Shown here: positions 1-41,106 of the stretch, piece after piece
Position numbering within the stretch: position 1 is the stretch's first letter
Layout: every line of letters starts with the position of its first letter
Assembly: GCA_016219445.1 (NCBI GenBank)
Contig: JACRNA010000019.1
Coordinates: 1 to 41,106, forward strand
Direction of reading: 5' to 3'
Length of the DNA: 41,106 nt
From: Candidatus Amesbacteria bacterium
Lineage (GTDB): Bacteria > Patescibacteriota > Microgenomatia > CAZETR01 > Amesbacteraceae
Notes under the pieces: generated by a model
The model's database searches: none
What the model was told of the DNA's origin: nothing
What the model saw: only the letters and a program-made list of their open reading frames with translations
Program-made: the position numbers and the translations under genes

Positions 1-619
1 GATTTAGAGTCTCAAAGGTCACAAATGTCTGACCCAGAGTGACCGGTAACCGGCCCACGATTCCGGCAAAGATCAAAAGTGAAATTCCATTGCCCACTCC
101 ATATTCGGTGATCAACTCACCTATCCAGACAGCCAGCATTGTGCCAGCGGTCATGGTCACTATAAAAGCCAACAGCAATACCGGATTTAAGTTTCCGATC
201 ACACCTTCACCTTTTAGGAGTAAATACATGCCAAATCCCTGCAAGATAGCAATGGGAATAGTCAGAAGTCTGGTATATTGATTGATCATTTCCCGCCCAT
301 ATTCGCCCTCCTTGGACAATTCCTCGAGCGTGGGGAAGATGACGGTCAGAAGCTGGACAATAATCGAAGCATTAATGTAAGGCCCAAGACCCAGAGCGAT
401 AAGAGAGAAATTGGCAAGGGTTCCACCTGAAAATATATCCAATAATCCCAAGAGCTGACTGCCGGAAAACAACTTACCCAAGGCTATACGGTCAATTCCA
501 GCGACAGGTATGTGAGCCAGCATCCGATAAACCAGAAGCATGGCTGCTGTTAACAATAATTTATTACGGATATCTTTTGCCGTCCAGAGTTGCTTTATGA
601 CCTCCCAAGCTTTTTGCAT
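1..619 (-). CDS. secY: Preprotein translocase subunit SecY, 5' part (runs off the window start)
   Basis: Manual translation from ATG 619: [12 protein letters not shown]...HIPVAGID...[29 protein letters not shown]...[24 protein letters not shown], all classic SecY motifs. Not in the ORF track because it has no stop inside the window. Confidence 0.97.
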
Positions 620-626
620 AATTTAT

Positions 627-635
627 ATTTTACCA
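627..635 (-). promoter_or_regulatory. Extended -10 element (TG-G-TAAAAT), 7 nt upstream of the secY ATG
   Basis: Minus strand reads TGGTAAAAT-ATAAATT-ATG; no SD-like sequence; spacing fits a leaderless start. Confidence 0.6.
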
Positions 636-641
636 GAACAT

Positions 642-1304
642 TCACTTATCTTCAGGCTTGATTTTCAAAAATAATTTTCGGGAAAGTTCTTGGTAAAATT
701 CGCTATATTTTTTTAGATCTAAGGGCTTAAGGAGCACTGGCATCTGTGATGCTTGCTCTATTTGGTTAATTGAATTGGCCAGATAAAAATCGGTTAAGCC
801 TAAATCTTTTTGTTTGGCCAAAGATACCAGATGATCAAAAGTAAAATCAGTTTCATTTAGAATATAATACAAATCAATAAAATCTTTATGATCCGTCCTG
901 CCAAAAATGGCCGTAATTTTATTTGAGCCCATATTTTCGAGAGAATCGAGTCTTATTTTTCCTTCTTGCTTAAATTCTCCAAAATGCACCGGAATATCTT
1001 TGACCAAGTCAACTTTTAGCATATTCTTGTTCGAATCTTCAAATATAAATTGCACGAAAGTTCCAGTAGTCACTTGTTGAATTACTTTTAAACCCATTTC
1101 TAGCCCAATCTTATTGGCAAGAAAACTTATTTGACTAAAATCAATTTTTTGATTGTTTGTAAATAAATCAAGATCCAAACTTTCGCGGTGATTGAAGTAA
1201 AATCTGGCCAAAGCTGTCCCACCAGTTAGATAAAAGTCAGTTGACAGTGAATCTGAAAAGAATTTATCTAAAAATATATCTTGAAGTTGATAATTTACTG
1301 CCAT
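642..1304 (-). CDS. AbiEii/AbiGii-like nucleotidyltransferase (type IV toxin-antitoxin toxin-like)
   Basis: FYLTGGTALARFYFNHRESLDLDLF (GGTAL...HRxSxDLD motif), followed by K...R...KDFIDL. Start placed at MAVNY (1304), overlapping the upstream gene end. Confidence 0.85.
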   Translation of the reverse strand: MAVNYQLQDIFLDKFFSDSLSTDFYLTGGTALARFYFNHRESLDLDLFTNNQKIDFSQISFLANKIGLEMGLKVIQQVTTGTFVQFIFEDSNKNMLKVDLVKDIPVHFGEFKQEGKIRLDSLENMGSNKITAIFGRTDHKDFIDLYYILNETDFTFDHLVSLAKQKDLGLTDFYLANSINQIEQASQMPVLLKPLDLKKYSEFYQELSRKLFLKIKPEDK

Positions 1305-1543
1305 ACTGATAGAGCGTATTCCCACGCTCGTCTTATTGGTTTTTTTATTTTTAATACTGGCATCATAGCTCTAACTTCGGACAAAGTCGTATATTTCCAG
1401 ACATCCTGATATTTGGCGCTTTCCAAAATTCGAGACAACATCCAATTTTTGTCAACTGCAGTACCGGTGCGCAAGATTTTGTGCACATCGTCCTCGGACA
1501 AGTCATAATCCCAGAGAAAATAGGGTCTGTTTTTAGTCATCAA
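1295..1543 (-). CDS. Small partner protein of the nucleotidyltransferase (DUF6922-like, putative antitoxin)
   Basis: 82 aa with YFLWDYD...WMLSRILE...DVW pattern, typical of small genes directly upstream of AbiEii-like NTases; overlaps the NTase start. Confidence 0.65.
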   Translation of the reverse strand: MMTKNRPYFLWDYDLSEDDVHKILRTGTAVDKNWMLSRILESAKYQDVWKYTTLSEVRAMMPVLKIKKPIRRAWEYALSVWQ

Positions 1544-2028
1544 TTCATTTTAGCACAAGCGTCTGGAGCCCATAAACCTCGTGAATTTTCTCTGGCATTT
1601 ATTTCAGATCTTTTAAATGCGTTTTGATATTTATACGGCTGGCTTTTGTAGGTATATTCGTGACCGAAGCCTTCTTCAATCAGAACTTGATTAAAATTCT
1701 GCCCGTCTTCCAAAAAGACATAACGCAATAGTCTTTTGTATTTGTCGCGGTCACCCGCTATAAAATCAGACTCCAGTTTGACATTGGTATTTGACAGAGT
1801 TTTTTTGGTAAAATTTGATGCCTCTTTTCCAAAACATTGCACCGGACGCCTGGGATCAACAGTCTCCGGCGTATCCACACCAATAAATCTAATAGTCTCG
1901 ATCTTTTTATTCATCAATACTTTTATAGTGTCTCCATCCGATATACTCACCACCCGATAATATCCCGCCGGTACCGGGTTAAACGAAATCAAAAAAGAGA
2001 AGAATAATGCCAGTAGATCGGCTATCAC
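1540..2028 (-). CDS. Thermonuclease (SNase-like) family protein with N-terminal signal/anchor
   Basis: DGDTI, IRFIGVDTPE, DKYKRLLRYV, NQVLIEEG and RGLW motifs; hydrophobic N-terminus; GTG start. Confidence 0.92.
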   Translation of the reverse strand: MIADLLALFFSFLISFNPVPAGYYRVVSISDGDTIKVLMNKKIETIRFIGVDTPETVDPRRPVQCFGKEASNFTKKTLSNTNVKLESDFIAGDRDKYKRLLRYVFLEDGQNFNQVLIEEGFGHEYTYKSQPYKYQNAFKRSEINARENSRGLWAPDACAKMN

Positions 2029-2109
2029 CTATTTATTTTCTATCTTTCCCCCAGCTTTTTCAATGACCATGATTTTTAGATCAACATGACCTTAATACGT
2101 GCAGTACAG

Positions 2110-2138
2110 TTGACAAGTCGGCTGAAATACAGTATATT
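2110..2138 (+). promoter_or_regulatory. Sigma70-type promoter TTGACA-17 bp-TATATT, 6 nt before the ATG (leaderless)
   Basis: TTGACA 2110-2115, TATATT 2133-2138, ATG 2145. Confidence 0.75.
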
Positions 2139-2144
2139 TGGCGT

Positions 2145-3281
2145 ATGAAGATTAAAAGACTCTTAGAAAGCCCCATTTCACACCATTTAGACGAGTCAAA
2201 TAAAGGGGTAATAATTTACGGCCCCAGACAGGCTGGAAAAACTACTTTGGTCAATGACATTTTAGCTCAAAAGAGCTGGAAAACACTCATCCTAAATGGA
2301 GACCGCAGAGGTGAATGGTGGGAAACCTTGGTCAGCCGCGATCTATCTAAAATGAAAATTTTATTGGGCGGTTATAACACCATATTTATCGATGAAGCCC
2401 AAAGGATTCCTGAAATAGGTCTGATATTGAAAATTATTTTAGATGAATTTAAGAACTTGAAAGTCATCGCTACAGGATCATCCTCACTTGATTTGGCCAG
2501 TAAAGTCAGTGAACCATTGACAGGAAGAGCAGTAACCTACACCTTATATCCTATATCCATTGCAGAACTTGCGCAAACCCAGACAGCACACGAACTCAAT
2601 GAGAGTTTGGAAAGCCGTCTGATTTTTGGATCTTATCCGGAGTTATTTTCTTTGGACGGACAGACCGCCCAAAGTGACTATTTACGCAATTTGACCAATG
2701 CTTATCTATACAAAGATCTTTTGGAATTTAGCGGTATAAAAAATTCCAACAAAATTCATGATCTATTAAAATTATTGTCTTTCCAAATCGGCTCGCAAGT
2801 TTCTATCTCAGAATTGGGAAATAGTTTGGGCATGAGTAAAGATACAGCTGGACGATATATAGATCTGTTGGAGAAATCTTTCGTCATTTTTAGAAGAAGT
2901 GGATTTAACCGCAACTTACGTAAGGAAGTATCAAAAATGGACAAAATATATTTTTATGATTTGGGGGTCAGAAATACTCTGATTGGAAATTTAAACTTAT
3001 TGACCAATCGAGACGACGCAGGCAAATTGTGGGAAAACTTTTTGGTGCTTGAGCGCATGAAGAGACAAGAATACAAACAGTCTCTCTATAGTCATTACTA
3101 TTGGCGGCTAACAAGTGGAGCCGAACTAGATCTGGTAGAAGAGATTAACGGAAAATTAATTGGGTTTGAATTTAAATTAACCAAAAAAACAACCCGCACT
3201 CCAAAAAGTTGGCTGGAGCAATACGTAGACAGTAAATTCGAAGTCGTAAATCGCACCAACTGGCAAGAATTTGTTATTTAA
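2145..3281 (+). CDS. AAA+ ATPase, AAA_14 / DUF4143 type, with C-terminal PD-(D/E)xK-like domain
   Basis: Walker A GPRQAGKT, Walker B IFIDEAQ, TGSS, LTGR, GSYPE, KIYFYDLG, and C-terminal ELDLV...GFEFK. Stop overlaps the convergent rplO stop. Confidence 0.9.
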   Translation: MKIKRLLESPISHHLDESNKGVIIYGPRQAGKTTLVNDILAQKSWKTLILNGDRRGEWWETLVSRDLSKMKILLGGYNTIFIDEAQRIPEIGLILKIILDEFKNLKVIATGSSSLDLASKVSEPLTGRAVTYTLYPISIAELAQTQTAHELNESLESRLIFGSYPELFSLDGQTAQSDYLRNLTNAYLYKDLLEFSGIKNSNKIHDLLKLLSFQIGSQVSISELGNSLGMSKDTAGRYIDLLEKSFVIFRRSGFNRNLRKEVSKMDKIYFYDLGVRNTLIGNLNLLTNRDDAGKLWENFLVLERMKRQEYKQSLYSHYYWRLTSGAELDLVEEINGKLIGFEFKLTKKTTRTPKSWLEQYVDSKFEVVNRTNWQEFVI

Positions 3282-3703
3282 ATCTCTTCAGTCTTTCCCC
3301 CGGCTTTGGCAATGGCGGTTTTGGCGGAAGCTGACACTGCGACTTTGACATCCAGTTCATGTTCTAATTTGGCAATCCCCAAAATTTTTACAGATTTGGT
3401 GTTTGGTTTTAGAAGTTTGCGCTCAATGAGATTTTTAAGAGTCACCGGAATTGATTTTGGCCATTTGACCAGAGTTTCAAGTTGTAAAACCGTTGGTTTA
3501 TTTTGGGCTGATTTGTTTTTGCTGCCACCACGCATAAAGGGCAATCTTTTGATCAGAGATTTTTTGGTTTTAGTTCCCTGAAACAAAATATGCACGCGTT
3601 CACGGGCCAGTTGACCTTTGTGTCCACGGCCAGTAGTATGACCACCCTTACCAGAGCCACGACCTCGTCCTACAATTTTCATTTTTTTAGCAGTGAGTTT
3701 CAT
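3278..3703 (-). CDS. rplO: 50S ribosomal protein L15
   Basis: GRGRGSGKGGHTTGRGHKGQLAR, KRLP, VKILG, AIAKAGG; position in the spc operon. Confidence 0.96.
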   Translation of the reverse strand: MKLTAKKMKIVGRGRGSGKGGHTTGRGHKGQLARERVHILFQGTKTKKSLIKRLPFMRGGSKNKSAQNKPTVLQLETLVKWPKSIPVTLKNLIERKLLKPNTKSVKILGIAKLEHELDVKVAVSASAKTAIAKAGGKTEEI

Positions 3704-4167
3704 GCTATTTGATTTCTTTGTTTTAACGATTTCAAAGCTTTCATTGTGGCATAGACATTGGAAATTTTGTTGGCGGTTCCGAGAATTTTACCCACGACGT
3801 CTTTGATACCTGCCGATTCGACGACAGCGCGGACTGCTCCACCTGCCTTGACCCCGGTGCCCGCCGGGGCTGGCTTTAGTAAGACGTGGGCTGCACCCAA
3901 GTGACAATTGACTTCGTGAGGAATTGTCGTGCCATATAAATTGATAGTAAACAAAGCTTTTTTGGCACTCCTTGTGGCTTTGGCTACAGCCGATTGGACA
4001 TCTGCAGCTTTAGCGAGGCCCACTCCCACCCGGCCTTTGCGATCACCTGTCACAACAAGTGCTGCAAACCGCATATGATTTCCGCCTTTAGTTTTTTTAC
4101 TAATACGGTTGATTTGAACTACTTTTTCTTCAAATTCTTTGACTTCAGCTGGATATCGGTCCATCAT
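3700..4167 (-). CDS. rpsE: 30S ribosomal protein S5
   Basis: [14 protein letters not shown]...[22 protein letters not shown]. Confidence 0.97.
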
Positions 4168-4481
4168 AATGTTAGTCCGGATTCCCGGGCACTATCGGCT
4201 AACTTTTTGATTCTGCCATGATATTTATACGGTCCCCTGTCAAACACAACTTGCTTGATTTTAGCATCCAGTGACAGCTTGGCAATCTTTTGGCCAACTT
4301 CGACAGGATCTTTGCCAAAGGCATAAGCCAGAGTATTACCAGATTTATCATCAATTATTTGGGCATAAATAAACTTGAGTGATCTATGAACAGACAACCT
4401 TGGCAGAGTGGAATTCTTGCGAATTTTGGCGCGGACGGCTATTTGCCTTCGCTGTTGGGTTGATTTGTAAACTTTAATCAT
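4164..4481 (-). CDS. rplR: 50S ribosomal protein L18
   Basis: PRLSVHRS...IYAQIIDD, VVFDRGPYKYHGR. Confidence 0.97.
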   Translation of the reverse strand: MIKVYKSTQQRRQIAVRAKIRKNSTLPRLSVHRSLKFIYAQIIDDKSGNTLAYAFGKDPVEVGQKIAKLSLDAKIKQVVFDRGPYKYHGRIKKLADSARESGLTL

Positions 4482-4483
4482 AA

Positions 4484-5023
4484 TTATTTTGCGGCAGTAG
4501 CTCCCGCTTTGGCAGCTTTACCGGGCTTTAAGACAATAACTTCACCTTCATATCTAAACCCCTTACCTTTGTACGGATCGGCGGGTCTGAGTGCCCGAAT
4601 CTCGGATGCGACTTGACCTACCAAGTGTTTATCGATACCCGTTACTTTTATTTTATTTTCCAAAACTTCAAATTTAATGCCAACTGGGGCTTTGACAACC
4701 ACCGGATGTGAGAAACCCAAAGATAAATTCAATTCTGTACCAGTCGTATTTGCTCTGTATCCAGTACCTGATATTTCAAGTGTTTTGGTCCATCCAGTAG
4801 TCACACCTATCACAATATTATTTAAAAGACTGCGAATAAGTCCCCACATATTCGATTCTTTTGACGTGACGATAATTTGATTATTTTCAAATTTAACTTC
4901 CACACTATTTGGAATATTTAGTGTCAATTCACCTTTTGGGCCAGAAATGACTACTGTGTCACTTGTTACTTTGACACTTGTTTCTTGATTGATTGTAATT
5001 GGTTTTTTTCCTATCTTAGACAT
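4484..5023 (-). CDS. rplF: 50S ribosomal protein L6
   Basis: MSKIGKKPI, GPKGEL, LGFSHPV, DPYKGKG. Confidence 0.97.
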   Translation of the reverse strand: MSKIGKKPITINQETSVKVTSDTVVISGPKGELTLNIPNSVEVKFENNQIIVTSKESNMWGLIRSLLNNIVIGVTTGWTKTLEISGTGYRANTTGTELNLSLGFSHPVVVKAPVGIKFEVLENKIKVTGIDKHLVGQVASEIRALRPADPYKGKGFRYEGEVIVLKPGKAAKAGATAAK

Positions 5024-5029
5024 ATTTTT

Positions 5030-5410
5030 TTACCAGACTTTACAAATAACTTCGCCACCGACTTTTAATTTACGAGCTTGGCTTCCTGTCATTATTCCTT
5101 TGGGAGTCGATAATATTTGGATTCCCATTCCCCCTAAGACTAATCTGAGAGATTTAAATCCCATATATACCCTCGACCCAGGTTTACTGACACGGACAAT
5201 CTCAGTAATTACTGGAGACTTTGATTTATAGAGAAGCTCTACTGTCAAACCCTGATCATCTGAAGTAACTTTACCCACATATTTTTCAGACGACAAAATC
5301 TTCAGGACTGCTTCCCTTAGTTTACTTTTGGGCATAGTAATATTACCCAGGCTTGCCATATAGCCATTTTTTATTCTCGAAACTAAATCTGACAATGGAT
5401 CTCTTACCAT
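5030..5410 (-). CDS. rpsH: 30S ribosomal protein S8
   Basis: [38 protein letters not shown]; start moved to MVRDP (5410). Confidence 0.96.
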
Positions 5411-5592
5411 GATGCTTTGGTGACTCCTGGCAATTCGCCTTTGTGAGCGTGAGCTCGGAAGCACAATCTACACAGACCAAATAACCTCAAAAATCCACGC
5501 GGACGACCACACTCCTGGCAGCGGTTGCGGTAGGCAGTGGGGTATTTTAATTTTCCCAATAATTGTTTTGTGACTTTAGCTGTTGTTGCCAT
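5404..5592 (-). CDS. rpsN: 30S ribosomal protein S14, short Zn-binding (C+) type
   Basis: [11 protein letters not shown]...GLCRLCFR...[11 protein letters not shown]. Confidence 0.96.
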
Positions 5593-5594
5593 AT

Positions 5595-6131
5595 TTATTT
5601 CTTAAAGGGCATCCCCATAAGTTCCAAGAGCCGCTTGGATTTCTCGGGTGATCCGTTTTTAATAACAAAGGTAATTTGCAAGCCTCTTGTTTTATCAATT
5701 TTTCCGTATTCTATCTCAGAGAAAACTATTTGATCGGTCATTCCCAGTGAATAATTGCCCGCGCCATCAAAGGCAGTCTTTGAGACACCTTGAAAATCCC
5801 GGACGCGGGGAAGAACTATACCAAATAATTTGGTCATAAAGTCATAGAGTCTGACCCCTCTCAAAGTAACAGTCAGACCAATAGGATCATTCTCGCGCAA
5901 TTTAAAATTGGCAATAGCTACTTTGGCCCTAGTAACTTTGGGTTTTTGACCTGAGATGGCCACCAGTTGAGAAGATACTTTGTCAATCAAACCTTTGTCA
6001 TGTGCCATTTCCTTGACACCCATGTTGATATTTATTTTGGACACCTTAGGCGCTGCCATAATATTGGTCAATCCAAATTCAGACATTAGTTTTGGTACAA
6101 TTTGGTCTTTGTAAATTTGTGTTAAATTCAT
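5595..6131 (-). CDS. rplE: 50S ribosomal protein L5
   Basis: ISGQKP...ANFKLRE...[14 protein letters not shown]; start at MNLTQ (6131). Confidence 0.97.
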
Positions 6132-6430
6132 ATATCTGTATTGCATTTGCGGCAAACTCTTAATTTTTTACCTTCGACAAACCGATAGCCAACTCGGGTA
6201 ACTTGCTTACATTTTGGACAGACAAGCGCAATTTTGGATACATCTAGTGGGCGGGAAATAGTGACAATTTCCCCCTTTCTCCCTTGGCTTGGTTTGACAT
6301 GTTTCTTGTATTGATTGAGTCCTTCGATGACGACAGTATTATCCTGAGGTAGTATTTTTGCTACCACGCCTTGACGGCCATGATCTTTTCCGACATTTAC
6401 AATGATTGTATCTTTGAGTTTTATTTTCAT
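6128..6430 (-). CDS. rplX: 50S ribosomal protein L24
   Basis: KOW motif VGKDHGRQG, KKHVKP, TRVGY; carries CPKC and CRKC. Confidence 0.96.
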   Translation of the reverse strand: MKIKLKDTIIVNVGKDHGRQGVVAKILPQDNTVVIEGLNQYKKHVKPSQGRKGEIVTISRPLDVSKIALVCPKCKQVTRVGYRFVEGKKLRVCRKCNTDI

Positions 6431-6798
6431 AGGACTTCTGTCGCAAGCGACGCTATTTTGGCAAATCCCTTGTCTTTGACTTCGCGGGCGATAGAACCAA
6501 AGATCCTACTCCCTCTGGGTTCATGAGTCTTGGGATCAATAATAACTGCAGCATTGTCTTCAAATCTAATATAACTGCCATCCATCCGGTGAACCGCTCT
6601 TCGAGTACGGACGATTACCGCTTTGACAACTTCGGAATCTTTGACGATGCCTCCATCGTGAGCTTGGTCTACGACCGCTGTTACAATATCTCCAGGATAG
6701 CCATAAGTTCTCTTCCAGGCACCCATGACATGAATCAAGCGCAGCTTTTTGGCGCCACTATTGTCTGCTGGAACTAATATTGTTCTCAATTGGACCAT
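6427..6798 (-). CDS. rplN: 50S ribosomal protein L14
   Basis: ADNSGAK, AVIVRT, IRFEDNAAVII, KIASLA. Confidence 0.97.
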   Translation of the reverse strand: MVQLRTILVPADNSGAKKLRLIHVMGAWKRTYGYPGDIVTAVVDQAHDGGIVKDSEVVKAVIVRTRRAVHRMDGSYIRFEDNAAVIIDPKTHEPRGSRIFGSIAREVKDKGFAKIASLATEVL

Positions 6799-6799
6799 A

Positions 6800-7036
6800 T
6801 TATTTTGTCGGTTTTATTATTTCAATAACTTTATAAAACTTGGTTTTACTCATTGGTTTACAGGCTACAAATTTGACCACATCGCCAACTTTTGCAGAAA
6901 CTTGATTGTCAGCATGATAGCGAGTGGTGTGGTGCATCTGCTTTAGATATTTTGGATGGGCAACCAAGCGATCCACTTCAATGACCACTGTTTGCTTCAT
7001 CTTGTCTGAGACGATTTTACCGGTGTGAATTTTCAT
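6800..7036 (-). CDS. rpsQ: 30S ribosomal protein S17
   Basis: [27 protein letters not shown]. Confidence 0.96.
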   Translation of the reverse strand: MKIHTGKIVSDKMKQTVVIEVDRLVAHPKYLKQMHHTTRYHADNQVSAKVGDVVKFVACKPMSKTKFYKVIEIIKPTK

Positions 7037-7220
7037 ATATTTTTGTTTTAATAACAGCTAATTGTTTTCTCAGGTTAAACACAGCCCGTTTATTGACTAG
7101 CTTGCCAGTGGTCAATTCTAACTTATTTTGGGCTATTTGCGAATAGATAGCTTTTGCTTTGATCGAAAGCTCAGAAATAGACAGACCAATTAATTGTTTT
7201 TTAAAGTCTAAGGTTTTCAT
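7017..7220 (-). CDS. rpmC: 50S ribosomal protein L29
   Basis: 67 aa helical protein with GKLVN...[10 protein letters not shown]; lies between rplP and rpsQ. Confidence 0.88.
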
Positions 7221-7630
7221 AATTGTTCACGGCTTACAAATTTAACATCAAATGGCAATTTTGCAGAGGCTCTGGCAATTGCGGTCTTGGCAATTTCTGC
7301 GGTTACCCCAGCAATTTCAAAAATTATTCTACCAGGTGTTATAACAGCTACATAATCGGTAATATCACCTTTCCCCGATCCCATGCGCACACCTAGAGCT
7401 TTTTTGGTAATAGGCTTATCGGGAAATATTCTAATCCAGACTTTACCACCTCTTTGGGCATAACGCGAGATAGCTTTACGGGCAGCCTCGATCTGACGGG
7501 CAGTAAGCCATCCCCGACCCATGGCTTTCAAACCAAATTCACCAAAGGCTAAAGTAAATCCACGGGTAGCAACTCCTCGCATTTTACCTCTAAATTGTTT
7601 TCGAAATTTTGATTTTTTTGGCTGTAACAT
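7217..7630 (-). CDS. rplP: 50S ribosomal protein L16
   Basis: [35 protein letters not shown]; start at 7630. Confidence 0.97.
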
Positions 7631-7631
7631 A

Positions 7632-8273
7632 TTATTTTCCTCCCAAATAAATCCAGACTTTGACTCCGACATAACCTGATCTGGTCAGAGCCGGAAGGCT
7701 GGCATAATCGACATTGGCACGCAGTGTCTGAAGAGGAACCGAACCAGACGGTGATTTATAGGACTCACGTCTGCTAATTTCAGCTCCGTTGACACGGCCA
7801 GACAGCAAGATCTTTATTCCTTTGGCGCCGGAGGCCATAACTTTTTCTATAGTCTTTGTTGCCACTCTTCTAGCTGGCAGTCTTTTTTCCAGTTGTTCTG
7901 CAATTCTGATTGCTACCAAATAAGCATTTATTTCAGGATTTTTTACTTCCTCGATTTGGAGGTCTACTTTGGTGGCTTTGATTAATTTGGCAATATATTT
8001 TTTGAGATCTTCAATACCGGCTCCTCCGCGCCCAATGACCACACCCGGTCTTGAGACATGAATAATGACCTTTAGACTTTTGAGGGATCTTTCGATTTCG
8101 ATCTTCGTTACACCAGCGATTTTTAGTTTGGTCATTAGAGCTTTGCGAAGCTTTAAATCTTCTGCTAAATATTGGCTATAACGGATCTTGCTTGTCGAAA
8201 ACCAACGTGATATCCAAGATGTACTTGGTGAAAGCGGAATTCTAAATCCGATAGGATTAACTTTTTGTCCCAT
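7632..8273 (-). CDS. rpsC: 30S ribosomal protein S3
   Basis: [39 protein letters not shown]. Confidence 0.97.
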
Positions 8274-8613
8274 TTTTAGTGCTTAATTGTAAAATAACAT
8301 GAGCTGTTCTTTTGTGACGGACACCGCCACCAAAACGTGAACCGTGAGCATGGCGGTCGGATCTTTTGGATCTTGGTCCTTCGCCGATAACCAATGATTC
8401 TATTTTCAAATCAGCTGGTGAAAGCTTAAAATTATTTTTGGCATTTGCGACCGCCTGTTGGATTACTTTTAGGATTATTGATCCTGCTGCTTTAGGCAAT
8501 AATTTTAATTGAGCTATCGCCATATCAATTGATAAATTCTTGACTGCATCGGTAATAAGACGCAACTTACGCGGTGATACAGGGATAAAGCTAGCTTTTG
8601 CAGAGATCTTCAT
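8257..8613 (-). CDS. rplV: 50S ribosomal protein L22
   Basis: [25 protein letters not shown]. Confidence 0.95.
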
Positions 8614-8894
8614 GTCTTATCCATGGTTCTTTTTACCATAGCTCCATGTCCACGGAAGGTTCTACTGGGAGCAAATTCTCCAAGTCTGTGACCCACCATG
8701 GCTTCATTAACAAATACATCGACAAATTTGTTTCCGGTATGTACTTGAAATGTAAATCCGACAAAGTCCGGCGAAATTTGTGAATTGCGTGCCCAAGTCT
8801 TGATAGGAGACTTGTTACCAGACGCGACCATCTTGACAATTTTACCTGCCAAATTTGAATCGATATATGGTCCTTTTTTTGAGCTTCGTGCCAT
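8610..8894 (-). CDS. rpsS: 30S ribosomal protein S19
   Basis: [26 protein letters not shown]. Confidence 0.97.
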
Positions 8895-8895
8895 A

Positions 8896-9723
8896 TTATT
8901 TGTTTCTCCTAGAAACTAAATTTTTGTTTGAATATTTAAATTTATTGCGGGTTCTGTTTCCCCGGGCTGGTTTACCCCAGGGGGTCTTGGGAATCATCCC
9001 TTCTCCCGACCGTCCCTCTCCACCACCGTGTGGATGGCTCCTGGGATTTTGGGCAGTACCTCGGACAGTAGGACGGATACCCATGTGGCGTTTGCGTCCG
9101 GCTTTACCAAAATTGACATTTTTCCAATCCGGATTGGTCAGACTGCCAATGGTTGCTTTGCAATCAAGCTTGACTCGGCGGATTTCACCAGAAGGTAATT
9201 TTATCAGAGCATAGGCTTCTTCGAAACCGGAAACTATAGCCGAAGCCCCTGCCGATCTCACAAGCTGGGCTCCCTTTCCGGGAAATATCTCTATATTGTG
9301 AATTGGAGTACCAGACGGAATCAATCTAATCGGAAGAGTATTGCCAAGTGTCAAAGGTGCATGCTCCGACGAGACTACTTTGGCGCCGACCATCAAACCC
9401 TCTGGAGCAAGAATATAGCTTTGGGTACCGTCTTCATACTGAAGATGGGCGATATTTGCAGTGCGATTCGGATCATATTCGATTGCAGTCACAGTGGCTT
9501 TCATTTCAAGCTTTGTCCGTCTCCAGTCTATGTCTCTTAAGAATCTTTTGTGTCGTCCACCTTGATGCCGGACAGTCACGATTCCAGAGGCGTTTCGTCC
9601 ACTTTTTTTAGACAAAATAGAAGTCAAGCTCTTGCGTCTGATGTTTGTAGAGACATTTGACCAATCAAGTGCTGAGGATCCTCTCAGCCCTGGTGTAATT
9701 GGTTTGTAAAGCTTTAGAACCAT
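8896..9723 (-). CDS. rplB: 50S ribosomal protein L2
   Basis: IEYDPNR, RSAG, RPTVRG...[12 protein letters not shown]. Confidence 0.98.
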
Positions 9724-9726
9724 ATT

Positions 9727-10011
9727 TTACTTCTTCTCTTCAGCAGGGGCTGTAAATAATGCTATTTCTTTGTCTGTAGTTACAATTGCCTTTTTCCAGG
9801 ATGAATAATGTTTTTCGGTGCGTTTCTTGCCTACTCGCTTGGATTTTCCATGAACCACTAGAGTCGAAATTTTCAATACTTTGAGTCCAAATCTTTTGGC
9901 TATATCTTTTTTGATGGCGTCTTTACGTGCCAGCAAAGGAACTGCAAAAGTATAGCGCTTAAGGCTTGCATTTTTCAGGGATTTTTCGGTATAAATAGGT
10001 TTAAGCTGCAT
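9727..10011 (-). CDS. rplW: 50S ribosomal protein L23
   Basis: PIYTEKS, YTFAV, WKKAIV; start placed at MQLKP (10011); the track's 10023 start is possible. Confidence 0.93.
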   Translation of the reverse strand: MQLKPIYTEKSLKNASLKRYTFAVPLLARKDAIKKDIAKRFGLKVLKISTLVVHGKSKRVGKKRTEKHYSSWKKAIVTTDKEIALFTAPAEEKK

Positions 10012-10627
10012 ATTTGGTTTCAAGGGCTACTAACGCTTCGGTTGTAAAGATAACATTTGGACATACTGTCATCTGATAAACATTCAGTGACGAAGTGGTT
10101 GCGACCAAGACGCGATCAATATTTCTGGCGCTCAATCTAAATTTGGTTTGGCCTGGTTCTGTTACTAGTAGTATTTTATCTTTAGGGGCAATTTTGGAGA
10201 TCAAGGTTGCAATTTCTTTTGTCTTACCGGAGGCATCTTTGGATCCTTTGACGGCTGAGATTAATTTGGAATGAGCTTTTTGGGACAAAATGCTAAGTAG
10301 AGCAACTTTGACCATTTTGGATGGCATCTTTAGCTTATAATTTTGAGTTCCGTCGGGACCATGAGCTATGCCCCCTCCGACAAATATTGGGGCTCTGATA
10401 CTACCATGTCTTGCGCGTCCGGTACCTTTTTGTTTGTATATTTTACGAGTCGATCCCTGGACTTCACCACGAGTTTTGGTATGCGCAGACGAACTTCTCT
10501 GATTGGACAAATATACGCGGACAGCTTGGGCTATCAATTGGGGATTGAGCTTTGCTCCAAAAACTTTTTTGTCCAATTCAATCGGGGTTAGATCTTTACC
10601 TGATAAATTAAATACGGGGATTGTCAT
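10001..10627 (-). CDS. rplD: 50S ribosomal protein L4
   Basis: TKTRGEV...[15 protein letters not shown]...GGGIAHGP. Confidence 0.97.
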
Positions 10628-11178
10628 TTTACTACCTCCAATTTTGCCAAAGTATTGGCACTTCCGGGAACAAGCCCCTTTACTAAAATTTTATTTTTTT
10701 CGACATCTACTTCCAAAACCAACAAATTTCGGACTTGGACATTTTGGTTTCCCATTTTACCCGGAGCGTGACGACCTTTGTACAATCTGCCCATTCGGGT
10801 TCCCCCCCCGGATGATCCGGGTGATCTTTCGCGGTCTGACTGGCCATGTGTTCTGGGTCCACCGGCAAAGCCCCAGCGTTTGACTCCTCCGGCAAATCCA
10901 CGGCCAATGGTCAGGTTTGAAATACTGACCATATCGCCTACTTTTATGACTTCATCCAACTTTATAGTTGAATTTGGTTCTAGGATTGTGTCTGTTTTTA
11001 TTTCTTTGAGCTTTTTTATTTTTGCGGTTTTCTGAAGATTGAGGAGAGTTTTTGAAGTACCAATTGGACGAATTACTGTAGTATTGGGGACAATAAGCCA
11101 AGTAGCAGCCATGCGCTTACCCTGCGCATTATAGCGGGCTGTCATGGTATCTTTATAGGCAAAAAAAGTATTGATCAT
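10624..11178 (-). CDS. rplC: 50S ribosomal protein L3 (short, 184 aa)
   Basis: GRGFAGGVKRWGF, THGQSD, PGKMG, VKGLVPG; start at MINTFF (11178). Confidence 0.95.
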   Translation of the reverse strand: MINTFFAYKDTMTARYNAQGKRMAATWLIVPNTTVIRPIGTSKTLLNLQKTAKIKKLKEIKTDTILEPNSTIKLDEVIKVGDMVSISNLTIGRGFAGGVKRWGFAGGPRTHGQSDRERSPGSSGGGTRMGRLYKGRHAPGKMGNQNVQVRNLLVLEVDVEKNKILVKGLVPGSANTLAKLEVVK

Positions 11179-11186
11179 AAGAGCAT

Positions 11187-11208
11187 AAAAAATCCCGCAG
11201 ACGCGGGA
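11187..11208 (-). terminator. Intrinsic-terminator-like hairpin between rpsJ and rplC
   Basis: Minus strand TCCCGC-GTCT-GCGGGA-TTTTTT; the U-tract ends 8 nt before the rplC ATG. Confidence 0.55.
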
Positions 11209-11245
11209 CAAAAATAATGCTGTTTCCGCACTTGCCCTGATTATA

Positions 11246-11554
11246 CTACATCTTCACTTCAATATCCACACCGGCGGGGAGATCCATGTGGGAGAGAGAA
11301 TCAATAGTCTTGTCTGTCGGATCAATAATATCAATTAGGCGCTTATGGACGCGCATTTCAAAATGTTCGCGGGCATTTTTATCGACATGGGGGGAGGTGG
11401 TAACAACTATCAATTTTCTGTCGGTCGGAAGTGGAGTGGGACCTGAGACTTTAGCGCCGGTGGTCAAGGCTGTCTGGACAATCTTAGATGCCGCCTCGTC
11501 GATGACGCGGTGATCAAATGATTTGAGTCTTACTCGTAATCGTCCTTTTGCCAT
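11246..11554 (-). CDS. rpsJ: 30S ribosomal protein S10
   Basis: [43 protein letters not shown]. Confidence 0.97.
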
Positions 11555-11571
11555 ATTTGAAAAGTGCTAAT

Positions 11572-12750
11572 TTATGCCAAGATTTTGGTTACCACACCGG
11601 CTCCGATGGTTCGGCCACCTTCGCGGACAGCAAAACGGTCTCCGACTTCGAGAGCTACCGGGGCAATCAACTTGACAGTCATTTTGGCGTTGTCTCCTGG
11701 CATAACCATTTCTACTCCCGTTGGAAGAGTGGCTTCACCCGTGACATCGGTGGTTCTAATATAAAATTGTGGTCGGTAACCCGAGAAAAATGGAGTGTGT
11801 CGTCCACCCTCTTCTTTTTTCAGGACATAGACCTCAGCTTCAAATTCTGTATGAGGAAGTACCGAGCCAGGCTTGGCCAATACTTGACCACGCTCAACTT
11901 GTTCTTTTTCGACACCACGAAGCAATATTCCGACATTATCTCCAGCCAATCCTTCTTCCAGCTGTTTTCTAAACATTTCGACACCAGTCACTACTGAATT
12001 TTGTGTAGCTTTGATTCCGACTATTTCGATAGCTTCGTTGACTTTGATTCTGCCGCGTTCGATTCTCCCTGTGACTACGGTTCCCCGTCCTTTGATTGAG
12101 AACACGTCTTCGACAGGCATCAAAAATGGCTTTTCCAAATCTCGGATTGGGTCTGGGACATAGGAATCGACTGCGTCCATAAGTTCCAAGATCTTAGCTT
12201 CAGCTTCTGGATCACCTTCAGTGGCTTTGAGTGCTGATCCGCGGATGACCGGAACCTTGTCACCAGGGAATCCATATTTTGTCAAAAGTTCACGGACTTC
12301 CATTTCGACCAGATCCAAAAGTTCTGCTTCGGAAACCATATCGCACTTGTTCATAAAGACAACTACAGCGGGAACATTGACTTGCTTAGCTAGCAAGATG
12401 TGTTCACGGGTTTGAGGCATAGGACCATCGGGAGCTGAAACTACGAGAATGGCTCCGTCCATCTGGGCGGCTCCGGTAATCATGTTTTTGATGTAATCGG
12501 CGTGTCCTGGAGCATCGATGTGAGCATAATGGCGCTTGGCTGTTTCGTATTCTTGGTGAGAAAGATTGATAGTCACTCCACGGGCGCGCTCTTCGGGAGC
12601 AGAATCAATATCTGCATATTTTTTAGCAACAGCCCAGCCTTTTTTGGCGAGGACACAGGTAATAGCAGAAGTCAGAGTAGTCTTGCCGTGATCGACATGA
12701 CCAATTGTTCCGATGTTGACATGGGGCTTGGTGCGCGCAAATGTTGCCAT
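11572..12750 (-). CDS. tuf: Elongation factor Tu
   Basis: [30 protein letters not shown]; start at MATFAR (12750). Confidence 0.99.
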
Positions 12751-12760
12751 GATGTTTTGT

Positions 12761-12789
12761 ATTGTAAACAATAAATTTATTTACTGCAA
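12761..12789 (-). promoter_or_regulatory. tuf promoter TTGCAG-17 bp-TACAAT
   Basis: Minus strand; the -10 lies 10 nt upstream of the ATG at 12750. Confidence 0.65.
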
Positions 12790-12798
12790 GGGGGAAAT

Positions 12799-13314
12799 TT
12801 ATTCCATAGTAAGTTCTGGTCCTTTGCCACGAAATGAATTTACAAAGTTTGTAGCCAATTTTTCATCAAAACTTTTCATCTCTAAAATTCTATTCCAGGC
12901 AGTCAAGACTACTGGAAACTTTATTTGCGGATCAATAGTCACTATCAATTTTTTCATCCCCATCTTATTTCCAAATTCTGACAGCGTTTTTCCCAGTTCA
13001 CACTCTGTTGTCGCGCAATTATAGTGAATCACAATATATCCGTGTTCGAGTGAATGAATTAATTTATATTTGTCTTGTGGCGAATTATAAACTCCAGGTT
13101 TTATCCATTCGACATCATGGGGGCCAGAGGTAGGTGGGTATGAATTGTAGACAAACTTATCATTTTCAGTACTTGGCTTATGGTCACGCCCCTGATCATT
13201 GACCACTATTCCTGGCAAATTGGCAATTCTTCGATACATCCAATAACCCAGACCCACAATTACCAAAATTGTCCCAATGACCATTATCAAATTCTTTATT
13301 TTCTTATTCATCAA
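12799..13314 (-). CDS. Membrane-anchored DUF3105-like protein
   Basis: N-terminal TM helix; YNSYPPTSGPH, HSLEHGYIVIHY and LTAW motifs. Confidence 0.85.
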   Translation of the reverse strand: MMNKKIKNLIMVIGTILVIVGLGYWMYRRIANLPGIVVNDQGRDHKPSTENDKFVYNSYPPTSGPHDVEWIKPGVYNSPQDKYKLIHSLEHGYIVIHYNCATTECELGKTLSEFGNKMGMKKLIVTIDPQIKFPVVLTAWNRILEMKSFDEKLATNFVNSFRGKGPELTME

Positions 13315-13535
13315 TTGACGTATTTACTAATTATCTTTGGAAGATCTAGAGTAATTGAATCAAATTTGTTGTCCGGAAGTTTTTTGGATACATCCAAGAT
13401 TTCCATAGAAATTAGTTTATCGCCAGAATAGTCGGCCAAAAAATCCCCACCCAATTCTTCTGTTCGGGTACTATTTTTAGAATCAGAAAATCTGATCATC
13501 ATGGCATCTGATTTTAGATCATATGATATATTCAT
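13311..13535 (-). CDS. DUF2283-like small protein (putative antitoxin)
   Basis: ISYD...DAMMIRF...ADY...ISMEILDVS pattern; TAGAAT lies 9 nt upstream of the ATG. Confidence 0.8.
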   Translation of the reverse strand: MNISYDLKSDAMMIRFSDSKNSTRTEELGGDFLADYSGDKLISMEILDVSKKLPDNKFDSITLDLPKIISKYVN

Positions 13536-13547
13536 AGTCAGTATATT

Positions 13548-13704
13548 CTATACTTTTAACCTAGACTTTGCAAACCAATAAGCAGTAATTACTACTGCCA
13601 TCTTTATCAGTGTAAGTATCAAATCTCATTATGGGAATATCTGGATAGCCTGCCGAGAGACCTGCTGACACGTGGGCCAATGAGTTCATCAAGTTTCCAA
13701 CCAT
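13548..13704 (-). pseudogene. Chimeric remnant: DUF2000-like fragment joined out of frame to a DUF4258-like toxin C-terminus
   Basis: 13704-13561 encodes MVGNLMNSLAHVSAGLSAGYPDIPIMRFDTYTDKDG...; a second frame (13601-13548) encodes AVVITAYWFAKSRLKV*, resembling the end of toxins found upstream of DUF2283 genes. Family names are from recall. Confidence 0.45.
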
Positions 13705-13786
13705 GTCTTTATTTTATCATCTTTTTTAAACGACAGAGTTTACGCACGTGCGCGTTGAATGTAAAAATAAAGTATCAAACCAGATC

Positions 13787-13805
13787 AAAAAGGCGTGGCC
13801 TTTTT
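13787..13805. repeat. Palindrome family B, copy 1: AAAAAGGC-GTG-GCCTTTTT
   Basis: 8-bp arms with a 3-nt loop; 17 nt recur exactly at 15142. Confidence 0.85.
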
Positions 13806-13818
13806 AAGCACCTTAATA

Positions 13819-13874
13819 TTGACAATACGTGCGATATTATTTAAAATAAAGGACGTAATGTTACATTACGTCCT
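13819..13874 (+). promoter_or_regulatory. Promoter TTGACA-17 bp-TAAAAT plus an 11-bp perfect inverted repeat (operator or hairpin)
   Basis: TTGACA 13819-13824, TAAAAT 13842-13847, AGGACGTAATG-TTA-CATTACGTCCT 13850-13874. Confidence 0.75.
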
Positions 13875-13880
13875 AAATAT

Positions 13881-15125
13881 ATGAACATATCAGACCAATT
13901 GCGTCTCCAGAATCCTTGGTGGACTGATCCAAATTATCAACCTACCGAAGCTCGCCTACCAAAACGAGAGCTATTTACGCAATTAATACACGATACTACC
14001 ACCCTAAAACAGATGATAAGTTTGACGGGGATGCGCCGAACTGGCAAAAGTACTTTAATTCGTCAAATAATTGCCAGTTTATTGGCTAATACCCCAGTAA
14101 TTTCAATCATGTATTTTTCTTTTGATGAACCAACCGTGCGCGAAGAGAAAGATACACTGGAAAAATTACTCACAGTTTATATACAAAATATATTGCATAA
14201 GCAAATCCATGAAATTAGTGAGACTTGTTACATCTTTTTGGATGAGATTCAACTTGTGCCATATTGGCAAGATATTCTTAAACGTTATTATGATCTAAGT
14301 CAGCACCTAAAATTTGTGCTCACAGGTTCTTCGAGTCTCTTTTTACGTACTAAATCCAAAGAGAGTTTGGCTGGACGGATATTTGAAAAACAATTGCCTC
14401 CATTATCCTATATGGAATATCAAACCCTTTTATCAAAAGGCTCATTTGATGAATATTTAGATTTTGGAGGGTTCCCAGAACTATTGGAACTGAATGACAT
14501 TTCTAAAAAGAGAGAGTATCTGAAATACTGGATAATTGGCAAAATTTTGGAAATAGATTTACCAAACCTCGGTGGGGTACGTTTAGTGGCCGAGTTTGAA
14601 CGTTTATTCTGGTCGCTACTGCCAAACACAAGTCAAATTATTCATTTTCCTAAATTGGGAGCTGAATTAGGAATCAAAAGAAATACTTTATTTAGGTATT
14701 TATCTTTATTACAAGGGTCTTTACTTATTAATGGCGTAGCGAATATTGCGGGCAGCTTCCGTTCTACCAGTCGAACATTACGCAAGCTTTATCCAGCCAG
14801 TCCAAACTTTTTAGCACTGTCACCCACTGAGTCGACTCCCGGAGCTCAAGCTGAGACATATGTTGCTCAAACTTTAATCAATAAATTTGGCACAGTCAAT
14901 TTGTATCACAAACGGGAAAAAGAAGTGGATTTTGTTTTGCCCGAGCAAAAAATGGCCATTGAAGTTAAATGCCAAAATACAATTCACAAAGAAGATTATA
15001 AATTTTTGATGCAATTTACCAAGGAAAAGAATTATCAACCACTTCTAATCACCAAATATCCAATTGTAGAATCTTTGCCTGTTCCAACTGTGGAATTATC
15101 GAAAATAGAAGAATATTTTAAATAA
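13881..15125 (+). CDS. AAA+ ATPase, AAA_14 / DUF4143 type
   Basis: QNPWW start, GMRRTGKS, IFLDEIQ, TGSS, ESLAGR, GGFPE, and C-terminal EVDFV...AIEVK. Confidence 0.9.
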   Translation: MNISDQLRLQNPWWTDPNYQPTEARLPKRELFTQLIHDTTTLKQMISLTGMRRTGKSTLIRQIIASLLANTPVISIMYFSFDEPTVREEKDTLEKLLTVYIQNILHKQIHEISETCYIFLDEIQLVPYWQDILKRYYDLSQHLKFVLTGSSSLFLRTKSKESLAGRIFEKQLPPLSYMEYQTLLSKGSFDEYLDFGGFPELLELNDISKKREYLKYWIIGKILEIDLPNLGGVRLVAEFERLFWSLLPNTSQIIHFPKLGAELGIKRNTLFRYLSLLQGSLLINGVANIAGSFRSTSRTLRKLYPASPNFLALSPTESTPGAQAETYVAQTLINKFGTVNLYHKREKEVDFVLPEQKMAIEVKCQNTIHKEDYKFLMQFTKEKNYQPLLITKYPIVESLPVPTVELSKIEEYFK

Positions 15126-15141
15126 GGCTAAAAAGAGGTTT

Positions 15142-15158
15142 AAAAAGGCGTGGCCTTT
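15142..15158. repeat. Palindrome family B, copy 2: AAAAAGGCGTGGCCTTT
   Basis: Exact 17-nt direct copy of 13787-13803, 16 nt after the ATPase stop. Confidence 0.85.
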
Positions 15159-15175
15159 CAAAAGACGATGTTGCC

Positions 15176-15207
15176 TTGACAACAACAACAACAACAACAA
15201 CTAACAT
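15176..15207 (+). promoter_or_regulatory. Promoter-like TTGACA-20 bp-TAACAT whose spacer is a perfect (AAC)7 tract
   Basis: TTGACA 15176-15181, (AAC)7 15181-15201, TAACAT 15202-15207, then 6 nt and ATG 15214. Confidence 0.6.
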
Positions 15208-15213
15208 GGAGCC

Positions 15214-15459
15214 ATGCCTACAGAAAAAGTTATTATACTTAATCCTGCTGATATTGACCTGAGAGGAGAAAGAGCTGTATCTTATTATAATTACGCTGAA
15301 TTACTACAAGATATTGTTGACAGTTCGATTGTTCAAGAACCAAATACCGCTGCAACTAAGGACAACATCAAACGGATTTATAAGGTTCTGTGTAAGGCAC
15401 GAAAACAATCTGGAAAAGCTGTGTTGAGGATGTTTGCTAATACTGGAGTAGGTTTGTAG
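15214..15459 (+). CDS. Hypothetical 81-aa protein
   Basis: ORF fills the gap up to the fusA stop (1-nt gap, convergent) and has a promoter-like element at leaderless spacing; no recognised family. Confidence 0.6.
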   Translation: MPTEKVIILNPADIDLRGERAVSYYNYAELLQDIVDSSIVQEPNTAATKDNIKRIYKVLCKARKQSGKAVLRMFANTGVGL

Positions 15460-15460
15460 T

Positions 15461-17572
15461 TTATGTTTGTGTTTTCCCCGACTTGGCGATTATGCCTTCA
15501 GCAATGTTTCTGGGAACTTCTTCATAGTGAGATGGCTCGATATAGGGATTAGCCCGGCCTTGGGTGATGGAGCGCAATTTGGTAGTATAGCCGGAAAGCT
15601 CGGCCAATGGCACAAAGGCATTGATAATTGTCAATTTGCCACGGGTTTCTGTAGCTGAGATCTGGGCTCTTTTTGAAGACAAGTCACCTATGACATCGCC
15701 CATATATTCCTCAGGGGTAGTCACTTCCACTTTCATGATAGGCTCCAAAAGACACGGATCGGCATTTTTGGAAGCATGTTGAAGGGCCATTGATCCTGCA
15801 ATTTTGAAAGCCATTTCCGAAGAATCGACATCGTGGTATGAACCATCAAACAAGGTAATTTTACAATCTACTAGAGGATAGCCAGCTACTACCCCATTTT
15901 CCATAGCCTCCACAATTCCTTTTTCAATTGGAGTAATAAATTCCGATGGAATCGATCCGCCCTTGATAGCATTGACCCATTCATAGCCAGCTCCACGGGT
16001 TAGAGGCTCGATTTTGATAAAACAATGCCCATATTGACCACGGCCTCCGGATTGCTTGATATATTTTCCTTCACCTTCGGCCAATTTTCGCACTGTTTCT
16101 TTGTAAGCTACTTGGGGAGCACCCGTGGACGCTTCGACTTTAAATTCGCGTTTCATGCGGTCGACAATAATTTCCAAATGCAGCTCGCCCATACCCGCGA
16201 TTATGGTCTGGCCTGTCTCGGGATTGGATTTGATTCGGAAAGTTGGATCTTCATCGGAAAGTTTAGACAGTGCATATCCCATTTTTTCCTGGTCTGATTT
16301 AGTCTTGGGTTCAATAGCCAGAGAGATAACAGGCTCAGGAAAAGTAATAGATTCCAAGACGATTGGATTGTCTTTGTCACAAAGTGTATTGCCAGTCACA
16401 GTATCGCGAAGTCCAACTAAGGTCACAATTTCACCGGCATAAGCTGCGTCTATTTCTTCACGCTTGTTGGCATGCATCAAAAGCATCCGTGAGATCCGCT
16501 CTTCTTTGTCTTTGGTGGCGTTATAAATGGGCTGTCCGGATTTCAGAGTCCCTGAATAAATACGGACATAAGTCAGGCGGCCCACATGAGGATCGGTCTG
16601 AATTTTGAAAGCCAAGCCACAGAAAGGTTGTTCATTAATCGTCTGCCGGACCACTTTTTCACCACTTCTGGGATGGACACCATTGACATGATCGACATCG
16701 ACAGGAGATGGCAAATACTCAACGATGGCATCCAAAAGTGGCTGAACACCTTTGTTGCGTAATGATGCTCCTGCATAGACCGGAACCAATTTGTAAGCAA
16801 TAACCGCCTTGCGAAGAGCAATTTTTAATTCAGTTATTGTTGGCTCTTCGCCATTGAGGAATTTTTCCAAAAGGACATCGTCAGTTTCACAGATCTGTTC
16901 AATTAGTTTTGTTCTCCAAGTTTCGACAACGTCTAACATATCAGCCGGAACTTCTTCTTCGGTAAACTTAGCTCCAGTTTCATCACCGTGCCAAATAATG
17001 GCTTTTCTTTCCAAAAGTAAAACTACCCCCTTAAACAAATTTTCGGCTCCTATAGGGTAAGCCATGACAGCAGGATTGGCTCCCAATCTTTCGATGACAG
17101 CTTTAATTGTGCCTTCAAAATTGGCTCCAAGTTTATCAACTTTGTTTACAAAGATAATACGGGGAACTTTGTATTTATCAGCCTGTCTCCAAACTGTTTC
17201 AGTTTGTGACTGAACTGTTTCCTCAGCATCGAGAATTGTAACGGCGCCATCGAGAACACGCAGTGAGCGCTCGACTTCAGCAGTAAAATCGACGTGTCCT
17301 GGAGTATCGATCAGATTGATGCGCACACCCTTCCAAAAAGTTGTTGTGGCGGCGGAAACAATAGTAATCCCTCTTTCTTTTTCTTGTTCCATCCAGTCCA
17401 TTTGGGTATCGCCCTCATCAATATCGCCAATTTTGTAACTTTTACCGGTATAAAATAATATTCTTTCTGATGTCGTGGTTTTTCCGGCGTCAATATGGGC
17501 AATTATGCCAATATTCCGCACCCTGTCGAGCGGTATAGTCCTGTTAGTCGTTTTAATGTCACTTGCAGCCAT
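15461..17572 (-). CDS. fusA: Elongation factor G
   Basis: RNIGIIAHIDAGKTT, DWMEQEKERGITI, DTPGHVDF, GMGELHL, QSGGRGQYGH, HDVDSSEMAF. Confidence 0.99.
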   Translation of the reverse strand: MAASDIKTTNRTIPLDRVRNIGIIAHIDAGKTTTSERILFYTGKSYKIGDIDEGDTQMDWMEQEKERGITIVSAATTTFWKGVRINLIDTPGHVDFTAEVERSLRVLDGAVTILDAEETVQSQTETVWRQADKYKVPRIIFVNKVDKLGANFEGTIKAVIERLGANPAVMAYPIGAENLFKGVVLLLERKAIIWHGDETGAKFTEEEVPADMLDVVETWRTKLIEQICETDDVLLEKFLNGEEPTITELKIALRKAVIAYKLVPVYAGASLRNKGVQPLLDAIVEYLPSPVDVDHVNGVHPRSGEKVVRQTINEQPFCGLAFKIQTDPHVGRLTYVRIYSGTLKSGQPIYNATKDKEERISRMLLMHANKREEIDAAYAGEIVTLVGLRDTVTGNTLCDKDNPIVLESITFPEPVISLAIEPKTKSDQEKMGYALSKLSDEDPTFRIKSNPETGQTIIAGMGELHLEIIVDRMKREFKVEASTGAPQVAYKETVRKLAEGEGKYIKQSGGRGQYGHCFIKIEPLTRGAGYEWVNAIKGGSIPSEFITPIEKGIVEAMENGVVAGYPLVDCKITLFDGSYHDVDSSEMAFKIAGSMALQHASKNADPCLLEPIMKVEVTTPEEYMGDVIGDLSSKRAQISATETRGKLTIINAFVPLAELSGYTTKLRSITQGRANPYIEPSHYEEVPRNIAEGIIAKSGKTQT

Positions 17573-17582
17573 AGCTTCGCAA

Positions 17583-17611
17583 ATTGTATCAGAAGTCCCT
17601 CGCTCTCACAA
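17583..17611 (-). promoter_or_regulatory. fusA promoter TTGTGA-17 bp-TACAAT (with TG extension)
   Basis: Minus strand; the -10 lies 10 nt upstream of ATG 17572. Confidence 0.65.
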
Positions 17612-17614
17612 TCG

Positions 17615-17794
17615 CTATTTTGTTTGGTTTAATTTAAGTCGGAAAAGTTTAGAACACCTTATTTCAAGTTCATGCCAAACATTAAGCCAAAAAATTCACC
17701 CAATTTTATCCTTTTGATTATTGACTATTTGCGCATTATACTCAGCTTCCTGACGAGCTCTCGCAAGTTGCCCATATTCTTCTTCCAATGACAT
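17615..17794 (-). pseudogene. Orphan microprotein ORF (32 aa), or a 59-codon frame broken by an in-frame TGA
   Basis: MSLEEEYGQLARARQEAEYNAQIVNNQKDKIG*(TGA 17698-17696)IFWLNVWHELEIRCSKLFRLKLNQTK*; preceded by a near-consensus promoter. Confidence 0.45.
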
Positions 17795-17800
17795 TAGGTG

Positions 17801-17829
17801 ATTCTAGTTGTTATTATTGTTGTTGTCAA
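17801..17829 (-). promoter_or_regulatory. Promoter TTGACA-17 bp-TAGAAT with an AAC/AAT-repeat spacer
   Basis: Minus strand TTGACA-ACAACAATAATAACAAC-TAGAAT-CACCTA-ATG. Confidence 0.75.
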
Positions 17830-17857
17830 GTTAGCACTCGGGAAGTATAATTGCTAC
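17823..17857 (+). promoter_or_regulatory. dnaJ promoter (TTGTCA-17 bp-TATAAT) overlapped by a degenerate CIRCE (HrcA operator)
   Basis: TTAGCACTC-N9-AATTGCTAC at 17831-17857: left arm 9/9 and right arm 6/9 to the CIRCE consensus; directly upstream of a chaperone gene. Confidence 0.7.
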
Positions 17858-17861
17858 AAGT

Positions 17862-18716
17862 ATGGCCACCAAGCGCGATTATTATGATATTTTAGGCGTT
17901 TCCAAAAACGCCTCTGCCACCGAACTAAAATCGGCCTACCGTAAAATGGCTCTGCAGTGGCACCCCGACCGCAACAAATCAGCCGAGGCTGAGACTAAAT
18001 TTAAGGAAATAAACGAGGCCTATCAGGTTTTGTCTGATGCTCAAAAAAAGCAAGCCTATGATCAGTTTGGTCACACACCATTCGATCCTTCGACAAGCTC
18101 AGGACAAGCTGGTCCTTTTGGCGGTGGACCATTTCAATATACATATAGTAGTAGTGGCGGAGGCGGAGACTTTGGTGGATTTTCCGATCCCTTTGAAATA
18201 TTTGAGCAATTTTTTGGTGGCAGTGGATTTGGACAAAGCCGCCGTGGTTCCAGAAAACCCCACTATTCGCTCCACATTCCTTTTCTAACTGCTGTCCGCG
18301 GAGGGGAAGAGGAAGTAGAAATAGAAGGGCGTAGGCACAAGATCAAAATTCCCGCCGGGACGGATACTGGAACTCACTTGCGGTTTTCAGAGTTTGATGT
18401 CACTTTCGAAGTTGCATCTGATCGGTATTTTAGGCGGGATGGGAGTGATGTCTATATCGAGCACCCCATTACCTTTACTCTGGCTATTTTGGGTGGAGAA
18501 ACGACAGTCAAGACATTGGACGATAATTTGAAGCTCAAAATTAGAGCCGGGACACAACCTGGCACTATGGTTCGGTTGTCTGGCCGGGGTATCCGCAATC
18601 TCCGGTCAATGTCCTCCTCCGACCGCGGAGACTTTTATATTAAGCTCTTAATCGAAATGCCAAGTAAATTGTCCAGAAAACAAAAACAATTGTTGGAAGA
18701 GTTTGAAAAATCCTAA
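17862..18716 (+). CDS. dnaJ: DnaJ-family co-chaperone lacking the Zn-finger region (class B / CbpA-like)
   Basis: J-domain DYYDILGV...WHPDRN...[10 protein letters not shown]-rich region and C-terminal domain; no CxxCxGxG repeats. Confidence 0.9.
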
Positions 18717-18794
18717 ATTAAGAGGGGAGTTCGGAGGGGTGATATAAATCGTGGGTAGTACTTCAAGCTTAAATCTGGTAAAATACCCTTAATT

Positions 18795-19814
18795 ATGCAA
18801 AAACAGACCGCCAGAACCAGTGAATTTAATGCAGCACTAGCCCAAGTAGCCAGTGAACGCGGTCTTGACCCCGCAGTTGTCATGGAAACTATCAAGCAAG
18901 CAATACTTGCTGCTTTCAAAAAAGATCACCCAGATCAGTACAACGAAGAAGGTGAATACGACGTTACACTCGATATTATCTCTGGTGAAGTCCATATTTT
19001 TGAAATCAAAGGCAAGAAAAAAGCCGATATTACTCCCCCAGGTTTTGGCCGGATTGCAGCCCAGACTGCCAAGCAAGTAATTTTGCAAAGAGTCCGCGAA
19101 GCCGAAAAAACCAATATTTTAGGTGAATACGAAAAACGCATGAATACTCTGGTCAATGGCATGATTTTGCGTTTTGCAGGATCTGAGATTGTTGTGGATA
19201 TTGGTAAGACTGAGGCAATTATGCCGGTCTCCGAGCAGACTCCTTCGGAAAACTACCGGATAAACGCCAAAATGATGTTTTACATGGATTCTATACGCGA
19301 TGGATTTAAAGGCCGTGAAGTTATTGTTTCAAGAACCCACCCAAATCTAATTTCCGAGCTTTTCAAGCGCGAAGTACCCGAAGTAAATTCGGGCTCAGTT
19401 GTAATCAAGGCTGTCGCTCGCGACGCCGGAATCAGAACCAAGATTGCGGTTTGGTCAAACCAAAATGGAGTCGATCCGGTGGGTTCCTGTGTTGGCCAAA
19501 AAGGAGTCCGGGTTCAAGCTGTTATTTCCGAAGTTAATGGTGAAAAGATTGATATTGTTCCATTCTCAGAAAATGCCGAGCAATTTGTAGCCAATGCTCT
19601 GGCTCCAGCTGCAGGCTGTGTGGTCAAAATAGATACCAAGAAAGGTATTGCCGATGTCACAGTACCTGACGATCAATTGTCTCTGGCTATTGGTAGGGAT
19701 GGTCAAAATGCCAAACTTGCAGGTAAATTGACTGGATATCACATTAACGTAAAATCAGAAATTCAAAATTCTAATACTCAAATAAATTCTAAAGAAGAAA
19801 ATTCAAATGAATAA
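18795..19814 (+). CDS. nusA: Transcription termination/antitermination factor NusA
   Basis: FGRIAAQTAKQVI, EVPE, DPVGSCVG, EKIDIV, LSLAIGRDGQN. Confidence 0.98.
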   Translation: MQKQTARTSEFNAALAQVASERGLDPAVVMETIKQAILAAFKKDHPDQYNEEGEYDVTLDIISGEVHIFEIKGKKKADITPPGFGRIAAQTAKQVILQRVREAEKTNILGEYEKRMNTLVNGMILRFAGSEIVVDIGKTEAIMPVSEQTPSENYRINAKMMFYMDSIRDGFKGREVIVSRTHPNLISELFKREVPEVNSGSVVIKAVARDAGIRTKIAVWSNQNGVDPVGSCVGQKGVRVQAVISEVNGEKIDIVPFSENAEQFVANALAPAAGCVVKIDTKKGIADVTVPDDQLSLAIGRDGQNAKLAGKLTGYHINVKSEIQNSNTQINSKEENSNE

Positions 19815-19884
19815 ACATGGTTTGAAATTTAAGATTTGATTTTTGGAATTTATTTGGAGCTTGTTGTTTTGGATTTGAGATTTT
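19751..19884. repeat. Long imperfect inverted repeat built from heptamer-like units (MITE-like), overlapping the nusA 3' end
   Basis: Left arm AAAATCAGAAATTCAAAATTCTAATACTCAAATAAATTCTAAA versus reverse complement of right arm AAAATCTCAAATCCAAAACAACAAGCTCCAAATAAATTCCAAA. Confidence 0.7.
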
Positions 19885-19892
19885 GATAAATT

Positions 19893-21284
19893 ATGCTAAC
19901 AAATCGTCCGCCAATAGTAGTCATCTTGGGTCATGTCGATCATGGCAAGACTACCCTGTTGGATTTTTTGCGTAAATCCAATATTGCTTCAGGAGAAGTC
20001 GGAGGAATAACTCAGTCGACTAGAGCATTTCAAGTCGGTGGCTGTACTTTTATTGACACTCCGGGTCATGCCGCTTTTTCAAAAATGCGAATGCGTGGAA
20101 ACAATTTGGCTGATTTGGCAATTCTTATTGTGGCTGGTGACGATGGAGTCATGCCCCAGACCGCAGAAAGCGCCAAACTCTTACTGGCCAACAATACCCC
20201 ATTTATTGTTGCCATCAACAAGACCGATTTACCAGGGCTTAATATCCAAAAAATATATACTCAACTTTCGGAGATCGGGGTTTTGGTCGAAGGCTTTGGT
20301 GGGACAATCCCCGTCGTATCAATCTCAGCCAAGACTGGCACGGGTGTACCAGAGCTTTTGGACATGTTGAATTTAATTAGTGACATGAATCCACCCCAAG
20401 CTGATCCCGATGGAATTCTGGAAGCAGTGGTTCTGGAATCCAGACTCGATCCAAAACGCGGAGCCATGGCTATCGTCGTAATCAAAAACGGTACTCTTTC
20501 CAAGGGAACATCGCTTTTTACCAATCATGGGGTCGGCAAAATCAAGGCTATTTATGCGACTACGGGAGAATTGTTGGATTCTGCCAGTCCCTCAATACCT
20601 GTCGAAATTTTTGGACTATCTGAGGTTGTGGCTGTGGGAAAAATCATTAGTTCGCAACCGAGTAGTCAAACTGTCTTGGCTGATGTCCCAAAAAACAAAA
20701 ATATAAATGGGGTTGTCCGTGTGATTCTCAAAGCTGATGTATTAGGATCATTGGAAGCAATAATTGCCTCTCTCGATCCTCAAATTGAGGTTGCTTTGTC
20801 AGGGACGGGAGACATAAGTGAATCAGATATTTTGTCAGCCGCTCCCCAAAATATGCCTATTATTGGGTTTAATGTCCGCATATCCTCGTCCGCGGGAAAA
20901 CTTGCCGATACCGAAAAAGTAAAAATCAAAACTTTCGAAATTATTTACGAATTATTGGATTACTTGAAAGTACTAGTCCAAAAAACCCTGAATCCAAGAG
21001 CCCACGAAAAGATTTTGGGAGAGGCCGAAATTACCGCTGAATTTAATATGAATAGCGATCACATTGCTGGATGCAAGTGCCTGACTGGCCAGATAAACAA
21101 AACCAACCAATTACATTTGGTGCGAAATGGTGAAATTATCCAAGATATCAAGTTTAGGACCATGAAGTCAGGCAAATCTGATCTCAATTTAATCAAAGCA
21201 GACAATGAATTTGGTGCCGTTTTTTCAGGAGCAGTTGATTTTCGCATAAATGATCGTATAATCGCCTTTACCATCGATGATTAA
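19893..21284 (+). CDS. infB: Translation initiation factor IF-2 (no N-terminal domain)
   Basis: [43 protein letters not shown]. Confidence 0.97.
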   Translation: MLTNRPPIVVILGHVDHGKTTLLDFLRKSNIASGEVGGITQSTRAFQVGGCTFIDTPGHAAFSKMRMRGNNLADLAILIVAGDDGVMPQTAESAKLLLANNTPFIVAINKTDLPGLNIQKIYTQLSEIGVLVEGFGGTIPVVSISAKTGTGVPELLDMLNLISDMNPPQADPDGILEAVVLESRLDPKRGAMAIVVIKNGTLSKGTSLFTNHGVGKIKAIYATTGELLDSASPSIPVEIFGLSEVVAVGKIISSQPSSQTVLADVPKNKNINGVVRVILKADVLGSLEAIIASLDPQIEVALSGTGDISESDILSAAPQNMPIIGFNVRISSSAGKLADTEKVKIKTFEIIYELLDYLKVLVQKTLNPRAHEKILGEAEITAEFNMNSDHIAGCKCLTGQINKTNQLHLVRNGEIIQDIKFRTMKSGKSDLNLIKADNEFGAVFSGAVDFRINDRIIAFTIDD

Positions 21285-22038
21285 GATAGATTTTTCCCAA
21301 AGCACCAAGATTTCAATACTTCTGCCCGCCAATCCCTCTATCGATTTAGTCGCTTCGGCCTTGGCATTAAAATTGAGCTTAGAATTGGCAAATAAGCAGA
21401 TTACCGTTCACTGTCAGTCACCCATGACAGTAGACTTCAATAGATTGGTTGGCATAAATACTATTGGGGGTGCAATTGGGAACCGGAATCTAGTAATTAC
21501 TTTTCCGGGACAGACCGAGCTGGTAGACAAGGTCAGTTACAACATGGATACTGGCGAACTTCAATTGGTAGTTGTACCAAAACCCGATTGTGTAATCGAT
21601 CCCTCCAAATTAAAAATGGTCTCGGGAACGGTTGTTTCTGATCTCAATATTTTGATGGGAATTACGGATTTAAGTGAATTTTCCCAGACAGAGTCTCTTG
21701 TTAACCAAAAATTGGTTTACTTTAATAATTCATTAGACCCCATTGCCTCATGTCTCTCTGAAATTACAGCTGAACTGATCAAATCTCAAAATCTGGTTAT
21801 TAATTCCGATATTGCTACCAACTTGATGCAAGGAATGACCAAAGCCACAAATGGTTTTACCTCAAATAAAGTTACCAAAAAAACTTTTGACCTTGCCTCA
21901 TGGCTCATGGAAAACGGTTCCCGTCACCAGGATGAAATCCAAGCCTCCTCTTTTCCTGAGGGATCTATTCCTGCTGCTGCCAATCCGGATCCCGACTGGT
22001 ACGAACCAAAAATCTATAGGGGGACTAGTAGTTCATAA
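21277..22038 (+). CDS. Degenerate DHH/NrnA-like protein
   Basis: ILLPANPSIDLVASALAL and SCLSEI...IATNLMQG...TNGF...TF resemble the NrnA scaffold; no DHH tripeptide; position after infB is where nrnA often sits. Confidence 0.6.
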   Translation: MIKIDFSQSTKISILLPANPSIDLVASALALKLSLELANKQITVHCQSPMTVDFNRLVGINTIGGAIGNRNLVITFPGQTELVDKVSYNMDTGELQLVVVPKPDCVIDPSKLKMVSGTVVSDLNILMGITDLSEFSQTESLVNQKLVYFNNSLDPIASCLSEITAELIKSQNLVINSDIATNLMQGMTKATNGFTSNKVTKKTFDLASWLMENGSRHQDEIQASSFPEGSIPAAANPDPDWYEPKIYRGTSSS

Positions 22039-22045
22039 AAATAAA

Positions 22046-22092
22046 TGATATAATAAGTTTATTCTCAAGAGTTTTGACTTCAAATCTCCTGA
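22046..22092 (+). promoter_or_regulatory. rpsO extended -10 (TG-A-TATAAT) and 5' leader hairpin
   Basis: TATAAT 22049-22054; imperfect stem TCAAGAGTTTTGA-CT-TCAAATCTCCTGA 22065-22092. Confidence 0.5.
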
Positions 22093-22099
22093 AATTTTT

Positions 22100-22369
22100 A
22101 TGGCACTCGCTCTCGACGACAAAAAGACAATTATCAAAAAATTTGCTCAAGGCAAGGGCGATACTGGTTCTCCCGAAGTCCAAATAGCACTTCTGTCTGA
22201 AAAAATTGTCAAGCTTACCGATCACTTGAAAGAGCACAAAAAAGATGTCCATTCCAGAAGAGGCTTATTGGGTATGGTCAACAAAAGACGTAGACTCTTA
22301 TCTTACTTAATGAAAAAAGATCTCAAAAGATACCAAGATATCATAAAGAAACTTGGGCTTTCAAAATAA
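22100..22369 (+). CDS. rpsO: 30S ribosomal protein S15
   Basis: [24 protein letters not shown]...RRRLLSYL. Confidence 0.98.
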
Positions 22370-24543
22370 TGACTAAGAAATCACTTACGATTGCTTCTTC
22401 TGAACTTAGTTTCGAGACAGGAAAACTGGCAGGTCAAGCAACCGCATCGGTAGTCGCCCGTTATGGTGATTCAGTAGTCCTTGCTACTGTGACCGTCGGA
22501 CGAGAAGATAAAACCAAAGATTATTTTCCACTCTCGGTTGAATATCAAGAAAGATTATATGCTGGTGGCCGGATTAAGGGTTCTAGGTGGCTTAAGCGTG
22601 AACGTAATACCGATGAGGAAACATTGTCAGCAAGACTTATTGACAGATCAATTAGACCCCTCTTCCCCAAAGAATTCAAAAACGAAGTCCAAGTAATTGT
22701 CATGGTCTTGGCTACAGATACTATTCATGACACCGATATTTTGGCTATCAACGCAGCCTCAGCAGCACTTGCCATTTCCCCATTGCCTTGGGCAGGGCCC
22801 GTGGGAGCCACCAGAATTGGACTCGAAAATGGTCAATTGGTCGTCAATCCCCAAAATGGTAATCGTGAAGGTGTGGATCTGGATTTAGTGGTCACCTGTA
22901 CCGACACCGTTACTCCCATGATCGAAGCGGGAGCCAACCAGATTCCAGAGGCTCAAATGATGGAAGCAGTCAAATTGGCCTTTGAAAATAACCAAAAGAT
23001 AGTCGCCAGTATTCAGGAGCTAGTCAAGGAAGCCGGGAAAGAAAAAATTATTATCAAAACAAAAGTTAATACTGAATTGGTATCTCAAGTACAAAAAACA
23101 ATCGGAGATAAATTTAATGAAGTCGTCGAATATAGCTCAAAACAAGAAGGCGGTGCCGCTCTAGAAGCACTAAAGACGTCAGTACTCGAGGGATTTGAAC
23201 CAAAAGATAAATTAGAAGTTGTAGGAATAATTGAAGAACTGTTGGGAACATTTATTAGAAATAATATTCTTAAAAAGAGTATTCGCCCCGATGGACGCAA
23301 GCTCGATGAAATAAGACCATTGTATTGTGAGGTGGGAGTATTGCCACGGGTTCATGGATCCGCCATTTTTCAAAGAGGCCAGACCCAAGCCCTAACTGTG
23401 ACTACTCTTGGCGCACCGTCACTTGGCCAAAGCTTGGAATCAGCGGAGGGAGAATCGGTCAAGCGCTACATGCATCACTACAATTTTCCGCCATTTTCGA
23501 CAGGTGAAACTGGCAAAGTCGGCTCTCCCAAGCGCCGGGAAATTGGCCATGGTGCTTTGGCTGAGCGAGGTTTAGCCCCGGTTATTCCGGCCGAATCGGT
23601 ATTTCCTTATGCCATCAGAGTCGTTTCAGAAATTATGAGTTCAAATGGATCATCCAGTATGGCCTCCACTTGCGGGTCAACTTTATCTCTTATGGATGCT
23701 GGCGTTCCTCTGATTGCTCCTGTAGCTGGAATTTCGATTGGTCTTGTCGACGATGTTTTATTGACAGATATTATCGGACTGGAAGACCATTATGGAGACA
23801 TGGATTTCAAAGTGGCGGGAACCGAGACTGGTATCACCGCCATTCAGCTGGACACCAAAGTCCCAGGGCTGACATTGGCAATTTGCGAAGAAGTCTTTGC
23901 CAGAGCCAGGACCGCCCGAATGCAAATCATGGAAAAAATGCTGGCAACCTTACCTAAATATCGCGATACTCTGTCTCAGTTTGCACCCAAAATTTCCACA
24001 GTCCAAATTCCAGTCGAAAAGATTGGTGAATTAATCGGACCTGGAGGCAAAAATATCAAGAAACTCATGGCCGATAACGAAGTTCAGATCGATGTCGATG
24101 ACAATGGCTCGGTCTTTGTGACCGGTGTTGATACTGATAGTACAAACAAGGTTTTAGAATACCTCAAGTCAATGGGTCGGGAGATTGCCATTGGTGAAAT
24201 ATTTGAAGGTGTAGTTATGAACTTGGCAGCTTTCGGAGCATTTGTAAATATATTGCCCGGCAAAGATGGTTTGGTTCACGTCTCCCGCATGAGTACCGAA
24301 TATGTGGGCGATCCAGCGACAGTCGTGTCTGTCGGTCAAAATGTCAAAGTTTGGGTAACCGAAGTTACCCCCGAGGGCAAAATTGGATTATCCATGCTCT
24401 TTGATGAAAATGGCAATCCGGCAGAAAAAGCGGTCGAGCCTCGGCAAGACCGACCTATGGGATCCCGTCCCTATAGACCCAGTGACAGAAGTGCTGCTAA
24501 TCGTGGCCACGACCGCTTCAATGCACCGCGAAGAAGATATTAA
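22369..24543 (+). CDS. pnp: Polyribonucleotide nucleotidyltransferase (PNPase)
   Basis: YFPLSVEYQE, ARLIDRSIRPLFP, RREIGHG, SNGSSSMAS, GDMDFKVAG, KH and S1 domains. Confidence 0.98.
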   Translation: MTKKSLTIASSELSFETGKLAGQATASVVARYGDSVVLATVTVGREDKTKDYFPLSVEYQERLYAGGRIKGSRWLKRERNTDEETLSARLIDRSIRPLFPKEFKNEVQVIVMVLATDTIHDTDILAINAASAALAISPLPWAGPVGATRIGLENGQLVVNPQNGNREGVDLDLVVTCTDTVTPMIEAGANQIPEAQMMEAVKLAFENNQKIVASIQELVKEAGKEKIIIKTKVNTELVSQVQKTIGDKFNEVVEYSSKQEGGAALEALKTSVLEGFEPKDKLEVVGIIEELLGTFIRNNILKKSIRPDGRKLDEIRPLYCEVGVLPRVHGSAIFQRGQTQALTVTTLGAPSLGQSLESAEGESVKRYMHHYNFPPFSTGETGKVGSPKRREIGHGALAERGLAPVIPAESVFPYAIRVVSEIMSSNGSSSMASTCGSTLSLMDAGVPLIAPVAGISIGLVDDVLLTDIIGLEDHYGDMDFKVAGTETGITAIQLDTKVPGLTLAICEEVFARARTARMQIMEKMLATLPKYRDTLSQFAPKISTVQIPVEKIGELIGPGGKNIKKLMADNEVQIDVDDNGSVFVTGVDTDSTNKVLEYLKSMGREIAIGEIFEGVVMNLAAFGAFVNILPGKDGLVHVSRMSTEYVGDPATVVSVGQNVKVWVTEVTPEGKIGLSMLFDENGNPAEKAVEPRQDRPMGSRPYRPSDRSAANRGHDRFNAPRRRY

Positions 24544-24564
24544 CGGTTACAGACAGTAGATATT

Positions 24565-24782
24565 TTAAATCCAGCTTTTTTGGGATTTGGCTATTTCGGA
24601 GGCCGCTTTCATGGCCTCTTTGCCACTTCCGGATTCACTGCGGTAAGCGGCAAATCCTTCTCTGACCATCGTCTCATTAATGAGTTTTCCGTCAACATAA
24701 ACGAGAGCCACGATCCGACCAAATTTGTCAACCACGGGTTCTTTAATTTGAACTTGTCGCTCGCCAGTCCTAACTTTTTCAT
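24565..24782 (-). pseudogene. Thermonuclease-family remnant (internal deletion and frameshift)
   Basis: One frame reads ...EPVVDKFGRIVALVYVDGKLINETMVREGFAAY...AASEIAKSQK (SNase C-terminal half) without a start; TG-A-TAAAAT-6 nt-ATG (24782, MKKLGL) lies in another frame. Confidence 0.7.
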
Positions 24783-24800
24783 TTTTTTATTTTATCATTT

Positions 24801-24836
24801 CCCAAATCTCCCCAATTACCCTAATCACCCTAATTA
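24801..24836 (+). repeat. Four degenerate tandem nonamers
   Basis: CCCAAATCT CCCCAATTA CCCTAATCA CCCTAATTA, ending 1 nt before palindrome A copy 1. Confidence 0.75.
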
Positions 24837-24837
24837 C

Positions 24838-24865
24838 TTTGCAAGAGGTCCTCTTGCAAATGGCT
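24838..24865. repeat. REP-like palindrome family A, copy 1
   Basis: TTTGCAAGAGG-T-CCTCTTGCAAA followed by TGGCT; perfect 11-bp arms. Confidence 0.92.
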
Positions 24866-24910
24866 GTGTTACGTCATTTATTGTAAATATAGTATTGTGG
24901 AAAGAAAATA

Positions 24911-24933
24911 TGTTCCACCTAAGAGGTGGAACA
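24911..24933. repeat. Palindrome C: TGTTCCACCT-AAG-AGGTGGAACA
   Basis: Perfect 10-bp arms, 23 nt in total, single copy in the window. Confidence 0.75.
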
Positions 24934-24982
24934 ATAAGAGCTTGCAAGTGGGTATTACACCATATAAAATAAAAAATATAAT

Positions 24983-25351
24983 ATGACAAATATTGAAAAA
25001 TTGGAAAAAGAAATAGAGTTATTGAAGCTTCGTAACCTACGGATTGAGAAGGACAAACTTTGGGAGACAAGTTATACCCGCCGATTATTGATCGCAGTCT
25101 TTACTTTCTTGTCTATTGGAATATACATGTGGGCAATTGGTATTGACCGCCCGTGGCTCAATGCCATCGTCCCCACTGTCGGATTTACTTTGTCTACATT
25201 GAGCTTACCTTGGTTTAAGGAACTTTGGCATAGAATGCGTCTTTGGTTTAAAGATAGAGAAATTATGGAAGCTATTAGAATCGGTGAAGAAGAAGAAAAG
25301 GCAGGAAAATTAAAAACATTGTCCAAAGATTTACATGAATTATTGGAATAA
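24983..25351 (+). CDS. Small two-TM membrane protein with a charged antitoxin-like tail
   Basis: RNLRIEKDKLWETS...TM...PWLNAIVP...LSTLSLP, then EIMEAIRIGEEEEKAGKLKTL; promoter TTGCAA(24942)-17-TAAAAT(24965). Confidence 0.75.
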   Translation: MTNIEKLEKEIELLKLRNLRIEKDKLWETSYTRRLLIAVFTFLSIGIYMWAIGIDRPWLNAIVPTVGFTLSTLSLPWFKELWHRMRLWFKDREIMEAIRIGEEEEKAGKLKTLSKDLHELLE

Positions 25352-25370
25352 ATTAGTGTAAACTAATATA

Positions 25371-26405
25371 GTGAACAAAGATATTCAAAAATTAAACGAG
25401 AAGATTACGGCTGTCCATCTGCCCGGAGATTTGACAGACAAATTGAATCAGATCATTGCCAGACTCGAAAAAATCTCTGAAAGTGTCAACTTCTTGGCAG
25501 AATACGATCACGCTGCCAGATATATCGATTGGATCGTATCTCTACCCTGGGACAAAAAAACTGATGATATCTTGGATCTCGGACATGCCCGGCAAATCTT
25601 GGATCAACATCATTATGGCCTAGGAGAGCTGAAAGACCGGATATTGGAATATTTGTCGGTCATGATGCTCAACCAGAGAAAGCCCGAGGCCAATTTTCGA
25701 GCTCCTATTTTACTTTTGGTTGGTTTGGTTGGTACCGGCAAGACTACAATTGCCAAAAGTATTGCAGAGGCTTTGGGCAGGAAATTTGTGCGTATTCCTT
25801 TTGGCGGTATGGGGTCTGCCCTAGATCTGCGTGGTCAATCGCGCGTTCACCCCGATGCCGAGCCAGGTCAAATTATCAAGGCTCTGCGAAATTCCGGCAG
25901 TAATAATTGCGTCATATTGTTGGATGAAATAGACCGCGTAGCCGAGAGTACCCGCTCGGACATTATGGGCGTTCTGGTCGAGCTACTGGATCCCGGGCAA
26001 AACATGAATTTTACCGATCACTACCTCGATTTTCCCTTTGATCTTTCGACTGTCATGTTTATTGCTACTTGTAATAATACCACCAATATTAGTACTGCCG
26101 TCATGGATCGGCTCGAGCCGATAGTCATGCCAAGTTACACCGACGAAGAAAAGACCACTATCGCCCGCGATTATATCTTACCCAAAGAATTGAAAGTTTC
26201 AGGTCTTCCAATTGGGGCTATCAAATTTGACGAAGCTGTCTGGCCAAAGCTCGTTCGTCCACTGGGCTTTGATGGTGGTATCCGGACGCTCGAGCGCACA
26301 ATTCAGGGAGTGGTACGCAAAATTGCCAGGCTCTATGTCGAAGGCAAGGCCAAATCTTTCTATATCACTCTAGACAATCTCAAACAATATTTGCCAACAT
26401 ATTGA
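25371..26405 (+). CDS. Lon-like AAA+ module without N-domain or protease domain
   Basis: YIDWIVSLPW, LDQHHYGL...KDRILEYL, GLVGTGKT, LLDEID, LLDPGQN.NFTDHY, DRLE, GIRTLER; ends after the AAA lid; GTG start 6 nt after TAAACT. Confidence 0.88.
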   Translation: MNKDIQKLNEKITAVHLPGDLTDKLNQIIARLEKISESVNFLAEYDHAARYIDWIVSLPWDKKTDDILDLGHARQILDQHHYGLGELKDRILEYLSVMMLNQRKPEANFRAPILLLVGLVGTGKTTIAKSIAEALGRKFVRIPFGGMGSALDLRGQSRVHPDAEPGQIIKALRNSGSNNCVILLDEIDRVAESTRSDIMGVLVELLDPGQNMNFTDHYLDFPFDLSTVMFIATCNNTTNISTAVMDRLEPIVMPSYTDEEKTTIARDYILPKELKVSGLPIGAIKFDEAVWPKLVRPLGFDGGIRTLERTIQGVVRKIARLYVEGKAKSFYITLDNLKQYLPTY

Positions 26406-26439
26406 CAGTGTGTATAAAGTATGTTAGAATGTGTATAAA
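26402..26439 (+). promoter_or_regulatory. vapBC promoter TTGACA-17 bp-TAGAAT with GTGTATAAA direct repeats
   Basis: TTGACA 26402-26407, TAGAAT 26425-26430; GTGTATAAA at 26410 and 26431 (21 bp apart). Confidence 0.75.
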
Positions 26440-26747
26440 TGCAAACAGCCACACGGATAAACATTACTTTATCTCCTCACATTTTAGCGCAAATGAACGC
26501 CATATTGCCTTTTGGTCAAAGAAGCAGCTTTATTGAAAAAGCCGTAGGAGAAAAGTTAAAAAAAATTCACCATAAAAAGAAAATGACTTACGCTGAAGCC
26601 CTAAATATGTTTACTACAAAGTTAAAAGTCAAAAGTAGACCTGGGTGGGAAAATATAGAAAATATTGTAACATGGGTAAACGAAGGTCGTACTGCTGCCA
26701 ATCGCGATTATTCCTATATTCCCTATGCCAAAACTAAGGATAAATAG
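26439..26747 (+). CDS. Ribbon-helix-helix antitoxin (VapB-like)
   Basis: RINITLS...QRSSFIEKAV RHH pattern; overlaps a PIN-domain gene. Confidence 0.8.
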   Translation: MQTATRINITLSPHILAQMNAILPFGQRSSFIEKAVGEKLKKIHHKKKMTYAEALNMFTTKLKVKSRPGWENIENIVTWVNEGRTAANRDYSYIPYAKTKDK

Positions 26748-27123
26748 TGGTTATTTACTAGATTCAGATATTTCTATTTGGATAATCCGCGGAGATGAAA
26801 AGATTATCAAGTCTGTGGCAAGTCTAGTACATAACCAACAAAGTGTTATTTCTATCTTGACTGTTGGTGAAATTTATAAAAATTCTTTTCCGGAAGAGGA
26901 GTTGTCAAATGAGCATTTTTTTAAGTGGCATAAGCAAATTCCCATCGACTTTCAGATAGCAAAACTTGCAGGAGAATACTGGCATAAATTTAGAAATATC
27001 AATAATAACTTTGTCGATTATTTGGTCGCTGCGACCTGCAAACTAAATAAGTTCACTCTCTTGACTCGGAATACCAAACACTTTCCGATGAAAGATATCA
27101 AAATAATTGATCCACCAACATGA
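26725..27123 (+). CDS. vapC: PIN-domain toxin (VapC family)
   Basis: YLLDSDISI, SILTVGEI, VDYLVAAT, LLTRNTKHF. Confidence 0.9.
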   Translation: MPKLRINSGYLLDSDISIWIIRGDEKIIKSVASLVHNQQSVISILTVGEIYKNSFPEEELSNEHFFKWHKQIPIDFQIAKLAGEYWHKFRNINNNFVDYLVAATCKLNKFTLLTRNTKHFPMKDIKIIDPPT

Positions 27124-27716
27124 CCATTGACGAAAAGAAAATAGAGTTGGAAAAAATAGCCCGCGAGATTAGAGACTTTAAGGGTCTAGAAATTGCCAAG
27201 AATTGTATAAATGCTGTGCCGGGAGAGGGCGATCCCGATGCTAAGATTATGTTTATAGGCGAGGCTCCGGGAGCCGATGAAGACGCCCAAGGCCGACCTT
27301 TTGTAGGCAGGTCTGGACAGCTATTACGTCAAACTATTTCCGAAAGTAATATCAAAATAGACAAAGTTTTTATTACCAATATTGTCAAATACAGGCCACC
27401 GGAAAATAGAGATCCGGAGCCTTTGGAAATTGAGATTTGCAGAGATTGGCTGGACCGACAAATTCAAATAATTGAACCGGCCACGATAGTGACTCTTGGA
27501 CATTTTAGTATGGCAAAATTTTTACCAGATGTTAAAATATCTCAAGTACATGGGCATGGTCAAGAAATAATATTTCAAGAAAAAAAGTATTTTTTGGTAA
27601 CTATGTATCACCCAGCCTTCGCTATTCGTGGCACAAGCAATATGACTGAATTTAAAAAAGATTTTTCTCAATTAAGACAAATGGCAATTAATGCGTTAAA
27701 ATTACGGCGATGCTAA
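27120..27716 (+). CDS. Uracil-DNA glycosylase, family 4-like
   Basis: GEAPG...GRPFVGRSG, NIVKYRPPENRDP, YHPA. Confidence 0.93.
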   Translation: MTIDEKKIELEKIAREIRDFKGLEIAKNCINAVPGEGDPDAKIMFIGEAPGADEDAQGRPFVGRSGQLLRQTISESNIKIDKVFITNIVKYRPPENRDPEPLEIEICRDWLDRQIQIIEPATIVTLGHFSMAKFLPDVKISQVHGHGQEIIFQEKKYFLVTMYHPAFAIRGTSNMTEFKKDFSQLRQMAINALKLRRC

Positions 27717-29359
27717 AAATAATTTCACTTGGGGGATTTGGCAATGTCACCTCAAACATGTTTGCTTACGAGCTGGAAGATGAGATCTTGCTTATAGATT
27801 GTGGTATCGGCTTTCCATCCGAAGATATGCTGGGCATCGACATTTTGATTCCCGATTTCAGTTATCTCAAAGACAAAGTTCACAAAATCAAGGGGCTTAT
27901 TTTGACCCATGGCCACGAAGATCATATCGGAGCACTCCCCTACATCCTTCCACAAATTCCAAATGTCACAGTCTATGCCAGCAAGTTTCCTGCTCATTTG
28001 GTAATGGAAAAATTGGCCGAATATCAAAACATGCCCAAAACCATCCAGATTCTAAATCCCGGCACTCCACTTCATTTGGGTAAATTTACAATTACTTCAG
28101 TACGAATTTCTCACTCTATTCCCGACTCAACAAATTTAATTATTCAAACACTTGTTGGAACCATTTATCATGGCAGTGATTTCAAGGTAGACTTTACTCC
28201 AATAGACGGAGTCTTGCCAGAGCTGGGAAAAATCGCCGAAGCCGGAAACCGTGGAGTTCATTTATTACTCTCAGACAGTCTTGGAAGCGATAAGCCGGGT
28301 TATACCCCGTCTGAAAAAACTTTGAATAGTATGTTTGACCGGGAAATGTCTTCCTGTGAAGGTAAATTTATTATGACCACTATGGGCAGCAACATCAGCC
28401 GGTTTGGCCAAGTCATTACTGCAGCCGTCAAGCACGGACGCAGAATAGCAATATCGGGGCGATCCATGGAACGCAATATCAAAGTAGCTCTAAATCTTGG
28501 CTATCTCAAAGTACCCCAGAGTGTCTTTGTCGATTTAAAAGAAGTCAAAAAGTTACCAGCCAAGAACATCTGTGTTCTGATGGCCGGAGCCATGGGTCAA
28601 GTCGAGTCGGCAATGGGAAGACTCGGTCTTGGTGAGCACCGGGATATCGAGGTAAAGGCAGGTGACAAGGTTCTCTTTTCATCTACACCAATTCCGGGAA
28701 CCGAATCAGATGTCGAAAATTTGATCAACCAGCTGACCGAGCTCGGGGCAGAGGTCATCCACTCTGGAATTTCGAGTGACCTCCATGTCTCGGGTCACCC
28801 TCACCAGCAAGAATTGCTCTTGATGATGAATTTGGTTAAGCCAAAATATTTGCTTCCCATGGGTGGCACTTATCAGCATATGGTAAGTTATGCCAAGCTC
28901 GCCAAATCTATGGGCTATACCGCTGACAAAATATTACTTCCCAAACACAGCCAGACAATTGAAGTTTATCCAGATATTGTCAAATTGGGTCCTGCCTTAC
29001 CGATTCGGAAAATTATGGTTGATGGCTTGGGTGTTGGCGACGTCGGCAACGTGGTCCTACGAGACCGGCAAATGCTGGCCAAAGAGGGCATGGTGGTAGC
29101 GGTTATCGAAGTCGATCAAAATGATCTGTCAAAAATTACCAACATAGAATTAATAAGCCGAGGTTTTGTCTTTACCAAAGAAGCGGGAGATCTTCTCAAT
29201 CACGGAGCTCAAGAAGTTACAAAAGCAGTTGCCTCCCGTAAAGACAAAATTGATTCTGATAGGGTAGTCAAAAGTATTGCAGTCGACACTCTCGAAAAAT
29301 TCTTCTTTCACAAAACCGCAAGAAGACCTATGATCCTGCCTGTGGTGGTTGAGGTTTAA
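27710..29359 (+). CDS. rnj: Ribonuclease J
   Basis: SLGG, IDCG, THGHEDHIG, HSIPD, DFKVD, HVSGH, VDGLGVGDVG, RRPMILP; TAAAAT 7 nt upstream of the ATG. Confidence 0.96.
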   Translation: MLKIISLGGFGNVTSNMFAYELEDEILLIDCGIGFPSEDMLGIDILIPDFSYLKDKVHKIKGLILTHGHEDHIGALPYILPQIPNVTVYASKFPAHLVMEKLAEYQNMPKTIQILNPGTPLHLGKFTITSVRISHSIPDSTNLIIQTLVGTIYHGSDFKVDFTPIDGVLPELGKIAEAGNRGVHLLLSDSLGSDKPGYTPSEKTLNSMFDREMSSCEGKFIMTTMGSNISRFGQVITAAVKHGRRIAISGRSMERNIKVALNLGYLKVPQSVFVDLKEVKKLPAKNICVLMAGAMGQVESAMGRLGLGEHRDIEVKAGDKVLFSSTPIPGTESDVENLINQLTELGAEVIHSGISSDLHVSGHPHQQELLLMMNLVKPKYLLPMGGTYQHMVSYAKLAKSMGYTADKILLPKHSQTIEVYPDIVKLGPALPIRKIMVDGLGVGDVGNVVLRDRQMLAKEGMVVAVIEVDQNDLSKITNIELISRGFVFTKEAGDLLNHGAQEVTKAVASRKDKIDSDRVVKSIAVDTLEKFFFHKTARRPMILPVVVEV

Positions 29360-29378
29360 ACTATAAGGACGGTCGAGA

Positions 29379-29409
29379 TTTGCAAGAGGATCTCTTGCAA
29401 ACGGCTATA
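29379..29409. repeat. REP-like palindrome family A, copy 2 (at the transposase 3' end)
   Basis: TTTGCAAGAGG-A-TCTCTTGCAAA followed by CGGCTATA; the transposase stop codon lies in this tail. Confidence 0.92.
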
Positions 29410-30082
29410 ATTCGCCATTAATATCAATAGCTATGTCTGTCAGATACTCAGGATCAATAGACATCCCCATAAAATTTCGGTAAGTAAATTTCTGCTTGGA
29501 AAGCGAAAAATAATCTAAAATGTGGTTGGTCTTGATCCAATTGGTTTTTCTTTCTCCAAGATATTCCGGAAGCGATGATGGCAACGATAAACTTGATGCT
29601 TTAATTGGGTTATTGTGTATATAGCGGGACAGATGGAGAAGTTGTTCCTCGGACTGGACCAAGACAGCTTTATATACATCTTGAAACAAGACTCCCTTTC
29701 TTTTGTACTTACGATTGAAATACATTGCATATCGAGTACCAAGTGAATTTGCAAAACTATTGATCACAACTTCTCTTTGCTGAATTAAAAGATGAAAATG
29801 ATTTGGCATTAAGGCATAGCACACTAAGTCTAAATCTTCGGAATAATTTTTGAGTTTTAATAATTTTAAAGCTTTATCTTTTTCTTTTGGAGTTGAATTT
29901 GGAGAAGAAAGCACCTCCTCTAGGTTATCTATGTCCACTGGTGACAAATATGTCTGTAGATAAGACAGAAAAACAGAATAATCCTGCTCGTCCATAAATA
30001 TCTTCCTTTGTTCAACCCCACGGTTGTAAATATGGTAATAAGAATTGGGAATATAATCTTTAACCGAGTTCCTTGAAGCCAT
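29405..30082 (-). mobile_element. HUH Y1 tyrosine transposase, RAYT / IS200-like
   Basis: YYHIYNRG...IF...DY, YALMPNHFHLL (HUH), YFNRKY.R.G.LFQ..YK, YIHNNP (catalytic Tyr plus the NP motif typical of RAYTs); flanked by identical hairpins. Confidence 0.92.
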
Positions 30083-30109
30083 ACTTTATCTTAGGATTTT
30101 GTTTTCACC

Positions 30110-30147
30110 TTTGCAAGAGGACCTCTTGCAAATGGCTATATATAGCC
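30110..30147. repeat. REP-like palindrome family A, copy 3 (upstream of the transposase)
   Basis: TTTGCAAGAGG-A-CCTCTTGCAAA followed by TGGCTATATATAGCC, whose GGCTATATATAGCC part is itself palindromic. Confidence 0.92.
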
Positions 30148-30148
30148 C

Positions 30149-31909
30149 TTATACTTTAAGTACCATCAAGAATGCCTCCTGTGGGATTTCGACACGGCCG
30201 ACGGATTTCATTCTGGCCTTGCCTTTCTTTTGAATTTTTAGAAGTTTATCTTTACGGGTTTGATCTCCGCCAGACAATTTGGCAATGACATCTTTTCTGT
30301 AGGCTTTGATATCGGCACGAGCGACAATCTTGGCACCAACAGCAGCTTGAATTGCCACTTCATATTGCTGACGGGGAATGGCGATATGCAATTTGTCTAC
30401 CAAGTTTTTGCCGATTATTGTAGCGTTTTCCCGCGGTACTATCTGGGAAAATGCATCCACCCTTTCGGTATTTACCAGGACATCGAGTCTGACTAGATCT
30501 GATGACTTAAATCCCAAAACTTCATAATCAATCGTGGCATAGCCAGATGAGACACTTTTTAATCTGTCATAAAACTCACGGATTAGCTCTGCAAACGGCA
30601 TCTGATAGACAAGGCTTACCTGCGTCTCGGCATAAGCCATATCCAGAAGTTCCGCCCGACTCGACTGACACAATTGAATTACTGGGCCGACATAATCAGA
30701 AGGGGTAAAGACTGAGAGTCGTATCATTGGTTCGCGGATTTCTTTGATCTGCGAAGGATCCAGTAAATCACCTGCTTTGGAAATAGTTTTTAGTTCATTG
30801 TTTGTAGTTAATAGTTCATAAGCCACTGACGGTGCACAGGCAATCAAGGTTAATCCAAATTCCCTCTCGAGTCTTTCCTGAATTATGTCAGTATGTAGTA
30901 AACCTAATGCACCTATCCGAAATCCGTTTCCCAAAGCCGGAGAATGTTCTGCAGAGTAGGTCAAGGCGGAGTCAGTCATTTTTAGCTTTTCCAAAGCATC
31001 GCGCATCAAATTTATTTCTGCCCCGTCTGTCGGATAGAAACTCATAAAGACCACTGGTTTTATTGGACTATACCCCGGTAATGGGTTATTAGTTGGTTGG
31101 TTACTTAGTGTGTCACCGACAGTCAGCAAAGATATATCTTTAAGCGAAGTTACGATATAACCTACTTCACCGGCAGATAATTTTTCAATAATTTTTCTAT
31201 GAGGCGCAAATACTCCCACTTCAATCACTTTGGTCCAAGTCTTAGTTCCCAAGAGTAATATTTTGTCTCCGCTTTTTATCTCACCGTCAATCATTCTTAC
31301 CCAGGCCACTACTCCTAAATGAGTATCATAGTTTGAGTTAAAGACAAGTGCGCGTGTCTGATTTGGGATTTGAGATTTAGGATTTGGGATTTGAGAAATA
31401 ATTTGATTAATTAAAGTGTCTACTCCAACTCCAGTTTTGGCAGAAACTTTGATAATCTCTTCTGTATCAAATCCAAAAATCTGTTGCATTTGTGAAAATG
31501 TTTTGGTAATTTCAGCGGTTCCAACATCAATTTTGTTGACAACTGGGATAATGACCAAGCCCAATTTTTTTGCTTGATTGTAGTGAGCCAGAGTTTGGGC
31601 TTGGACTCCTTGGGTCGCATCCACAAGCAAGATCACACCTTCACACGCAGCCAAACTTCTTGATACTTCATAGCTAAAGTCCACGTGCCCTGGTGTGTCA
31701 ATTAAATTTAATATAAAATCTTTATATAACATTCTGACAGGAGCAAGCTTTATTGTGATACCGCGTTCACGCTCGATAGGATTACTATCCAGCATTTGCT
31801 CCCGAAGATCGCGCTTGGCAACTGTACCGGTAAACTCCATCAACCTATCGGCCAAAGTCGATTTTCCATGATCAATGTGCGCCACAATTGCAAAATTTCG
31901 TATATTCAT
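30149..31909 (-). CDS. lepA: Elongation factor 4 (LepA)
   Basis: IRNFAIVAHIDHGKSTLADR, NLIDTPGHVDFSYEVSRS, ERLEREF, IPRQQY, RKDVIAK.SGGD. Confidence 0.98.
   Translation of the reverse strand: MNIRNFAIVAHIDHGKSTLADRLMEFTGTVAKRDLREQMLDSNPIERERGITIKLAPVRMLYKDFILNLIDTPGHVDFSYEVSRSLAACEGVILLVDATQGVQAQTLAHYNQAKKLGLVIIPVVNKIDVGTAEITKTFSQMQQIFGFDTEEIIKVSAKTGVGVDTLINQIISQIPNPKSQIPNQTRALVFNSNYDTHLGVVAWVRMIDGEIKSGDKILLLGTKTWTKVIEVGVFAPHRKIIEKLSAGEVGYIVTSLKDISLLTVGDTLSNQPTNNPLPGYSPIKPVVFMSFYPTDGAEINLMRDALEKLKMTDSALTYSAEHSPALGNGFRIGALGLLHTDIIQERLEREFGLTLIACAPSVAYELLTTNNELKTISKAGDLLDPSQIKEIREPMIRLSVFTPSDYVGPVIQLCQSSRAELLDMAYAETQVSLVYQMPFAELIREFYDRLKSVSSGYATIDYEVLGFKSSDLVRLDVLVNTERVDAFSQIVPRENATIIGKNLVDKLHIAIPRQQYEVAIQAAVGAKIVARADIKAYRKDVIAKLSGGDQTRKDKLLKIQKKGKARMKSVGRVEIPQEAFLMVLKV
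30784..30818. repeat. Five degenerate heptamers inside lepA
   Basis: TAGTTTT TAGTTCA TTGTTTG TAGTTAA TAGTTCA, encoding ELLTTNNELKT on the minus strand. Confidence 0.6.
31360..31394. repeat. Five GATTTRR heptamers inside lepA
   Basis: GATTTGG GATTTGA GATTTAG GATTTGG GATTTGA, encoding SQIPNPKSQIPN. Confidence 0.8.
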
Positions 31910-33562
31910 TTAATTTTGCTCAGGAGTTGGCAAAATAATTGGTTCTGATTGGGCAGGAGCTTTGAGATATTTGCGCCAATCGCCTAGCTTTAATGCTATT
32001 TCTTTGACATAAATTAACTGAGGTATACGAGTAATCCAAGACAGGCTGATATACAAGGCCATGCCTATAATTGAAGTAATCAGAGTAAGAACCAACAAAT
32101 CAACAGTCCTGGTCGTGTCAAATATAAATTGGTCAAGCAGGCGCATGGGTATCCACAATCCCAAACCCATGACGACACTTATTCCAACTATTTTTCCCAA
32201 TATTTTCAAAGATTCCATAAGTGAATCTTTCTGGAGAAAGACTTTTTTTATCAGAATTACGACCAATATAATTGTCTCCATAATTGCAGTAAGGGACAAA
32301 GATAACGCAATTCCGGCAATACCCCAGTTCCAAACTTTTACTGCCAATATCCCAAACAGAGTATTAAATACAGCTGCTCCCAGACCCACAAGCAATGGAG
32401 TCTTGGTATCGTGAAGGGCATAAAAAGCTCTGATAATAAGCTGCATGATGGCATAAAATCCAGCTGAGACCATGAGTATTGCCAAAGTTTTACCTGTAAG
32501 CAAAGTGGCTTCCCAGGGAAATGTCTTGGCACCAAATACCAATCTGACAATCGGTATACGTAAAACTATAAACAATACGCAGACGGGCAGAGCCAAAAAC
32601 ACTACTTGTAGACACGAATCCAAAAGTGTTTTTCTAAAATTATCCCAATCCCTGGCTGCGACCAATAACGAAAGAGATGGCAATGCTGCCTGTCCAATTG
32701 TGGCACCAAACAATAGAGTGGGAACAGCATACAATAGCCTGGCTACATTAAAAAGAGACAGTGAACCAGCTACCAAAAGCGATGACAATATAACTGCCAC
32801 GAACTGTTCCACTTGATCAATTCCCATGGCCATTGCCCGCGGAGGCATTAATTTTAGGACTTCACGGACACCAGGAAGCCTAATATCAAAATTAAATGTC
32901 GGTTTAAAGCCCAACGACATAGCAGCAGGCAACTGGACTAGCATATGAAATCCTGCTCCCAATACCATCCCAACTGCTGGCGCATATATTCCAAGAGAGG
33001 ACGAGAGAAATATTATACCCAGTATTATTCCCAAATTATAAGCCAGAGGTGCTATGGCAGGAATTAAAAAACGCTGGTGGGATTGGATCATGCCGGTCAA
33101 AAAACCAGAAATACAGAAAAATAGTTGGGCCACTAACATTACTCTTAGCAAATTTGCCATAATGGCAATCTGACCTGGATTAAATCCGGGTGCAACCAGA
33201 ATTGATAAGGGTTTGGCAAATACAAATATTATTAAGCAAAATAAGATAAATATTCCCAACACCAAATTTAACGTCGTGGCTGCCATTTTCCAGGCAGAAC
33301 TTTTGTCCGTTGCCAAAAAATTACTAAATACCGGAATAAAAGCTGCCGAGAGCGCACCCATGACCAACAATTGAAAGACAGTTTCCGGAATAATCATAGA
33401 AGCATAATAGACATCGAGGAGGGCTGCGTTTCCACCATAAAAATACGAAATTAGAAGACGAGACTTGACCAAACCCAAGATATGTGACAACCCATATGTG
33501 ATCATAATAATGACCGCAGCAGACAAAATACTAGACTGTTTCCTGAGCAAAAATTCCCGCAT
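31910..33562 (-). CDS. murJ: Lipid II flippase MurJ (MviN)
   Basis: GALSAAFIPVF, APGF, HQRFLIPAIAPLAYN, RAFYALHDTKTP; many TM helices. Confidence 0.95.
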   Translation of the reverse strand: MREFLLRKQSSILSAAVIIMITYGLSHILGLVKSRLLISYFYGGNAALLDVYYASMIIPETVFQLLVMGALSAAFIPVFSNFLATDKSSAWKMAATTLNLVLGIFILFCLIIFVFAKPLSILVAPGFNPGQIAIMANLLRVMLVAQLFFCISGFLTGMIQSHQRFLIPAIAPLAYNLGIILGIIFLSSSLGIYAPAVGMVLGAGFHMLVQLPAAMSLGFKPTFNFDIRLPGVREVLKLMPPRAMAMGIDQVEQFVAVILSSLLVAGSLSLFNVARLLYAVPTLLFGATIGQAALPSLSLLVAARDWDNFRKTLLDSCLQVVFLALPVCVLFIVLRIPIVRLVFGAKTFPWEATLLTGKTLAILMVSAGFYAIMQLIIRAFYALHDTKTPLLVGLGAAVFNTLFGILAVKVWNWGIAGIALSLSLTAIMETIILVVILIKKVFLQKDSLMESLKILGKIVGISVVMGLGLWIPMRLLDQFIFDTTRTVDLLVLTLITSIIGMALYISLSWITRIPQLIYVKEIALKLGDWRKYLKAPAQSEPIILPTPEQN

Positions 33563-33565
33563 TGT

Positions 33566-33576
33566 GCTATTATAGC
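33566..33576. promoter_or_regulatory. Symmetric bidirectional -10 element shared by murJ and rpsT
   Basis: GCTAT-T-ATAGC: minus-strand TATAAT 6 nt before the murJ ATG, plus-strand TG-C-TATTAT 9 nt before the rpsT ATG; the intergenic gap is only 20 bp. Confidence 0.7.
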
Positions 33577-33582
33577 TTCATT

Positions 33583-33819
33583 ATGCCAATTACTGTAGGG
33601 GCTATCCGAAAACAGCGTGCAGATAAGCGCAAACGGATCATAAATCTAAAGACAAGGGATGTTTTTAAACGTGCTATTACTCTTACCCGCAAGAAGCCAA
33701 CCCCAGGCAATCTCAAAAAGGCTTTTTCGCTTCTGGATCGCGCTGCCAAGAAAAATACAATTCATCCCAACAAAGCTTCGCGTCTCAAATCCAGGCTTTC
33801 AAAATTACTGAAAAAATAA
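33583..33819 (+). CDS. rpsT: 30S ribosomal protein S20
   Basis: MPITVGAIRKQR...LDRAAKKNTIHPNKASRLKSRL; start at 33583. Confidence 0.95.
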   Translation: MPITVGAIRKQRADKRKRIINLKTRDVFKRAITLTRKKPTPGNLKKAFSLLDRAAKKNTIHPNKASRLKSRLSKLLKK

Positions 33820-33827
33820 AACGTCGA

Positions 33828-34367
33828 ATGTCTGCCCACAAATCCCAAGATCTAAATCTTCTTCCCAAGACCGAATTTGAGCTGTCATTTTGGGGCCGAT
33901 TTCTCAAGTGGTCACTTACAACTGGACGCTACATCATTATATTGGTCGAGCTAGTTGTAATCATAGCTTTCATTTCCAGGTTTAAGTTGGATCACGATTT
34001 GTCCGATTTGGGCGACGCCATAGCCGGCAAACAAGCTCTCCTTGAAGCATCAAGTAATACCGAAAAAACTCTTAGACTGACCCAAGCGCGCCTTATTGAG
34101 GCGGAACAAAAAATAAAAAATCAATCAAACGCCGCTTCAATCTTGGAAAAAATTAATTCTATCTTTCCTCCAGACTCATCCATGACAAATTTTTCCTTTG
34201 CAGACAATTCGCTCACGATTACAGGAATTGTCACTTCTGAATCCGATTTGGGACTGATAATGGGAGAGCTAAATAAAGATAAAAGTACTTACAAGACAGT
34301 CGTCTTATCCAGTGTCAACACAGAACCAAGCAATAATTTAAAGTTTATTATCAAAATATGGCTATAG
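33828..34367 (+). CDS. Type IV pilus assembly protein, PilN-like
   Basis: N-terminal LNLLP motif, one TM helix, coiled coil, then ...LTITG... domain. Confidence 0.75.
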   Translation: MSAHKSQDLNLLPKTEFELSFWGRFLKWSLTTGRYIIILVELVVIIAFISRFKLDHDLSDLGDAIAGKQALLEASSNTEKTLRLTQARLIEAEQKIKNQSNAASILEKINSIFPPDSSMTNFSFADNSLTITGIVTSESDLGLIMGELNKDKSTYKTVVLSSVNTEPSNNLKFIIKIWL

Positions 34368-34972
34368 ATTACAGAAATTCACTAACCCATTACCGGAAAT
34401 ATTTACAGATTATCCAGAAGCGCCCCATATGGCGGGCTACTCTCTTTGTTACTTTGTCACTTCTGTTACTAATAGTCTTGTTAGTCTTTGCCTTGCGTCC
34501 GACACTGGTCACCATAGCTGGATTGACTGGTGAAATTCAATCCAAGCGCAATATCGAATCCCAACTTAATACCAAAATAGCCAATCTCCAATCGATGGTT
34601 CAGACATACCAAAAAATCCAACCACAATTATATCTAATAGATACTGCCCTTCCCCTCCAATCAAAATTTGGAAGTCTAAGTGATTATCTAGTCAAAAATG
34701 CCTCACAAACAGGGGTAATAGTCGATAGTATCGTCCTTGGAAATATAAACTTGTCAAACCAATCACCATCAAGCCAAGGACTATCGGACTTTGAATTTAG
34801 TATAAATATCAAGGGCAGTTATACTCAAATCCACGATATTTTGTATAAAATTGAAAACAGTAGGAGACTTATGTTTATCAGTTCTGTTCAGATATCTCGA
34901 GGTAATTCAGGCCAATTGATTACTAATATCAAAGGCAAAACTTATTTCATCTTGGAAAATTACTCGCCGTAA
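34358..34972 (+). CDS. Type IV pilus assembly protein, PilO-like
   Basis: TM helix, coiled coil, ALP, INIKGSY...IENSRRL motif; directly after pilN-like gene. Confidence 0.8.
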   Translation: MAIDYRNSLTHYRKYLQIIQKRPIWRATLFVTLSLLLLIVLLVFALRPTLVTIAGLTGEIQSKRNIESQLNTKIANLQSMVQTYQKIQPQLYLIDTALPLQSKFGSLSDYLVKNASQTGVIVDSIVLGNINLSNQSPSSQGLSDFEFSINIKGSYTQIHDILYKIENSRRLMFISSVQISRGNSGQLITNIKGKTYFILENYSP

Positions 34973-34989
34973 GCTATAAATAATATAGT

Positions 34990-35193
34990 ATGAAACCACA
35001 CAGAACTTATGACAGAGACATTGTATCCTTATTGATATTCACTCTTATTACCCTCTCGACATGGGTGGGTTTTGAAGTATATCATGTTTATACAAAACCT
35101 GTTATTCCTGAGGTTTTAGCTAAACATCTGAGAGTTTTGAATCCAGTTCTTAGTACCAGCGTCTTATCTGCCCTACAGTTACGCCTGCCATGA
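34990..35193 (+). CDS. Small single-TM hypothetical protein (in the pilP position)
   Basis: 67 aa, one TM helix; ATGA overlap with the next gene. Confidence 0.7.
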   Translation: MKPHRTYDRDIVSLLIFTLITLSTWVGFEVYHVYTKPVIPEVLAKHLRVLNPVLSTSVLSALQLRLP

Positions 35194-36422
35194 AACGACC
35201 TGAGATAACCATACCTACATTATTTGGAATTATGATTACCCTCGGAGGACTAGTGACCGGGTTGTGGTTGATGCGTAATACTACTTCTTTTAATACATCT
35301 GCATCAACAGATGAAGCTCCTACCAATATTCAGATCACCAATGTTTCAGATACCTCTTTTTCAGTTTCTTGGGTTACAGCCAAAGCTACCTCGGGATTTG
35401 TCAAATATGATGAGCTTGTCGTATCAGATGATCGGGATCAAGACAGGGGAAGTATTGGTAACTATTTTACTCATCTTGTTTCGATCCGGGGACTAAAAAC
35501 GTCTACTAATTATAAAATAAAGATTGGCTCAGGAAAATCTTTGGGGAGTGAATCTATCGTCACGACAGGTATGACACTGAGAAATCCGCCACCAGCAGAT
35601 GTAATTTATGGTCAAATTATGACCTCTGGTGGGGATCCGGCCGAAGGGGCATTGATCTATGTCAAACTTCCAGGTATTGTTCCCCAAGTAGCGCTCGTCA
35701 AGACTTCAGGATCCTGGGTAGTTCCATTGTCTATTTCCAGGACTTCTGATCTGACAAGCTTTGCTTCATATGACAAACAATCTGCCACAGCTGACATCTC
35801 TGTCCAGGCAGGACCTCTGGGTACAGCATCACAATCCGTTGCCTTATCAAATGCCAGACCCGTGGCGCCAATAATATTGGGAGAAAAGATTGTTGTTTTG
35901 CCGACACCGACTCCAGAAAGTACTCCTATCTCAAAGTTTTCAGACGACTCATTAGACGCATCAGTCTCAGCAACTCCATCAAAAATAAAACTAAATACTA
36001 TCAAGCCAAATGTATCGGGTGAAGCTCCTGCTGGAGCTGAAATAAGCATTGAAATAAATTCCAAAAATAAAATAACGGCAACCGTCAAAGCCAACAAAAA
36101 AGGTCAGTATGATTTCAAGATTCCAGAAGGGCTCGAACCCGGTGAACATACAATTACAGTATCAACTCTGGTTGATGGTGTTATCCAAAAAGTCACCAGA
36201 TCATTTATTGTCGAGGCTGCAGGCACAACTACTCTACCTACCTTTGCGGCAACACCGTCTGCAAAATTAAAGCCTATTCCGACACCAAAAGCCAGAGTAG
36301 CAATACCTGTCAAAAATGATCAACCCCGCTCAGGCAACTTCGAATTCAGTTTGTTACTGCTGTCAATCGGTGCTATTCTTATTACATCTGGTGTATTTGG
36401 ATTCAAAAATTATGGACGATAA
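35190..36422 (+). CDS. Surface protein with FN3-like and Ig-like domains, P/T linkers, and N- and C-terminal TM helices
   Basis: PTNIQITNVSDTSFSVSWVT...HLVSIRGLK...Y (FN3-like); GEAPAGAEI...LEPGEHTITV (Ig-like); QPRSG + TM + KNYGR. Confidence 0.8.
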   Translation: MKRPEITIPTLFGIMITLGGLVTGLWLMRNTTSFNTSASTDEAPTNIQITNVSDTSFSVSWVTAKATSGFVKYDELVVSDDRDQDRGSIGNYFTHLVSIRGLKTSTNYKIKIGSGKSLGSESIVTTGMTLRNPPPADVIYGQIMTSGGDPAEGALIYVKLPGIVPQVALVKTSGSWVVPLSISRTSDLTSFASYDKQSATADISVQAGPLGTASQSVALSNARPVAPIILGEKIVVLPTPTPESTPISKFSDDSLDASVSATPSKIKLNTIKPNVSGEAPAGAEISIEINSKNKITATVKANKKGQYDFKIPEGLEPGEHTITVSTLVDGVIQKVTRSFIVEAAGTTTLPTFAATPSAKLKPIPTPKARVAIPVKNDQPRSGNFEFSLLLLSIGAILITSGVFGFKNYGR

Positions 36423-38493
36423 TTACCAAGACTATTCGACCGAAGGTACTGCTCCGGTAGTTGTCCCCGGATCTGGTTCTGTTCCCGAACCCGTTGTTGT
36501 GCCCGACAACCCAATATTATTACCAGCTCCTGGTCCAGGACCAAGTAAGTCCCCCATGTCCAAGCGCATGAAATTTATGCTTGGTCTTTTTTCTGCCGTT
36601 ATTCTGGTCTCGGGCTTAGTAACAAGCTTGATGTTGGTCAAGCAAAAGCAAAACACAAGAATCCGTGCCATGCCAAATGTTTGTACTTGGGAAACTTGTG
36701 GAGACATAAAAACCCCAGAGGGTGAGGCCAAATGGAATGCTGGAGCATATGATCAAACTAGACTAGAGCACATTGGCGAAAATCCAGGCGCAGACGCAGC
36801 CTTTTTGGAGCGTATTAATGTTGCACTAGATAATCAGTCGCAAAACCAGGAAACTACTAATGTGGCAAACGACTTGAAAACGAATTTGTCAAATTTTACC
36901 AAAACTGCAAGTTCAACTGATGTCAGTGAACTTAATAAGTTACTCACATCGACCGTGACATTAAAAGATGGTACAACCGTGAGCCTTTCTAATGATGAAA
37001 AACAATTGCTTAAACAGGTTACTATTGCACCAAATACCCAAACAACAGATTCAAACGCTACAATCACCAATATAACCGGCGGTCTTCCATTGAAGGATAC
37101 TGTTATGGGACAAAGCATTGACAATGCTTGTAATTACGATTTAATTTGTAAAAAATATACAGACTGGCAAAATGGTTGGGATTTAGCCAGACATGATCAA
37201 AAATACTTAAATCAAAATTTGATTCCCAAACAAACTGAATATACCGATGTGGCAAAGGACTTGGATCCAAGTACACCGCTTCATCAAGTGGGTACTATCG
37301 AAAAAGATTCTTCAGGTAAGCTAGTAATTACTCAAGTATTTAGTGTCACATCAAACTCTGGGAATTGTGCTGATACAAATGAGTTATGTTGGGTTACAGA
37401 ACTAAACAAAAATGGTTATTCCTTCACTATTGCACCCGTAGGTAAAATGGTAGATGGTAAAATTGTCTACAATCAAACAGTTTCTGGGTCTTCCGTAATC
37501 GGTACCGATGCATTAAACAAAAAATTTAAGGATAATGGATGTGTTCAACCGGCAGCCAATATCACAGGAAATTCAACGGAGGCATGTATCTGTGGTGGTA
37601 AACAAAATGGTTATTATTGTGCTGATTGGGGGGGTAAAGATTTCTGTACAGGTGATGCTGAAGTCGCACTTGGAAAAACAAAAGGTAGTTTAACCTGTGG
37701 CAATGCACTATATCAAGCGTCCGGATATGATATTCATGGTGGATATGGTGGATATGGTGGATCTGCAACTCCAGCCAAATTCGAAAATGGACTACTTGTT
37801 TACACAATAACAACTACAACAGGAACTTTTACGGTTAAGTTTGATCCAAAAACAAAAAAGATTTTTTCTGTCACAGGAACGCTACCAAATAACTCTGTCA
37901 TTAAATTGTTTCAATGTCAAAATATTGAAAGTAATTGGGGTAAAGACTGTAGGGAAACACTTGTTAAAGAATTCACTATAGAAACACTAAAAACTTTAAC
38001 CCTTGGTGCATGTAATAGTATTCAACAATTAGATATAGATACGGGACTCGCAACTGGACATATATCTATTGATATAAGATCCGATTCTTCACTTTGTGGA
38101 ACGACGACTACGACGACATTTACACCCACTGGTGGTCCGCCGGCAGGTGGTGGCGGGAATCCGCCTACGACCACGACGTTTTCGGGATCGACACCCACAC
38201 CAACTCCGTCAACCAATCCCCAATTGGCTTGCTATCAATTGCAAATATTCAGAGGTGGAACTCAAATCCAACCTTGGCAGATAAATCAAGGTGATGCCTT
38301 AGTATTCAGAGGCTTTGCCTCAGTCAACGGTGGCGCCGTTGTTTCCAAAATGCGATTTGTAGTAACCGTAAATAGTGTCGCTCAAGCACCAGTTGACGTT
38401 AATGCTTCTCTGGTTGGTGGCTTGTATCAAGCTGATTTACCATATACTATTACTCAAAATACCAGTTATTCGGTTAGTACCACACCTATTTGA
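36412..38493 (+). CDS. Large membrane-anchored Cys/Thr/Gly-rich surface protein
   Basis: Start at MDDNY (36412); Pro-rich N-tail, TM helix, KQKQNTRIRA, long Cys-containing region, T/P/G linker, C-terminal beta-rich domain. Confidence 0.8.
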   Translation: MDDNYQDYSTEGTAPVVVPGSGSVPEPVVVPDNPILLPAPGPGPSKSPMSKRMKFMLGLFSAVILVSGLVTSLMLVKQKQNTRIRAMPNVCTWETCGDIKTPEGEAKWNAGAYDQTRLEHIGENPGADAAFLERINVALDNQSQNQETTNVANDLKTNLSNFTKTASSTDVSELNKLLTSTVTLKDGTTVSLSNDEKQLLKQVTIAPNTQTTDSNATITNITGGLPLKDTVMGQSIDNACNYDLICKKYTDWQNGWDLARHDQKYLNQNLIPKQTEYTDVAKDLDPSTPLHQVGTIEKDSSGKLVITQVFSVTSNSGNCADTNELCWVTELNKNGYSFTIAPVGKMVDGKIVYNQTVSGSSVIGTDALNKKFKDNGCVQPAANITGNSTEACICGGKQNGYYCADWGGKDFCTGDAEVALGKTKGSLTCGNALYQASGYDIHGGYGGYGGSATPAKFENGLLVYTITTTTGTFTVKFDPKTKKIFSVTGTLPNNSVIKLFQCQNIESNWGKDCRETLVKEFTIETLKTLTLGACNSIQQLDIDTGLATGHISIDIRSDSSLCGTTTTTTFTPTGGPPAGGGGNPPTTTTFSGSTPTPTPSTNPQLACYQLQIFRGGTQIQPWQINQGDALVFRGFASVNGGAVVSKMRFVVTVNSVAQAPVDVNASLVGGLYQADLPYTITQNTSYSVSTTPI

Positions 38494-38494
38494 T

Positions 38495-39844
38495 ATGAAA
38501 GACAATATTACAGTTATCAAAGCCCAAAATAAGTTTAAGCTGCCACAATTAAAATTGCCCGCTCCAAATCCGAAATTCCTGTTGGGAATGACGGCGATTC
38601 TAGCTATATTTTCTGTGATGACCGCAGGTCTACTTTATCGTCAACAGTCCAGTAGTTTTCAGTTTGTCGCCCGCAAAACCTCTGCAGCTACTACCCAAAC
38701 CATTTCTGATAATTTCAATGGGGCATCATTAAATACTGTTATGTGGGCTCCTGCCACAAACAATTCCGGAACAGCTACTTTGACAGGTGGAAATTTAGTA
38801 TTAAATATGCCAAGCAGTTCCGGTAATACTTTTAATAATATTCATACTATAAATACCTATACTGGCGACTTTACAGCAGAAGTTGATTTTATTTCCGTAA
38901 CTACCAATCCTGTTGCTTTAGTGGGGTCTCAAGAATTTAGCTTTGAAGTTTACGGTGCAAGTAACCAAGATGGGTTTATCCGTATCGCCAGATTTTCAGA
39001 TGGAAATTTAAATTCTTGGTCAAAGATTCCGGGATCAAATTCCATCATGGGTACTAATATTGCTGTCCCAGCGAGCCAAAATATACGGGTGAGAATTACT
39101 CGTGTTGGTAATATTGCCCAAACTTATTACAATCTAAACGATGGACAGGGGTTTAGATTACATTCATCATTTACAAATACATTTCTAGGTGACGGATTAT
39201 TGGAAATGTTTGATTTGAATTGGCAGACATTTCCAGAAGTAACAGGAACATTTGACAATTTTAATGCTCAGGTGAACTTGGTGGGAGCGCCGACACCGGT
39301 ACCTGGAACAAATGCTGCTTGCCAGACATTTTTCAATGTCCTGCCATTGTCAGCAACACCTACTCCATTCCCGACCCCCACTCCCACACCGACACCGACC
39401 CCCACTCCCACACCGACTCCGGTTGGGGCAAGTCCGACTCCGACACCTACTCCCGTCACAGGATGTAATTATGCGTGTACAAATAACGCTGATTGTCCAT
39501 CTACTTTGTTTTGTTACCAAGGGGCTTGCAGAAATGCATCGTGCTCGACTGCTGCCAGCTGTATCTGTGGCGGACCCACACCCACACCAGTACCCACGAC
39601 TCCGCCATTCTGTGCCAGTACCTGTACGACCAACAGCGAATGTCCGTCAACTATGATTTGTTACACAGGATCATGTCGCAACCCATCATGTGTGACAGCC
39701 ACCAATTGTCTCTGTGCTGGAGCGACACCCAATCCTACACCCCTGACCAAGCTTACCCAAGCTGGATCAGTCGCAGGCACCTGGACCATCTCAATTGCCG
39801 GCATCATCATGGTAGCTCTCGGAGCATTGATGTTGGCTTTCTAG
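38495..39844 (+). CDS. Surface protein with a beta-sandwich (lectin-like) domain, (PT)n linker, two 8-Cys repeats and an LTQAG-TM tail
   Basis: Start at MKDNI (38495); SDNFNGASLN...W, GDFTAEV, VRITRVGN, FDNF; PT tract with a 24-nt duplication at 39371-39418. Confidence 0.82.
   Translation: MKDNITVIKAQNKFKLPQLKLPAPNPKFLLGMTAILAIFSVMTAGLLYRQQSSSFQFVARKTSAATTQTISDNFNGASLNTVMWAPATNNSGTATLTGGNLVLNMPSSSGNTFNNIHTINTYTGDFTAEVDFISVTTNPVALVGSQEFSFEVYGASNQDGFIRIARFSDGNLNSWSKIPGSNSIMGTNIAVPASQNIRVRITRVGNIAQTYYNLNDGQGFRLHSSFTNTFLGDGLLEMFDLNWQTFPEVTGTFDNFNAQVNLVGAPTPVPGTNAACQTFFNVLPLSATPTPFPTPTPTPTPTPTPTPTPVGASPTPTPTPVTGCNYACTNNADCPSTLFCYQGACRNASCSTAASCICGGPTPTPVPTTPPFCASTCTTNSECPSTMICYTGSCRNPSCVTATNCLCAGATPNPTPLTKLTQAGSVAGTWTISIAGIIMVALGALMLAF
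39464..39715 (+). repeat. Two 35-aa Cys-rich repeats (Cx3Cx5Cx5Cx4Cx4Cx5CxC)
   Basis: 39464-39568 and 39611-39715 have identical Cys spacing and share CPST..CY.G.CRN.SC. Confidence 0.9.
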
Positions 39845-39856
39845 TAAAATAGTCCC

Positions 39857-40975
39857 ATGCTTGGATTGATCATTGCTTTTACTCTCATCACTAGACTTTG
39901 GAATCTACATTTACCCACTGAGTACTATTTTGACGAAGTTTACAATGCTTTTACTACTCAAGAGATTGTCAAAAATAATATCAAAGCTTATGAATGGTTT
40001 CACCCTTCACCTGTAGCCGGTACAGCTTATGGTTGGACTCACCCACCTTTGGCAAAGCTCATTTCAGCAATTGGTATTTTGCTATTTGGCGATAATAGTT
40101 TTGGTTGGCGGTTTTCTGGGGCTATTGCTGGAACAGCTGTTGTTTATCTGACTTATTTAATCGCCAAAGAAATAATTGACAAAAAATATGCCATGATAGC
40201 GGGATTTTTGGTTAGTCTCGATGGATTAGTTCTTGTCCAGTCACGGATAAACATGAATGACATCTATGCTTTATTCTTTATATTACTGGTATTTTATTTT
40301 TTTATCAAAAAACGGTTTTTATTATTGGCTATAGCCTTGGGTTTACTCTTGGCCACCAAATGGACCGGGCTTTATGCCATTGCGATTTTTGGATGGCGGA
40401 AAAATATCTTTGGAGTGCTAATTATTGTATTGGGAATTTACTTATTGTCTTACTCACATTATTTTTATCTGGGTGGAACCTGGCAAAATTTCATTGAACT
40501 TCAAAAACAAATGTGGTGGTACAATACCAATCTGACTGCCACTCACACCTACCAATCCTCCTGGTGGACTTGGCCTCTGGATCTTCGCTCCGTCTGGTAT
40601 TACGTCAATTATCAAAAAGATCAGATTGCCAATATCTATGCTTTGGGTAATCCGATAATTTTTTGGGCTGGAATACCGGCAATTTTATATACCCTTTATA
40701 AACGCAAATGGTTAATAGTCATTGGTTTCTTGGCTTTTTGGCTCCCCTGGGCTAGAGCTCCCCGCATAATGTTTCTTTATCATTATCTTCCCTCGATTCC
40801 ATTCTTGTGTCTCTCTATCTCTTATTCTCTATCTCAAATCAAGAATAAATATCTGACCATTGGGATTTGTGGCCTAGGTCTTGTGGCTTTTGTATATTTT
40901 TATCCACTTTGGACAGGTCTACCAGTACCCAAAGAATTTATTAATCAATATTTTTGGTTGCCGGGATGGAAATAA
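39857..40975 (+). CDS. Protein O-mannosyltransferase-like GT-C glycosyltransferase
   Basis: YFDEVY, HPPLAKL, FGWRF, ATKWTG, HTYQSSWWTWP, GNP..FW, MFLYHYLP; TAAAAT 6 nt before the ATG. Confidence 0.9.
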   Translation: MLGLIIAFTLITRLWNLHLPTEYYFDEVYNAFTTQEIVKNNIKAYEWFHPSPVAGTAYGWTHPPLAKLISAIGILLFGDNSFGWRFSGAIAGTAVVYLTYLIAKEIIDKKYAMIAGFLVSLDGLVLVQSRINMNDIYALFFILLVFYFFIKKRFLLLAIALGLLLATKWTGLYAIAIFGWRKNIFGVLIIVLGIYLLSYSHYFYLGGTWQNFIELQKQMWWYNTNLTATHTYQSSWWTWPLDLRSVWYYVNYQKDQIANIYALGNPIIFWAGIPAILYTLYKRKWLIVIGFLAFWLPWARAPRIMFLYHYLPSIPFLCLSISYSLSQIKNKYLTIGICGLGLVAFVYFYPLWTGLPVPKEFINQYFWLPGWK

Positions 40976-41106
40976 GCGCTATTGCCATCGTTATCTCGAC
41001 CATGGTTGCTACTTGGGCATCTTTTTTGGTTTCATTCCTATATAAAGACCTTCTCACCTGGCCGGCCATATTATCTTTTTATATTACTTTTTTAATCATA
41101 ATAAAA
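40966..41106 (+). CDS. Integral membrane protein, 5' fragment
   Basis: Open hydrophobic frame MEISAIAIVISTMVATWASFLVSFLYKDLLTWPAILSFYITFLIIIK overlapping the PMT stop and running off the window. Confidence 0.55.
   Translation, partial: MEISAIAIVISTMVATWASFLVSFLYKDLLTWPAILSFYITFLIIIK

Follow-up and report, generated by a model that had tools for sequence, protein, structure and literature searches.

Two identical hairpins around a candidate defence ATPase of Candidatus Amesbacteria: probable members of a lineage-wide REP-like family

Introduction

In the variable interval between fusA and tuf of a Candidatus Amesbacteria genome, an ATPase gene is bordered on both sides by the same short hairpin, and the most probable explanation is that both hairpins are members of a lineage-wide REP family lying beside a PDC-S01-type ATPase in a variable islet. 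A sequence-only reading had proposed that the hairpins delimit a mobile single-gene cassette. We conclude that they do not constitute a new cassette-shuffling system, because they are ordinary REP copies and because relatives of the ATPase occur without them. The finding resolves into known biology, namely a common candidate defence gene that has REP copies next to it. The window referred to below is the whole stretch of DNA analysed, 41,106 nucleotides long. Its source genome, an 810-kb assembly, is designated G000; the other G-labels denote the genomes of relatives, and C-numbers denote contigs.

The Hairpins and the Module between Them

The pair of identical hairpins noticed in the sequence-only reading is present as an exact repeat: the window contains the 17-mer AAAAAGGCGTGGCCTTT twice, each time on the + strand (13787-13803 and 15142-15158). 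Copy 1, AAAAAGGC-GTG-GCCTTTTT (13787..13805, + strand), is extended to 13805 by a T5 run that completes a perfect 8-bp stem around a 3-nt loop, with a fold of -7.3 kcal/mol (z -1.3). Copy 2 (15142..15158, + strand) has the same 17 nt and a stem of only 6 bp, and its folds of -6.3 kcal/mol on the + strand and -7.9 kcal/mol on the - strand are no better than those of shuffles. With up to two mismatches allowed, the 15-nt core was expected 0.11 times in shuffled sequence (2 of 100 shuffles contained two); AAAGGC-N3-GCCTTT with at most one mismatch was expected 0.15 times, and none of 100 shuffles contained two. Past the 17 nt the copies show no similarity: leftward, 12 of 24 bases are equal by our own count, in AT-rich sequence. 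A perfect 10-nt palindrome, CGCACGTGCG (13743..13752), lies within a stretch of about 55 nt to the left of hairpin 1 that is common to G000 and its sister genome G001.

The arrangement described by the sequence-only reading holds in its details. Hairpin 1 ends at 13805, 13 nt before the -35 box TTGACA that starts at 13819; the last base of the ATPase stop codon is 15125, 16 nt before copy 2; and the copies enclose the promoter, an operator-like palindrome and the gene. The sigma-70-like promoter TTGACA-17-TAAAAT (13819..13847, + strand) has 11/12 matches, and its TTGACA is kept upstream of ATPase orthologs in G001, G005, G039 and the metagenome record L084. Between promoter and ATG stands a perfect 25-nt palindrome with an 11-bp stem (13850..13874, + strand; fold -13.6 kcal/mol, z -4.9), which is kept in G001 with a compensatory change and whose core persists at the G005 ortholog (53%). 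This palindrome may be an operator or a hairpin of the 5'-UTR.

The gene itself (13881..15125, + strand) encodes a 414-aa protein with AAA_14 and DUF4143 domains (Pfam E 3.2e-33 and 6.9e-16; 114.9 and 58.8 bits, both exceeding the cut-offs), and it belongs to a set of about 12 paralogs in G000. Near the C-terminus of the protein is an E-V-D ... E-V-K stretch, a putative PD-(D/E)XK-type tail motif. The protein also matches the PADLOC candidate defence gene PDC-S01 (E 6.5e-56), described as a candidate single-gene defence in which an ATPase is fused to a PD-(D/E)XK domain (PMC12988326); DUF4143/COG1373 is listed within the PD-(D/E)XK superfamily (PMC3424549). The profile matches, the AAA_14 + DUF4143 architecture, the patchy presence among relatives and the multiple copies all resemble PDC-S01. 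Nothing in the ATPase protein itself is unusual, and the defence role of PDC-S01 is given in its source as that of a candidate (PMC12988326).

A Dispersed Palindrome Family and Its RAYT Genes

Judged by their sequence, the hairpins appear to be members of a dispersed, lineage-wide REP-like family that is not private to the ATPase. At least one copy of AAAGGC-N3-GCCTTT was found in 16 of the 41 genomes searched. Exact copies total 61 in eight genomes (17 in G023, 13 in G005, nine each in G002 and G003, five in G004, three each in G000 and G001, and two in G014), with 0-2 per genome for the reversed control pattern. Besides its three exact copies G000 has about six of a variant stem; across the whole 810-kb assembly the third copy of the 15-nt core lies inside a CDS (C4:29803), and a one-mismatch copy lies at C9:704-718. 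Intragenic copies were seen four times.

Copies are frequently flanked by ..AGATCAA on one side and by CAAAGTTATCCACA or TGAGGCTAA on the other. The 29 nt with conserved flank also occur in frame inside the RAYT gene, with one flank change, where they code for ..KGVPLQSYPH... The last nine bases of the conserved flank equal the DnaA-box consensus; a reading as DnaA boxes was set aside, and of the 19 genomic copies of this 9-mer only 5 are beside a hairpin. GTAG next to the stem is absent in the 27 aligned copies, and CGTC is confined to some variants, where it lies within the loop or stem. According to raw ORF tables, 21 extragenic copies have ORFs on both sides, in convergent (7), unidirectional (10) or divergent (4) arrangement; REPs have been described as lying predominantly between unidirectional and convergent ORFs (PMC3733652). 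Copies also follow core genes, namely rpsK (L071; G000:C38:227) and the rpsI operon (L072, L074, L083; G000:C5:18769), as well as GatB-like (L149) and ProRS-like (L078) ORFs assigned by eye, a position that the sequence-only reading had itself named as evidence against its proposal.

The link to HUH enzymes drawn by the same proposal fared better, and the palindrome can be regarded as a REP-type element tied to Y1 (HUH) enzymes: Y1 genes flanked by it occur in four genomes. Three are Y1_Tnp ORFs flanked by the palindrome, at G003:C3 (Pfam E 8.6e-11; 42.5 bits vs a cut-off of 23), G005:C61 and G023:C2. The fourth, G000:C9:40986-41669, is a 63%-identical RAYT ortholog flanked by the variant stem GAAGGG-CGTCC-CCCTTC. 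The second motif-flanked RAYT that had been suggested as a check is thus available in each of these genomes, with a variant stem in G000. Doublets of AAAGGCCCGGCCTTT flank a 54% relative in a record titled Candidatus Collierbacteria. In the window, the other RAYT-like ORF (29405-30082) reaches 40.7 bits for Pfam Y1_Tnp (cut-off 23), and for NCBIfam REP_Tyr_transpos both it (43.8 bits) and the G000:C9 protein (41 bits) fall below the cut-off of 80. Altogether G000 has six RAYT-like genes and, by our own grouping, at least five palindrome families in 0.81 Mb. In the literature, we found no paper treating REP/RAYT in Patescibacteria.

Clustering of Copies around Accessory Genes

Exact copies are often close to one another: 28 of the 61 have a neighbouring copy within 2.5 kb, with about 3 expected by our own estimate, and RAYT genes account for 7 of the 28. 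In G000 this stem type has three extragenic copies, at 13789, at 15144 and, with one mismatch, at C9:704, and two of the three are in adjacent gaps. By a rough estimate over about 750 gaps, the chance of this is below 1%, and their placement in G000 is therefore not random. Frequently a pair encloses one or two accessory ORFs, for example AbiEii in G002:C73; ORFs of unknown nature are bracketed in G001:C74, G002:C28, G003:C28, G005:C13 and G005:C42. The 220-aa ORF of G003:C28 is flanked by a hairpin-containing 77-nt repeat (~88% alike), of which G001 and G002 have one copy. The suggestion of the sequence-only reading that copies pair around accessory genes is supported by this clustering and bracketing across genomes. 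These observations leave room for a weaker idea, that REP copies may act as recombination hot spots.

The ATPase without the Hairpins

The ATPase gene is accompanied by its promoter and by the 25-nt palindrome, but not by the hairpins. The 88%-identical ortholog in G001 has the 5' hairpin only, in variant form, hairpin 2 being absent from the locus, and the ATPase stop there overlaps the fusA stop by 8 nt. Hairpins are absent at the orthologs of G005 (53%), G039 (46%) and the metagenome record L084 (51%), and at the 11 other complete paralogs in G000. The block common to G000 and G001 does not start with hairpin 1 but extends about 55 nt further left. A mobile ATPase cassette with the hairpins as its limits is not supported, given these orthologs without the pair, these paralogs without any hairpin and this block that ends elsewhere.

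Material for direct comparison of occupied and empty sites is sparse. A family-wide search found an ATPase ortholog at E <= 1e-70 in only 3 of 27 genomes, and the closest metagenome ortholog, 51% identical on a 1.7-kb contig, is too distant for such a comparison. The stretch is present in three DNA runs, all from a single groundwater study and one of them perhaps its source, whereas no RNA run is listed as containing it. Their assembled contigs include none that joins across the ATPase and none that is a circle, rare forms being invisible in contigs; public contigs break at the (ACA)n run at 15171-15210. G001:C74 and G000:C43 were considered as a second pair with and without the ATPase and set aside, the 454-nt common block missing both hairpins in a rearranged region. 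One observation on the other side is that a copy precedes the ATG by 70-95 nt at three independent PDC-S01 genes: the G000/G001 locus, G001:C74 and G023:C8.

Alternative Explanations

Several observations invite the idea of a REP-bounded cassette, in which same-strand hairpins would serve as IS200/IS605-like ends and a RAYT would move the gene in trans to other REP sites, giving integron-like arrays. Both copies lie on the same strand with the same loop, copies cluster and pairs bracket accessory ORFs, and the same interval in G002 holds hairpin copies with other cargo, AbiEii. The 77-nt direct repeat around one ORF in G003:C28, compared with the single copy in G001 and G002, points the same way, as do same-orientation arrays of three to four copies in G005:C13 and G005:C42. 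However, strand-biased insertion, a property of IS200/IS605 elements, would also give same-orientation runs, and the orientation of pairs, judged by their flanks, is mixed (inverted in G002:C28, direct elsewhere). Moreover, an all-against-all BLAST of the ORFs at REP loci found no cargo with hairpins at two places, one or both hairpins are missing at the ATPase orthologs, the G000/G001 common block does not end at the hairpins, and variation of the islet extends to genera without the repeat. We consider the cassette improbable, and give the same low credence to a broader version, in which segments between same-strand REP copies are exchanged and the copies act as swap sites of accessory (defence, toxin-antitoxin) genes, driven by RAYT or by recombination. 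Were it true, REP-punctuated islets such as the fusA-tuf interval would be a single-strand, HUH-based counterpart of integron arrays.

Rather unlikely, and slightly more so than the cassette, is that the hairpins are functional insulators, bidirectional intrinsic terminators that shield the ATPase unit from opposing DUF2283 and fusA transcripts. The A5 ... T5 frame of copy 1 offers a T-run on either strand, yet a terminator scan lists that copy on the - strand only and does not list copy 2. The stems, with three G:C pairs each, are weak for this purpose: the hairpins fold at -6.3 to -7.9 kcal/mol, one strand of the entire 46-nt stretch reaches -10, and the folds resemble those of shuffles (z -1.3 to +0.3). 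Although 17 of the 21 copies have one ORF or more upstream of them, the other four lie between divergent starts, where there is nothing to terminate. Both arms of the stem have changed between G000 and G001 in a way that preserves it, which selection on structure would explain; this difference is, however, a swap of family variants that is also seen reversed after rpsK, and it fits replacement by another family member equally well. The least credible alternative, for which we see very little chance, is a target duplication, whereby the module inserted into a pre-existing REP and duplicated it, and G001 later lost the right copy by deletion. The direct repeat of 17 nt that borders the module precisely on each side and the 8-nt overlap of the ATPase and fusA stops in G001, which looks like a deletion scar, would suit such a history. 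So would a paralog at C29:13642-14886 that interrupts a conserved gene with a 32-nt direct repeat at its flanks; that repeat is not adjacent to the insertion point in the intact gene, and it is therefore not a simple staggered-cut duplication. Against the duplication, too, the identity of the copies at the ATPase ends at the family consensus, and no empty site was found among the intervals compared. The stretch of about 55 nt preceding copy 1, which accompanies the ATPase in G001, is neutral in this respect.

The REP explanation, which we favour as probable, also covers the identity of the two copies, and the same degree of belief attaches to the statement that they represent neither a target duplication nor the ends of a cassette: their identity reflects the family consensus, because the same 17 nt are the consensus in other genera. 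By analogy with other REP/RAYT systems, copies would be made and maintained by a RAYT acting on a folded single strand, the cognate enzyme probably being the RAYT-type Y1 (HUH) transposase encoded on another contig at G000:C9:40986-41669, and they would build up in intergenic gaps that tolerate them. Here, the copies occupy two adjacent gaps within the small and rapidly changing accessory islet between fusA and tuf, and the gene between them is a self-contained module with its own sigma-70-like promoter, conserved 25-nt palindrome, PDC-S01-type ATPase and nuclease-like tail. The hairpins, being weak, may incidentally damp read-through in both directions.

Relation to Known Systems

The closest likeness is to the REP/REPIN and RAYT systems of E. 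coli, Pseudomonas and Stenotrophomonas, which share with the present family short, extragenic, repeated palindromes and a single-domain Y1 gene flanked by its own palindrome. As far as those systems are described in PMC3733652, the likeness extends to a preference for convergent and unidirectional gaps, occasional intragenic copies and long conservation within a lineage. The same source gives a conserved GTAG (or CGTC) at one end of the palindrome as the defining tag (PMC3733652), whereas the present family has no GTAG end tag and instead has a 12-14-nt conserved flank, with only 3-17 copies per genome. It differs further in its hosts, tiny-genome Patescibacteria (CPR), in the six RAYT-like genes, and in a RAYT gene that contains an in-frame copy of the palindrome. 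REP/RAYT systems are documented here in a Patescibacteria lineage with a genome of ~0.8 Mb, several per genome and conserved across genera.

Integron cassettes carry attC sites, imperfect palindromes between accessory genes that act as folded single strands, with toxin-antitoxin and defence genes among their cargo. The present palindromes likewise stand between single accessory genes, but the interval has no integrase or attI platform and the cognate RAYT is on another contig. In addition, the sites here are identical family copies and not cassette-specific, the gene has its own promoter, and the sites are not retained at its orthologs. In IS200/IS605 elements, a Y1 HUH enzyme recognises subterminal hairpins on one strand, and a segment between a pair of hairpins on the same strand might in principle be mobilised. 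In contrast to these 'peel and paste' elements (PMC6006769), the segment here has no tnpA and no distinct left and right ends; neither a conserved cleavage tetranucleotide nor a second copy of the hairpin-bounded segment was seen. The clustering of 28 of 61 copies with about 3 expected nevertheless means that REP-associated gene exchange merits a direct test.

The fusA-tuf Islet

The otherwise universally tight fusA-tuf junction is a hot spot of gene turnover in this family, and a natural locus at which to follow the gain and loss of defence genes in streamlined genomes. In 19 relatives with both genes on one contig, the gap ranges from ~55 nt to 4.2 kb and holds different ORFs in different genomes. 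The gap also varies in genomes without the repeat: none of 14 fusA-tuf intervals of other genera contains a hairpin copy, and the empty site with a single hairpin that a cassette would have left was not among them. The G002 interval, with copies on both sides, was rejected as an empty site; its copies border breaks in the assembly, namely a contig end 23 nt away and an adjoining 100-N scaffold gap, and the flanks beyond the hairpin are unlike those of G000.

In the window the islet is bordered by tuf (EF-Tu; 11572..12771, - strand) and fusA (EF-G; 15461..17572, - strand). Next to tuf lie genes for a 171-aa DUF3105 protein (12799..13314, - strand) and a 74-aa DUF2283 protein (13311..13535, - strand). 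Between hairpin 2 and the fusA stop is an 81-aa orphan ORF (15214..15459, + strand), perhaps not a gene, which has no Pfam or PADLOC match, no counterpart in 40 relatives and no DNA match in G001-G003 or G007. Upstream of it, TTGACA is followed by an (ACA)n run (15176..15207, + strand), a promoter-like stretch resembling an element upstream of fusA (17829-17801, - strand). The decayed gene suspected at 13.6 kb is real: tblastn identifies the end of a DUF4258-like gene, its final 18 codons (13551..13604, - strand), 72% identical over 18 aa to a 78-aa G007 protein (E 1.3e-6) that itself matches Pfam DUF4258 weakly (E 0.0011; 19.6 bits, under the 25-bit cut-off).

The ATPase Gene and Its Two Hairpins

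The two hairpins are copies of a repetitive extragenic palindrome (REP) and sit in neighboring gaps of an islet of defence and toxin-antitoxin genes; the ATPase gene between them is an autonomous PDC-S01 module. The Candidatus Amesbacteria assembly (G000; 810 kb, 47 contigs, 39% G+C), of which the window is the entire contig C19, carries AAAAAGGCGTGGCCTTT twice on the same strand, at 13787-13803 and 15142-15158, with the core expected by chance 0.11-0.15 times in shuffles. Hairpin 1 (13787-13805) extends to T5 at 13805 and forms a perfect stem of 8 bp around a 3-nt loop, hairpin 2 (15142-15158) has a 6-bp stem, and the likeness between them is confined to 17 nt. The stems fold weakly as RNA, at -6.3 to -7.9 kcal/mol for the hairpin, and are no more stable than shuffles. 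Enclosed by the pair are a TTGACA-17-TAAAAT promoter (13819-13847), a 25-nt perfect palindrome (13850-13874; fold -13.6 kcal/mol, z -4.9) and a 414-aa ATPase with AAA_14 and DUF4143 domains (13881-15125); the spacings noted from sequence alone are correct, hairpin 1 lying 13 nt before the -35 box and hairpin 2 lying 16 nt after the stop.

The ATPase matches the PADLOC model PDC-S01 (E 6.5e-56). According to excerpts of PMC12988326, PDC-S01 is a widespread candidate defence consisting of one gene, for an ATPase joined to a PD-(D/E)XK domain, and still awaits validation. Approximately 12 AAA_14/DUF4143 paralogs of this type are found in the 0.81-Mb genome, another of them in the window at 2145-3281, and none of the 11 other complete paralogs has a hairpin of at least 6 bp within its 250-nt flanks. 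Tandem paralogs lie at C4:21032-23348, and relatives have between 0 and ~13. The ortholog at the same locus in G001 (88% identical) has only an upstream hairpin, of variant stem; hairpin 2 and the 81-aa ORF are both absent, and the ATPase stop and the fusA stop overlap by 8 nt. Orthologs in G005 (53%), in G039 (46%) and on the metagenome contig L084 (51%) have no hairpins. Conserved along with the gene are its TTGACA promoter and the palindrome 5' of the ATG, the core of which is identical in G005; a TGTAACA/TGTTACA-type palindrome or half-site is also present in G039, L084 and two distant paralogs. This conservation points to a common operator, which the DNA-binding part of the protein itself might recognize. 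Sites of the TGTAACA type between promoter and start codon were seen at 13850-13874 and in loci L009, L010, L011, L084, L070 and L150. The block common to G000 and G001 starts at 13732, ~55 nt left of hairpin 1, and stops at the ATPase stop.

Another PDC-S01 paralog, G000:C29:13642-14886 (- strand; region C29:13547-14973, locus L128), has its own TTGACA promoter and interrupts a gene for a Trbp111-like tRNA-binding domain, 3' of trpS. This paralog lies between 32-nt exact direct repeats that correspond to the 3' end of the interrupted gene. No longer flanking repeat was found when 609 ORFs were tested, and the reading frame of the paralog continues into target-derived sequence. The Trbp111-like gene is whole (105 aa) in G001 and G003, where the ATPase is absent.

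A Dispersed REP Family

At least one AAAGGC-N3-GCCTTT copy occurs in 16 of the 41 genomes searched, with exact copies numbering 17 in G023, 13 in G005, nine each in G002 and G003, five in G004, three each in G000 and G001, and two in G014, against 0-2 per genome for the reversed pattern used as control. Aligned copies are alike beyond the stem, often with ..AGATCAA on one side and CAAAGTTATCCACA or TGAGGCTAA on the other. A second stem variant, GAAGGG-CGTCC-CCCTTC, has the same flank and ~6 copies in G000, and it interchanges with AAAGGC-GTG-GCCTTT in both directions at orthologous G000/G001 sites: the site upstream of the ATPase holds the first variant in G000 (13787-13805) and the second in G001 (L009:560-585), and the post-rpsK site is reversed, with the second in G000 (C38:211-227) and the first in L071:1987-2001.

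Beyond the hairpin pair, G000 has a one-mismatch copy at C9:704 and a third 15-nt core at C4:29803, in frame within a conserved 186-aa CDS (29533-30093) for a membrane-anchored protein. The core (29803-29817) is part of a 23-nt in-frame stretch (..NLKGVAFLKYDE..) that agrees with the REP consensus; because this stretch is kept in the G002 and G003 orthologs, it is either a REP within a gene or a product of convergence.

Raw ORF tables show 21 extragenic copies that have an ORF to either side; by our reading, these neighbors are convergent in seven, unidirectional in ten and divergent in four. Copies lie 3' of core genes, namely rpsK and the rpsI operon (in three genomes, plus a variant stem in G000), and of GatB-like and ProRS-like ORFs (identified by eye from the N-terminal sequences); one lies 5' of glyS. 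This placement fits the usual REP pattern, as far as excerpts of PMC3733652 describe where REP copies typically sit relative to ORFs. The presence of copies behind core genes is the very observation that the sequence-only reading had named as refuting its proposal.

RAYT Transposases and Their Palindromes

The second transposase gene flanked by the motif, which the same reading had proposed to look for, was found. In G003:C3, a 230-aa Y1_Tnp ORF (Pfam, E 8.6e-11) has hairpin copies at both ends, and its RAYT orthologs in G005:C61 (69% identical) and G023:C2 (67%) are flanked likewise; the ortholog at G000:C9:40986-41669 (63%) has variant stems on both sides in inverted orientation, and the NCBIfam RAYT model is its top match, yet under the cut-off. 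A 54% relative, from a record titled Candidatus Collierbacteria, has doublets of AAAGGCCCGGCCTTT on its flanks. In all, G000 holds six RAYT-like genes and at least five palindrome families by our own grouping. In the window, the RAYT-like ORF at 29405-30082 is flanked by TTTGCAAGAGG.CCTCTTGCAAA palindromes (29378-29401 and 30110-30132). Within the literature searched, REP/RAYT systems in this kind of genome seem to be undescribed.

A third TTTGCAAGAGG.CCTCTTGCAAA copy is located at 24838 (region 24838-24933), and a TGTTCCACCTAAGAGGTGGAACA palindrome, which also flanks the RAYT-like ORF C40:5706-6383, at 24911; no Pfam family matches the ORFs at 24580-25351. In RAYT genes of the clade, the palindrome that flanks the gene also recurs in frame within the CDS at a constant position (~nt +443 to +486), inside the variable linker that separates the ..YIH.NP.. 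and ..Y(P).SSY.. motifs, and some of these genes have an additional internal copy at ~+146 or +187. The internal palindrome tracks the flanking copies even where its sequence differs strongly between lineages, and was seen in G000:C9 (near C9:41156-41184) and in L081, L143, L144, L152, L154, L155, L158, L161, L162 and L164. We know of no description of a RAYT gene carrying an in-frame copy of its own palindrome.

The fusA-tuf Islet

Between tuf (11572-12771) and fusA (15461-17572), both on the - strand, lie genes for DUF3105 (12799-13314) and DUF2283 (13311-13535) proteins and the final 18 codons of a DUF4258-like gene (13551-13604), all on the - strand, followed by hairpin 1, the ATPase gene, hairpin 2, a promoter-like TTGACA-(ACA)n element (15176-15207) and an 81-aa ORF (15214-15459, + strand). 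This ORF has no family match and was found in none of 40 relatives, and four close genomes contain no DNA resembling it. The genome has four TTGACA-(ACA)n elements (15176-15207; 17829-17801, - strand; G000:C4:27684; G000:C29:12841); the run at 15176, at which public contigs end, is one unit longer, leaving a 20-nt spacer to the closest -10-like hexamer.

The fusA-tuf gap ranges from ~55 nt to ~4.2 kb in the 19 relatives with both genes on one contig, and its ORF content differs widely (DUF3105-like, DUF2283/DUF4258-like and hydrolase-like ORFs were noted by eye); that of G003 contains other PDC-S01 paralogs. Since the gap also varies in other genera, where the hairpin is absent from 14 of 14 intervals and several genomes have no copy at all, islet turnover is independent of the hairpin repeat. 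Among G000, G001, G003 and G007, all of one genus, fusA diverges past ..KSGK, so rearrangements extend to the very end of the gene. In G002, fusA and tuf are 99% identical to those of G000 and the interval holds AbiEii, other ORFs and three hairpin copies, at two of which the assembly is broken, making it unusable as an empty site.

Are REP Copies Sites of Gene Exchange?

An integron-like cassette system for the window ATPase is not supported. A weaker version, in which REP copies act as hot spots for recombination or insertion, is a minority reading that we consider improbable, although the copies do cluster: 28 of 61 exact copies have a neighbor within 2.5 kb against ~3 expected by our own arithmetic, with seven of the 28 belonging to RAYT genes. 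At nine or more sites a pair encloses one or two accessory ORFs, and a copy precedes the ATG of three independent PDC-S01 genes by 70-95 nt. In G003:C28, a 220-aa ORF has a 77-nt hairpin-containing repeat to either side, against one copy only in G001 and G002. However, no cargo was seen twice together with its hairpins when the ORFs of REP loci were compared, pair orientation as judged by the flank is mixed, and public contigs, which cannot reveal rare forms, contain no excision.

Additional Observations

The 77-nt repeat of G003 (L074, 927-1003 and 2037-2113; compared with L083 and L072) consists of the hairpin and a 62-nt flank, ~88% alike. The 220-aa ORF is of unknown family, and the single copies of G001 and G002 lie at the orthologous rpsI-downstream site. 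A 1043-aa FtsH-like ORF in G000:C29:9684-12815 (- strand) carries, following its P-loop lysine, a long insertion that, as read from the translation, starts with C, ends in HN before T and looks like a putative intein. Lastly, a 528-aa ORF at G000:C13:4276-5862 (L132) has a 17-nt exact direct repeat, AGAGGCTTTACCTTAAT, within its 300-nt flanks; only four other ORFs in the genome have flanking repeats of at least 15 nt.

Follow-up and report, generated by a model that had tools for sequence, protein, structure and literature searches.

What kind of element places a single small nuclease gene, bracketed by matching hairpins, between two housekeeping genes of a groundwater bacterium whose genome is 0.8 Mb? 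The question is raised by a stretch of 41,106 nt from a Candidatus Amesbacteria genome (referred to here, at its full length, as the window), in which a Y1 HUH gene (29405..30082, - strand; 225 aa, protein P0001) lies between the convergent genes rnj and lepA. RAYTs are commonly described as IS200-type transposases that have been domesticated and no longer move, which raises the question of how they made that transition. We think that the locus is probably a single-gene mobile cassette, in which a class-2 TnpA-Y1 (RAYT/TIRYT-type) HUH tyrosine nuclease travels in an IS200/IS605-type DNA layout.

The palindrome that marks the locus, TTTGCAAGAGG-N-(C/T)CTCTTGCAAA (23 nt), occurs at window positions 24838-24860, 29379-29401 and 30110-30132. 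A sequence-only reading had placed it at these three sites, flanking the Y1 gene in one orientation and with a one-sided foot. This was borne out by a pattern search of the window, which gave six matches (three sites, each on both strands) against 0.05 expected by chance; none of 100 shuffles reached six. Folded as single-stranded DNA, each copy gives a stem of 10 bp closed by a loop of 3 nt, with z scores between −3.3 and −5.7 relative to shuffles; the 29379-29401 copy has one stem mismatch. The three are in the same orientation because the tail YGGCT is on the 3′ side, on the + strand, in all of them. On the gene strand this appears as a foot 5′ of the hairpin, which reads TAGCCA, TAGCCG or CAGCCA, i.e., (T/C)AGCC(A/G), and is not of the GTAG type. 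The suggestion that the hairpin is cognate to the enzyme and has a non-GTAG foot was supported. The foot has a conserved core, GCC, one base off the stem, which was seen in 13 of 18 related hairpin copies, and in the alignment A3 one arm of the hairpin is invariant and accompanied by AAA-N-GGC.

The idea of a dispersed REP family did not survive a genome-wide count. The palindrome is found at five sites in 810,084 bases, two of which lack the tail and lie within real genes, for the CCA-adding enzyme (cca) and folD; therefore, the bona fide copies are those in the window. This leaves exactly three extragenic copies, the two flanks and a solo at 24838, and no inverted (REPIN-like) doublet among these three in 810 kb. 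Both genic sites were dropped as family members. In cca, the palindrome encodes LQEDLL directly before RRDFTINA, a region that we take to be a conserved motif of the CCA-adding enzyme family, and the protein matches Pfam PolyA_pol. The folD site, likewise a coding look-alike, falls in a variable loop; in the congener G002 this loop is shorter by 6 residues, and an in-frame insertion at the palindrome is possible.

The class of the enzyme was evaluated by motifs, HMMs and fold. P0001 matches Pfam Y1_Tnp (PF01797) with 40.7 bits (gathering cut-off 23) and nothing else in Pfam at E ≤ 1, including the C-terminal HTH domains Bac_DnaA_C, HTH_23 and HTH_28. Its HUH motif is N94-H95-F96-H97, and a catalytic-type tyrosine, Y154, is within RYIHNNP. 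Across 23 aligned sequences H95-F96-H97, Y154, I155 and N158 are invariant and P159 is kept in at least 90%, giving the family motifs NHFH, FQ, YIHxNP (YIHNNP in P0001 itself) and a conserved SS tail. At E ≤ 0.01 the sole NCBIfam model matched is REP_Tyr_transpos, and all 23 match it (best E 1e-15); P0001 scores 43.8 bits, below the 80-bit equivalog cut-off. The IS200 model NF033573 (transpos_IS200, cut-off 55 bits) did not match P0001 at E ≤ 1; in the same genome, it gave the paralogs 13-14 bits and a true IS200 tnpA (G000:C3) 71 bits. The top Foldseek match to the P0001 structure model (pLDDT 85.4) is 4ER8, the E. coli RAYT (E 1.1e-4). VIA-align superposed residues 3-223 of the model on chain residues 1-165 of 4ER8 with Z 15.2 and rmsd 3.3 (157/165 residues aligned), versus Z ≤ 9.7 over ~100 residues for IS608, ISDra2 and IS200. 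PDB sequences yielded nothing in a single-sequence search and weak ISDra2 matches only in a profile search (E 0.007), with 4ER8 absent, so the RAYT link rests on fold, motifs and the NCBIfam HMM. On these grounds P0001 is RAYT-class, not IS200-class, as had been proposed from the sequence.

The family is very large: of 8000 candidates scored, at least 7459 counted as homologs at E ≤ 1e-5. Where sources name these proteins, they are called “transposase” or hypothetical. Judged by the names of the homologs, the host genome is of CPR/Microgenomates type, as the sequence-only reading had suggested. Within the genome the gene is single-copy (the next paralog is 53% identical), and no near-identical copy of P0001 was found among 5.8 billion proteins, the best being 79% identical. 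These two observations count against a mobile cassette, as they provide no evidence of recent transposition.

Comparison of the rnj-lepA junction in relatives, which the sequence-only reading had suggested as a check, did reveal an empty site. In the congeners G001 and G002 no DNA separates the two genes, which either abut or overlap (…GAGGTCTAAACTTTAAGTACC…). Alignments of these genomes to the window break at 29361/29370 and resume at 30150, and the gene and both hairpins are absent together. Gene and hairpins are thus one discrete 793-bp insertion (29360..30155, - strand), which spans either 29360-30152 or 29363-30155 owing to a 3-nt (ACT) ambiguity at the border and is lacking in two congeners. 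The upstream (left-end) hairpin (30110..30132, - strand) ends 27 nt before the ATG, and its foot, TAGCCA on the gene strand (30133..30138, - strand), is part of a second small palindrome, GGCTATATATAGCC (30134-30147). The downstream (right-end) hairpin, the one with the stem mismatch (29379..29401, - strand), has the foot TAGCCG on the gene strand (29402..29407, - strand), the TAG of which is the stop codon of the Y1 gene. The terminal sequences, to which no strand applies, are ATAAGG (29363..29368) and its inverted complement CCTTAT (30147..30152). The latter supplies the last base of the final Val codon of lepA and its stop, a TAA on the - strand at 30149, and the LepA end …LKV* is identical to that in the empty-site genomes G001 and G002 (LepA 97-98% identical). 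On the gene strand, nothing resembling a sigma-70 site passed the criteria of a promoter scan. By eye, TTGCAA-17 nt-TAAGAT (8/12 matches) overlaps the upstream hairpin, and we build no claim on it.

IS200/IS605 elements insert 3′ of a fixed tetra- or pentanucleotide and without target duplication; for the present cassette there is a single clean junction, with the ACT ambiguity. The ACT…ACT borders beside the 6-bp inverted ends ATAAGG/CCTTAT formally fit a short target duplication; Y1 enzymes make none. The presence/absence pattern could also have arisen by precise loss. Contigs from three public runs of one study, of which X1 may be the source of this DNA, include none that joins rnj to lepA across the cassette, and contigs break at the hairpins; X3 yielded nothing. 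The cassette unitig has a depth of 23.8, versus 37.6 and 36.3 for the flanking contigs, which could reflect some cells without the cassette, although per-contig depth is unable to show this. Placement in other genomes favors mobility as a unit: a 72%-identical cassette in G014 is at a different site, where G023 has only 30 bp between matching flanks, and orthologous cassettes are at different sites in different genera.

Could the locus simply be an ordinary autonomous IS200/IS605-family insertion sequence that begins and ends with the two hairpins (left and right), the third copy being a scar? Subterminal hairpins in the same orientation, a discrete insertion with an empty site in congeners, three copies only in the genome, and borders ~20 nt outside each hairpin, as is the case for IS608, would all be expected. 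We nevertheless consider this unlikely. The signatures Y---Q and DH[VI]H, listed for subclass 1.1 (IS200/IS605 TnpA) in Table 1 of Quentin et al. (2018; PMC6006769), are class-1 features for which P0001 has YIHNNP and NHFH, and the IS200 HMM result and the fold (Z 15.2 for RAYT versus ≤ 9.7) argue against it as well. Further, the gene is single-copy without near-identical duplicates, there is no tnpB, and the solo retains hairpin and foot only, with no IS end. The sequence-only reading had named two observations that would together point to ordinary IS ends plus one scar, namely, three copies only and a protein grouping with IS200 TnpA. The first was found and the second was not.

The solo hairpin with its foot CAGCCA (24838..24866, - strand) is intergenic, between divergently oriented ORFs (one on the - strand, one on the + strand), and is without cassette ends. 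A similar solo is present in this intergenic region of G001, a genome that is ~90% complete and in which no orthologue of the Y1 gene was found (best match 54% identical). The gene-less hairpin unit of G001 is framed by the same ends as the cassette, AGTATAAGG…CTTAT, with a different 5′ flank. The mobiliser of the solo may have been the cognate enzyme. A hairpin of another family, GTTCCACCTAAGAGGTGGAAC (24912..24932, + strand), is cognate to the paralog G000:C40:5727-6374 and occurs at 9 sites genome-wide.

The genome in which the cassette resides (G000, 0.8 Mb) encodes five intact, mutually divergent paralogs, each with its own hairpin on both sides and hairpin families of 4-10 sites. Counting against the cassette reading, flanking hairpins are inverted, not direct, in two of the five (the C9 and C8 types), and among relatives 35 loci have direct and 16 inverted flanks. 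In relatives L074-L078 (61-69% identical) foot and orientation are alike on both sides, as here. The association of enzyme and hairpin is a family-wide rule: a gene's own flanks share a word of at least 12 nt at 20/24 loci, versus 24 of 552 mismatched pairs, and in a larger sample of relatives bracketing by the own repeat was seen at 54 of 75 loci versus 337/5550 mismatched pairs (6%). Across genomes hairpin sequence follows enzyme lineage, and it differs from paralog to paralog. For the other paralogs of G000 no clean case of an empty site was found; at the place matching the C40-type locus G001 has 2.9 kb of other DNA, and at the C9-type site G001 carries a different paralog and G003 another small ORF.

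These patterns also bear on the proposal that the gene is a domesticated, immobile RAYT that spreads or maintains REP-like hairpins in trans, along the lines of the sequence-only reading, which had a RAYT-REP pair with activity in trans. An enzyme of RAYT class encoded by a single-copy gene, a private hairpin family for each paralog with solos in intergenic DNA, and a solo in G001, where the orthologue was not found, are all in line with such a role. To our minds this too is improbable, and about as much so as an ordinary insertion sequence. There is one solo only in this hairpin family and there are no REPIN-like inverted doublets. The cassette is missing at its site in two congeners; therefore, the gene is not a fixed, domesticated resident here. 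Moreover, presence or absence of gene and hairpins between congeners, along with different sites across genera, is not vertical residence. The weakest alternative is that the hairpins serve the host as regulatory elements, either terminators or RNA stabilisers, and are beside the gene by chance. It fits the positions of the flanking copies between convergent genes, at a distance of 20 nt past the stop of rnj and 16 nt from that of lepA, and is very improbable, given that neither hairpin is followed by a T-run, that a terminator scan detects only the small GGCTATATATAGCC palindrome, that the solo is between divergently oriented ORFs, that hairpin sequence tracks enzyme lineage and differs per paralog, and that the hairpins are missing along with the gene at empty sites.

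If the locus is a mobile cassette, as we favor, its mode of action can be outlined by reference to the layout, in which each end has a hairpin close by, on the gene strand in both cases, that follows a conserved foot of GCC plus one base. The enzyme would bind hairpin and foot on single-stranded DNA and probably cut outside the two hairpins, ~20 nt from the left one on its 5′ side and ~16-19 nt from the right one on its 3′ side, using Y154 and an HUH-bound metal. The whole 793-nt gene strand would then move (“peel and paste”). The cassette presumably entered, or has yet to leave, the rnj/lepA overlap, lepA having gained a new stop codon in the process. It is one of the five intact enzyme–hairpin pairs of this genome, which all differ in hairpin sequence and have a few solo copies apiece.

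A RAYT-class enzyme is here combined with an IS200-type layout, and the empty site, defined at base level in sister genomes, indicates that the whole unit comes and goes. Given that five mutually exclusive enzyme–hairpin pairs coexist in a 0.8-Mb genome, enzyme–DNA specificity is readable by comparison, through the residues that vary together with a given hairpin and foot. There is also a practical point for annotation, as lepA, a gene of essential type, ends on a stop codon contributed by the cassette, and such elements can sit harmlessly in the overlapping gene ends of streamlined genomes. We tentatively entertain a broader possibility, which we hold to be rather doubtful, that RAYT-class cassettes, single-copy and mobile to this day, have radiated in CPR/Microgenomates genomes, each with a private hairpin-plus-foot “address,” and that they move by cut-and-paste with no rise in copy number and settle in the same gene junctions again and again. 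Up to 19 matches occur in one genome. If true, these would be living intermediates between IS200 insertion sequences and domesticated RAYT/REP systems, and a natural set of orthogonal ssDNA nuclease/recognition hairpin pairs. A literature search returned no relevant paper linking RAYT, TnpA-REP, TIRYT or IS200 with CPR, Patescibacteria, Microgenomates or Gottesmanbacteria.

How does the cassette compare with known systems? TnpA-Y1 classes and their signatures are summarized in Table 1 of Quentin et al. (2018; PMC6006769). With the REPtron (RAYT/TnpA-REP, E. coli, 4ER8) it shares the Y---NP tyrosine motif and an HUH motif that starts with N, which that source gives for class 2, as well as a fold that matches 4ER8 up to and including the C-terminal part (Z 15.2). 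In both, the gene is single-copy, several divergent paralogs can occur in one genome, and each paralog is bracketed by its own hairpin with a conserved 5′ foot. However, the foot here is GCC-N rather than GT[AG]G, the flanking hairpins are direct rather than inverted, there are 3 copies rather than tens to hundreds, and congeners lack the cassette, which is a discrete insertion rather than an element inherited vertically at a fixed locus. In addition, P0001 is below the NCBIfam equivalog cut-off (43.8 versus 80 bits).

The TIRtron/TIRYT (Di Nocera et al. 2013; PMC3733652) is equated in PMC6006769 with subclass 2.1 and with Bertels' Group 1, which is described in PMC5581495 as among the most IS-like of the RAYT groups. 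Table 1 of PMC6006769 gives subclass 2.1 the signatures NH[YF]H, FQ, Y[IV]HLNP and an SS tail, with a median length of ~238 aa. The signature of the proteins studied here and their length (~225-238 aa) fit this subclass by motif comparison, not by a tree, and low-copy families of flanking repeats and short inverted ends are further likenesses to the TIRtron. In contrast, hairpins are the rule here, whereas for subclass 2.1 genes PMC6006769 reports that none of REP-like type lie nearby; the ends are ATAAGG/CCTTAT, with no GGGGWSAS terminal repeat; and P0001 has no C-terminal HTH domain detectable by Pfam at E ≤ 1.

The likeness to IS200/IS608 (subclass 1.1) is one of DNA organization, i.e., one small Y1 gene, enclosed by two subterminal hairpins that are on the same strand, makes up a discrete insertion of roughly 0.8 kb, and the chemistry is likely to take place on single-stranded DNA. 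The enzyme, however, differs in class by motifs, HMM and fold, and exceeds the IS200 type by ~70 aa, having a helical segment inserted and a tail at its C-terminus; multiple identical copies and tnpB are lacking. Overall, the closest known kinds are the REPtron and the TIRtron, both TnpA-Y1 class 2, here in an IS200-like layout.

The gene for P0001, a 225-aa HUH/Y1 protein (29405-30082, minus strand; Pfam Y1_Tnp at 40.7 bits vs. a cut-off of 23), lies with its two flanking hairpins (together, the cassette) between rnj, encoding RNase J (27710-29359, plus strand), and lepA, encoding LepA (30149-31909, minus strand). When this junction was compared in relatives, as the sequence-only reading had proposed, an empty site was found in two congeners, G001 and G002. 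Their LepA C-termini are 97-98% identical to that of the window and the flanking DNA is ~82-89% identical; rnj and lepA converge and overlap in each of them (…GAGGTCTAAACTTTAAGTACC…). Homology with the window breaks at 29361/29370 and restarts at 30150, and the insert in the genome under study (G000) is 793 bp, occupying either 29360-30152 or 29363-30155 (two borders are possible because ACT is present on both sides). The cassette ends read ATAAGG…CCTTAT. Read along the gene strand, the cassette starts 20-23 nt before the left hairpin (5' side) and ends 16-19 nt after the right one (3' side); IS608 has similar border-to-hairpin distances, which are those of the IS200/IS605 geometry. The cassette end provides the last base of the final Val codon of lepA as well as the TAA stop, and the C-terminus of LepA is thereby kept as …LKV*, matching the empty-site genomes. 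At the other gene, the TAG stop of P0001 falls within the foot of the downstream hairpin, the foot being the conserved bases 5' of the hairpin on the gene strand.

The closest cassette among relatives (72% identical) is in genome G014, with the same hairpin and GCC foot on both sides but at a different locus. The flanks matching that site are 30 bp apart in the congener G023 vs. 1223 bp in G014, and the G014 insert also contains a 118-aa ORF. The rnj-lepA junction of a third congener, G003, holds a different insert with two small ORFs (L033, 2079-2629). A small two-gene pair is also present downstream of pnp in G002 (L051, ~2190-2740), in the place taken by solo hairpins in G000. Judged by eye from their translations, both pairs look like Phd/YefM-RelE toxin-antitoxin modules.

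The hairpins themselves were confirmed. The 23-nt palindrome TTTGCAAGAGG-N-(C/T)CTCTTGCAAA is present at 24838-24860, 29379-29401 and 30110-30132, and a pattern search of the window returned six matches (three sites on both strands) vs. a chance expectation of 0.05, a number reached by 0/100 shuffles. Folded as single-stranded DNA, each copy forms a stem of 10 bp capped by a 3-nt loop (z -3.3 to -5.7). The one-sided tail and the shared orientation of the flanking copies also held up, with YGGCT on the plus strand at the 3' side of the hairpin in all three copies; on the gene strand, the foot reads TAGCCA, TAGCCG and CAGCCA. The genome-wide count (G000: 810,084 bp, 47 contigs, 95.5% complete, with the window as contig C19) was five sites, of which the three window copies are real and the other two lack the tail and sit inside real genes. 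In the CCA-adding enzyme gene (C45:9142-9164) the palindrome codes LQEDLL, with RRDFTINA directly after, and in folD (C47:10288-10330) it falls within a variable loop, again coding LQEDLL, with a second half-palindrome coding KEVLLS. Both were rejected as family members and are considered coding look-alikes because TTG CAA GAG GAC CTC TTG is palindromic in itself. At most, the folD site could possibly be an in-frame insertion, because its loop is six residues longer in G000 than in G002. The bona fide G000 family is therefore the three window copies. Among 61 genomes (G000 and 60 relatives), eight hold the palindrome pattern, with one or two sites each except G000; some of the relatives' sites are probably the cca site. 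Overall, the observation behind the earlier interpretation is confirmed, and the interpretation itself has partial support.

The part that described a RAYT-like enzyme is borne out. According to the signatures given by Quentin et al. (2018; PMC6006769), TnpA-Y1 class 1 (IS200) carries Y---Q and DH[VI]H, class 2 (TnpA-REP and its relatives) carries Y---NP, and subclass 2.1 has NH[YF]H / FQ / Y[IV]HLNP / SS and a median length of 238 aa. In an alignment of 23 family proteins, H17, N20, G22, N94-H95-F96-H97, Q102, Y118, Y154-I155 and N158 are invariant and FQ and a serine-rich tail are conserved, a pattern that fits the subclass 2.1 row. The NCBIfam model REP_Tyr_transpos matches 23/23 of these proteins (best E 1e-15) and no other model does so at E ≤0.01; P0001 scores 43.8 bits, below the 80-bit cut-off. 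The IS200 HMM (NF033573) has no match to the P0001 gene at E ≤1, and it does detect a true IS200 tnpA in G000 (C3:175-517, 71 bits, split over two frames). PDB searches by sequence alone were uninformative. An AlphaFold model built from the alignment (pLDDT 85.4, pTM 0.82) has as its top Foldseek match 4ER8 (E 1.1e-4), the structure of the E. coli RAYT in complex with a REP hairpin. With VIA-align, the model matches 4ER8 at Z 15.2 and rmsd 3.3 over 157/165 residues (model residues 3-223), vs. Z ≤9.7 for IS608, ISDra2 and IS200, over ~100 residues and ending near residue 146. Judged from motifs, HMMs and predicted fold, P0001 is RAYT/TIRYT-class, not IS200-class.

P0001 is one of six matches in G000, five of them intact. 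The other five Y1 paralogs (53-35% identity to P0001) are at C9:41025-41669, C13:13009-13602, C8:18535-19095, C40:5727-6374 and C33:25073-25444, and the four intact ones have identities of 53, 44, 37 and 36%. The C33 paralog may be inactive, given that NRLDLL stands where the HUH motif is expected and obvious hairpins are absent. Every intact gene (5/5) is flanked on both sides by its own hairpin: beyond the P0001 type, these are TGAAGGGCGTCCCCCTTCA for C9 (flanking copies inverted, six sites in G000 at ≤2 mismatches, as for the following counts), CCCACCTCTCGGGTGGG for C13 (direct, four sites), CCCACCTCGGAGGTGGG for C8 (inverted, 10 sites) and GTTCCACCTAAGAGGTGGAAC for C40 (direct, nine sites). 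G000 thus carries five private enzyme-hairpin pairs. A C40-type copy, cognate to C40:5727-6374, is found in the window at 24912-24932, ~50 nt from the solo P0001-type hairpin, so that two enzyme "addresses" share one intergenic region. A C8-type hairpin lies at C3:694-710, ~180 nt downstream of the split IS200 tnpA.

When repeated perfect hairpins were sought de novo, these families were among the most repeated in G000, together with two or three unrelated palindrome families. A further repeat family, centred on CCCC-CTCTCCTAAATTAGGAGAG-GGGG or CCCTCTTAAATTAAGAGGG, has 7-12 sites in G000 (including C9:39994-40012, C23:535, C24:23978, C29:2403, C33:30553, C42:1566, and C14:795 and 999), and is part of a ~65-bp unit recurring in G001 and G003. 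A palindrome, CGTTAGTATATCATACTAACG, occurs with identical flanks at five contig ends (C9:106, C16:106, C32:106, C33:63 and C6:37753) and is part of a multi-copy repeat at which the assembly breaks. Separately, one orthologous intergenic site is occupied differently in three genomes: G000 has the C9-type paralog there on one strand (L026), G001 has a different paralog, of ~36% identity to P0001, on the opposite strand along with GACTTCCACCTTCCAGGTGGAAGTC hairpins (L061, C30), and G003 has an unrelated small ORF (L063, C5); this junction seems to have been colonised repeatedly.

The pairing of gene and flanking repeat extends to relatives. P0001 homologs are present in 46/61 genomes searched, with up to 19 matches per genome. 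The names that homologs carry assign the family to Gottesmanbacteria, Daviesbacteria, Levybacteria and other Microgenomates. We searched for exact words of at least 12 nt common to the 200-nt upstream and downstream flanks of a gene, and compared these with mismatched pairs. Own flanks shared a word at 20/24 loci in a first sample vs. 24/552 mismatched upstream/downstream pairs, and at 54/75 loci in a second vs. 337/5550 (of 80 named loci, four with short flanks and one in which the motif filter found no gene were excluded). Shared words in the 54 positive loci were direct in 35, inverted in 16 and tied in three. Mismatched pairs that shared a word in the first sample include L006, L007 and L008, the nearest relatives at the protein level, which fits a hairpin and enzyme that diverge together. 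By manual count, at least 19 nt of the flank repeat also occurs within the gene at 26/75 loci. For example, the C9 paralog has an in-frame half hairpin plus tail (C9:41167-41181) coding KGVPLQSYPH after the tyrosine motif; no such in-gene copy was found in the P0001 clade. Among 18 related P0001-type hairpins (from G000, from the solo in G001 and from nine named loci), 13 have GCC at gene-strand positions -4 to -2, on the upstream as well as the downstream side of the gene, and the five without it are diverged variants. The hairpin arm and AAA-N-GGC are invariant in an alignment of six copies.

The solo copy had been taken as a sign of activity in trans. It lies between ORFs 24609-24782 (minus) and 24983-25351 (plus), with PNPase upstream, and retains the hairpin and foot without the cassette ends. 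A related solo occupies the corresponding intergenic region of G001, bounded by AGTATAAGG…CTTAT, end sequences identical to those of the G000 cassette; with this framing it resembles a miniature cassette that has no gene. No P0001 orthologue was found in G001 (best match 54% identical; genome ~90% complete). The G001 solo fits past mobilisation or internal deletion, which does not amount to present activity in trans. Short AATTACCC-like repeats (CCCCAATTACCCTAATCACCCTAATTAC) adjoin the window solo at 24800-24837, and similar ones are on the other side of the G001 solo.

If it acts as IS608/ISDra2 and E. coli TnpA-REP do, P0001 would bind single-stranded DNA at the hairpin and the foot 5' of it, cleave at a fixed distance outside each hairpin via Y154 and the HUH-bound metal, and the excised strand would then be transferred to a new site. 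Movement without copy-number gain fits, because the gene is single-copy. In contigs from public runs of one study (one run being possibly the source of the window DNA), no empty-site joint was found, and contigs break at the hairpins. In run X1, the cassette unitig (29361-30139) has a k-mer depth of 23.8 vs. 37.6 for the 14-kb contig and 36.3 for the 8-kb contig on its flanks, and a 48-nt variant unitig (depth 9.9) covers 29361-29408. These may reflect population heterogeneity, and are at most a hint of it.

A literature search returned nothing relevant tying these Microgenomates taxa to RAYT, TnpA-REP, TIRYT or IS200, and the sole paper found to contain the terms "REP-associated tyrosine transposase" and "Patescibacteria" together is about an archaeal locus. 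Among known kinds, the cassette comes nearest to REPtrons (RAYT plus REPs), TIRtrons/TIRYT and IS200. TIRtrons/TIRYT (Di Nocera 2013, PMC3733652) are the counterpart of subclass 2.1 and of Bertels' Group 1 (PMC5581495). The description of subclass 2.1 in PMC6006769 reports no hairpins near the genes, whereas the cassette has them; the cassette also differs from TIRtrons in having no GGGGWSAS repeats and a protein with no detectable HTH tail. REPtrons have a GTAG foot where the cassette has GCC, and differ from it in hairpin orientation, copy number and mobility. From IS200, the cassette is set apart by the class of its enzyme.
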